Positions 1 to 64,000 of a DNA stretch of 64,000 nucleotides are shown piece by piece. The position numbers were made by a program, and so were the translations under genes. The notes beneath the pieces were generated by a model that was given only the letters and a program-made list of their open reading frames with translations, made no database searches and had not been told where the DNA came from. Location: the NCBI GenBank assembly GCA_028534125.1, contig CM052816.1, forward strand, positions 62,312,001 to 62,376,000, given 5' to 3'. Positions within the stretch are counted from its first letter, which is position 1. Every line of letters begins with the position of its first letter. The stretch comes from Lama glama. Taxonomy: Eukaryota.

Positions 1-22
1 GGCTGGCTAGTTAAAAACAACT

Positions 23-521
23 NNNNNNNNNNNNNNNNNNNNNNNNNNNNNNNNNNNNNNNNNNNNNNNNNNNNNNNNNNNNNNNNNNNNNNNNNNNNNN
101 NNNNNNNNNNNNNNNNNNNNNNNNNNNNNNNNNNNNNNNNNNNNNNNNNNNNNNNNNNNNNNNNNNNNNNNNNNNNNNNNNNNNNNNNNNNNNNNNNNNN
201 NNNNNNNNNNNNNNNNNNNNNNNNNNNNNNNNNNNNNNNNNNNNNNNNNNNNNNNNNNNNNNNNNNNNNNNNNNNNNNNNNNNNNNNNNNNNNNNNNNNN
301 NNNNNNNNNNNNNNNNNNNNNNNNNNNNNNNNNNNNNNNNNNNNNNNNNNNNNNNNNNNNNNNNNNNNNNNNNNNNNNNNNNNNNNNNNNNNNNNNNNNN
401 NNNNNNNNNNNNNNNNNNNNNNNNNNNNNNNNNNNNNNNNNNNNNNNNNNNNNNNNNNNNNNNNNNNNNNNNNNNNNNNNNNNNNNNNNNNNNNNNNNNN
501 NNNNNNNNNNNNNNNNNNNNN
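23..521. other. assembly gap (N run)
   Basis: Contiguous Ns. Confidence 0.99.
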
Positions 522-649
522 NTATTGTAAATGCTGATATATTTGGCCTTATTTCTTTACTTATTTTTTTTCAAGAAGTGACAGTAGGGCAGTGGTTAAG
601 AGCAAGACTCCAGAGCTAATCTCCACCCTTCCACCACTGGAAGAGTTTG

Positions 650-1080
650 TTTATTTTTTCTTGAAGTATAGTTGATTTACAAAGTTGTGTTAGTTCTGGT
701 GTATAGCACAGTGATTCAGAATGAATCCTTTATCATTGTAAGTTATTAAAAGATATTGAATATAGCTCCCTGTGCTATACAGTAGGACCTCGTTGTTTAT
801 CTATTTTATATACAGTAATTTGCATCTGCTACTAAACTCCTAATTCATCCCTCCCTCCCTGTTTCCCCTTTGGTAAGCAAAAGTTTGTTTTCTATGTCTG
901 TGAGTCTGTTTCTGTTTTGTAAAGAAGTTCATTTGTATCATTTTTTAGAATCTATATATAAGTAATATTGTAAATTTGTCTTTCTCTGTTTGACTTCACT
1001 TAGTATGATAATCTCTAGGTCCATCCATGTTGCTGCAAATGGCATTATTTCATTCCTTTTATGGCTGAGCAGTATTCCAC

Positions 1081-1120
<40 letters not shown>

Positions 1121-1270
1121 CCAATCTTCTTTATCTATTTCTCTGTAGATGAAAATCCATTCAAATATCGATGGACGTTTAGGTTGCTTTCATGTCTTGG
1201 CTATTATAAACAGTGCTGCTATAAACAATGGGGTGCATGTATCTTTTCGAATTATATAGTTTTCTCCAGA
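650..1270 (-). mobile_element. L1 3' end (ORF2 C-terminus and 3'UTR), antisense
   Basis: 'ttgaagtatagttgatttac...', 'ctaggtccatccatgttgctgcaaatggcattatttcattc' and 'ggggtgcatgtatcttttcgaatt' are reverse-complement L1 3' sequence. Confidence 0.92.
1082..1117. repeat. (GT)18 microsatellite inside L1
   Basis: Perfect dinucleotide run. Confidence 0.98.
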
Positions 1271-1545
1271 TAAAGAAAGACGGACACTATATAATGATAA
1301 AAGGATCAATACAAAAAGAGGAAATTATAGTTGTTAACATACATGCGCCCAATATAGGAGTGCCTAAACACATAAAACAAATACTAACAGACATAAAGGG
1401 AGAAATTGATGGGGACACAATAATAGTAGGAGACTTTAACACCCTACTAACATCGCTGAACAGATCTTCCAGAAAGCAAATCAATAAGGTAATAGGGATC
1501 CTAAATGACACAACAAAATTGTTAGACTTAACTGGTATTTCTAGA
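1271..1545 (+). mobile_element. L1 ORF2 endonuclease fragment, inverted relative to the adjacent L1 3' end
   Basis: Translates to GHYIMIKGSI...NIHAPN...IIVGDFNTLL, which are APE-like endonuclease motifs. Confidence 0.92.
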
Positions 1546-1920
1546 GCCAATCTTGCTGGACTTTGCCACTATTGCCTGTATTACGTTACGCAAGATATTT
1601 AACTCCCTGGGGTCTCACTTTTCCTCATGTATAAGGTGGAGATACTAAAAGTACCTGGTTCACAAAGTTGAAAAGATTAAAAGAGTTAATATATACAACG
1701 CATTCATAAAAATTGCTATCTAAGTGTTTGCTGCTATTATATCCTATTCCTTTTTTCCTATTATTCTTAACTTTGAACAAAAACAGTTGAAGTTTAATAT
1801 CTATATTCTCCCCCTTCTGAACAAGCTTTAGAATGCATTTACTCCCCACTCAGAACAAAAAATGGCTCATATTGTATTGAAAATATCTGAATTTTATTTC
1901 TAAAATGTTAATTGCTTAAA

Positions 1921-4600
1921 GTTACTAAATAGCCAGTGAGTCACGAATGAAATCAAAGATGAAATTTAAAAAATACTTGGAGACAAATGAAAAAAAATAC
2001 AGAATGGTCCACAATCTATGGGACACAGCAAATCAGTTCTAAGAGGGAAGTTTATAGGAATGCAAACCTACCCCAGGAAAGAGAAAATGTTAAAAAACTG
2101 ACCTAACCTTATGCCTAAAGGGTCTAGAAAATGAACAAACAAAACATAAAGTTAAAAAAAAAGGAGAGAAATAATAAAGATTAGAATAGAAATAAATGAC
2201 ATAGAGACTGAACAAACAATAGGAAAGATCAATGAAACTAAGAGCTGGTTCTTTGAAAAGATAACAATAACTGATAAACGTCTAGCCAGACTCATGGCCA
2301 AAAAGAAACAGTAAGACCCAAATAAAATCAGAAATGAAAAGGAAGAAGTTACAATCAACACTACAGAAACACAAAGGTTCATAAGAGATTACTATGACAA
2401 AATTACATGCCAATAAAATGGACAACCTAGAAGAAATAGATAAATTCCTAGAAATGTACAATTTATAAAACTGAATCAGTAAAAAATACAAAATATGAAC
2501 AGATTCATTATCAGTAACGAAGTTTAATCAGCAAAACAAACAAAAAGCTCCCTCAAAACAAAAGTGCAGGGCCAGATGGCTTTACAGCTGAGTTCTACCT
2601 AACATTTAAGGAAGAGTTAATGCCTGTCCTTCTCAAATTATTCCAAAAAAACTGAAGAGGAAGGAACACTTATGAACTCATCATTCTGGTATAAAAACCA
2701 GACAAACATTTCACAAAAAAAGGAAATTACAGGCCAACATCACTGATGAACACAGATGCAAAAGTCCTCAATAAAATATTAGCAACCCAAATTCAACAGT
2801 ACATTAAGAGGATCATACACCATGACCGAGTGGGATTCATCCCAGGGATGCAAGGATAGTTTAATATTCACAAATCAATCAGTGTGATACACCACATTAA
2901 CAAATTGAAGAATAAAAAAAATGACAATCTCAAGAGATGCAGAAAACCATTTTGACACAATTCAGCTAACATCACAGTCAACAATGAAAATGTGAAAGCA
3001 TTTCCTCTAATATCAGGAAGAAGACAAGGATGCCCACTGCCTCTACTTTTACTCAACATAGTGTCAGAAGTTCTAGCCACAGCAATCAGGTAAGAAAAAG
3101 GAATAAAAGGAATCCAAATTGGACATGAAGAATTAAAACTGTCACTGTTTGCAGATGACATGATACTATACACAGAAAATCCTAAATATGTCATCAGAAA
3201 CTATTAGAACAAATAAATGAATTTAGTAAAGTTACAGGATACAAAATTAATATACAGAAATCTGGTGCATTTTTATACACTAACAATAACCTATCAGAAA
3301 AAGAAATTAATAAAACAATCCTATTTACAGCTGCATATACCTAGGAATAAATCTAACTAAGGAAGCAAAAGATCTGTACCCAGAAAACTGTAAGATACTG
3401 ATGAAAGAAACTGACACAAACAAAGGAAGGATATATCACGTTCATGGGTTGGAAGAATTAATATTGTTAAAATGACCATAGTGCCCAAGGAAATCTACAG
3501 GCTGAAGTCAATTCTCTATCATAATACCAATGGCATTTTTTACAGAACTAGAACAAATAATTCTAAAATTTGTATCAGATTTTAAAAGACCCTGAATAGC
3601 CAAAGGAATCTTGAGAAGAAGAAAGCTGGAGACATCATACTTTCTGATTTCAAACTACACTACAAAGCTACAGTAATCAAAACAGTATGATACTGGCACA
3701 AAAATAAGACACACAGATCAATGAAACAGAAAAGAGAGCCCAGAAGTAAACTCTCACTTATATGGTCAATTAATCCATGACAAGAAGCAAGAATATATAA
3801 TGGGAAAAATACAGCTTCTTTCAATAAGTGGTGTTGGAAAAACTGACAGCTGTATGCAAAAATAATTAAACTGGACTACTTTCTCACATCATATACAAAA
3901 ATAAACTCAAAATGGATTAAAGACGTGCATGTAAAATCTGAAACTATAAAACTCCAAGAGAAAAGTAAAGGCAGTATGCTCTTTTACAGTCTTACCATTA
4001 TATACATTTTTTGGATGTATCTCTTCAGACAAGGAAAACGAAAGCAAAAATAAACAATGGGACCTCATCAAACTAAAAAGGTTTTGCACAGTGATGGAAA
4101 CTGTCAAGAAAACAGAAAGGCAGCCTACCAAATGGGAAAAGATATTTGCAAACAATGTATCGGATAAGTGGTTAATATCCAAAATATACAAAGAACTCAT
4201 ACAACTCAACATCAAAAATTTAAAACAGCAACTCAATTAAAAATGGGAAGAGGGCCTGAATAGACATTTTTCCAAAGAAGACATAAAGATGGACAACACA
4301 TACATGAAAAGACACTGAACATCACTAATCACCCATGAAATGCAAATCAAAACTCTATGAGATATCACCTCACGCCTGTCAGAATGGCTATTATCAAAAG
4401 GACAGCAAATAACAAGTGTTGGTGAGGATGTGGAGTAACAGAATCCTTGTGCACTACTGGCAGGACTGTAATTTGGTGCAGACACTATGAAAACCTGTAT
4501 GAAGGTGACTCAAAAATTAAAAATAGAGCTATAACCTAGCAATTCCAATTTTGGGTATTTTCCCAAAGGAAACAAAAACACTAATTGAAAAAGATACATG
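1921..4600 (+). mobile_element. Decayed L1 ORF2 (RT and C-terminal region) lacking the 3'UTR
   Basis: Contains 'aattacaggccaacatcactgatgaac' (NYRP.SL), 'agacaaggatgcccactg' (RQGCPL) and LFADDMILY near 3145-3170, with many stops and frameshifts. Confidence 0.95.
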
Positions 4601-4722
4601 TGGAATCAAAGAACAGATGTCTAAATATTAACACTGATTTTCAAATGCAGATTAACCAAGTCTCATTAAAATGAGACTGTGTCAGAAATGCCAGATAAGT
4701 TGCAAATCTTAAGACAACTTAC

Positions 4723-4805
4723 GTAAATACCGACTGCCTGAAGTACTTGGAGTGCTATGTTTAAGTTCTGAGGTTGTTCTATGCTAGATGGGAAAGGTGT
4801 AATGG
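4723..4805 (-). other. NCOA1: Candidate internal 5'UTR exon (83 nt), tentatively NCOA1
   Basis: Minus strand has a long pyrimidine tract 'cttccttcatttctccttctctaccgtttgcag|ccattac' and donor 'tac|gtaagt' in non-repeat sequence. The gene name rests on recalled exon sizes and spacing, not on a search. Confidence 0.55.
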
Positions 4806-5106
4806 CTGCAAACGGTAGAGAAGGAGAAATGAAGGAAGCATGTAAGGCATTTGCTATCCTTTGACTCACTGTAATTCTTTAAAGAAAGATTTAGGGATAT
4901 TTTGGATTACTTTACCCAGTTAATGGTCACTCACTGTTTTAGGAAACTGGGAAATGTATATCTTCTTTCTACATATAGGTCATATGGTCTTTCTTTTTTC
5001 TTTTATCCTCATTAGTTTATATTAACCTCCCTTTCCAAAATATCTTTACCACTATGTTCGCTAGACTCTCTGTATTTTCCTTTCATTAAAAAAATAAACA
5101 TTTTAA

Positions 5107-5208
5107 TATGTATGTTCATGTATAACTGAAAAATTGTGCTCTACACTGGAATTTGACACAACATTGTAAAATGCCTATAACTCAATAAAAAAAGTTTAAA
5201 AAATAAAT
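5107..5208 (+). mobile_element. Short young L1 3' end with TSD
   Basis: Same 3' terminus as the copies at 45.5 and 59 kb. TSD 'aaataaacattttaa' at 5092-5106 and 5209-5223. Confidence 0.9.
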
Positions 5209-5596
5209 AAATAAACATTTTAAATTTCTATTGTTTTTTATACTTCAACAGTATTTTTATCTTACCTTAAAAATTAGAACCTAAACTTTTCCAACATTCA
5301 TGATTTTCTCTACTGAACCTGCCTTCCCACTGTGATATTATCAGTAAAATATTCTTTCAAATATTATTTTTAGATTCTCAAACTGAATAATAAGCATGTT
5401 ACTATTTTGTGAATAAACAAAATAACCTCACAGAAAACAGATGATGATTCTTATTTAATTGGCCTCAATAAATGTATCTGAGGATTTAGCTTAGCTCTTT
5501 TCAAATCCAATAACTGTAAGTTACTTTATTAAAAACTATGGAAATATAGTATGGCTACTTCTCCATACCCAATTATATTAGATTTCTTTATACCCA

Positions 5597-7485
5597 ATTA
5601 TCTACTTCCAGTCCCTATAAGGGGATAAAATTTGCCTACCCCATCAACATCAAGCTTAGCGACATAACTTGTTTTGGCCAAAGAAATATGAATGGAAGTG
5701 ATGAAAACCTTGTCTGAACAGATTTTTAAAGTCACTGCAAGGGTTTGCCATGGACTTTTATCTGGTCTTAATAATGTCATGTCCCAGATAGTGTCTGCTC
5801 CATCCTTCTAGTACTCAGGATTAAGAAGTCACTAAAGTAGAGCAAAGCAAACATGTAATATGAAAAAGAAATAAATATCTGTTGCTTGTAAGCCACTGGG
5901 ATTTAGTGGTGGTTTGTTATTTCACTAACATGGTGACTAATACCAAAATTGGAATCAGGGGTAGAGATATTTCTGTAATACAGAGTGGTGAAACTTAGTG
6001 AGGAAAACCGTTATTAGGGGCTGGGCAAATGACAACCCATGTTATGCAGTGGTGATGCAGGTAAAACTGTCACTTGTGGTAAACTGGAAGGCATATGTTG
6101 AGCAAAGTAAGCTTACAGAAAATAACACCTTTGTTGCTAATGGCTCCATTTAACATGCTACAAGAAAGGTGACTCAGAAAGAATTGATCTGGTTTCAAAC
6201 ATCAATGGAAGGACAAGAGAATCCAGAAATTCTATGACTCAGCAGGTTGAAAGATACAATTGTTTCTCATGCCCATCCAGTGAAAGATAAAGTTAACAAA
6301 CGCTCTAAGAAACAAAGGCTGGCCTAAGGTCAAAATTAAACCAAGTACGTAGCTGTCAGGTCCCTATAGACCTGTTACGTCTCAATAAATTAAAAGTGGC
6401 ACCCAACAATGCTTTCTAGATTAAATATGGCCCTAATAAATCCTTTTACAAAGTGGATCAGAGAAATCAGACTGTGTTTTCTCACGAAAGTCTGGTAAGA
6501 CTAAGGTGTTAGCAATTAAGTCTAAAGAGAGTTAGGTATGTCTTGAAAATAACTGTGGGTATGACATTTAGACAAGTGAGATAAAATGCTACATTTCAGA
6601 CAGTCATACTGCCAAGACTGCATCTAGCATGAACTAAGAGAGACTAGAACTTTTGGAATTAAAATGATGTTTGGGCCCCAATATTCTTGGGAAAGAAGCA
6701 GGCTGACAGAAGTCACTCAGCCTTTAAAAGACATATATTTGTAAATACCTTCCTCTGATATGGCCAAGGGGGATACTGGGAAAGGATGGACCACCCAAAA
6801 ATCAGAGTCAAAAACCATGGAGACAATGAAATATGGAGCTAATGCTAGAGAACGAATTGTAACTAAATAAAAAATTATCTCCTACCCCAGTGTAGTAATG
6901 CTTTGCCACATATGTCCAGTGTGGTTTCAAAACTGCAACTGACCACTGATTCTTGCATGCTTCCCATTTTTCCCTTTCTGAATTGGAGCTATTGAGATTA
7001 TCCTGTCTCCATTCCAGAAATGTACACTGTTATGTGTGGGGCAGATAACTTGCCACTTTACTTTCTAGCTCAGTGAATCAAGAAGGGCAAGATCCAGACC
7101 TGATATAAAATCTATTATATTAAAAAAAACTGCTATAAAATCCTATATTTGAGTCTGGGGTAGGACTTATGAGTGCCCACGGGTGTGGGTAAATATTTTG
7201 CAGTGTAACAGGGAAAAACAAATATTATTGACAGGGAGGGTCACAAATACAGTAGGCTGTTGTGGTAAGTTGTATTATAGCTCTCAACTATTTGTTCCTA
7301 CTCTCTGCAAAAAGATAAAATCATATTTTGCTGTTTCAATAACTTCAGGGTTGGTCATCTGACGTTCTGGCCAATGGAATGTAAGTGGAAGTAGTATGTG
7401 TCACTGCTGAGCAGAAGCTTTATGACTCAGCACTTGGTTCTTCCATAGCTCTTTTTTCTCTGCCATGAAAATTGCATTTCCCAGA
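5597..7485 (+). mobile_element. MaLR element (MLT1I/J-like): LTR ~5597-5943, internal region, partial second LTR ~7258-7485
   Basis: Both LTRs share 'ggcca(a)..gaa..tg..tggaagt' and 'cagaagcttt/cagattttt'. The first ends '...aataaatatctgttgcttgtaagccactgggattt...gactaatac'. A purine tract precedes the second LTR. Confidence 0.7.
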
Positions 7486-8852
7486 ACAACCTGATCAAAA
7501 CCAATTAAAGTATCAAGAAAAAGGTAATTTGAAAAATATAATACACTTTTTTTATGTGGCATACAAGGTAAACAGCAAATAACTGACTAGAATTTGGTTA
7601 AAAGTAGTTCTAATTTCCAACTGATTTGGATATTCAAAAAGTAATCATACTCACTGTTGAATATGAAGCCATATGTCTGAACATTAAACTAAAGGAAGAA
7701 ATGGCCAGAAAGTCCTTAAACAGAAATATTTCTTAAATGTATTTTTCAGATCTAACTGTTCTTTCTTTAATAAATTATGGAATAAAAAATAAACGTTAAC
7801 CATCTGCAATTTCACAAAATAAAATTTAAAAAATCACCTCTTTAGTTATTTGGCTAATTTTCAGAACTAAATACAAAATCATTGAGAGTAAATATAATAA
7901 GACTCAGTAATCTAACTCAAACCTGAAATTTTGATTGTTGCAGGTCAAATTCTTTGAGACTAAGGTTCATAATACCTACTAGGATTCAACAATTATCTGA
8001 GACTTGCAGTTATAATTGTATTCATAACATACTAAACGTATTTAAATAAACTGGGTTTGTTTTTGTTGTTGCTGTTGTGCAGTAGGGAGGGATAGGAGAA
8101 ACAGTACACTCCAAAATTACATTGTTTTTTTCCAGTCACCACTGAATCTTTATTGTATTACAATGCACATACAACACCCTGAAAGGATTGTTTTGTAAGA
8201 AACACATGAACAAACAGAAAGACCCTAAGCAACCTGGAATTTAGCTTTCTGGAACTCTCAGGGTTTGGTAGTGTCTCTGAGAATGAAGCAGTAGCTCCTG
8301 GGCATCCAATAGTAATTTTCGTAAAAATACTGGCAATGCTTGAAAATGAGAAACAAGGTGTATGGGGTATAGAAGTTGGTAAAAGTTGGTTTAAAATATT
8401 GTTTATATATTTTAATTTTGGTTTTATGTGTAAAATTTACCATGAATAAAAGTAAATTAATAGTTCTTACTGTAATTCTGTTTCTGTCCCTTTATTCTTG
8501 AGTGATTTGGGCTATACCTATTTAATAATGTCTTATTTCATTATTAGCCAGAGGCTTTATTAAAATCACCCTAGAAGAGTCAAGTTTTAAAACCTGAATC
8601 CCTGCATTTGATAGAGCTACTATTATAATGTAAAATCATACTTTGATTGGTTGTTACTGCCTATAAAAGGCTGAACCTTTCTGCAACTACTAAGAACTTA
8701 CAGCATCTCTTCCCTCTGTATGCAAGGGTGGGGAGCATAGGAATTAATGAGAGAATTCAGTGTTTGTGCCACATTCAGTAGTATTTAAATGTTCAAGATC
8801 TAGCCCCTAAAGGGTTACTCTACAGATATCTGAACAATGTATTTCCTTGTAT

Positions 8853-9015
8853 CAGTGGTTCCTCAAATATGACTACTCGTGAAAATTCACTTTGGTGCTT
8901 GAGAGAAATGATGCTCAAGTTCCAAAACAGATCTACTATATCAAAACATTCTGGGCTAAGGTTGGGAAAATATACTGTCAAAAGATGATCTTAATATACA
9001 CCTCTGGTTAAGAAT
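8853..9015. mobile_element. MER5-type hAT MITE
   Basis: Termini 'cagtggttcctcaaa...ggttaagaatc' and MER5-like internal motifs. Confidence 0.55.
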
Positions 9016-10439
9016 CTTCAGGCATGGAGGCTAGTTTTAGATACTTAAATTAAGTAATTTTTATAATATAATAGGATGCCAAACCATAAACAAAAACACT
9101 TGGCATTTTAAAACATTTTCTATAATTAAATAATAAGGATTAAAGAACGACAACTAGACGGATGCTTAATTCATGTGTTTGTGTGTTTGTATGTGTGTAT
9201 GCATGTGATAGTAACCCAGTACCTACTGAGGTCATTGCTGTTTAGGCAAAGGATAATGACAGTTTTGAAAAATCGTGACCCTGAGTTACCAGGAAAAATT
9301 AATTTATGCTAGTGCATATGCAGGTATTACATATTCTATTTTTGGAACGATGATCCTCAATAAAAAAATTTCACTGTTTAAAGGGGTGAGGCTTAGTTAT
9401 AAGAAAATATTCTTCTATATAATAAAACTTCCGACATGGCCTAAATAAATATTTCATTACTATAAACTGATATAGTTATTTTTACAGATTTTTAATTTTC
9501 TTTTCATTTCAAGTAATCAAGTTGGTAAAGTTTCTTCCAAAGACCCTTAGAAACCAAATAAGAAACTCAACTCTGAAGTCAAGTCTATTTTCCTGTGCTA
9601 TGGGCCAAAACTAGAGATTTTTCTTTGTTTTTTGTTTGTTTTTCATTACTCTTGAACGGTTTTAAGAAACTCTCTTAAGAAATAGAAACTCTAGCCAAAC
9701 TTGGAGGGATTTAAGAAAATCAGAAATAAAATTCAACACAGTCAAATATAAAACTCCTAGTCTATAGAGAGAACAGACTGGACACATAAAGCTTGGTATT
9801 TTCTATAATGCACTGAAAAACACAAGAAGTAAAAATAACAAGGCCTTTTGTGAGAAATTTCCCAGAATATTTCTTTATGAAACAAAACCAAAAACAACTA
9901 CGCAGTGAAACCAAACCATCTTAACCCACGTACAAAATAGTAAAATAATAACATATACGTGCCTGGACCATCTGATGAAAGTAATAAGCACAATAACTTA
10001 AAATTCATTATTTTATTTTTAATTGTTTCAGTCTTGAACTATTATTTCTAAATAGTTGTGTTGACTGAAATGCACTTCTAATGTATTTATTTTATATAAA
10101 TATTACTATCTTTATAACATCTGGCTTATCTTTGTATAAGTTTACAAGATACAGTTAGAAAAGTTAGCTGTTTCTTACTGAAAAACCGAACAAGTGGTAT
10201 GTGAGAATTCCACAAATAGTGGATAGACCTTTCCCATACATAATCAAACCTCTACTTCAAAAGAAGTACAGAAAATGCTATCTCTTGTGGCTATCTTGGG
10301 GGAGGGTGACAGCAGCTCCAACTATACATTTCCCCAGAGCCTGGGACAGGAGAGCACTGGCTGCAAAAACACAGATGAAGTAGCTTGTTTAACTCATTGA
10401 TTCTTACTTCTTTTCCTTGCTCTTTTTTTTTTTTAAACA

Positions 10440-10590
10440 TCAGTATGTCCTGAGATTCTCATGAAAGCAAGCTATGACTCTTCTGCTCAGAAAAACTGAC
10501 ACTTCCTATGTATGCTGTTTTGCATAAAGTTTCAGGGGATTCACAGACATCTTAAAAACCTTGACAAATGACTGAATTAAAAACTTCTCA
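10440..10590. mobile_element. hAT-type MITE fragment
   Basis: 'tttgcataaagtttcaggggattcacagac' resembles an ancient hAT MITE; family not resolved. Confidence 0.45.
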
Positions 10591-11336
10591 TTTATCACCT
10601 GGATAGAATTTTAGTCGTAAGTCAACAAAATTTGTAGCATCCAACTACCTAAGGCTACTAATGTTAAATCTTTAAGAATATATATACCATTGGCAGCCAT
10701 ACTCAACCACACCATATTTTGAACTAAACCTGTTTTCTACCCCTTGTCATCTATTTTTTCATTAAGCAACAAAAATTCAAGGGAAATGATATGGGATGAA
10801 TATCAGGAGGCTAATCCTGACATGTCAGTAGCCCTGTCTGAGAAACTGTACTTTATGTAAAACTAAGTGCTCTCCAGATCTTCTCTGTAAGATGTTTACT
10901 GTCCACTTTCAAGTCCCTGTAACTGTAGTCTGATACAGCCTATGGTCACATTAGGAGACAAGGTTTTCGAATCTAAAGATATTACAAATGTACCAATATT
11001 CATGTTTCTGAAAATACTCATATTTTTGCTATTGGCAGAATAAAGCAATGGAAGCAAGGTAATAGATGTGACTATAAATGGCTAATCCACAGCCCTCATA
11101 CCATTTCTATATAACTTCTTTTCATCAAGCAGTAATCATGAATATTATGTTTAAACATGATATTCCTATTACTCAGGACAGTGCTTGGCACATAGAAGAT
11201 ACTCAGTAAATATGACTAAATTTGGAGAATACTAAGTTTAGTAAAGGAGAAAAAAACATACTTCCCATACTGGTAGGGCTCTAGAGAAACAATTCAGATG
11301 AACATAAGGAAGACTACTAAAATTAACCTAAATGTC

Positions 11337-11880
11337 TGTATTTGGATGCATTAGCTGGGGTTCTCTAGGATGCAGAGCCTAAGGCAAAAGTTTCTATGCC
11401 ACTATTTTATTAGGGAGTGCAGGGGTGAGAACAAAAAATGAGTCAGAGAGGGAAAAAAGAAGAGCAAATATGTGGAGATGAACTTCTGAGTGGGCCTTTA
11501 ATTGGTACCAAGTACAGTCTTTGGAAAGGCTCTATGAACTATTATGCCCAACTGCTTGTAGTATCAGCTATAGTCTGTTGAAGAATAAAGGGAGAAGAAT
11601 TTATCTGCCGCTGCCCATCTCCTATTGGTCCAACATTTGCCCGAGAGAGCATTAACACCTCCTCACTCCCAGGTTACACACACATGAGAACCAAGAGGTT
11701 CTCACTGCATCTCATGCTTCAGTTACATTAAAGAAGCCCAAAGAGGCAATTACTATTGATCTGCTTGCTAGAGTGGTTGCTGGGCAGAGCCCAAGCTGAA
11801 CTGTTCTCTGAGGTGGTATCTGGTCCAGAACAAGTGACCAAAGACCTAGAGACAAAAGTGAGGCTAATAGGATTTCTGGA
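11337..11880 (-). mobile_element. Old ERVL-type LTR (LTR16/LTR33-like)
   Basis: 'gttctctaggatgcagagcctaaggcaaaag...ttttattagggag' is typical of reverse ERVL LTR ends. Confidence 0.5.
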
Positions 11881-11894
11881 GACACAAATAATCA

Positions 11895-12195
11895 TATTTT
11901 AGTATATTCATACAATGAAACACTATTCAGCAATAAAAAATGAATTACTTATATACCAAACATCATACCTCGAAAACATAATGCTTAATGAAAGAAGCCT
12001 TACATAAAAGAGTACATAGCATGTAATTCTATTTCTGTAAGATTCTAGAACAAGTGAGGTTAACCCATAGGTAAAAACAATCAGAATAGTGGTTGCTTAT
12101 GGGGAATGGGACAGAATTTGGCTGGAAAGGGAAATAAGGAATGAACATCTAAGATTTGTACATTTCATTGTATGTAAAATTCATATCAAAAGAAA
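11895..12195 (+). mobile_element. L1ME/L1MC-type 3'UTR fragment
   Basis: 'atattcatacaatgaaacactattcagcaataaaaa', 'tcagaatagtggttgcttatgggg'. Confidence 0.75.
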
Positions 12196-14486
12196 AGAAA
12201 AACAAAAATATGGCATATTAATGAGATTGAATATGATTCAACAGGAGTGAACTATGGTGGCACAATTTTTACAAAAACAACACAGGCATAACAATGCTAT
12301 ATATTTTCTATGGATAAATACATTTCTGTGGATATCTACATGCACATATATAATAAAATAAACACTTTTTTTCCTTAAAAGGCTAGAAGATGCATGTAAC
12401 AATCTTCTAATGCTGATTCCTTCTGTGGGCAGTGGGAAAAGATCTAGATCAGAATTATTGGTTAAAAAGTCTTTAACATTTTAAAAGTTTTAAAATAATA
12501 TTCTGATTTTTGAGTGAAAATGTATCAATGCAGTATTTATATTAATCATTTACATACATGAAAAATAAAAGCAATGCACACTTGCTATAGATATTTTTAA
12601 ATTACATTAAGGTGTAAATAGATTCAAATTCAATTAGTATGTGGCAGTTTGTATCCCAAACTATTTTTACTTCTTTGTCTGAAACACAGAATTAAAAAAT
12701 GTCACTTATGGAAAAACAAGGGAAAAAATCCTAAAATTGTTGGCAGGTGTTTAGAAGAAAGGTCTACAATCTTTGGAACTCTTTCTACTTAATACCTGCA
12801 GGTGGTTTTGGAGTATGTAGGTGCATATATCATGCATACATAGCTACAATCTTATGTTTTAAATGTGTTTGTCATAAATGAGTGACTTTTCATAATATCC
12901 AGGTAGTTTTGAAGGATGTACTGATGATTCTTTAGTAGCCATATTATACTTCAACTTTCTAAAGTATTCACTTTCCAGGAAAAATAAAGCAACATACGCC
13001 TATTTTCAAGCTTCTGTAGCTTTCTTTACTTGTACCAGCCCTTTGCTGTACCTCTTGTGAAGTTCATAATCAGCTTCTCATATACATAGTTAGTTCCTTC
13101 ACTAGGTTATAAACTGGGAGGCAACCATGCCTTTCTTACTTCCCTATCATTAAAGCTGAGTGCTTTGCAATAGTAGGAATTGGGAGTTTACTGAATGAAT
13201 GAGCAAAATATAGCTTAAATGAAAAAGATGGATGTTCTCAGAACTCTGAGTGTTTGAAAGATTTAATTTGCCTCAAAAAAGTAATCAATAAAGTCAATTC
13301 AATGATGATAATAGTTACTTGCAAAACACTGAACTTATTTTATGAGCTCTGAATAGAAGTGAGCTAGATCACTATCCACCAGTTTTATAAACTGGCTCCC
13401 TTTTTATGCTGTTAAAATTAATTTGAAAAATAAAATATATGAAACAAAGATCACGGATATTATTCATGAAAACAATGCTTAAATTTTATTTTCTCACTTG
13501 AGAGCTAGCTGGGAGATGGGGTATAATGCTTCACTCAGCTGGAGACAGCAAGTGGGGCAGGATCTTAATTGTTGAACATCCCCAAAGGACGGATGCTAGT
13601 TATCAAAATCACAATTCCTGGGGGTCATAATGCCTTTAATCCAGGCTGGTATCAATATTCAAAGGGCTAGGTATGAAAAACAGGGCAGCAAAAGTTCCAT
13701 GGCAGTGATGACAGTCACGGCATTTCAGGGATTCTGTGTGTTTGATGTAAGTCTCTAGACAAGGCAGGGGCAAGGTGAAAGGTCCAGAACCCAAAAGAAA
13801 GGGACAAAAGGTGGCTACAAAGTTACTAAGGCAGGAGTTATGTAAATCATAGCTCCAGTCCAAGCTGAAACATGAGTGGAAATCACCAAGTCCATAGTTA
13901 GTCAACATTGATCTTTTATTCTTTCTTTAACCTGTGCACACACATATTTTACATAAACAGAATGATCTCTTATCTGCCTTCTATATTTCAGTTTTTCTCT
14001 CTTCTTTTTTGCTTGTCTTCCCCTCCCTGCTCTCTGTAGACTCCTCCTCCCAGGCTCCCCTGCCTTATTTCTTGTAGTGTTCCAGCTGGCATCTTATCAT
14101 TTCCTCTGCAAGGCCTGAGTACGCTCCTTTTATTACTCTTCCCTCTGTAAATGATCCATCTCTTCCTTTATGCCCCTACTCTTCTTTTTAAACCTTCCAC
14201 AATATCTATCTTGACTGTCTACCCATGTCCCCCTCTATTACATTTAGAATACCCTTGTGGGCATGGACTATGTTTTATTTATGTTTCCTGAATTCTTGGA
14301 CCTGGAGGGAAGAATAGAAATTGGAATCAAGGAGAGAAGTGGAGAGGAAATGTGAGATAAGGGGACAACTTGGGCAAATCACGGAGTGTGTGAACGAGGC
14401 ACCTGCCAGTTTGACTAGACAAGAGCTTTTCCAACAAGGAGTAGGAAATATTCCCTGAGTGCTAATGTGGGTCATTTGCTATTGGT

Positions 14487-14690
14487 CAGGAATGGGCAAA
14501 CCATCACTTATGTGCCAAATACAACCTGCTGTCTATATTTTTTGGAAATAAAATTTCAATGGAACACAGCTATACTCATTTCTCTATGTACTGCGTGAGA
14601 CTGCTTTTGTGTCACCACAGCAGAACTAAGTAGTTGTGACAGAGATTACAGTCAGCAAAGCCTACAGTATAGCCCATTACTTGCCAGGCC
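14487..14690. mobile_element. MER58-type hAT MITE
   Basis: 'aaataaaatttcaatggaacacagctatactcatt...cagcagaactaagtagttgtgacagaga'. Confidence 0.8.
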
Positions 14691-14795
14691 AAGATGTCTC
14701 ATTATATTCCTGAATATAATATAGCACTGCTAACTTCCACCATAGTCAGCAAATATATATCTAGTGAGCTAAGCATTATTTCAGGCCTTGGGGAT

Positions 14796-15178
14796 TTTCT
14801 TAGTCTGCTTGGGCTGTGATAACAAAATACCACAGACTGAGTAGCTTCAGTAATAGTCATTTATTTCTTACAGTTCTGAAGGCTAGGAATCCAAGAGGGG
14901 GCCAGCACGGTTGGGTTCTGGTGAAAACTATCTTCCTGCCTTGCACATGGTGGTCTTCTCATTGTGTGCTCACATGGCCTTTACTCTGTGTGTGTGGAAA
15001 GAGATCTTTCTCTCTTCCTTTTCTTATAAGGTTGCCAGTCCTGTCAGATTAGGATCCTACACTTATGACCACATTTAACCTTAATACCTCCTAAAAACCC
15101 CACCTTCAAATACAGTCAACACAGGGGATTGGGGTTTTAAGGAATGAATTGTGGGAGGATACAATTCATTCCATAGCA
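14796..15178 (-). mobile_element. MLT1A-type solo LTR with 5-bp TSD
   Basis: 'tcttagtctgcttgggctgtgataacaaaataccacagactg...ccatagca'. TSD GGGAT at 14791-14795 and 15179-15183. Confidence 0.88.
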
Positions 15179-17804
15179 GGGATATACAAGAACTAGGGAT
15201 ATTGTGGTGAACATATCAAGCAATTAAGTCCAATGAACTAATTCTTTAAAAAAGAAAAAAATATGAAGAGATCATTTCAAGAATTTGAGTGCTAAGTGGC
15301 AGAAAGAGGCAATAATTAAGGCATGGGGGTACCAAGGGCCTGAACCAGAGTGGTTGTGTTGGGAATTTAAGGCATTTTGAAACCCAAATCAGCAGAAGTT
15401 AATTCTCATTTGAGTGGAGGAGGATACACTGATTTCATAATGAATAATTTTGATTTTTTTCCCTCATAAATCTTTAAAATCTCTTGAATTCACAATTTCA
15501 TTGTGATTTGCATTTCTCTATTTCTTTTGAAGATTTTTAAAAGAAGTGAAAGATCTTAGTTTCTGACTTCCAGGCAGGTGAGAAGCCCCACTGGGCCACT
15601 AGAGAGAGCATAGCTCTATATCAAAAGCCATTTTTAAGCCTCCAGTGACAATTCTTACACCTGTCAATCAGTTCCAGATCCACTAAATCCAGTTACTTCT
15701 AAGCTACAGCACATCACACGCTACTTTAAAGAGCAAAGTGGTTTTTTTTCAGTCTTCTCTCTTCTTAACTAAACCTCTTGGGCTTCTTTTCTTGCCTTAT
15801 TCCGTTCTCCTTTATTTTGCTACTTTGTAGCAAAAAAATCTTATATATTACCCAATGTGTTTTTTGTTCCAAATTTTGATTATCCATAACACTTTTTCTC
15901 CATTCAGGCAGAAACAGATAATGTTTTACTGCCTCAAAGAATGTATGACAAGCAGTCTGTAGATAAAAAAGGAATTAAATATTTGGCATTTGATTTCCAA
16001 AAGCCTAGGATCCTGAGTATAAATGATAGATTTGGAAGACCTTTTTCCTATTCTCCCACCCCTATCCCCCTACACTCAACACATACTAGATAAAGATTCT
16101 ACAGGATTGGAGTAAGAATCTAGTGGATCTCAGAGAAAGTAATCTGCACCATTTTCACTTTAGCTCAAAACTCGGGGGAGTATGATGGACAGAATAAAAA
16201 TTCCATCAGGTTTGGGGTCTGGATAGCAGGAAGCCTGTAACTCCCAATCTCTAGAATATAGTGTAAGGAGGAAGCAAGGTCTCAGAATTCTCTCATACTT
16301 AGCATGGTAGGGGAGTAGCAGAGGACAGCACTGATCTGGCACCAAGTAGATTGTGAAGATCTTTCAGTCAATACAAGAAAGAAAATAAATACCTTTCTTT
16401 CTCAGTATTTCTGAGTATAAGCTCAGTAGCTATCAATCAGACCAAATTATAGCCAGTCTTCAACATGATGACATTTGGAAGGCTCTAGAAACTTAGAACA
16501 AAGATGTAGAGGTAAAAAGAGGAGAAAGCCTTGTATTGATTAAAATTTAGTTTGCAGCCTCCAACAGGAAGAGGGTTCAAAACAGAAATCAAATTCACTC
16601 ATTCATTCAACAAATATCTATTGTGTATGTACATACAAAAATAAATCTTAATTTAAAATAAACTTACATACGCTGAATATCTGAATTTGTGGCTTATGAT
16701 TCACTCCTAGAACATATTCTTCCCTTTCCCATATTTTCCTTATAACATTTAACCTCTTTACATAAATTTGAAGTATATCTATCTTTCTCTAAATCTTATT
16801 CTATTGCATTTTTCTCATACCTGACACAAAGTCCATGTTATGTCATGGAAAAAGCTTACATATTAAAGTTCTCAGAAAATAGCAGTGATTAAGAAACAGC
16901 ATATGGAAGTTACTTTAAATATACAGACATACATGTTACAGAATTCTTTTCATTTCTGATTCTTAAAAAATGTAAGCTTTTATAAATGTCATTGTTGTGT
17001 CATAAGAATCTGTTTTTCTAGTCTCAGAATATGACTTCAAATTTGCATAAATACATATTTCAAATTTGACAGTTTGGGATTTCTAACATATGCTAGCTTC
17101 CATATCAGTCACCAAAAATATATTTTAAGAAACAACTGGAAAAGTTTTTTATATCACCAAAAAGTATTTTTGGTCAATATGGAAAGCCAAGTGAATGTAG
17201 TAAGCCCCCCTCCAGTGCTAACTAAATAAAAATGATAAAATGTTCAAAAAGCTAATATATATGTTGAGGATATAGCTTGGGAGTCAAAATTCTAGGCTCT
17301 GTATATAGCAGTAAGGTAGAAAGGCTGTTTGGTCTGAGAATATGGTACAGAAGCCAACTGCTTTAGACAAAGAGTTGGCAGAAGGATACCAGCACAGCAA
17401 ACCTGCACTAGTTGTAGGTGTGAGGACTGAATTAGCACTTCCCAAGAGTTTGGAAACCTTGGATAGAGAAAATAAAATAAGTCCTATACTAGTGAAAGCC
17501 ACAAGACCACAGCAAAGTTAAACAAAACTGGCTCCTACAGGTTTCTTTCATAATTCAGGACACCTGAGACCAACACAGAAACAACTCACGCTGAAGATAA
17601 GCTCAGAGTCAAAAATTACAAAGTATGTCAGAAAACAAACTGTCAATGAAAAAGTACAAGTAGATCCATTAATGGGAAGAATTCACTTTTAAAGAACTAC
17701 ATGTAACTGAAAAGGATGTAAGAAACTTTAAAATAAATGTGTTAAAAGAGATTTTAAAAGAGGAATATAGTTAATAAGAACGGGATATAATAAAAATATA
17801 ATAA

Positions 17805-17903
17805 TGTAATAACTTTGGTATACAATGTATAAAAATACTGAATCACTATGTTGCACACATGAAACCAAATAATACTGTAAGTCACCTATAATTCAATTTA
17901 AAA
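17805..17903 (+). mobile_element. Short L1 3' end
   Basis: 'tataaaaatactgaatcactatgttgcacacatgaaacc...tataattcaatt'. Confidence 0.7.
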
Positions 17904-18084
17904 TATCTATCTAATAAAACAAAAAGAGAATTTGAATAAGAATCCAAATGGAGATTGTAAATATGAAAAAAGTAAGGTTAAAGAAGACAGAATTAGCAAA
18001 TTGAAAAAACTGCTAAAGGTAACAAACAATTAATCTGTAAGACTCTCAGGTTATTTTAGAGAGGCAAGATAGAGACTTCCTTCC

Positions 18085-18500
18085 AAAAACAACAAACTCG
18101 TAAAAAAAGAGATCATTTTGTGGTTGCCAGACGCAGTGTGGTGGGGTGGAACTGGATGAATGTGGTCATAAGGTAGAAACCCCCAGTTATAAGATAAATT
18201 AAGTACTAGGGATGTAATGTACAGTATGATAAATATAATACTACTATTTATTATATATGAAATGTGTTAAGAGAATAAATCCTAAAAGTTCTCATCACAA
18301 GGAAAAAGTATTTTTTTCTATTTCTTTAATTTGGCACCTATATGAGTTGAGACATGTTCACTAAACCTCTTGGGGTAATCATCTGATGATGTATGTAGGT
18401 CAAATCATTATGCTGTACACCTTAGACTTACACAGTGCTGTATGCCAATTTTATCTCAATAAAACTGGAAGAAAAAAAAATGACCAAAAAAAAAAAAAAA
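18085..18500 (+). mobile_element. L1MA/L1MB-type 3' end with poly(A)
   Basis: 'gtggttgccaga', 'aaaagttctcatcacaagg', 'tatctcaataaaactggaag' and an A tail; degenerate TSD 'aagata..acttcctt'. Confidence 0.85.
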
Positions 18501-18789
18501 GATAAAACTTCCTTGACTCCTTCCAAGCACAGAGTAGAGCTATAAGGGGTTTTAGAAAGTTATCTAATTCAGCACTAAAATCAAGGAAAGAATCCCCCCA
18601 AAATCTCTTTCAAATAATACTGTACATGTTTCTCTAATAATTAAACTGTCTTACACTTCAGATTTGCAGTTCCCAACTTCAGTGCCAAATCACTAAAATG
18701 GGAACAACTTTAATACGTTTTTAAATTTTTTTCTTGGACTTATAAAGTCACTGACTGGTTCTCTGATAGGACTATTCTAAAACCTCTGC

Positions 18790-20360
18790 CATTTGTCATT
18801 GCTTTCAAATTCTTCCTAGATCTACCACCTCTCTTTTTCTAATGGCTTCTCACATTAAAAAACCCAAAACACAAAAAAACACCAAATTCCCTTAGTCTTG
18901 TATTTTGTTCCAGCTACTACCTTCCCTCTCCTTCCTGTCACAGCAAAACTTCTCAAGAGAACAGTCTCTACTTGTTTTCTAAACTTTTTCACTTCTGCAA
19001 GTATTCTTCAACACATTCTAAGCTGTTACTAGATATTCTTCCATTTTCATCTTTCTTGATCTCTTGGTTGCATTTGACAGTGTTGATTATTCCCTTCTTA
19101 AAAAATTTTAAACATCTTGAAATGTTTGTCATGTACCTTAATTTTTATAATACACCACTCTTTTTTGCTTCTACTTTCCTGCTTGTTTCTCAGGTGCATC
19201 TTCATTATCCATCCCCCAGAATTGGACTTCTTTGATCCTTAGTCTTAAGTTGACTTCTCACATTTTTTCTTATCAATCTATACAATTTCCCTAGGCAATG
19301 GACCTACAGCTTTTGCTAGTAATGGTACGCAGATGACTTTCAGATTTGTAACTCCAGCCCTAGCCTTTCTTTTAAACTATATATCTTCTATATATCTATT
19401 TGATACTTCTGTTGTGATGTCTTAAAAGCCCTGAATTCAATATGCCTCAAACTGAACTCATAATCTCCTCTACATAACCGAATCACTTTTAACTTCCTTT
19501 AATCTACTGAATCCAACCCAGCTCTACAAGCTAATATTCTAGGTGTATTCTTAACATTTCTTCCCAATTTATCAGTAAATCCATTTATCTTAGTCCTCAA
19601 ATTTCTCTTGAATCCATTCCTCCCCTCCTATCTTTACAACTACCACTCTCTTCACCTGGACTACCTCATTAAACTACTAACTGGTCCCTACATCCTTTCT
19701 TGCATCTAACAATTTTTACACATTTTGCCAAAATAAGGTTCTCAAACTGCCATTCCTATCATTGCCACTCCAGGATTTAAGAACCTCCAATGCCTTCCTT
19801 TTGCTCTCAGGCTGTATAGATGCTGGTTCTATACAATGTGGTCCCTCCTACTCCACTCCAGCCTCACCACCTTCATCCCTCACCAGCTATGCCATTGCCC
19901 TCTGAGCTGTAGTCAGTCCGTCTTCTCTTCTCCTCTCCTCTTCTCTCCTCTCTTTCCTTCCTTCCTTCATTTCTCTTTCTCTCTTTCTTTCCACTTCCTT
20001 AAATGTACCATCCTCCTGCAGGATACAGATCTTGGCACACACCAGGTTGTTTATCTGGAATGTTGGGCCTTCAGATCTCTTTATCTAGTTAACTCCTACT
20101 CATTTATTGTATCTTGACTAAAAGACATTTTTGCAGGGAAGCCTTTTCTGATTCCTTAATCTAAAAGAGGTCCCCCACTTAATAAGCTCTCATAGCAACA
20201 TGTACTTCTCTCTTACAGCATTTATCAGAGTTTGAATTTACATATTTGTGTATGAGAGCTTGATTAATGTGTGCTATTCCCACTATACTTTAAGTTTTGT
20301 GCCTAATACACTGACTGCTATGTAGTAGCCATTTAATTAGTATCTATTGAATGAATGAGA
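18790..20360 (+). mobile_element. L2 LINE 3' portion
   Basis: 'ccagctactacc...cagcaaaacttctcaagaga' (YRPISLL/SKLLE region), 'gcagatgact' and terminal 'tgaatgaatga'. Confidence 0.8.
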
Positions 20361-21340
20361 CATTATAATAATGTGTTTAATAGATTTCTAATGTTTGTAA
20401 ATGCTTCAGTTTTTAAATTCTTTATTTCTAATTTGTTCTATTTTATTCTCCCTATACTCTAAATCTATTTGCATTCTGATTTTCTTTCTCGATTGGAGGA
20501 AAAGGGTAAGGGTTATAGCTGAGGAGTTGGAAACTCTTTGTAAACCTGGAGATTTTCCTGACAATGTGAGTGAAATCCTCCTTCATTTGTGTCACAATGA
20601 GGAAAAAAGAAAAAAACACACCTGAGAATTGCTGCTCTAGATTGCCAACTAACAGATTATTATTTTTTAAAAAATGAAACAAAGTTCGAACAAGAACAGA
20701 AATAATCATGAGACACATCATACCTCTTTAGACTAGTCAGCAACATGTGACTAAGGAAAGTCACATTTTATTCACTGTGTTGTATATCTACTGTGTGGTG
20801 TCCTAGTTTTAACCTTCCCTCTGGGAATAAGAAGCTTTTTTGATAAGTAACTATAACAAGCAGAAAGTAGAACAATCCAGTTCTCTAAAATAGTGCTTCA
20901 AGTTTAGGAGATATTATGTTCTTTATACTGATGGTTATATATATAAAAAAGATAATATTAGGCATAGCTTTATTCCAGTTTCATAGACATCCATAAAAAT
21001 TCAGTTCATATACATAATATTTACTTTGGCTTTTCAAACATAATGCTGTGTATAATGTTCTAAATTAAATTTTCAAATGTTGCCTTACCTGTGGAAATTA
21101 TTATGTTATTGACTGAATATTTGTGTCTCTCCAAAGTTCATATGCTGAAATCCTAACCTCCAGTGTGATAACCAAGATAATCACTGTTAATATTTTATTA
21201 TTCAAACTTTGTTCTTGGTATGTATGTGCATGATTTTTCACAAAATAAGATCATGGTAGATACATATTTTCCCACTGTGAACATTTTGCAAACCTGTATT
21301 CTTTTCTGTCTTTTTATAATGGATGCAAAATATTCTAGAG

Positions 21341-21561
21341 CAGTGGTTCTTAACTGGGATGATTTTGTCAAAAGGGGACACTGGGCAGTGGCTGGGGACA
21401 TTTTTCATTGTTGTGACTGGGGATGTACAAGTGCTACTACTGCCTGTGCATCTCGTGTGTAGGGGCCAGGGATGCTGCTAACCATCCTATAAAGCACAGA
21501 CAGCCCCCCAACAAAATGACCCAGTCTAAAATGTCAACAGCAACAAGGTTGAGAAATTCTG
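21341..21561. mobile_element. MER20 hAT MITE
   Basis: TIRs 'cagtggttcttaac' and 'gttgagaaattctg'; internal 'ggccagggatgctgctaaccatcct'. Confidence 0.9.
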
Positions 21562-21819
21562 TTTCAGTGCAGAGCACATTTTAAATCCTGCAATCAATGG
21601 AGGATTAAATCAAACCACATACTGCACTGTCAATAAATTCTGAAGTTATAGTACTTTACTGCATTTTTTCTGTAGGGATGCATAAAGTCCGTTTTAATAC
21701 TTCTAAAATTCTTTTTGATGTAATCTCTTTGGGTAGCTTTTGAAAAGCCAAGAAAAATCCTGGCATCCAATCCCTAAACATCCAGTTGTGAAAATACAAT
21801 TCTTAAACTCAGCATTATA

Positions 21820-22010
21820 CAATTTTCAGAGCACTTTGTATCTCTTTTTCCTAGAATTTATCACAATGTAATTTTACATCGATTTGTGTGTTTCTTCCAC
21901 TAAATTATAACTACCACAGAGGCAAGGACCATGTGTCTTTTCTTACCATAATGTTCCCTAGCATAAGGCCTTGCACATACTAAGTGCTTAAATGTTTGTT
22001 AAATGAATTA
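21820..22010 (+). mobile_element. L2 3' end
   Basis: 'gaggcaaggaccatgtgtct...gtgcttaaatgtttgttaaatgaat'. Confidence 0.7.
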
Positions 22011-22714
22011 CAGTAGCAGCTAATGCAATGAAGGAATTACTTTTCATACTTTTGTCACAAAAACCAAAGAAAGCATAAATATACGTAAAATCAAAGTGAT
22101 GTATATTAATTTCAATTAATAGTGAAAAGTAATATACACATTATATCAAACATTCAACACTACAAGGAGGGTTCATAGTTAAAATGGCAGAAGAAAAACT
22201 ACGAACATGTAGTCACACACATTACGCTTTGTGATTTTTTTTCATGAATGACTAACAATAATCTGGTTCACCCAGTAGTAGTTTTTGTTTGTCTAATTTC
22301 TATATTCACTAATTCATCTATTTACTCTTTATTTCGGATTAATACACAGATGTAGAAGACCAACCATGTTAAATATCTGATACCTTCAAATCAAGTGTTT
22401 TATTGCCCAGTATTGTTTTGTCTCTTTTAACTCTAGTAGGGATTACATTTAAAGAAGTCAGCTAAAAACAAACATCTCAGTGGTACAAGATAAACAAAAA
22501 ATATGTCAGTGATTTTGTGGTCACATCTTAAGCCCTTCCTTATTTCCATCAAAACAGATACATTTGCCTTCAGATAAATTTTCAGTATGAGCGAGATTTC
22601 TAAGTCAATCCTTTCCTCATAACTCAAATCTAATTAGAAGAAGCAAAATAGACAAAGCTAAAAATCTGATTGCAGATTTTCAAATCCTTAAAAATTTATG
22701 CTTCAGAAAGGCAT

Positions 22715-22900
22715 AAGTTGAATTCACAATTTTTCCACTTATTGTATTTTGTGAATTTAGATAAATTATTTAACCTGAGTCTCAGTTTACTCGTCTATGC
22801 GATGGGACTAATACCACTTACATTATAGGTTTATTGTAAGAATTAAATGAGATCATACACATAACAATAAATAAAGACCCTGATGCAAGAGCACGTTAAA
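22715..22900 (+). mobile_element. MIR
   Basis: Core 'ttaacctgagtctcagtttactcgtctat...ttgtaagaattaaatgagat'. Confidence 0.75.
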
Positions 22901-24271
22901 TAAATAACCCTAAAGGCCATAGCATATTCTGGTAATATAATTCAGAATCTGATCTCAGATACCTAGGAAAGAAACATAAGACTATTTTGCTGTAATTTGT
23001 TACTGGTTAGATGTACAAGGAAATGAATAGTGTATTTACATAGTTAAGTTTCCTATTCCTTGCCCAGCTATTACTGTCAAATTGAACAGAGAAGGATACC
23101 AAGACTATTTCAGTGGTATAAACCTGCTGAAGCCTACCATTTAACTTCTCTTCAGTTGGGCAAGGCTGGTTATCAATAACAGTACTCTCCTCTAAAGTGT
23201 GATAAATACAGACAAAACAAATAAGTTTGTACCCATCTATTCCAAAGACATCTTTTTATGCCTTTCTGTGAAATATACTACTTCTTCTTCTGCTGCTGCT
23301 TTTTTTTTTAAAGAGCATTAAAGAAGTTTTTCTATTTTTGCGGCTGTACTGGGAAGGAGCATGCCATTATGGTGGCCATGGTTTATTTTTCTGGCCCATG
23401 GATTTCAGTCAGGCAGTGAATGCCTGCAATAACTGAAAATTGATGGGTACCTCTAAGTTCCAAACTAAAGTTTTAGAAGTAGGCCATTACTTCACATATA
23501 TGCCCAAACCATTCATGTTCCATTGAAAAATCAGCTTTATTTCAAAAATAAACTTTGAAGCTAGAAAATAAAGTTAGAGGTGGGCAATTGTGGCACTGAC
23601 CACAATTTCCAAAGGCACATGTGATTTACTCTGATGTCCTACAGTTTAGCTGAACAGTGGCTTATTTGAAGAGCAATTTATCTCAGACGAACACATCAGG
23701 GCCCTCAGTAAGGTTTTTTTTGAAAATCACTTTTACTTCTGCTAAGGAAGGAGCAAACAAATAATTTTCAGGCTTTTACCTGAGCATGCAGGAATACTAA
23801 AAAGAGATTGCAGTGCTGCATGAGGCACAAGGGAACACAGAAGGTACCTCAAATATGCAACTCATGGGCTGCTGCTGGCAATGGAAACCCAGCACAAGGG
23901 AAATTTCAAGGAAAACAAAACTGTCGTGCATTTCCTCTTAAAAACTATGACAGAGAGGTGTGATAATTTTCACAGGGGAGAATATATAAATGAAGACAGT
24001 ATGAAAATAGTAAAGGCATGCCCAAAAAGCGAATAGAGTAGGATATAGTTAATTTAACAATGTGTCACTAGATGAATTGTGTGAAATCATCCTTTAAAAG
24101 AAGTGAAAGGCATCAATAAAGAAAGGAGAGAAAGGGCACACGAGAGATAAGAATGGTGCAAGCGAGGCTATAAATAAGGGAATTAACAATCTGGATGTAG
24201 GTGTGTGACAAATAGTAGAGGAAGTAACAATAAATAAATATGGGTTGGCAGCAAGTGTCAGCAGAGGATAT

Positions 24272-24370
24272 ACAGATAGGTTTTCATCCCCTTCACACAA
24301 GACATCTGGAAATTTATAACAGATAGGTTTTCATCCCCTTCACACAAGACATCTGGAAATTTATAACAGA
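24272..24370. repeat. Perfect 47-bp tandem duplication
   Basis: 'acagataggttttcatccccttcacacaagacatctggaaatttata' at 24272-24318 and 24319-24365, followed by 'acaga'. Confidence 0.97.
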
Positions 24371-25204
24371 AAAGGAAAATAAAAGTGGGAAAAATAAGTG
24401 GAATGTCATGCATACTAAAAAAAGGTGCATGGACTTGAATGCAAACATTTCATTTCTAATTTATAATGTGGCTGGAATACGATAAACTCTAAAGACTAGT
24501 ACTATAGTTAGAATTCAACCTATAAATAACAAACACTTAGATGTTTTGTCTATTGTGTAATTAAACTCAAAATAAGGTAGAGAATTGTTTAAAATAATGC
24601 TAGCTGAAAGGAAAGGCAAGATTTGAACACCAACTTCATCAACTTGTGAATCTAAATGAATCAACACTGGAAACTAATAAGGAATATAGATAAATTTACA
24701 GTTAACAATATTTGTAACCAAGGTTTCTTAATCTGTGATCCATGGATAGAATGGGGAGGGGGTGGTGTCTATGAACCAGGATGGGAAAATAAATTGTGTA
24801 TCAATTTTTTCTAACCTCCATTTGAAATCTATCATTTCCTTCAAATGATGAATGTAGGAGACAAACCTCAGCAGTATTAGCAGTGTCTGTGACTTTGAGA
24901 CCAATAGAAATGACATTACAATTACTGTAGATATTCCTGTATATCATTTACACTCATCACTTTGATGACTTTACAGTAAGAATTAGATCCACTACCAGGT
25001 CCTGCCTTTAAAAAGAAGCACATATTTTGACTGTATCAATTTTTTTTAATTATTTTGATAACTTTTTTGATTTAATTAGTTTTTTGTCCATGTATTTTCT
25101 CTTATGCATTTAAAATATTTTTTAAAAGTTTGCTAAAGAGGTCTGTGGCACAAAAAGGTTAGGAACCTACAGTCTAAGTATAAAATAAGTGCAGTTTGTT
25201 TACT

Positions 25205-25556
25205 ATAGTTCACAATCTGTTAATAGAACCTGTAGGGACAGATATGTTTCAGAAATCAGATTTTTAAAAATTTCAGGTAAGTAAAGAAAGTGCATAAAAT
25301 GGAATGCCCTAGCACAGTCTGGGCAGTGCTCTTAAATCAAACATAAAATATTTTCTTCAATGAAACATATAAAAATATACACTACATGGAACAAATAAAA
25401 GCAATACATAGTTTCCCTTTACTTCAATTCAGGGTTTACTGCTAAACACTTTTAGATCAGGACAAGTTTGGTGATCAAATGAATTATGAAAACAAAAAAC
25501 TTTGGCTTTTTCAAGGGTTTCTGAATTTTAGAACTGTGATACAGACTGTGGTCTTA
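25205..25556. mobile_element. Old TcMar-Tigger-like MITE
   Basis: 'tagttcacaatctgtta...cagatatgtttcagaaatcagatttt' and the opposite end 'gaattttagaactgtgatacagactgtgg'. Confidence 0.5.
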
Positions 25557-26763
25557 CTTTTATATACATGAATAAATATTCATCAGTTCTGCCATCTTCC
25601 CTATTTATATCTACTTCCCCCCATAATTCTGCATTAATAACTTTTTTTTCTCTGCATTATTTAAATTTTGTTAGTAGCATGTTTTCTTAAAAGTTTGGTC
25701 AAAGCAATTAGATTTGTAGCAGAATGTCATCGTAAGTCTTTTATTTACAAATCACGGAATTCAGGTGATGAAATTTTGATAATAGGTTATCGTTCTGAGT
25801 GAGAAAGCTGCCTTTTACAGAGGACTCTGATGTTTCTGGCTGTAGTCACCTACAATATTCTTGGCTCATTCTCAGTTTAGCTATTAATAGAGCTTCTTTG
25901 GTAATCATCATAGAATCCTCCAGCACATTTTTTTTTCCTGTGTGGCACTGACACATATTAAGATTGTCCACTAACTTATGACCCATTTGGGGAAAAACAT
26001 GTTATTTTGCCAAAGAAAATAGATATTGGAAAGAAAAAGCAAGAAGAGAAAAGGGAAGACATATATTTTATAAACCATCAAATTGTTTTAAAAAAAAAGA
26101 AAAGCCACATAACGTAAACAAAGCACAATAAACCTGCTCTGCTGGGAAATCAGACTAGCAAACAAGACTGACATAAACCAAACAATGGCAAGCACTGGGT
26201 AAAAGGTCTGCACAATCATACCACAAAAATGAACAAACTGTGTTTGAAAGAAACAATATAGATGACTCTGCTTAGTAACCCAAAGTTAAATCAAAACAGT
26301 AATCTCAGAAAAATAAGCTCTTCACATAAAATATAAACTAAAACTAAATAATATATTGATCACACATATGTGTAGTGTGTATGAGACATGAAACTAACAC
26401 AAGGCAAGAAATATAGTTAACTGAGGATATTCTAGTTCCTGGGTTGAGCAGTGGGTTTATGAGGATTCATCAAATCATTAATAAAAGCAAACAAACAAAA
26501 CAAATAAGTAAAATGAAATAAGTAAAAGTGCATAAATCAATTATGATATTTTGTCATAAACCATGGATTATGAAAAATTCAATTTTGGGCAGCCGAGGAA
26601 AAAATGTTTTACACTAAAAAAAAGTTTACAGGTCTTCATGAAGCCACTTTGTCAACTGATTTTTCACTTCATAGCTGCTAATCAAAATATGAGGGAGGAT
26701 AAATTAAGAAATGTCAGTAGTAAAAAGCCTCTTTTCCTAGTCAACTTTTAAGAACATTTTATC

Positions 26764-26954
26764 TAGTGATGTGCTAGAATCAGCTTAAAGAGCCAAATGT
26801 GCACATCTCTTCCCAATTCTCCATTCAGTGATTTCATATTGGTTGCTTGAAACCAACCATGGTGATTTATACCATGTATTTATACCATGGCAATCAGCAA
26901 GTACTACAAGTCAGAGCTTTTTCCCCTGGAGAAATATTTATCAGCATACCACTG
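26764..26954. mobile_element. MER63A-type hAT-Blackjack MITE with 8-bp TSD, nested in an antisense L1 3' end
   Basis: TIRs 'tagtgatgtgct' and 'agcataccactg'; TSD attttatc (26756-26763) and attttatt (26955-26962). Confidence 0.85.
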
Positions 26955-27997
26955 ATTTTATTGAAGTATAACTTACATAGAAAAAAATTCACAAATGCAC
27001 AATGAACTCTAACAAACTGAAAACACCCGTGCAACCACTATCTCCCATTATCTGGCTTAAGAAATAGAACCTTACTGACAGCCTGAAGGTCCCTTTCATG
27101 CTCCCTCTCAAAAAACCAATTTGCAGACAGGTGGCTCATTCAAAATCACAGAGATGGTAAGTTTCAGAGCCAGGACTTATCTATAAGGCTCTTATACAAT
27201 GCCATTTTCATTGTCATCATATTTATTTCATTGTCATCAGTTTTATACTTGTTGGGATTCCCATAGCACAGATTATATGAATTAACAGCTTCTACAGAAG
27301 CACTTATCTTGCAGTGGGAGTTTTTGGTTGGGCAGACATCACTGTCAGTATAACAAAAACATTCTTTTGGAGAACCTGGAGAAGGTTAGAGAGAAAATAA
27401 AAAGTACTGTTTGCTCACAAAAATGTTGGAGAATGCATTTTAAGGGCTTTAATGCTCAAAATAAATCACTCAAGGCTAAAGTGAACTTTCTACATGACAA
27501 GTATGAAATAAACAAAAATCCTCTGCTACTCATGGAAAGGTCTCTTAATGAGCACATTTCTCATTCATCAAGGTCATTTTGTTTCTGAAAATTAATGCTA
27601 CATAAATATTTCCCTTTTTAAGAAATGTGAAGCAATTAACTGAGACTTTGTTCATAATTAAACAAAGTGTTACTAGTAAACTCCATATCTAAAATTCACA
27701 TTCATTGGTTGGACTCCGTGCCATAGTAATAGGAATGAGTCTTCAATATCTACAAATCCCTTGGCAGGGTGGGGGTATTAACTCTGCTGTTCAATTTTGA
27801 CACATGGAAAAAGCAATATACGAGTAAGTTGGCACATTGAAAGCAATCAGCACAGCACCCAAAACATAGGTAACACTCAGTAAATGATGGTCTTGTCACT
27901 CTCCTAATTCTCCCAGGCTGCTTTTACTTATTTATGTGTAAAGCAAAGGGAAGGAAGCCAATTTAAAGAATGGTTAATTCAATAGCCTTATACTTAC

Positions 27998-28132
27998 CTT
28001 TAAAATACATGTATCATTTTCTCTTTTCAATTTTTTTATTTATTTGATTAAAGTAGTACGTATCCTTCAGTAAGTTACCACTTTCAGTAAAGGAAGATCA
28101 CAGGGGGAATACTATCTGAGATGTAAAATCTG
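27998..28132 (-). other. NCOA1: Candidate internal 5'UTR exon (135 nt; 132 nt with the NAGNAG acceptor), tentatively NCOA1
   Basis: Minus strand acceptor 'ttttggttgtctttag|cag|' and consensus donor 'aag|gtaagt'. All three frames contain stops, so it is non-coding. The gene name comes from recalled exon sizes and spacing only. Confidence 0.55.
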
Positions 28133-28889
28133 CTAAAGACAACCAAAATGTAGAAAAATTTTGGTAAGTATAAAAATAAAACAGCAATTAAAAGGAGTTC
28201 CTGAGAATAGGAATGAAATTGGCCATGAGGTCAGTAACAACATAGTTTTGTTTTCTGGCCAATAAGACTCTAACTGCATCAACTAAGTAATGTAATCCAG
28301 TTGTCATACAGTACGAAGACACCAAGATAAAAAGAACCAAGCTTCCAGGCTTCCAATTTTGGTTCCATCACTTCCAGCTAAGTAACCTTGGCCAATGACT
28401 TAACTTCTTCGTTAAGTCATGTTTTCTCATTTACAAAAGAAGAAAACAGAAGTTTTCTTCATAGGATTCATGAGAGGACAAATTAACTAATATTCATATG
28501 GTGCTTAGATTAATGCATACAAATCAGTAAAAGCTAAATGTATTTTTATTACTTCTTAAGCATATTAGAATTTTCATATTTATGGATACTACCTTAAATT
28601 TTTCAAGAATATAAATAAATGTTAATCATGATGTTTGACCAAAATATCCTTTAATTTTTTTATCATTCACTATATATACATAGCCAACAATCTTTTTCAA
28701 AATATGAAGAAGTTGTTTTAATATATAATTATCAATAATTGAATACATATTTTGCTGATTTATATCTTACTAAATGATATTAATTGATATTAAAATATTT
28801 CTAAAAGTACTACTTATAGTATAAAATAACAAAAACTTATTAACTATAATGCATGACTTGAGAAGACTTCTTTTCCTTAAGTACGTTGC

Positions 28890-29458
28890 TGTGGGATAAG
28901 TACTGCTATCTTGGCTGAAAAGGTGGTTGACAGATGGAATGATACATACAGACAATGATCAGACCACACAAAAAAACAGAACTCTGATCCATAATCTGCA
29001 GCAACCAGCCCAAAGCCAACCCACTCATTATCTACAGTAATCGGTCTAGGAAGTCAGACTATTATTTCCAGCAACTAGTCCAGGAAGTCAAGACATAACC
29101 CCTGAAACAATCAGCCCAAAATGGCTAGGGCTTGATGAATAATGGACAGCTTCTCTAATTTATGTCCTCATTTTAACCTAGGACCAACTGAAGAAAGCCA
29201 AATAGGAACCCCTCACCAATCACATAGGATGCCCTGCATCTAGTTAGTCCATCTACAGCTTCTCCATGCCAACAGGCTCCAGTCAGGGTACTCCCAAAGC
29301 CTTCCCATGTTGCTACTGTAAAGATTTTCTGCTCATCCACCTGCCTTTGGAGTCTGACAAATGCAAGTGATGGTGGCTGGCTCTCTGGCTATATAGCAAG
29401 TTCGGACTAAGTAGCTACTGCATTTTCTCATTTGGATGGGCTTCATTTATTTTCACAT
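28890..29458 (+). mobile_element. ERV1-like solo LTR
   Basis: TG...CA ends, internal repeated 'gcaac(c/t)ag(c/t)cc' motifs and a CCAAT ('accaatcac'); family not resolved. Confidence 0.6.
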
Positions 29459-30069
29459 GGTTACAAGAGACCCCCCTAAGGAAAAAAATGGCTATTTAAA
29501 GTATATTTTATAACATTTCATCAGATAATGGCATTCTTAGAAAGAAACAGAACTGAGGGGAGGGGGAGCCAATGAGTTTATTGTGTCTAAAGGTCTTTTT
29601 CTTTTTTTTTCAGATAAAATTGAGAAACATTCTGTAACATCACAGAAAATATAATATTCTGAGAACCAATGAATAAAATATATTGGTATTAGAGGTATGT
29701 AAAAGGACACAATTGACAAATGAAGTCACTTCAATCCAAGGTTGTGTTGTAGGCAGAAGCATGATACATTAAGTGATTAGTGAAATTATTTCTGAGCTTA
29801 CAACAGAACCACTAGAAAGCTAAAACTGTTAAATCTTCTATTTCTGCATGTACTGAAATAAATCTGTATGACATCAATGAAATGCATCTTCTTTATGCTC
29901 TCTCCTATTTGGAGCTTTGGAATACTCATTTGCATTCAGTATGCATTCAGAATGAGTATGACTGCTGGATTAAATCTGACCCATGATAAAGAAGAGAGGA
30001 GGCTGAGCCAATACTCTGGATGATTTAATAATTAGGGAAGGAAGGAACATACAATAATGCAAACAACAG

Positions 30070-30280
30070 CACTTGCTACGTGGAAGGCACTGTGCTAGGA
30101 AAACTGTATATGATTTTCCTTTTAAGATATATGCTACCGTTCCCATTTTACATATGAAGAAACTGAGGCTCAGAGATGAGATATTAAACAAACGTGACCT
30201 AGTCATCCAGCTAGGTAGTTGTAGAACTATGGCTCATTCCCAAATTGATCTCATGCCAAAGCCTTTGCTCTGTACTACAT
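30070..30280 (-). mobile_element. MIR
   Basis: 'cccattttacatatgaagaaactgaggctcagaga'. Confidence 0.85.
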
Positions 30281-30569
30281 ATGTTCAACTATCTCCCTAG
30301 AAGTAGTCATCAACAGAGGGAAACAGGAAAGTCCATATAATAAGTTAAGTATCAACACTGAAAGGAATTGGGGGATTGGTTATTCTAAATGAATAGATAA
30401 CTTTACAAATGGGGAAACTGGAGCCAGAGAAGTGATGTGACCTACTCAGACAATATCAGTAGTGGAACCCAAGACCTAATCAAACATTGCAGAAATTAAT
30501 TTCTTTCTTACTTAAATATGAATTAATTCATTAAAAAAGACTTTTAAAATAAATAACTCTTTGAAATCA

Positions 30570-31020
30570 GTCATAATAAAGTATTAGAAAACAATGAAAA
30601 ATTCAATAATACGGGAATGATTAAAGAAATTATGGAATAACCATACAATGGAGTATTTTGTAGCCACTAAAAATGATGATGTATGTCATAGACTTGGAAA
30701 AAACTGCCATGAAGTTAAGTTGGGGGGAAAGCAGTTTATAAGACTATGCAGAATTATGCTATTTGGTAAAATGTCTATAAAGTCTGCATGAATAAATTTG
30801 TGCATTACATAATATGTGCATATAGATATACACACACTATATTCTTAAATTTATTTGTGTTTACAAAATTGTACATGTGTAAAATCTATAAAAGTTAAGG
30901 ATTTATCCCAAAATGTTAACAATAATTCTTTTTTGGTGCTAGAAATAGGATTATCAGAGGCTTTGATTCTTTTCATACTGTTTAAATTTTTATAATGGGC
31001 ATATAATATCTTTATAATCA
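30570..31020 (+). mobile_element. L1ME-type 3' fragment
   Basis: 'aaattatggaataaccatacaatggagtattttgtagccactaaaaatg'. Confidence 0.7.
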
Positions 31021-31030
31021 AAACAAAACA

Positions 31031-31160
31031 GGGGGAGGGTATATAGCTCAGTGGTAAAGCACACGCTTAGCATGCACGAGGTCCTGGGTTCAATCCCCAG
31101 TACCTCCATTAAATAAATAAGTAAACCACGTAAAATTACCCAACCCCTGGAAAAAAAAAA
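31031..31160 (+). mobile_element. tRNA-Ala-derived SINE (camelid vic-1 type)
   Basis: A box 'tagctcagtgg', anticodon arm 'cgcttagcatg', B box 'ggttcaatcc', then 'cctcca' and an A-rich tail. Confidence 0.88.
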
Positions 31161-31389
31161 TAGAAAGCTAGTTTAATTATGAAAACAATTATGTCTGTGT
31201 TAAAGAAACTGTACCTTAGCCCAGGATATTGTCTAAACTTTAACATATACAACCAAATAAATAACCAAACATCAACTGTTGAACATATCTGCCTGTATAT
31301 CCTACAAATATGTCAGTCTCAATGTGTCCGCCCACTCCTTACCTCGTTCCCTTCCCAAACTGTTTCTCAACGTGTATTCGATTCAAGGG

Positions 31390-32090
31390 AAGAACATCCT
31401 CAATTCACTGACCAGAAAACAGTGATCCCTCCTGCCTGTCTTTCACCATTGCATCTAATTAGTTCTCAAGGGCTCTCAGGACTCAGTTTTTCTCAAATTT
31501 GTTGATCTCCAATGTCATTTTAACCTCTTGTCAGAATTTCTAAAATAACTTCCTAACTAGTCTTCTGACTCTCCTGTAGATCTTACTGCTTTGTTTCTCC
31601 TATTTACCCTTTACATTTTGGCTATACTGACTTCAAAAACATGATCTCATCAGGTCACTCTTAAATCTTGTTTTAGATTTCCTAGTAAGGCATAAAATTG
31701 TTTCTTAGTTCTGGCCTCCATATTTCTTACCATCTTGACTCCCAGTCAGAAATGTCCCTGTACTCATCCTTCTACCAATGTTACCACTTTCTTACGGTTA
31801 CTCCCTGAATAGGCCATGGGCTCTCCTTCCACTCTTCTCTGCCTCACCTCCTAGTCAACTCCTGACTGAATGTCCCACAAGACTTCATTTAAAGATTCTC
31901 AGGAGGAAAGCTCTTCTGAGCCCTCACCTTCCCGTATAGAGTTGGCTGTTTCTCTGACATCTTGTGCATACTTCTTTTATGACACTTGTCACAATCCATC
32001 TCAGTTATTAGACTGTGAGCTTGTAAGGGCAAATACTATGTATTTTTCTTTATTTCCCTCACCCTGAACAGAGTGCTTAAATATATGAAA
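31390..32090 (+). mobile_element. Decayed L2
   Basis: Pyrimidine-rich L2 3' region ending 'tagactgtgagcttgtaagggca...gagtgcttaaata'. Confidence 0.6.
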
Positions 32091-32653
32091 CACATGAAGA
32101 ATTTGGAAGCTTTACTAATTGTCAACATTTTTTATTTTTTAGATGAATAATTTAAGAATTTTTTTTAAGAAATAAGGATCCAAAATTCATGTAATGGCTG
32201 ATTAATTTTTTTGAGAAATGTTTAAAAAAATTCAGTTCAAAGCAATGTGACCTTTCTTTAGAAATACAGGAAGTATGGTTTATCCATAGAAAAAAATGTA
32301 ATACAGAACAACTGTTTTTTTGGGGTTTTTTTTGTTTTGTTTTGAATGGTTCATACTTTTATTTGTATATACCACTTCACACCATAATGGTACCATGTTC
32401 AAGCACCCATTGTAAGGAATAAATATTACCCTTCAACAAAGCAGTTTACAATTCTTGCTAGAGAGGTAAATACAGTGGTTGGTAATTGGCAAAGTGGCCT
32501 ATAAGGTGCTTTCACAATTTCATAATTAGTACTAAATGTTAATGATAATGAGAGCTCACAGATATATGATGCTTTATGGTTGAAAATTACTTTCACTTCA
32601 ATTATTGCATTTTATTATTACAATCTGCTCTATGAGGTAATTTATTCTTCCTC

Positions 32654-32869
32654 TTTTTTTAACATTTTTTATTGATTTATAATCATTTTACAATGTTGTG
32701 TCAAATTCCAGTGTTCAGCACAATTTTTCAGTCATTCATGGACATATACACACTCATTGTCACATTTTTTTCTCTGTGATTTATCATAACATTTTGTGTA
32801 TATTTCCCTGTGCTATACAGTGTAATCTTGTCTATCTGTTCTACAATTTTGAAATCCCAGTCTATCCCT
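32654..32869 (-). mobile_element. Young 5'-truncated L1 3' end, antisense
   Basis: Reverse complement of the 3'UTR seen at ~45970-46187 and ~59485-59699; no clear TSD. Confidence 0.92.
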
Positions 32870-33944
32870 CAGAACAACTGTTGAAGATGACTTCTGAGGG
32901 TGGGTTCTCCTTTTGTGAAGGCCAGGGTATCAGCTATCATTTCAAATAACTCAGATGTATTGACCAATGACTTTCTAAGGTCCCTTAAGAACCTGTGAAT
33001 CCAAGATAGGACATATACTAATGGCTAGAGAAAAACATGGGAATTAAAGTTTTCTACACTATTGCTGTGTACCTTTTCTTAGGCATTTTGTTTTATGCGA
33101 TTTGCTTAAAGCTTGCCATCAACTGTAACTAGCTAAGTTCATTATAGTATACAATAGCCAAACAAAAAGACTATATAAAAAGAATGGATAATCTTAGGAT
33201 ACTGGCCTGTATTTTCACTATGGCTTGCTTTGTGATCGAATCATTACAAAAGCTAGTTTTACTTGATGAGTCCATTTATAAATTCATTTTCCTCCAGCTC
33301 AAACTCTCCTAAATCTTTTTTGTAACCTAACATAGTACAAAAAGCATGCTGCAAAATGCCAGAGGTTTTCTGATGTCCCCAAGGCACAAAATACTTTATT
33401 GCTATTTAAGTAAAAGAAGAAATAAAGTAAATAATTCCTGTTGAAGACCCATACATTGCCAGACGCAAGGCACTAGTATGTTTCTGTCAGGCTCTAAGGA
33501 GACGGAATCATTACATGAAATACCACCTCCACAGTTTTCACCTTCCCCTTGTCACCAGGCCCTATTTATCACCACTCTGGCACTGCTTCTTAAACAGCAA
33601 CTTCCTAGAAAACAGTTAAAGGTGGGCTTCGAATAACTTTAGCTCTCCAAAGTGTTTAGCTGTCTAATGGTGTTAGCTATCTCTAAGCTTTAAATCTTCA
33701 CAATCTTTATTTTTCAACCTTTCATGTACCTGAATACAATTTTAAAGTATCTTCCACTTATTAAAGGTGAAGTGGTGAACTCTGGGCCTAGTTTTCAGGC
33801 TCAGAACACTCAAATGTTCATTTTTACTTTTTAAGATAACATTAGTGTAAGTATTAAGAATATGTGAAGGTTCAGGAAGAAGATCTACTACTGGTAAAGG
33901 CAAATTTCATACAAAAATAATTTTAACTTCAATGACAATACCTT

Positions 33945-34170
33945 GTATTTATCAAATGCTTAGTATATGCAAGGTCCTGTCCCCAAATTAAAATATATCA
34001 CATCATTTAATCCTGACAATAACCTTAGGAGTTGGGCACTATTATCTTCAATTTACAGACAGGGACACAGAAACCCAGAGACACTGACAGCTAGAAACTG
34101 GAAGAAAGAGGCAGGACTAAACAAAACTGGTCTGATTCCAGATCCCAAGTTCTTGGCTGGCTACATGCTA
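33945..34170 (-). mobile_element. MIR
   Basis: 'catcatttaatcctgacaataaccttaggag...tttacagacagggacacaga'. Confidence 0.75.
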
Positions 34171-34244
34171 AGCTTCTTAACCTCTTAGATTCCTATGTGA
34201 TATCTAATTAAAAAACAAACAAACAAACAAACAAAAAACTCACA

Positions 34245-34535
34245 ATGGCTGAAGGTGGTAAAAAGGTACAAATTTCCAGTTATAAAATAAGCCAGTCCTG
34301 GGAATGTAATGTACAGCATGGGACTGCAGTTAATATTACTGTACTGTATGTTTGAAAGTTGCTAAGAGAGAAGATCTTCAAAGTTCTCATCACAAGAAAA
34401 AAATTGTTAAGTATGTATGCTGATGGATGTTAACCAGACTTGTGATGATCATTTCAAAATACATACAAATACCAAATTATGTTATACACCTGAAACTAGT
34501 ATATTATATGTCAGTTACATCCCAATTAAAAAATG
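34245..34535 (+). mobile_element. L1MA/L1MB-type 3' end
   Basis: 'ggtacaaatttccagttataaaataag', 'gttatacacctgaaacta'. Confidence 0.85.
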
Positions 34536-34559
34536 AATCCCCATACTAATTACCCTATA

Positions 34560-36190
34560 ATAATTGTTTATGTCTTTGCCCTCTGATTAATAAACTCCTT
34601 GAGGATAAAGATTCAGTCTTAATTATCTTTGCATTCCCAGGATTGAGTGCAGGGCATGGCACATTTAGGCACTTCAGTGTTCATTCATTCATTCATTCAT
34701 TTAGTAGATATTTGTTGAACCCTTAATATATGTTAGCACTGGGACAGTTGCTGGAGATAATGACTGTGAGCAAAACCAGACACAGCCACTTCCCTCGCGT
34801 AGCTTACAGCCTAGTAGAGAAGACCTTAAGTAAATAATCCTTCTGATGAAGGATTAATTAAATATTGAGATAACTGCTCTGAAAGAAGGAAATAAGCTCA
34901 CTGAGGCAAACGACAAAGGAATCTGATATAATTTTGTGGATGCAGAAAGACTTCCAAGGAAGAAATCCTTTAGGTTACACATGAAGGATGAGTAGGATTA
35001 AAACGGCAAAATGGTGGGGGAGGTTGAAAAGCCTCCCTGGAGAGAACAGAGAGCTAGGGGAAGAGGGCAGCAATATGAGGCTAGAGAGGCAGACATGGGT
35101 TGACCAGGCTGGTTTTCTCAGGCCAAGTTAGAATTGAGATATTTATCCTAAGAGCAAGGAATCTATAGCAGGTTTCTAAGGAGGGAGTTGATATCTATGT
35201 TAAGTAAAAATCACTCTGGCTGCAGTATGGAGAAAAGACTGGCAGATAAGAGGTTTCCCATGTGATCATTCCATGCTCAGTGATGTGATAGGCAATGTAA
35301 AAAAAAACCCCTGAGATTTATAAAGCTGATAAACAGCTTTTTTAAATAACCAAAGGAATTTTGCTTAATGCTTTTATAATGATTTGACTTATAAGAAGCG
35401 ATTTACATTTACATAATTTTTGCTTTTTTCAGCTATGTATGTACAACTTACTTATTCAATTAATATTTATTAAGCCAGGTACTGTAATGTGCCAGGCAGA
35501 GTTCTAAATACTATGGTTACAGGAATAAAAAAAGACAAAACTTTCCCATGAAGCTTGCCCTCTAATGGAAGTGAAGGATAATATACAAGTAAACAAGTGA
35601 AAAAAATGATATAATTGCAAGTAAAGATAAGTGCTACCAAGAAAAATAAAATAGAAATAGGTTGAAAGCTATGAGTGGTCAGAAAAGGCCTCTCTGAGAA
35701 TAGAATAGAATTTGATCAAAAACAAAAACAGCTAGTCACACAGAGACTGGGAACAGCAGAGGCAAAGATCTGAAGGCAGGACAACATGTGAATATAACTA
35801 GGAAACAGCAAAGAGACCAGTGTAGTCGCAGTGAGCGAGGAGGAGAGTGGTAGACGAACAGTCAAGAACACAGGCTCTTCTTGTGGGGGCAGCAGATCAT
35901 GAGGATCCTGAGGAACGAGTAAGGAGTTTATATTTTATTGTGTGGCATACTCATTACATGGCAATGGGAAGCCGTAAGACATCCTGATACAGAACAGCAT
36001 GCTCTGATTTACGTGACTGCCATGGGGTTGGGGGGTAGACTCCAGGGAGCAAAAATAGTAGCAGGAAGATAAACTGAGCTGGTACAGTGGTCTAGGCAGG
36101 TGACAATGGTGATTTGATTACTGGTGGAAGATGAAGAAAAACAAATGGATTCAGAACACATTTTGAAGATATAACCAACTGTACCCGGTT
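34560..36190. mobile_element. Cluster of L2 fragments: a short + copy, then two - copies starting ~34680 and ~35450
   Basis: L2 tail '(tcat)n ttagtagatatttgttga', 'ttattcaattaatatttattaag' and purine-rich reverse L2 body. Confidence 0.7.
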
Positions 36191-37294
36191 GACAGAAAAT
36201 GTCTATTTTCATTAGATTACAGGAGTTTACTATTTCAAGGGAACCTAAAGCAAATACTTTTACAAATGAAAGAATTTACCCTTAAATCACCCATAATATA
36301 AATTCAGACTTTGACAAATTAGGCTTGTTTAAAAGCAGAGTATGTCTGTATTATTTTATTTAATTCAGGGTTTTCCCACCTTTAAAGGTGAACACAGGAG
36401 TTATAATGGGTGAACTTCACTTACTAAGAGCACTTCTAGGATAAAGATTTGAGAGAAAAGTGAAAGCTACTCCAATACTAACTATATCTTTTACTCTAAT
36501 TTCTCATAGGTCTTCAATTTTCCCTGTCCATAAAACTCCCAGCACTCCACTGAATCTACCAGGTTCATGGAATAAATACAACACACCTGAGCCTCCAGTT
36601 AGAGATCATTTTTACAGACCGAAAAACTGTAACCTGAACAATATTTTTTAACAAAAATAACATTAAGTTTAATTTTATTATTAATATTTTTAACAAACTG
36701 TTAAACTCCAGGGGATCAAATTTTAACCTAGTTATTTCTTCAAAACTAAGTTTCCTGTAAAATTTCTGAGTTTTTATCTTTTTCTGTCTTTTAAGAAAAA
36801 GGAATATTAGTAGTCCACTAATTTACAGAGAACATTATTTCAGTTGTGATGCTTAAATGACAAGAGGGTTGTAAAGGATGCAAAAAAAAAAAACAACTCA
36901 TAGAAATTAAAAACTCAACTGACAAATTTCTCATAAAATATTTTAGAGGAGACATAAACTCTACTGACAAACCTTAAACTCATGGTATTAAGAAAAAACA
37001 ACTTGTAGAATGGAAGTCTACAGCTTCATAAATGTTTATAGTCTAGCAAGTACAAATATCAAAGTCACCAAATTCAGATGTGCAAAAATGTAATGGTTTC
37101 TCAGCAAGTGAATCTAGTATATTCAGCTCTCACTTGCTCTGTGTAAACTAGGACAACAATCTTCAGGGCAAATTATTCGCTTCCAGTTCAAAGCTTGGTT
37201 TCTTTGTGTGGTAAATAGGATTTTCCCTTAGTACCCTATCTTTCCCTTCTGCCATCCTTGATCCCTGAGAGGACTTGGGGAGCACAGAGCTTAC

Positions 37295-37400
37295 CTGACT
37301 CAGGGCATCTGAGGTGGGAGAGAGGAGGGTAAATGGCCCATGGGTGTCCTCTGTCAACACAGACTCTGGGGGCTGTGGGTGGGGAGGCAGGTCTCCTTCT
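37295..37400 (-). other. Candidate alternative first (or cassette) non-coding exon of the minus-strand gene
   Basis: Donor 'cag|gtaagc' at 37295/37294. Upstream there is a TATA-like TATAAAAA at 37423-37416 and an alternative acceptor 'ctttcacactag|g' at 37402/37401. Non-repeat, locally more GC-rich. Confidence 0.4.
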
Positions 37401-37609
37401 CCTAGTGTGAAAGAGGTTTTTATATGCTCTCCAAGTGCAAGAAAAATGAGCCTCTATATCCACCCTTCTTTCCTTTTCAGTCAATTGTTTATGCCATAAA
37501 GTTCATGTTTAACTCTTTGTCTTTGGGATCTCTCAAAACTTTTCTGTCAAAAAGTCCAGTTTTCACAAATCAAAATTATTTGCTTTCAAGACTATTGTTT
37601 TTGCAGAGA

Positions 37610-37641
37610 ATTAAAAACGTCATCATCATCAACAACACAAA

Positions 37642-37677
<36 letters not shown>

Positions 37678-37760
37678 ACGAAAACCCAAAAGCTCTACGT
37701 CACTGAAGTCTTCTCTGATCTGCATTTGCCCTCTGCTTGTAGACAAGGCACGTGTAGCCA
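37610..37760. promoter_or_regulatory. Candidate regulatory motif cluster
   Basis: CRE-like TGACGT(T/A) on minus at 37616-37622 and 37696-37702, E-box CACGTG at 37749-37754, CTCF-like CAAGCAGAGGGCAA on minus at 37726-37739; retained CpGs. Confidence 0.35.
37643..37674. repeat. (CAAG)8 tetranucleotide repeat
   Basis: Perfect repeat. Confidence 0.97.
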
Positions 37761-38149
37761 GCAGCCAGCTGAACTGTGGAGGGAAAACAGGAAGGGGTAC
37801 ACACAAGAGGGACCTCAGTTAAAAGCTCAGAAGACTACCCACTGCACTGAGACTCCCGAAGGTCAGTTATATCACTGACAACCACAGGTCTAGGAAAGTT
37901 AAATTAATTTTTTATATCTTTAATTTAGAGTGTAGTATAACACTAAAAACTAAGAACAGCAAATTCATTTGGTTGCTTGGGTTGTTAAAAGTATTTCAAA
38001 TGTGACTATTTCTCATTCCTTAACATTCGAAGGCATAAATTAATGTAATAATAGTTACTGCAATGTAAGAATCACCTACTGGGTGCCAGGTGCTGAGCTC
38101 ATCCTCCTCACACAGACCTCTGTATGTGTCAAGAAAGCTTTCAAATACA

Positions 38150-38550
38150 ATAAACGGAATAACTGATTATATATAACTTAAACAAATTATGGTTTATTTT
38201 CTCATGCACTAAAAGTCTAAAATTGCAGGCTGCAAGACAGCTCCCACAGCTTGAGGCATAGTGTTGTTTAAGGCAGGAAAAAGGGGAAGTGTTTGGACCA
38301 GCCACATCTGTCCCTTTTGCACACAAGAAAAAGCTTTTCTGGAAGGTCCTGGGAGATTTCTGCCTATTTTTCACTGATTTGAATGATACTGTTTAGCCAG
38401 TTAGCTACAAGAGAGATTAGAAAAGTTTGCTTTTAGGGTCTGTTTGTTTTGTTTGATGTTTTTGGGAGGAGCCCTCCATAGGAAAGGCAGGCAGGGAAGG
38501 AGGAGGCTGGAAACAAGTACTAAATTAATGAACTAACAATGTCTGCCACA
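38150..38550 (-). mobile_element. Old MLT1 (J/K/L-like) LTR
   Basis: 'aacttaaacaaattatggtttattttctcatg', 'ttagccagttagctacaagagagattagaaaag'. Confidence 0.55.
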
Positions 38551-40112
38551 GTTGCATTTGCTTATCTCCAAAATTATATATTTGATGATAAAAATACAAC
38601 TAGGAGGGGCCAAAATGGAAGTCTAGTTTCTATATACTTAATAAAATGTTCATCATCCAATCTTTCATTCATTCTTACTGAATTCCTATGTGTACAAACT
38701 AAAAAGAACTTTTTCTTGTAGAGCTGCAGATCTTTCTGGATAGAAGGAACAGTAAAAGTGTGTGGTGTGGGCAAGAGAGAATGTGTGTCAAGAGATGAGT
38801 GATGCCATCAGGGAGAGGGCAGAGGATCAGGGCAGGTTTTATAGTAAATCCCACTTTTAGTGTGTAATCACTGGATGAAAGATCTGCAGTAGCCTGTCAT
38901 CAAGTTTCCACAGGGAAGGTAAAACCAGTAACTTTGTGCCAGGTACTCTGACACATGTTAGTGTGTGAAACTCTAAAACCCAGTTTACAGATGGGATATC
39001 AACAGCTCATACAGGTTAAGGCTCCCATGGTCTCTATTATAAACATACTATGCCCTCAGCATTTTGGCATATGGCCTGCCGGTCCTTGTCATACAGTTGC
39101 GCTAGAATGCTGGATTAAGCAACATTATTCAGATTTATTTCATAGAGGATTCACCCAGAGCCTTTATTATACTGAGCTGTATTTTGACTGTCCAAAAAGA
39201 AGACATAGTTTACAGAATATTTCCATATTTAGTATACTATGAAAACATGTTAACATTTTTGCAAAAAGCTAACTGAAATGCTGCTATATATTATAGTTCT
39301 AGGTGTTATTTATTATGCTGATGGTTAATGCAGAAGAAGGGCAGAGTCATCACTTGCTATTCAATCTATTTGGTTCCTGAATTCAGAGAGTGAGGAATAA
39401 GAACCTATAGAGAAAACATGTCTCTCCAAAAACATGTTCAAATCTATTTGGCTCCTGAATTTAAAGAGTAAGGGATCACTGTATATTTTGAAAAGCAGTA
39501 CTTGAGCAATTTCATCCAAGATTTGGAAAGGTAACATCCAAAAAAATATTTTGTTACAGTCAGCAAACAACTATAATCTCAAGTAGAACTTTTATCATGT
39601 TTCTCATTTTAAATGCACATTTGTTCTAAATGAAACAACGAATTTGCAAAGTAAGCATTTGTGGATGAATATAATGCTTATTTTTGAGATGATAGTTATT
39701 TATATCCAGGCAGATACACTATAAAATATTCATTGGCACTAGCATATCTTTAAGAGAAAGATAACAGTTCCATAACAGAGGGCACTATGTTTCATAAAAT
39801 CTCTGATTTTAAAATGCTTTTATCTGCCAAATGAAGTCAAATTAATAATTCAACGTGCACTAAAATGCCACAATCAATACAACAGCTTCTAACTCAACTC
39901 TGAGGAACAATACTTTAGAAGACAATTACCTTATAAAATATATTCCTCTTTCGTTTTGAACCAGACACATAAAAAATAGTAAGCTTTTCTAAAAAAGAGC
40001 AATATTTACTAGCAGACAGGAAAATGCAACATATAGCAAAAGCAGTTACTATCAGGAGCTAAGTTAGCTGTCTATAAACGACAAATGAGACCTGGGAAAA
40101 AACAGCCTGAAG

Positions 40113-40280
40113 CAAAGATTCTCAAACATTAAAAAGCACATAAATCACCTGGGGGCACTTACTAAAATACAGATTCTGATCCAGCAGGTAGAGTGGGGCC
40201 TAGGATAGTGTATTTCTAACTCATTCTCAGGTGATGCTAATGGTACTATTCAAGGGACCTGACTCTGAGTAGCCAGATCT
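40113..40280. mobile_element. MER5A-type MITE
   Basis: 'aaatcacctgggggcacttactaaaatacagattctgat...tctcaggtgatgctaatg'. Confidence 0.8.
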
Positions 40281-41139
40281 TAAGTATACTATCTGTAAAG
40301 TCCCTATATCCGGGATGCTGTTGACATACCTCCACTGCATGAGTTACAACAATGCCCAAATCCCTTCTTTAAAAAATACTGTTATGCTTAACTGGTATGA
40401 GAAGCAGTGGTTAAGTGCTCCAAAATCAAAATCAAACAAATAAAATACCTAGAAAGCACCAATCACCATTATAATCTTGAAAATTATAAAAATTTCAACT
40501 GATATTTGAGAATGGGAAAAAAAGACTAATTTGAATACTAAAAACTCTGAGATCGCTTACTGAGGAGATGCCAGTCTCCCTAGATGAAAACTGAAATGTC
40601 TACCTAAAAGATCTGTGAATCTCTGAGGGGATAATGACAGCATAACAAATGGACAGGAGAAAGGATGTGGAGTTAAACAACATGTATGAACCAACAGTCA
40701 CTTCTAGGAATTAATCCGGAGGAAATGACAACATTAGAGGTATATGCGAGGTATATGTACAGAATAGGTTGTATCAGCCAAAAAGTGTGTATTTTTAATC
40801 AAAGTGTCCAAAGGGAATTGGTTAAATAAATCTAATGGTTTATCAATAAAATGTATTAATCTATTTTATTTCATCCATAAAATGAAATACTAGGTGACCA
40901 GTAAAACATTGATATAGATGTGCAAAATTATTCCACTTAAATATATACAAGCATAGGAATAGTAGGTTATGAATAATTTTTTATTATGAATAATTTGGGA
41001 GGGTTTGTTTTTTCCTTTTTCTTCTTTTTACTATCTGAATGTTCTATTCTGCCTAAAATAAACAAAGGTTGCTTTAACAAAAGCAAATGAATAAATACAT
41101 TTTTCCTGAGTACAAATATATTGCTTTTAGAGTTATATC

Positions 41140-41312
41140 CCCCAATTCAGATCTTGAGTAAGCTACTTAACCTGTTTGTATGTGAATCAGTTTCCTCATC
41201 TAAAAAGAGGGCATAATAACAAAAAAAACTCTACAGAGCAGCTGCAAGAATTAATATGTGTTAATAAATGTAAAGTGTTTAAAACAGAGCCTGGCATATA
41301 GTAAGTGCTAAG
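41140..41312 (+). mobile_element. MIR
   Basis: 'tcagtttcctcatctaaaa', 'gagcctggcatatagtaagtgct'. Confidence 0.8.
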
Positions 41313-41426
41313 GAAGAGCTGTGTGTTTCTTTCTCTTTTTTAAATGATTAAACTGGTCTCCTGCTGATGCCACGTCTGAGATGATGTTGTCACATAATTC
41401 TGCTTTGGATCCTGAGTCTACCTATT

Positions 41427-41630
41427 TTTTTTTAACATTTTTTATTGATTAATAATCATTTTACAATGTTGTGTCAAATTCCAGTGTAGAAAACAATTTT
41501 TCAGTTATATATGAACATATATATATTCATTGTCACATTTTTTTCTCTGTGAGCTACCATAAGATCTTGTGTATATTTCCCTGTGCTATACAGTATAATC
41601 TTGTTTATCTATTCTACAACTTTGAAATCC
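41427..41630 (-). mobile_element. Young 5'-truncated L1 3' end, antisense, with TSD
   Basis: TSD 'atcctgagtctacctatt' at 41409-41426 and 41627-41644. Confidence 0.95.
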
Positions 41631-43169
41631 TGAGTCTACCTATTAGCTCTAGGACCTCTGGAGATAACTAGCAGATGTTAGAATCTAAATTAGAGCAAGA
41701 ATGCCCTGAAGTAACCAAACAGTAGGCAAGGCAGAACTCTACAGTTACTCAGTATTTTTAAACATGCAGTAAAATGACTATTTGTAAACTGCTGTTAAGA
41801 GAATAAACTGATTCAATCTTTCTAGGATACAATTTGGTAACACATACCAAATCAAGATCCTAACAATTCTACTCCTAGAAATTTAGCTTAAGCAAAATGG
41901 ATGTGATATTCAGACCACAAAAGCTGAGATTTAAGGATATCAGTTTATAATAAACAAAAATTGGAAACAATCTAACTGTTTAACAGCGCGATACGGCTGA
42001 AAACATATCTAACATACTTACATATTAACAGTTTTTTGGAGAATATTTAACGACAGGAAATGCTCTAGAATGTTAAATTTTTAAAAGTTAAATACAGACC
42101 TGGAGATAGAATAGAAATTGAGTATTTCTTTTAAAGGTTTTGAATATAAGATACATAGGAGGGTTCATAGGAAATCAATATTTTAAAAGAAAAATAAAGA
42201 TTTAATATTTAAAAGAGAATCACCTGTCAGATATATTTCCTGTATCTGGGTATTCAGGAGACATAGTTTATACCCCTTGAAAGAATATAAATAAAATAGA
42301 ATTTATTTATTTGGGTTTTTATTCAGAGAGCTCATTCAAGATATGTACAGCAACTATAAAAACACATCTACAAATCAAGTTGTTAAATTTTCTTAGCAAT
42401 AATGCATGCTGTACTATTTTCTATCCCTTAAAAGTAATAATGTAGTTTACTTTTCTGGAAAGTGGCATTTGAATACCTTCAAGTATTTCCTCTTCACCAG
42501 ATCTGCTTAATAAATATTTATTGAGTTTCTAAAAGGGGCCAGGTGAAAATATGAATGAAAAACGGTCAATGCCTTCAAGGAGCTGTAGTGAAAGCTGCCA
42601 TCAAGTAATAAATGACATCTTCCTTTGGTGGCTCAAACCAGGAATTTATTCATGGACAAAGGAGAAAATGCTAAGTGACATTTCAATTTGTTTTTATAAA
42701 ACAAAACCAAAACTTTTTATGCACACTCTACAATGACACAGATTAAGTTTACTTCCTGCATTGAAACAGCAAAACACAGAGCAAATATATGTTAAAATAA
42801 ATTAAATTTGAATAGTAGGCTTTATTATCTTGATATAATTCCTCTAAATTATATACTTGACTTGATTTATTTTCATACAGAAGAGAAATATATTTAGGGA
42901 TATTCCCCCTTTAAAAGTCCCTCTCTTGGTTAGACTCCTTCAGAAGTACTATCATATTGTTAAAGAAAGGGGTTAAGGGCAGACTTCTTAATGCTTTCTC
43001 TCAGACCATCAAAAGCAAACATTTACTTGAAAAGTAAAATGCCTTAGAGAAACAATACTGAAAGCTACTTTTTGTTAAGAATCAATCATGGTTTTCTATT
43101 ATTCTTACAATTATTGATTTTATAATATTGGATATCTGTTGTTATTTTAGCTTATTTGCATTAAGTGTT

Positions 43170-43380
43170 TTTTTGTTATATGTTTACTGAGTGCTTTATT
43201 TATTAGCTCATCAAATCCTCACAAGCCACCATCTAAGGTAGGTAGTACTATTAGCCTGATTTTAGCAAAGTTATTGAGGCACAGAGATTTTAAATGTATT
43301 TGAAGTTACTTAAATAACAGAAAACAGACAGAATTAAAACCCACAGTCTGCAGCCAGACCCTATGCTTATCACCATTACT
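43170..43380 (-). mobile_element. MIR
   Basis: 'ctcatcaaatcctcacaag...aggtaggtagtactattagcc...tgaggcacagaga'. Confidence 0.75.
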
Positions 43381-44804
43381 TTATTTTGACTCCTAAAAAC
43401 TAGAACCAGAGGTCATTCTTTAAAATCTGAAAGACATAAATTGAGGCCTGACTGGATTAATGTACTTAGAGGGTAACAAGCATATGGAACCCTAGAGAGC
43501 TAAAAAATGTAAACTTATAACATTCAGTTGAATGAATAGTTATTGGATAAATGAATTATTAGGAAAACTAAAATGTACTGAACAAAGTGCAGCCTCGATC
43601 TGCTGCAAATGAAGTAGAATCATCAAGTCCTTTCCTGGGGCCAAACACTGAGTTTTAGAGAGCCAGCAGCCCACTACCCACTGCAGTTTCCACAGTGTCT
43701 ATTACCAATCTTGCATGAGCTAAGGGACCCAGCGGCAGATCCATTTAAATGATTTGGTATGTATGACTTGGTAATGATTTGGTATGATTTAAATGATTTT
43801 GTATATATAAAACACTCAGAACACGGCCTGCACAAAAGTGCTCAGTAGATGTTACCAGTTATCATCAACATTCCTGCCAATTAAATACACTACCAATATT
43901 CTGGTGCATAAAACACCTAACATCAATTGCACAAGGACTGTTCTTGTTTATTCAGGGATTCTTCCATATACATTTAGTGATATTTTTGAGCAAATCAACT
44001 CAAAAAGATCTGTGAATTTTCCCCTTTGGGTCTGGTAACTTAGATCCAATATGTTTCCATAGTCTTCTTAGTCACAGGAGATAAAATTCTGTCAATCTGT
44101 CCAGACGCAAAGGATTATGCTATTTGGTGTTACTTGGAGATGGAAAGTGTGGGATGAGAAATAAAAGAGAACTGATGATATCTTGTCTTTCAACCTCAAT
44201 CCCCAGTATTCTACACCCCATTAAACTCTCAAGGATTTACTGAATTTCAATTTTTACTTTTCTTTCCAACAGTAGTAGTAACTATTTAAGGCCTCACATC
44301 AGAAACATGCGGGCGGATTGTCAGGAACTCTTATATCTATGTACTGATCCACAGATAAAGAAATGCAGATGTAAGACAGTACCTTTAAAAAGGAAAACTA
44401 AAAAACAACACGTAAACATCTTCTTCTGAGTCCAAATATGACTGACGCAAAGAAAGACATACTGTACTAGTCAGCAGATGAAAGACAGATCCCTGCTAAA
44501 TGAGACCGGCACTCACCTAAACAGAACTGCACTGATAAATGCCAACCTGTGCCTATAGGGGAGTGGTGGCTCAACTAAAAAAGAAATTGATAATCAATTT
44601 ACAGATAAATATTTTCTTTTAAAGATTATTATTTTGATGACTCATTTGTATATTATGTCAATGACAATCCTTTTTACATGTTATAGTTAAAAAGTATTAT
44701 TCAATTGCAACATGTTATTAAATTATCCTTTTTGTCATTACCTACTTGAAAACATTCACAAAAGTTTTCTTCATCTCAACATTACGACTTGCTTCACGAC
44801 TTGG

Positions 44805-44945
44805 ATTAAAATAACACCTCTCTGAACCTCAGTTTTCTCATCTATAAAATAAGCATACCTATGTGATAAGGTTATTATGAAAATTAGAAATAAGATATGT
44901 AAAGCGCTTAGCATTCTTTCTTTAATCACACAGCTAATAAGCAGT
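44805..44945 (+). mobile_element. MIR
   Basis: 'cctctctgaacctcagttttctcatctataaaat'. Confidence 0.8.
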
Positions 44946-45500
44946 AGTTTCAGAATTTAGGGTTTGAATGCAATAAAAGACAAAATTAGTAGTAGTACTA
45001 CAAGTACTATTCTAAGTTTTAACACTGGCTTTAAAATAACTAACTTTATAATGTAAAAAATTTTACAATAAAACTAAGAGTAAATATTCCATTTGAGGAG
45101 GCTTGCTCTCCCACTCCAACATAGATACATTCAGCTATACTTGTTCTCAATTGCTATTTTATTTTTCATTATTTGAGCACTTAAGGTTCATGAGTGATCT
45201 TTAACAAACTATTCCAATTCAGTCATGAAAGAAAAGGGGGAAGAAATTAGAAACAACTTCATACCATATTCAACAAACAACTTTTAACTGCCTATAATGT
45301 TTTGACTTATGAAGTATTAAGATGAAAGACACACAGGCCCTGTCCTTTAGAGGCTCACAGTCTAGTCAGAGCATGCACACAAATCTTAAAATGAGTTACA
45401 TGTTATTATCCAGGCGTTTGTAAGAGCTTAGGAGATAGCGAAGCAGCTAAATATGCTGGGTGAGTTGATCAAAGGTTAATATTTAAAATGAGTCTAAAGA

Positions 45501-46187
45501 CAACCTATGGAATGGGAAAAAATTTTTGCAAATGAAACCGACAAAGGCTTGATCTCCAGAATATATAAGCAGCTCATACAACTCAATAAGAAGAAAATAA
45601 ACCCAATCCAAAAATGGGCAGAAGACCTAAACAAGCAATTCACCAAGGAAGACATACANNNNNNNNNNNNNNNNNNNNNNNNNNNNNNNNNNNNNNNNNN
45701 NNNNNNNNNNNNNNNNNNNNNNNNNNNNNNNNNNNNNNNNNNNNNNNNNNNNNNNNNNAACATAACGCCATTTGCAGCAACATGGATGCTCCTGGAGAAT
45801 GTCATTCTAAGTGAAGTAAGCCAGAAAGAGAAAGAAAAACACCATATGAGATTGCTCATATGTGGAATCTAAAAATCAAAAAAACAAAAAAACAAAGCAT
45901 AAATACAAAACAGAAATAGACTCATAGACATAGAACACAAACTCCACTCCAGGGGAGTGGAGGGAGTGAAGGGATAGACTGGGATTTCAAAATTGTAGAA
46001 TAGATAAACAAGATTATACTGTATAGCACAGGGAAATATATACAAGATCTTACAGTAGCTCACAGAGAAAGGAATGTGACAATGAATATATATATGTTCA
46101 TGTATAATTGAAAAATTGTGCTCTACACTGGAATTTGACGCAACATTGTAAAATGACTATAAATCAATAAAAAATGTTAAAAAAAAT
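45501..46187 (+). mobile_element. Young L1 3' fragment with TSD (contains a 100-N gap at 45659-45758)
   Basis: ORF2 C-terminal peptide EWEKIFAN...FAATWMLLENVILSEVSQ. TSD 'aaaatgagtctaaaga' at 45485-45500 and 46188-46203, at a tt/aaaa endonuclease site. Confidence 0.96.
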
Positions 46188-46798
46188 AAAATGAGTCTAA
46201 AGAATGAGTAAATTCCTCAATGGAGAATGTAGAGTAGAGAATCAAAACCAAGAACAGATACACAAGAGTAAGTTACCACTTTCAAGGAACTGAAACTTGG
46301 ACCAAAGAGAGGCAATAGGGAGAGCTGACAGGGATGAAATGGAGGAAGATAAAAAAAGAAATGTAGAGTGGGAATAAATAACCCTTCTCCTATTTTTTGG
46401 CAATATGACATCTTTAATTTAAGATTCTCGGCAGAACATGGCAGAAATAGTATACTCACAGAAAGAAGAGCCAATGCTACATTATAATGATTTTTGTTAC
46501 CATTTTCACTTCTTTAAAGGGATAAGAGTAAAAGGTACTGGCCCCGTGAAGAGAGGAGAATCAACAATGCCCAATGTACAACTAGTCAAGATTTGGATAA
46601 TATGACAATCATTCCAGATGGGATGTGGAATATCAGCACAACATTGGTGTTGAATAGGAGGGAAAACTGAATGGATTAAAATGACATGCAGAAGAACCAA
46701 ATGCAATAGCATCACAGGCTCCTCCAAAGAACTCTCCATGATATTTCTGACAAAGTGGTCCTGTTAATACTACCAGAAACTCATTAAAGAGGCAAGTA

Positions 46799-47076
46799 CA
46801 GTGGGTCCTTGATGAACACGGCTTTGATTTGTGTGAGTATACTTATATATGGATTTCTTTTTCAATAAATATATTCTACAGCACCACACCATCTACAGTT
46901 GGTTGAATCCATGGATGCCGAACTGTGGATACTGAGGGCCGACTATAAAGTTATAATTGGATTTTTTTTTATTGAAGTACAGTCAGTCTACAATTTTGTG
47001 TCAATTTCTGGTGTACAGCATAATGATTGTGCAAGGGTTGGCACCCCTAATTCCCATGTCGTTCTAGAGTCATCTG
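46799..47076. mobile_element. Tigger2-family MITE with TA TSD, nested in the MULE transposase
   Basis: Ends 'cagtgggtccttgatgaacacgg' and 'ccatgtcgttctagagtcatctg' are imperfect TIRs; TA at 46797-46798 and 47077-47078. Confidence 0.88.
46962..47028 (-). mobile_element. Tiny L1 3' end nested in the Tigger MITE
   Basis: 'tttttttttattgaagtacagtcagtctacaattttgtgtcaatttctggtgtacagcata'. Confidence 0.8.
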
Positions 47077-47400
47077 TAAATAGAATTCAAAACAGACTGA
47101 CCTCCAAACCCAACTTTACTGCATGGAATTGAAATTCCAGAAGAGTATAAGGTGACCAGATGTGGAAAACCATCTCTTGTGCATAATTCTGGTGTCCCAG
47201 ATGAGAAAAGATTTCTTATTTACACAACTTGGACAATTTGATACTTAAGTGCCAGTACCGTATTATTCAATGACAATAGCTTCAAGACACCAACAATTAC
47301 AGTTCACTGAGTTATTTACTATACACCGCATAATATCAAGTTATACTATACCAGTGATTTATGTACTAACAATGAAAAGGTGAGAGGACACTTACATATC

Positions 47401-47440
47401 GATAGATTGATAGATTGATTGATTGATCTATCTATCTATA
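47401..47440. repeat. Compound (GATA/GATT)n-(TCTA)n microsatellite inside the transposase
   Basis: 'gatagattgatagattgattgattgatctatctatctata'. Confidence 0.85.
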
Positions 47441-48295
47441 TGACAAAGTACTTGCATTTGCATGGAAAAGAAACCTCAATATTAACCATCTAGTGTGCAT
47501 GATGGATTTGGAGATTGCAGATACGAATGTAATTCAAACTACGTCTACCCAAAGCACAAGTCAAAGAATGTTTGTTTCACTTTTCACAACCACTGTGGCA
47601 AAAAAAAATCTTCTTTGTGTCTAACTATATGAGTATATGGCAATGGAAAGTGATACCCATAAGAAGGTACCCATGTCATTTGGACTTCCATTTGTGCCTT
47701 TGCAAGATGTAAATGAAACTGAGTACATTATGAAGAGTGCGGAAGACAATTTAGAAGACTTAATGAATTATGTTGAGAGAGTGTATGTCCATGGAAGGTG
47801 TGGCAAAGGCAAAAGAAGACCAGAAGCTCTAAGATCTCAACCAGACATTTGGAATGTTTATACATTCGTACTGAACAGCAATCACAAGATGAATAATGCA
47901 GTGAAAGGCTAGCACAGAAAATTCCAGAAGTTGATGGTAGAGCATCATCCTTCAAATTGGAAATTTCCTGAAGTGTTAAAAGACAAACAGCAAAGCAACG
48001 AACAAGTTATCACCCAAGTTCTTGGTGATCACACTCAAATATGGCCACCAACTTCACAATATACTGACAAGATAAAATTTGTATAAATGAAATTAACAGA
48101 TTTAATGAATATAAAGCCAATAATCAAGTTGATAAATACTTGAGAGTAACTGCTCATCAACTTAAGAGCAACTAACCAAACTTGATGAAAAGGAAGAAAA
48201 CGAATAGATGTGAACTCCAAAATTCATCGTGAATCACAATAAAAATAATACAAATACAATTTTAAAAAGTTCAGTGTTTGTATTATTTAACAAAT

Positions 48296-48346
48296 CATGA
48301 ACCAAATGTCTCAATGGACATTTTGGACAGGACCAAATGTCCTGCA
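48296..48346. repeat. Putative right terminal repeat region of the MULE element
   Basis: 'accaaatgtc' at 48301 and 48332, with the inverted unit 'ggacattttgg' at 48316 between them. Confidence 0.6.
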
Positions 48347-50294
48347 AAGGTTTAGACATATCCCTCATAAATGGGGATTCACAGGTTTTTAGGTAAGAGA
48401 CTGTGGCGACCAGATTTTAGATGCAGTTCAAGAATAAGATAGTAAGAGTTTGAAACAGAGGCTCAAAAAGTGGGAGTAGACGAAAAGAGACAGTTTAAAC
48501 ATAGAAGAAATTAAGTTTAATAATCAGTTATATAAGAGTGTGATAACCAGTAATATGTGCGTAATGAAGAAAATGGAGTCATGAAAGACTCCTATGCTTC
48601 TAACTTTGGCAACTTGTTATATGATACTATAAATATGGACAGAAAATTAAGGAAAAGGAATTGGCTATCTTAGAAAATTTTAGAATTTCAAGTGGATTCA
48701 ATGTCACCATGAAAGTAGCTATTTTTCACAAAATGAGTGCATACACCTTCTTGAAGTGTGGCTACCTTTGATAAATGTATATATTAAACTTAAGGGGGAA
48801 AACGTGTTGTTACTTCTTGTTATAGAAGCAATGTATGTTTATTTTACATATCTGGATGAGAAAAATAAATCTTTGTAAATCTTTGTAAAATTTTGATGTT
48901 TTCTTCCAATTTTTCTCATGTTATCTGTAAAATACACGTTTGCTTTGTTTTTCATTTAACATTATGACATGGCATTTTAAAGAAGTATCTTAAACATACT
49001 CTCAGGATCAAGGTAAAATAAGAAAGGGTAACTGCCATCTAGAAAGCTCAATCACATAAGACCATGAGTTAGAAAGGCACTGACCATGCTATGAGTCTTT
49101 AATTAAAAGGAAAATTTCTTTACTAATTGAATAACAAATGGGAGGAAAAGACATGTCAGTAGCACTTAACCATCTAAATCTTACTTTCTGTGGATGAGGC
49201 ACTCAACATGTGTAAGTGACCAAGGCTCAGGCGAACTAACTAATGTGCACAAGATCACACAGCTAAACTGTCAGTGGAGCCAGAATTCAAACCTGCTGGG
49301 ACTTCCGGTTCTCTTTCCAGTATGCTCTGCTGCCTCTTCTCAATTACAGGCCATGCAGAATTAACAAGTGTTCTGAAATCGCCCAGGGCACTCATGTGGA
49401 ATGCAAGGTGATTATCTAGGGCAGTGAGTCTCAACTCCTAGTGGTGGTGAAGAACCATGTTGAGTGGTAAAACAGATAATTTCTGTGGGCCTTTACAGTT
49501 TTAACATTCTGTGACTGTGCTCTTCAGCAGGGTTACTGAACTTCTTTCTTTAAGCTCCCAGTACAATTTTCCTTCACAGAGTTTTGGTGTATGTTACCCA
49601 ATATATATTGGTCTAAAGTCTCTTCTCCGAGGCTTGAACACAATTCCCATATCAATTATTAGCGAAAAGTGTGCACAAGAGCCCACAACCAAAACCTGAC
49701 CCACTGTGTCACTTGTAACTGTTATTCTTTTCAATGGTAATTATTATTAATTTCTCATTACATTAATTTTTGAATTTCTTTTATTTTTGGTTTCTTTTAA
49801 AAATTATTTGCATTGGCTATTTCATTTATTATTTTAGTACTTCATTTTGCTTGAAGTAAGGGACATAATTTGAAAATGAAAAAGGCAACAAACTGCCCTT
49901 TGGCAATCGCCTAACTCCTGATATATGATAGGCATTGCCCACTTTTTAAAATTCAGATAATGCACAGTGTAAAGAGAGCACTGTCTAAAGTAATGGTTTA
50001 AAATCCTGGCTGCACATTATTAGAATAATACAGAAAGTTTTTTAAAAATGCTAGTGACTAGGCCCACTCCCATGAGCTGAACAGGACTTTCTGCTGCAGG
50101 GAGGGGTTAGGGAGAACAAAGGCATTATTTTAAAATCTCCCAACAAACTCTTTTTAAGCCAAAGGGCCGTAAAATCGTAAGAGAGCAAAATACTGTCAAA
50201 ACAACCAGTTTTCCACAGAGTTTTCCAGAGAAAACAAAAGACAACTGAGAATTAACCCTTAATATTCTGAAGTTCACAATACTTGTTATATAAA

Positions 50295-50800
50295 TGGTCT
50301 GCAAAGACGGGCCTAATAATTCCTGCTATGTCTGTATGCATGTTTCTTCTCAATATGACTTTGTTGCTCCTCTTTAAAAAGGAAGAATTCATTTCTCCAC
50401 TCATAAATTTGATCTACCCTCCTAATCTGCTTTGACCAACAATATATAGTAGAAGTGATGTTTTGTGACTTTCAAGCCTGTGCTTCAAGCAGTCTGCAGC
50501 TTCCACTCCAGCTGTCTTGAAAGGCAATGCTGCCATGTGAAGATCCTTAATGATAAAAGACCACCTGGTGAAAGAGGACAAACTGAGACCAGCATCAACC
50601 TCCTGATGTACGAGTGAGGCCATCTTGGACCTTCCAGGCCCAGCCATGTGCTAGATGATATGGCCAAAACCAGCAGAAGACATGACCAGCTGATACTAGC
50701 CCCAAGTGCTAACCACAGAACTGGGAACAAATAAAATAGATGTTTTTCTTTAAGCCAGTACATTTTGAGGCAGCATTATAGCAAAAGCTAACTAATACAG
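50295..50800 (+). mobile_element. MLT1G/H-like solo LTR
   Basis: 'gctttgaccaacaatatatagtagaagtgatg...aaataaaatagatgtttttctttaagccag...ctaactaataca'. Confidence 0.75.
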
Positions 50801-52549
50801 TAGTTTTAATGACTATGGTAAATTTTAAAGACAAAGTAATACATCTTCCTTACTTTGCCAAAAGTAATATTTATGTGCTTGAAATATTTGCTCATGTATT
50901 TTTAAAAAACAATGAAAAAAGCCAGAAGTATAGTTTAGCAAACACAGTCTTTCTGTTTTCTTTGAGAATAATTTAGTAACCTATTTTAGGTTGGACCTTG
51001 AAATGCAGGATCAAAACACAAGAAAAGATCTTTTATACCATATAATAAGCTATTGTAAAAATAATTCTATATAATCATTTCATTTATATTTAAAAATGTA
51101 TTTCTCACTTCCTATATGAAGTCTCAAAACTTTTAAAAATCACTCTAACACAAAGGATACACTTTTTGGATAAATGTATGAAATTACTCAAAATTGTATC
51201 AAGTTTTCATTATACATTACTTTTTCACAAAAGTTTGCTAAATGGCTCTTACATTAATCCATTAATTTAATAACTGTTTATTTGAGTGTCTACATTCTCA
51301 AAGATGTCTGCTTTAGTCATTTCCACTGACTCTTAGGGACATATAGCAGAGCAGAGGAAGTACGGCAAATCTGGGGAGTTACAGCCAAAGGAATAATGAT
51401 TTCTGCCTAAAAAAGTATGGAAGACTCCAAGAAGAAGCTGTTCTCTTCATTGTGCCTTAAGAATGATCATCATTTCAAAAGTATGCTCTGGGTCCAGGAG
51501 GACAATCCAGGGAAGCAAAATCACAAAATAAAGCTAAGAGGTGAAAAATGTTCAGAGTACAGTAAGCAGTCCAACTTGGCTGGAATATAGGATACAGGCA
51601 CAGAAACTCTGGGATACAACTGACACTAGATCAGCAAAGGCACAGAATGGCAACCCAGGTATTAATTATTCAGTAGGCAATTATAGTCAAAGAGGTTTAG
51701 GAAGACAGCAGTAAAAGGAACAAATGGAGCTGTGGACATGCTGATGTACACTGAAAATTAGGGAGGTCAGCTGGGAGGCTACTTGCAAATTCCAAATGAG
51801 AAGAATATTATCTATTACTGTAATAAACAATCCTGGGAGTAACAAGAGAAAGAAGCAGAACTAAGAAGGGATATGAATAGAAGCAAAGGAAAATCGTAAG
51901 GATAGTAAGCCTATCCACAGGTACTGACCTGAAGACGCTGTGCACAACTCCTCAACTGTACCAGCACTCAGAAAAATAACTACTTGTAAGTAAGATGTTA
52001 AACCCTGGTGGCTCTTTTTCCTCCTTAGTGCTCGGAAGAGACTTATTCAGCTTATCATCAAGAACTGCCCAAAGGCTATACATTCCTCAGATCTGATCTC
52101 TGCTCCTTGGGAGTTCTTACCATTGGTCACTAAAATCTTCCTGGGGTAGTGCAACACTGTTGAATTCTCCCAGGGCCTTTCGGTGATCCTCTACAACAAA
52201 TAGTCCCTAGAATGGACTACTTGTACCCTGGTGCTTGCACCTGTGGTCCCAGCCTTCATGACACAATACCATCTGTGACTATTATCCAAACCACAAGACT
52301 TTAAAAATACTGATGCTTTAAATTCATCCATCAAAATTATTTCTGCATACCACTACAGACGTCCATCGTTTCGCTTAAGGATCTTTGCTAGATTATCCAT
52401 ATAGCTCTATAATTGCTAAAATCTAACCTGCCAAAGTATTCTAGATAGCATGTTTGCCAAAAGTTTTCAGTTTTTAGGCTTCTTGACTGTTTAATGCCTC
52501 AAAACTTATAATACAATAACATAATAACACAATGATTAATAATAACAAA

Positions 52550-53100
52550 ATCTACCAATTTTGAGGTGTTTACTATGTAAACTGCATGTGTTCAACATTT
52601 TGCAAACATTTCCTCATTTAGTCTTACCGACACCTTATAAGGAATGTATCTTAAACTTCTTTTTTTTTTTTGGATGAGGAAACCAAGGCCCAGAGAGAGT
52701 AAGTAATTCACTTAAGTGATTATTTACAGAGTCTTCCCACAAGTTCATAGTTTTAAACCACTGACTGCACTACTTCCCAACATATATATGAATGAGCTCC
52801 ACAGCATAACAGAATCATGACATAAAATGAAAAGCAGTGGATAGAGCACAGATTCTTAAGCCTCAAGGCCTGGGTTTGAATTCCAGCCCCAGCACTTACT
52901 AGCTGGGTGATCCTGGACAAGATATGTAACTTTCATTTATAAAATAGCAATAATAAGGTAACTACCCCATAAAGTTGCTATGAAGATTAAGCGACTAATA
53001 CAGAATGCCTAAAGGGGCCGGAGCAGGACTTGTCACACAGCGAGTACTATGTAAGTGTTCACTGTTTTTGTTGCTGCCGTTGTTTATAATGGTATCATTA
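52550..53100. mobile_element. Two MIRs in opposite orientation (- ~52550-52780; + ~52835-53100)
   Basis: 'gatgaggaaaccaaggcccagagag' and 'cctgggtttgaattccagccccagcacttactagctgggtga'. Confidence 0.8.
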
Positions 53101-53289
53101 TTACCATTTTTTGACTCCAAAGTAAGACTGTTACATCTGAAGTCAATCCTTTAAACATGACATACCGTTTACTAGCTTTTTCTCACTGACAGTGATCTTA
53201 TGACTTTTGACAGACATAGTGTAGTAATATCAACGAGAGAATGATCTCCAAGCTTTAACTCCAGCTGACTTTAGAACAAGCATCTAAGA

Positions 53290-53443
53290 GTTACCAAGTC
53301 AGGTTGCATATCAACATTAACTAGGGTGCTTTTGAAAACTGTCTAGGGCCAGTTCCAGATTTATAACACAAGAATCTCTGGGGAAATCACCTGGTGATTC
53401 TGATGCAGCTGGTCCACAGATGAGCATTTGAGAACCAAGGCAC
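53290..53443. mobile_element. MER5A-type MITE
   Basis: 'cctggtgattctgatgcagctggtccacaga...tttgagaacca'. Confidence 0.7.
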
Positions 53444-55034
53444 TATATAATTCTTTTAGGCGTAAGGAAAACCAATCCAGGGAGATTAAAATTTCTTCCT
53501 AAACGTGTTTCTGAGATCGAGTTCTATCAGAAGTCTAGAAATATAAACCTCCATGCTTTGCGACCCTCGTGAAGGGGAAGTCATTATATTCTCGGTATTT
53601 ATTATTGCACAATGGAAAAGAAACTTGTGGCACTCAGTATGGTAACAATCACCTACTAGGTGATTGCCAGACAAGCAATATGTACAATGATTTTTGACTT
53701 CTCAAGTATGGAGCCATGAACTCTGTTACTCCTAAATGTTATTAGAAGACAAAATGTCCTAAAACAGAGACTAGCTGCTTCAAAATAAAGAGATGTGTTC
53801 CTATAGTTTCAAGTGGGCTGAAATGAGTGCTCTTTTTGGCTCACACATAACTATGGTGGATACAAAGGCTTTTTACTCTCTTAGATGAATTAGAGAACTG
53901 TTTTCTTTTCTTTCCTCTTTAGGTTTAACCTTAATAGTAAACACATTCATCTAATCTAGTTTAGATGGTGGCACCGCATGAAAGTCAGGAAATGTGCTGA
54001 ATGTTCCAGAGCCTGCTGAAAGAGCAGAAATGAGCAGTTCACTTACAAGGAGGCAGGAACTCTTAACACATCACAACATACACTATTACCCAAACTATTA
54101 CTAATTAGTTTAGACTCTAACTCAGAGTTGTAGCTTTGATAGTTAGCATTAAGATGAGGGACCTAGATAATTAATGAGTTCACTGAAAGAGAACTCTTCC
54201 TTATCAAACTCATTAAATTTGTGGTATTCATTTATCATATAAATTACACTATCTGAGAAAAAAAATTACGACTGTCTTTCTTTCATATAGCATAGAGTTG
54301 CTTTAAAATAATATAAAAATAACATTAGGAAAACTGGACTTTTTGGGTACACAGCTCATTATGTACAAAAAACTAACTTAGACACTCTAAATGAAAGTGG
54401 TCATTTTTGTCATTAATACACCTGTGGTCTGTGACTATTATTCCTACGGAATGAAATGAATTCTAACAGTCTAAAGATCTTGGTATTGCTTTGTACTACT
54501 TGGGAGTCATTTAGGCACCAAAAAGATGTGGTTTATTGTCTAATGTTCCTTTACTTAGAGTCCTGGCTCTAGGCAACACTGTAAGGTAGGTCAATACTAC
54601 CTTTAGAACCATACTTTTTACCCAAGCAGCCCTTTGCCCTCAAGCTGTTTTCTCTGTCCTGAGCCCACTAAACCTTTTCAAACAATGCCTTGTGCCTCTT
54701 ATCTTTTCATCCAGCTCTCCCACCCAAACTTAATTCTCAAATTAAATCAAAATTAATTCTTAACTTAAATTCCCTTTACTATACTTAGGGAAGACCCATT
54801 GGACTAATCCAATCATTTGTCAAATTATGCTGATGACTGACACAGAATTAATTAATTATGCCTACTAGAACACACATGCATTTTCAGAACCCCAAGAAAA
54901 ACCACAGATGTGAGTAATGTAGAAATTCCAGGGAAGGTTAGAGAAAACACTCATTTTCCCCTAAGCTTTCAAGATCTGTAAGTAGCTATCTCTTTTCTCT
55001 CAAGGCTGGCCTGACTCAGAGATTCCAGTAAAAC

Positions 55035-55515
55035 TGTGCGGTAGGTAAAACAATCCCCCCTCCCCCAAAGATACCTACATTCTAATCCCTGGAACCTGTG
55101 AATACATTGTATTAAATGGCAAGACTGTAAACGGAACTGAGGCTGCTAATCAGCTGACCTTAACGTAAGGAGATCACTCTGGATTAAATGGAGTGGGACC
55201 AATGTAAATACAAGCATTGTTGTGGAGAGAAGGGAGACAGAAGAGTCATTACAGAAAGATGGCATCATAAAAAAGATTTGATCAGCCACTGCTGGCTTTG
55301 AAGATGGAAGGTGGCCATGAGCCAAGAAAAGCAGACAGAGGCTAGAAGCTAGAAAAGGCAAGAAAATGAATTCTCCCTTAGAGTCTTCAGAAAGGAATGA
55401 CAATACTACCTTGATTTTAGCCCAGTGAGACCCATTTCAGACTTCTGTTATCCAGAACTATAATATATTTGGGCTGTATTAAGCAGCTAAATATAAGGTA
55501 ATTTGTAACATACCA
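55035..55515 (+). mobile_element. MLT1D-type LTR
   Basis: 'ctaatccctggaacctgtgaata', 'gctggctttgaagatggaag', 'ttgattttagcccagtgagaccc'. Confidence 0.85.
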
Positions 55516-58074
55516 CCAAGTACATAGAGAGCTAGCACCTTGATTTCCTTAAAATACCTGCTTGTATTTTTTTCTATAGGATTATGCTACTACTTTATAG
55601 CAGTTGCCTCACTTGTATTTGCTGGTGATTAGAAAATCAAAATAGATAATCAACTGCTGTAGCTGGAAATAAAAGGGGAAAAATGGCCCAATAACTGGAA
55701 ATAACTTAACACACATAAACCCTGCAAAAATATCTTTAAATGTTCAACTGGACAAAAAAAGTACAATAAGCAAAAGAAGTCATTGGCTAGTGTGGCCCAG
55801 TTCCAAACATTCTTTTATTCAAAAATGAGAGAAGGATGGTCAAAAGCAAATTAACAAAACTCTATGAAACATCAAGGTGTGAAAGGTTCACTGCGACTTA
55901 CTGGCTGACATCATTTCACTCCCCTCTGTCAGCACCCTATTCCACACTGTAGCACAAACTTGCCATCGATTTTATCCTGAATTTAGGGGACACGCTTATT
56001 TCCAGAAAACTGCACATGCCACCTGAAACTTAAAGCCAGAATAGATGGATTATCTATAGCTGCTTCAAAATAACTTACCCCAAGATTATCCCAGAGCATC
56101 TGTTTCATTCCCTCTAACAAACATAGAATACCCCTGAAAAGCCGCTTGGTAAAAGCAATGACAGATTGCTAGCTAATGGCAACATGAGAGAACCTTACCA
56201 TGACTTGTAAATTCTCATAAAGCACAAATTTTCTTACTGTTTTAATCTGTCAAAAGACTAAAAATATACCATTCCATATTATACCCCAATATATGAAATT
56301 CTTTGATGGAAAGAAATAATTTTCATCTGTTTGCTGCAAAAGGAAATTTGGTGCCCTCTGGTGTTAGAAAACAAGATGATCCATGTCACCTTTCCAGAGG
56401 AGCATGCCAGGGAGGGTCATAAAAGCACCGCATTTTAAAGCTGAGATAGCATATCCCCGCACAGCACTGACATGTAATTATTTTTTTAGTGGAAAGTTTT
56501 TTCTCATGGATTATTAAATGTTCAATTTTATTCTAATGGAATATTAGAAAAGCATTATAAAAAATTGAACTTCTTACATAAAAGAATACTTGCCTATATT
56601 ATCTGTTAGAGCCTTGAGCTTTACAACAAGGAGAGCAAAGATGAATAATCTAAGATTTTGCAGCAAAAATAATGAATAAAAAGGAGATGGCATTATTAAG
56701 GTAGTAAGTTCTTCAATGTATATGAAATATTGAGGATATACAAAACAGAATAAATCATAAGATAACACTTGTAAAATTACTACTCAGCTTAAGATGTAAG
56801 ACATAACTAAGAAAAGGTTGCCTTATTGTCCCCCAGGTCACATTCCGCCCCACCTCATTTGTAACTGCTTGATTGATTGGTAAATGTATTTTTCAGTTTT
56901 CTACACTTTCCCGAAAATACTGCTTCTAAAATTAAACAGTAACTTTAAAAATACTACTTTGTAAAAGAAAGCCCATGAGGTAGCAATTACAATTGGTCAT
57001 GCAGAGCCGGGGGAGGTCTTCAGCTTCCTCTCCCATTTGTGGGCACACAGAAGCTGATATTGTGAGGTTCCCATCTGTGAGAAGAGTTAGGTGAGACATC
57101 TCAGCATCACACATGTTTTAAGAAGGCTTCAACAGGACAAGGAGGCAGTGCCAGCAAGTGACTATGATTTTTATAATGTGTAAGGGCAGAAATGGAGCAA
57201 TGAGGGAGGCCAACATGTGGACAGTGAATACCTTGGTTGATGTGATAAATGAACTCAAACATGGAGGTTTAGAACATAAATCTGGCATAGTATTCCCAGT
57301 GCACACTAGGCCAAAAGAGCTGATGGCAGAGCCTAGTTCTACTCTTCCAACACAGCTAGACTAAGCTCAGTCCTGTGTGATAAGCTCCAGTTTCCTGTAA
57401 GTATCACTCTGGGACTACATGACTGATGATAATGTTTCCTCCCTTCCTTACACAAAATTGGCCTTACATAAAATTTGGGAAAGGATAAAATGCATCTTTG
57501 CTGTTCTCCTATTTTGCAACTGCCTTTCCCTTCCCAGTGCCTGAGGAAGCCAGTGCCTTCATGCTCCTCTCTAGATGTCCAAAGCCTGCCCCCTCAATGC
57601 TTGACCATGATCCACAACCTAATAGTTCATGGAAATCAGGTGATACAAATAAAGCATCTTGCACTGTACCTAACATACAGAAAAGCTCAATAAATGTTAA
57701 CTGCTGCTAGCATTACTCTTATCACCCCAACTTCTTCAAATAATTCCCTCCCTCCTCTTGCTCCTAGTCAAAATTCTCATTCTTTTAATACTAGGTTAAG
57801 AAAAGCGATCTAAATATACAAAGTGTTACTTGGACATAAGTATTCATGCTGTCTTTTACTACATGTAAGGAGCTATATGACATGTTAGAAAGCATAGATC
57901 AAAACATCTTGTCTTCTCCAGTATGATTTTTCATCTATGCCTAGCTCTAGCCAGCTTCTCTTCCTCTGTACCATACATTAGAACGAATTCTCTTTGCTCT
58001 TGTTAATAAATGCTTTGTCAAGGACTATATCAACTCACTTCTAAACTACTTTTAATTACTTTTTGTTGATATCT

Positions 58075-58272
58075 CTTCTAATAGTTCTCAACTCTGGCTA
58101 CACTGGAATTACTGCAAATGTAAAAAAAATATATGTATCTATTTAATACACACAAACACACAAAATGATGCCCAGTCTAGACCAACTGGAACATAATCTG
58201 ATAGAAAAGGCACTGGCATTTTTAAAAGCTCCTGAGAGGATTCTAACCTGCAGCCAGAGTTAGGAACCACTG
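58075..58272. mobile_element. MER5-type MITE
   Basis: 'tagttctcaactctggctacactggaattactg...gcagccagagttaggaaccactg'. Confidence 0.7.
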
Positions 58273-59074
58273 CTAGCCTCCACACTTAAATCACTTCCAT
58301 GCCTGAAGCACTGGATACATGTATTCATGTGTCCAATTCATCTTCTCAGCAACCATTTACTGAACTACTACTGTGGACTCAGCCTGGATCTACTCAGTAC
58401 TCTCCAGCAGCTACATAGCAACCTCAGAATCAAACATAAGTTTCTGACTAATACATCATAATTCTTCAACAGCTGACCATTTCTCCACTTTTCTGTCACC
58501 AATCTTCCTACTCTCTTCAAATCAAGCTTCTTTGTGACTGCTCTGAGATTCTCAGTTGCATCTCAAGGTCTTGGCCAAAGCAATCCTGGATTAAGTAAAC
58601 TGTTGGCCAAAATTCACCATGTACGGCATTTCTGCAAATGCATAAGCAAAGGATCACTGATGTTCACACATGCCCTCTCCATTCACTGAAAGGTCCTTGA
58701 AGGGAGGGATCATATTTCATTCATTGTTGTATCTTCAATACTTGGCACAGGTTCTGGCAAAGAGTAAACTACCCAATGGGCATTAGTTACATGCAGAAAA
58801 GGATGAATGAGGAATAAAGGTATACAATAACAAAATGTCTTCTGAATCATCGAAGAATGATAAAATACGTGAGAAAAGAATCCTTTCTTGAAAGGCCATG
58901 GTATAATGATTAAGAACATGAACTCTGGGATCTAGGTCTGCCTCCTACTAGGTTTATGGGCCTAAAATAGTCATTTAGCTTCTGGGATCTTCAGTTTCTC
59001 CAACCATAAAATGGTGATAATAATAAAACTTATCTCATAAAATGGTGTAGGGTTAAATCAAATAAAGAAATCAG

Positions 59075-59699
59075 GTATGACCCAGGAATCCTGCTCCTGG
59101 GCTTATATCCAGAAGGAACCCTACTTCAAAATGACACCTGCACCCCAATGTTCATATAGCAGCACTATTTACAATAGCCAAGACATGGAAGCAGCCTAAA
59201 TGTCCATCAATAGGTGACTGGATAAAGATGTGGTATATTTATACAATGGAATACTACTCAGCCATAAACACCAACATAACGCCATTTGCAGCAACATGGA
59301 TGCTCCTGGAGAATGTCATTCTAAGTGAAGTAAGCCAGAAAGAGAAAGAAAAATACCATATGAGATTGCTCATATGTGGAATCTGAAAAACAAAAACAAA
59401 AAACCAAAGCATAAATACAAAACAGAAATAGACTCATAGACATAAAATACAAACTTGTGGTTGCCAAGGGGGTGGAGGGTGGGAAGGGATAGACGGGATT
59501 TTAAAATTGTAAAATAGATAAACAAGATTATACTGTAAAGCACAGGGCAATATACACAAGATCTTATGGTAGCTCACAGAGAAAAAATGTGACAATGAAT
59601 ATATGTATGTTTATGTATAACTGAAAAACTGTGCTCTACACTGGAATTTGACATAACATTGTAAAATGATTATAAATCAATAAAAAATGTTATTAAAAA
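59075..59699 (+). mobile_element. Young L1 3' fragment with TSD, inserted in a MIR (~58900-59070)
   Basis: TSD 'aaagaaatcag' at 59064-59074 and 59700-59710; very similar to the 45.5-kb copy. Confidence 0.95.
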
Positions 59700-59733
59700 A
59701 AAGAAATCAGAAAAATTCCCAGCATATGTAAGA

Positions 59734-60167
59734 TGTGATAGGCAGATTAATGGCTCCCCAAAGAAGTCCATGTCCTAATCCAAGGGACTTATAAATATGT
59801 TACCTTACCTGGCAAAGGGACTTTGTAGTTGTGATTAAGGATCTTAAAATGGGAAGATTATTCTGGATTATCTAGGTGGGCCTAATATAATCACAAGGGC
59901 CCTTAAATAGGTCAAAGAGAAAATGTGACAAAGGAAGGAGGCCACAAGCCAAGGAATATGGACAGACCCTGGAAGCTGGAAAAAGTAAGGAATAGATTCT
60001 ATCCTTGAGCCTTCAAAAGGAATGCAGCCCTGCCAACACCTTCATTTTTAGCCTTATAACACCCATTTTCAGACTGTGACCCCTAGAAATACAAGATGTT
60101 AAACAATATTGTTTTAAGCTATTACGTTTGTGCTAATTTATTATAGCAGTAATAGAAAACTAATACA
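59734..60167 (+). mobile_element. MLT1D-type solo LTR
   Basis: 'tgtgataggcag...aactaataca'; TSD taaga/taagg. Confidence 0.88.
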
Positions 60168-60334
60168 TAAGGGATATGTAAGTATGACAATTTTTTTCCA
60201 TGTTTCAAAACATTTCTGAGTTAACATTAATAGTGATAAGTCATGTTGATAGTACAGATCCTTAATATAATGTTTAACATGATGAAAAATTACATTTCAC
60301 TTCTGTGGTCTCCAAAAACCAAAGTACAGAAAAC

Positions 60335-60852
60335 TGTTAATATAGAGGTCCTGTCTGTACCTTAAGGGCTGGCCCTTGGCTGGCATCTGAGACCTCGAAT
60401 TTCTGGAGAGCTCCCATTATCCTAACTGATAAGAGTGGCTCTCTGTGCCTAGAATATTTGCACAAACAATATGGTTTATGTTGAACATATGCTTTCCTTC
60501 TGGAGGCTGGAATTTTGGTATGTGCCACCCTGAAGATGTCCACTGACAAGCCCCCAGTAAAAACCCTGGACACTGAGTCTATAAGGAGTGTCCCTGGTAC
60601 ACAGGTGTTGTCACAGCTTGTTAATGGAAGAATTAAGTTCACTCTGTGTAACTCAGTATGGAGAGGACTCCTGGAAGCTTGCACCTGGTTTCTTCCAGAC
60701 TTTGCCTCATGCATGTATTTGCTTAGCTGATTTTGGTTTGTATCCTTACACTGAAATAAAACATAGTCGTAAGTACAACTATAGGCTGAGTCCTATGAGT
60801 CCTCTTAGAGAATCATCAAACATGGGTGTAGGTCTTGGGGACCCACGACACA
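60335..60852 (+). mobile_element. MER21-type LTR nested in an L1MC fragment (~60230-60900)
   Basis: 'ggctggcccttggctggcatctg', 'aaaaccctggacactgagtct', terminal 'ggtcttggggacccacgacaca'. Confidence 0.8.
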
Positions 60853-60905
60853 ACTCATGACCCCAGTTTAATGATGAGAAAAGCATTAGAGAATTTAGAT
60901 CTAAG

Positions 60906-63900
60906 GGAGATCAATATGGTAGACTAGGAGAACACAGAGCTCACTTCCCCCCCATGAACACATCAAAAATACATCTACAAATAGAGCAATTCGCACTGAA
61001 AATAAACTGAAGACGGCAGAAAGACTTTTGTACAACCAAAACTGTAAAAAAGATCCACAAAGAATTGGGTAGGAAGGGAAAAGTGATCAGGTCAGTTTCT
61101 GTGCCCCAAGAGGGAACACAAAAGAGGAGCAAGATTTTGTGAGATCAGAGATCTGCCATGGGGAGTGAGCTCCGTGCCACACCTGGACACTAGGGCAATG
61201 GTTGCAACAACAGAAGGGAATGTGCAGTTGTGAGTAATGGAGCCAGCTCAAACTGGAATGGCATCTGAACCAAAGGAGGATGGCCACTGCTGGCATTCAT
61301 AGAGGCAGTGCATTGGGAGCACTCCAAAATACTGACTGGGGCTGGAAGCACCATGACCCTGGGGCAAGGGTCCTGGAGAAAGAAGTGAGGAGAATACACA
61401 CTTAGAAAAAACAGAACCATCTCAGACCCAATCCTCTGGGCTTCTGCACCAGCAATGTGGGACCAACTGGGTAGTGTTGGCCACTAGGCAGAGGAGAAGC
61501 CCCTGTTCACAACCTATTCTGGCTCTAGCTTTTCCATCTCCAGCCTCACCTCCTACCACAGTGATAGCTTCCAGCACATCCTGAGGGAAGATGTGACCTG
61601 TGCTCATGTGAGATCCAGCTCTACCACCAAAGCCATAGGCACACACGGACTATACAAACTCCCACACAAGGACACCCTTCAAGACTGAAACAGGTAACTG
61701 TTCCACTAAATTTCACTGAGACAGAGACAGTTAAGTAAAATGAGAAGACAGATGAATCTGTTTCAAATAAAAGAACAAGAGAAAATCCCTGAAAAAACTA
61801 ATGAAACAAAAATAAATAATTTACCAGATAAGGAGCTCAAAGCATTAGTAAGAATAATGCTACCTGAATTAGGGCAATTACCAGATGAACACAGTGAGAA
61901 TTTTAATAAAGAACTAGAAAATATGAAAAAGAACCAATCATAACTGAAAAATACAATAAATGAAATGAAAGACACACTAGCATGAACAAACAGCAGACTA
62001 GGTGAAAGAGAAGAACACACAAGTAATCTGCAAGGCAGGATAATAGAATTCACTCAATCAGAATAGCAAAAAGAAAAACATATTTAGAAAATGAGAACAG
62101 TTTAAGGTACCTCCACAGCATTATCAAGCACACCAAAGTTTGCAATATGTGGGAACCTGAAGGAGAAGAGAGAGAAGCAGGTAAAAAAAAAAAAAAAGTA
62201 TTTAATGAATTATGGCTGAAAACTTCACAAACTTGAAGAAGGAAAAATATATTAAGATATAAGAAGCACAGAGGCTCCCAAACAAGATGAATCCAAAAAG
62301 AATAACAGCAAAACATATCATAATTAAAATGACAAAATTTTAAATTAAGGAGAGAATTGTAAAGACAAAACAGAAAAACAAAGCCATATAAATTGAATCC
62401 ACATAAAGCTACTAGCTGATTTTTCAGAAGAAATTTTACAGACCAGAAGTGAGAAGCATGATGTATTCAAAGTGCTGAAAAGGAAAAAACTGAAACCTAG
62501 AATACACTACCCAGCAAGATTATCATTTAGAATTGAAAGAGATAAAAGATTTTCCAGACAAGCAAAAATTAAGAGCTCATCAACAGTAAACCTACCCTAA
62601 AAGAAATGTTAAAGGGTCTTACATAAGTAGAAAAGGACTAAAATAAGAAGAAGCTATAGAAAAAGAAAGATCTGACAAGTAAAGGCAAATGTATAGTAAA
62701 GACTATAGGGCAACCACTTAAATAAACTAGTATAAAAGTTAAAACAAAAAATTGTAAAAGTGACTATAAATATGATAAACAGTGAAGGGATAAACATGAA
62801 GATGTAAAACATGACATCAAAAACACAAAATGTAGGGGAGGGGAGTAAAATAAATGTAGATATTTTAAAATGTGTTTTACCTTAAATGACAACCAGTTTA
62901 AAACAAGTAGATACAGTTATTACTCAACATATATGAACCCTCTGGTAACCACAAATCAAAAACCTACAATAAAAACACAAAAGCCAGACAGAAAGGAACA
63001 TATGCATACCACTAAAAAAATAATTAAACCACAAAGGAAGAGACTAAAAGAATAACACAGAACTACAAAAACAACCAAAAAACAAGTAACAAAATGGCAG
63101 TAAGTACATACTTAACAAAAACCACTTTAAATGTCAACAGACTAAATGCTCCAATCAAGGGGATGACTGGATAAAAATAACAAGAGCCACCTATATTTTG
63201 ACTACAAGAGACTTCAGAGCTACAGATACATACAAACTGAAAGTAAGAGGATGGAGAAAGATATTTCATTCAAATGGAAACAAGAAAGCAGAGGTAGCAA
63301 TACTCTTGTCAGACAAACTAGACCTTAAAACAAATTCTATAACAAAAAACAAAGAAAGGCTTTATATAATGATAAAGATATTAAAACAAGAAGAGGATAT
63401 AAAACTCATTAACATATATACACCTAATACAGAAGCATCTAAATATATAAAACAAATATTAACAGACATAGAGAAAGTGACAATAATACAATATTAGTAG
63501 GGGACTTTAACATTCCACTTACATAACTGGAAATATCATTCAAGCAGAAAATCAGTAAGGATAAAGCAGTCCTAAAGACATATTAGACTATTTGGACTTA
63601 ACAGGTATCTACAGGACTTTCCAACCAAAAACAGCAGAATACACATTCTTTTAATTTAAGTGCACATGGAACATTCTCCTGGATATATCATGTGCTAGAC
63701 TACAAAATAGTCTCAACAAATTCATGAGGACAGAAATTATATCAAGCAATTTTTTTTTCTGATCACACAATATGAAACCATAAATTAACTGCATGAAGGA
63801 AAAATGATAAAAAACCCCCACAAACTCATGGAGACTAAGCAATATGCTATTAAAAATCAATGAGTCAATAATGAAATCAAAGAGGAAATCAGAAAATATC

Positions 63901-64000
63901 TCAAGACAACTGAAAAAAAAAAAGAACATAACTTTACAAAATCCATAGCATTCAGCAAAATAAGCTGTAAGAGGGAAGCTTACAGCAATACAGGCCTACT
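60906..64000 (+). mobile_element. 5' half of a decayed, probably once full-length L1 (5'UTR, ORF1 ~61740-62640, ORF2 from ~63094), continuing beyond the window
   Basis: Start 'gggagatcaatatggtagactagg' looks like a decayed caagatggcg motif. ORF1 reads MRRQMNLFQIKEQEK...NFNKELENMKKNQS. ORF2 reads MAVSTYL..TLNVN.LNAPI, with NIYTPN and VGDFN. Confidence 0.93.

Follow-up and report, generated by a model that had tools for sequence, protein, structure and literature searches.

A decayed Mutator-type element lies on the + strand at 46373-48349 of the window, by which we mean the whole 64,000-nucleotide stretch of Lama glama DNA analysed here, and it retains positions ~1000-2679 of the family consensus described below. 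The original prediction presented it as a copy complete from start to stop, which was not borne out. Similarity to sister copies begins at 46372-46397 and those copies share ~1 kb more upstream, so the window copy, beginning at consensus position 1000, is left-truncated and lacks the left end; a repeat search of the surroundings found none. Consensus mapping and protein alignment placed the decayed transposase frame at 46438..48207 (+), where it is broken by about a dozen frameshifting indels as well as by stops. The predicted single colinear frame held, but its length was underestimated at ~470 codons, the family frame having 491. Similarly, the TAA at 48173-48175, taken for the terminator, exists but is specific to this copy and follows a late frameshift, whereas the ancestral stop of the family is the TAG at 48205-48207.

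All of the motifs named in the prediction were found at their places. The ATG at 46438 in the context aacATGG and the YW at 46536 fall within a FLYWCH zinc-finger region (46438..46643, +) delineated by tblastn with two proteins, P0020 from the whipworm Trichuris suis and P0025, and a frameshift near 46517 splits its frame. The first catalytic Asp (47272..47274, +; D192 of the consensus, in DGTF) is read in D-N-S-F-K, is followed by FTELFTIH at 47303, and corresponds to D228 of P0020, which is nearly invariant in 100 homologs. The second (47505..47507, +; consensus D258), in MMDLEIA, is invariant among these homologs. The CxxH motif is CLFH at 47569..47580 (+), with the Cys at 47569 and the His at 47578 corresponding to C279 and H282 by the consensus and the 100 homologs. 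The catalytic Glu and the Trp position next to it lie at 47904..47912 (+), read as NNAVKG*H: the Glu codon, kept in 17 of 21 copies, has become Lys at 47904, and the Trp position is a stop at 47910. Downstream lie an AATAAA at 48238..48243 (+), which, judged from its letters only, may have served the element for polyadenylation, and the right end at 48296..48349 (+), which the consensus and the ends of full copies resolve into a 46-bp inverted-repeat core plus 8 outer bases non-complementary to the left end.

The two interruptions that the prediction had set aside as inserts are both confined to this copy. The one at 47401..47435 (+) is a tetranucleotide microsatellite expansion, as seen by comparison with other copies. 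The other, at 46799..47078 (unstranded) and absent from other copies, is a nested Tigger-type MITE (46799-47076, with the TA duplicated), whose own family consensus has a terminal inverted repeat plus TA, with 587 first-look candidates in the genome; we take it to be MER8. Inside the MITE is a short antisense L1 3'-tail fragment (46965..47028, -), which is 80% identical to the complement of the L1 tail at 46115-46174. Separately, the 3' part of an L1 occupies 45490-46200 of the window, 170 bp upstream of the element; it contains an assembly gap and has a target duplication of 16 bp. The L1 label for the tail, the antisense fragment and this portion is our assumption. Between 95 and 98% of the words of window 42001-52000 were present in 14 DNA sequencing runs from five organisms, and 6-29% in RNA runs, providing no evidence of transcription. 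The intronic setting given in the prediction is putative, as no host exon was identified. The window copy has no present enzyme function and no mobility.

In tblastn, P0020 aligned colinearly over 46423-48172 in five pieces scoring 55, 47, 78, 174 and 30 bits, against 26.6 bits for the best of 100 shuffled-query controls. A profile of 25 FLYWCH-MULE proteins from outside the whipworms matched four segments of the window, all on the + strand, the best at 117 bits. The Pfam check suggested with the prediction gave a divided answer. No MULE or FLYWCH match was obtained in any of the six raw window frames, because of the frameshifting indels, nor for the 209-aa piece, but sister copies did match: the genome-wide top PF10551 match is a copy of the family (27.9 bits, cut-off 27.6), and the copy L002 matched PF04500 with E 0.0044, below the cut-off. 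P0020 itself passed both Pfam cut-offs, with 45.5 bits against PF04500. In the PDB, nothing was found with P0020 alone, and the sole match of the profile was human FLYWCH1 (2rpr). The window copy is almost certainly a dead FLYWCH-MULE, that is, a Phantom-type Mutator DNA transposon.

The transposase was reconstructed as a consensus of 24 copies among the fetched loci, after duplicates and the shortest pieces had been dropped. It is one 491-codon frame with two residual stops in columns of mixed codons, which indicate CpG decay, and it contains the FLYWCH finger, D192, D258, C279xxH282 and E390. The catalytic acids are thus 65 and 131 residues apart, within the spacings of 60-76 and 120-135 given for most arthropod MULE clades in PMC13359780. 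The catalytic and CxxH positions are invariant or nearly so in the 100 homologs, and the profile of 25 proteins scored the consensus at 545 bits.

A DNA search of the same genome with 47440-48360 returned 55 matches, which merged into ~26 distinct loci once duplicates were removed (40 of 84 candidates scored); the longer matches were 71-83% identical over 165 bp or more. On small contigs (for example C396882/C404125, C141282, C83510 and C102397), many matches recur as near-identical pairs or within-contig mirror images, which suggests redundant assembly and inflates the raw counts. Full copies are ~2.6 kb long (2.4-2.7 kb without nested inserts). The left and right cores of the consensus are identical as an inverted repeat at 45 of 46 bases and lie within 8 non-complementary outer bases. 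Read inward, the outer motifs are GATTAGC or GGTTAGC on the left and CCTTGCA on the right, each followed by a GGA-type triplet and, behind it, by subterminal units whose number varies between copies. An exact 21-nt end pattern had 59 matches in the genome, of which 36 lie on large contigs (reversed control, 0), and none in metagenome contigs. Both ends could be placed at 16 of 22 pattern sites (20 fetched plus two earlier), and these places are only 70-373 bp long, which makes many members of the family MITEs. Given how often an exact 21-mer would be expected to survive, we infer a total family size of a few hundred elements.

Target duplications of at least 75% identity flanked 12 of the 16 short copies (ten with 8 bp and two with 9 bp, where shuffling gave 0.26 on average and 3 at most) and 5 of the 12 longer two-ended copies (shuffled pairing maximum 1), leaving 4 short and 7 longer copies with no clear duplication. 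Two observations concern individual copies. L050 (G000:C23:8.766 Mb) and L028 (G000:C32:15.760 Mb) have in common their 3' part and right flank, 78% identical over 838 bp; the shared flank ends in an A-rich L1-like tail and is an old duplication or a retroposed chimera. Another copy carries a ~500-bp insert at L002:2588-3093 that resembles an LTR, a label we assume.

The DDE and CxxH motifs, the 8-9 bp duplications, inside the usual range of 8-10 bp, and the inverted terminal and subterminal repeats are features of the Mutator/MULE superfamily, while the FLYWCH finger followed by a MULE domain in one protein and the asymmetric ends, of the TIR, sub-TIR or Foldback-like kind, are those of the Phantom subclass, defined in PMC3169594 by an N-terminal FLYWCH finger plus a MULE domain in one protein. 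This assignment uses domain order and ends, the trees being built from database hits alone. The prediction of a once-autonomous FLYWCH-MULE of Phantom type accordingly agreed with the domain order, the D-D-CxxH-E spacing, the multicopy family, the composite ends and the target duplications. Tm1 of root-knot nematodes, a Phantom element of 2593 bp (PMC3169594), is similar in size (~2.6 kb), in its FLYWCH-MULE protein (496 aa versus 491 aa in the family), in its asymmetric 7-bp outer motifs, GGA and variable tandem units, in its MITE-like derivatives and in its 8-10 bp duplications. The two differ in that Tm1-A is split into seven predicted exons and its duplications are mostly of 9 bp, whereas the family has one colinear frame and mostly 8-bp duplications. 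The repeat unit of Tm1 is also another one, and Tm1-A, absent from the near protein matches, is likened by description. Likewise by description, Muta1 of Aedes aegypti resembles the family in its ~500-aa FLYWCH+DDE protein, its terminal motif plus subterminal repeats and its 8 or 9 bp duplications, but is active, and its ends are symmetric, 145 bp long and carry a palindromic terminal motif of 10 bp (PMC5499845).

We dated the family from the decay of its copies. At non-CpG sites, divergence from the consensus was 0.11-0.23 (mean 0.15; window copy 0.13), and the pooled pN/pS over 23 copies was 1.10, which indicates neutral decay with no selection after insertion. At 2-2.5 neutral substitutions per site and billion years, the divergence would correspond to a single burst some 55-75 million years ago. 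For the family of the nested Tigger-type MITE, the mean divergence is 0.18 over 25 copies (window MITE, 0.16), and at two further loci a Mutator end abuts a partial MITE-like flank, presumably MER2. From the similar divergence and the abutting loci, the Mutator family and Tigger-type MITEs likely moved at around the same time.

Where they are still in frame, decayed proteins from public assemblies had 68-81% identity with the consensus, and two of them, searched in the llama genome, gave matches of at most 67% and 66%, so the family is likely present in other mammals. One decayed protein, P0003, shares 8 of 29 derived residues with the local copy L033, above any local pair (background mean 6%, maximum 16%); P0005 shares 5 of 25 with local copies, and P0002 and P0014 gave weak signals. 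With one of four independent proteins clearly above background, these residues are suggestive only of orthology between the decayed proteins and local copies.

The nearest intact relatives are in whipworms. The best match of the genomic-copy query was T. suis, and the consensus is identical to T. suis P0020 at 337 of 488 positions (69%; 84% similar), to three more T. suis proteins at 65-66% and to a pair of diverged proteins, one in T. suis and one in T. trichiura, at 54% and 48%, as against at most 47% for the intact non-whipworm proteins among 274 fetched. The four closest proteins, KFD61048.1 (P0020), KFD49637.1 (P0001), KHJ40130.1 and KHJ40540.1 (65-69% to the consensus), have the same domain order and catalytic motifs and fall into one clade with it; they differ in having uninterrupted nematode frames, are annotated merely as hypothetical or domain proteins, and are known here from proteins alone. 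P0001 and P0020 are 72% identical, the T. suis families differing among themselves as much as from the consensus. Against 1.84 billion representatives, P0020 gave whipworm matches at 88% and 47%, and others at 46% or less among the best 150 listed; this search covered predicted proteins in 50% clusters, which hide members, so unannotated closer elements would be missed. Of four pattern matches to P0020 in viral contigs, none was confirmed as a relative. In the tree, the consensus (on a short terminal branch of 0.16) and six Trichuris proteins form one clade with support 100/100 (SH-aLRT 100 in a quick 47-protein tree), the nearest protein outside it being P0025, while support for a branch uniting the six Trichuris proteins to the exclusion of the mammal is 56/38, which neither establishes nor rejects such a group.

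The diverged pair consists of FLYWCH-MULE proteins that are 69% identical between T. suis (P0023/P0277) and T. trichiura (P0029). In both, the His of CxxH is missing, as is the motif that normally precedes the Glu, and they are found in three T. suis assemblies and in T. trichiura; from these residues, the pair is likely a domesticated transposase gene. Its presence in both species suggests long residence in the genus and would favour the worm as reservoir.

The identity of 69% versus at most 47%, together with the 100/100 clade, makes horizontal transfer likely, and we hold a horizontal origin of the family to be very probable. If an ancient MULE lineage had instead been inherited vertically since nematodes and mammals diverged, that gap, over the whole protein, would speak against it, as would the single short burst followed by neutral decay; we consider this reading highly improbable. 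The roles within a transfer are less firmly placed. An unsampled third host or vector may have given the element to both mammal and whipworm, or the worm may have taken it from the mammal: the within-clade order is weakly supported, and 31% protein divergence, with identity below that of recent transfers, leaves space for an intermediate host. Yet whipworms have several divergent lineages, one of them in two species, whereas the mammal has one star-like family, and no other taxon is close among predicted proteins, nor is there a viral-contig relative. We therefore consider such a third host or reversed direction unlikely, if still a serious alternative, and lean slightly towards the whipworm lineage having been the donor and not a fellow recipient. 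A domesticated gene of the host or its processed pseudogene, for which the strong ATG context and the AATAAA behind the stop might speak, or host contamination in the whipworm entries, would be the least probable account of all. The host-gene version was rejected on the ends and target duplications of many copies, the lack of an intact frame among the fetched copies and the pN/pS near 1; the contamination version was rejected on the uninterrupted whipworm frames, which several assemblies place on contigs 0.04-2.8 Mb long. A dead, left-truncated Phantom-type copy, of a family that entered the early mammalian germ line by horizontal transfer involving the Trichuris lineage, is the reading we consider probable as a whole.

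Whether the family is already named is a separate matter. The mismatch with Ricksha put forward in the prediction agrees with the measured ends, and Ricksha's ends and peptide are presumably also unlike those of the family. Although Ricksha/Ricksha_0 is likewise a Mutator-superfamily fossil of a placental genome (PMC5753468), it is described with 79-bp inverted repeats (PMC1431705, PMC3531169), which the family lacks, and with an ERVL/MLT2B piece (PMC5753468, PMC1431705, PMC3531169), so that on these descriptions a Ricksha subfamily is very unlikely. Prior curation in Dfam, Repbase or RepeatMasker, or as the horse Phantom, has a chance approaching even, and in that case only the whipworm link could be new. 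A horse Phantom claim (Marquez and Pritham 2010) is cited in PMC6446971 and PMC3169594, the former mentioning it as an earlier-reported MULE; decayed family members occur in other genomes, and RepeatMasker already finds 374 of 437 human MULE-MuDR fossils. On the other side, PMC6446971 reports that no transposase could be detected in the horse sequence or in the three placental Repbase entries, Ricksha entries stand alone in the Repbase human MuDR list as given in PMC5753468, and the horse-type element could instead be a second MULE family of the llama genome. Outside subscription papers and repeat databases, no publication on a whipworm-mammal or camelid MULE was found, and the main text of PMC10162687 contains no MULE, MuDR or Mutator. 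The family is at least little-noticed among Mutator transposons, if not new. The fuller claim is that whipworms passed on to an early ancestor of mammals a Mutator family so far undescribed, whose transposase can be reconstructed in full, and that the worms themselves still keep relatives with intact frames as well as a sister gene that is likely domesticated; we put it forward tentatively, as somewhat doubtful in its entirety.

The history we propose opens with a likely horizontal transfer in which the whipworm lineage took part and through which the family reached the germ line of an early ancestor of mammals; from there it would have spread by cut-and-paste transposition. By analogy with Muta1 of Aedes (PMC5499845), the transposase would bind the terminal motif and subterminal repeats, the ends would be excised via a hairpin on the flanking DNA, and strand transfer to a staggered target would be followed by host repair. 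This activity may have been a single burst, when Tigger MITEs also moved, ending in extinction, and the window copy would afterwards have lost its left arm and gained the MITE, the L1 fragment and the microsatellite. A transfer between parasitic nematodes and a mammal has a counterpart in RTE1_Sar, a nematode-shrew case with 80% DNA identity that is nested firmly inside nematodes and neutral in the mammal (PMC6542046); RTE1_Sar is a retrotransposon, whereas the present family is a DNA transposon whose direction of transfer is less firmly placed.

The window copy is inert and offers no new biology beyond the family. The family provides the full transposase, ends and target duplications of a MULE in one mammal, and its nearest intact relatives, in mammal-infecting whipworms, make a datable host-parasite transfer something to test and a marker for the duration of the Trichuris association with placental mammals. 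PMC6446971 confirmed no vertebrate MULE transposase and left the presence of MULEs in vertebrates open; a whipworm-delivered family, if true, would directly answer the published question of whether MULEs are absent from vertebrates.

Two further sets of MULE-related sequences were observed in the genome. The second MULE family (L083-L102; for example G000:C28:9665600-9667200, C8:84643300-84644100 and C26:29639800-29640600) is unrelated to the first and consists mostly of copies of 0.8-1.7 kb that carry internal deletions and have inverted ends, 60-110 bp long, made up of short repeats. It has no DNA match to the first family and 24-35% protein identity with it; it may correspond to the horse-type element that was reported, or else be one more family without a curated entry. 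Finally, L052 and L053 (G000:C22:26.469 and 26.473 Mb) are neighbouring long open frames, of 655 aa and 462 aa, that match MULE weakly and that we take to fit the domesticated ZSWIM3/ZSWIM1 pair.
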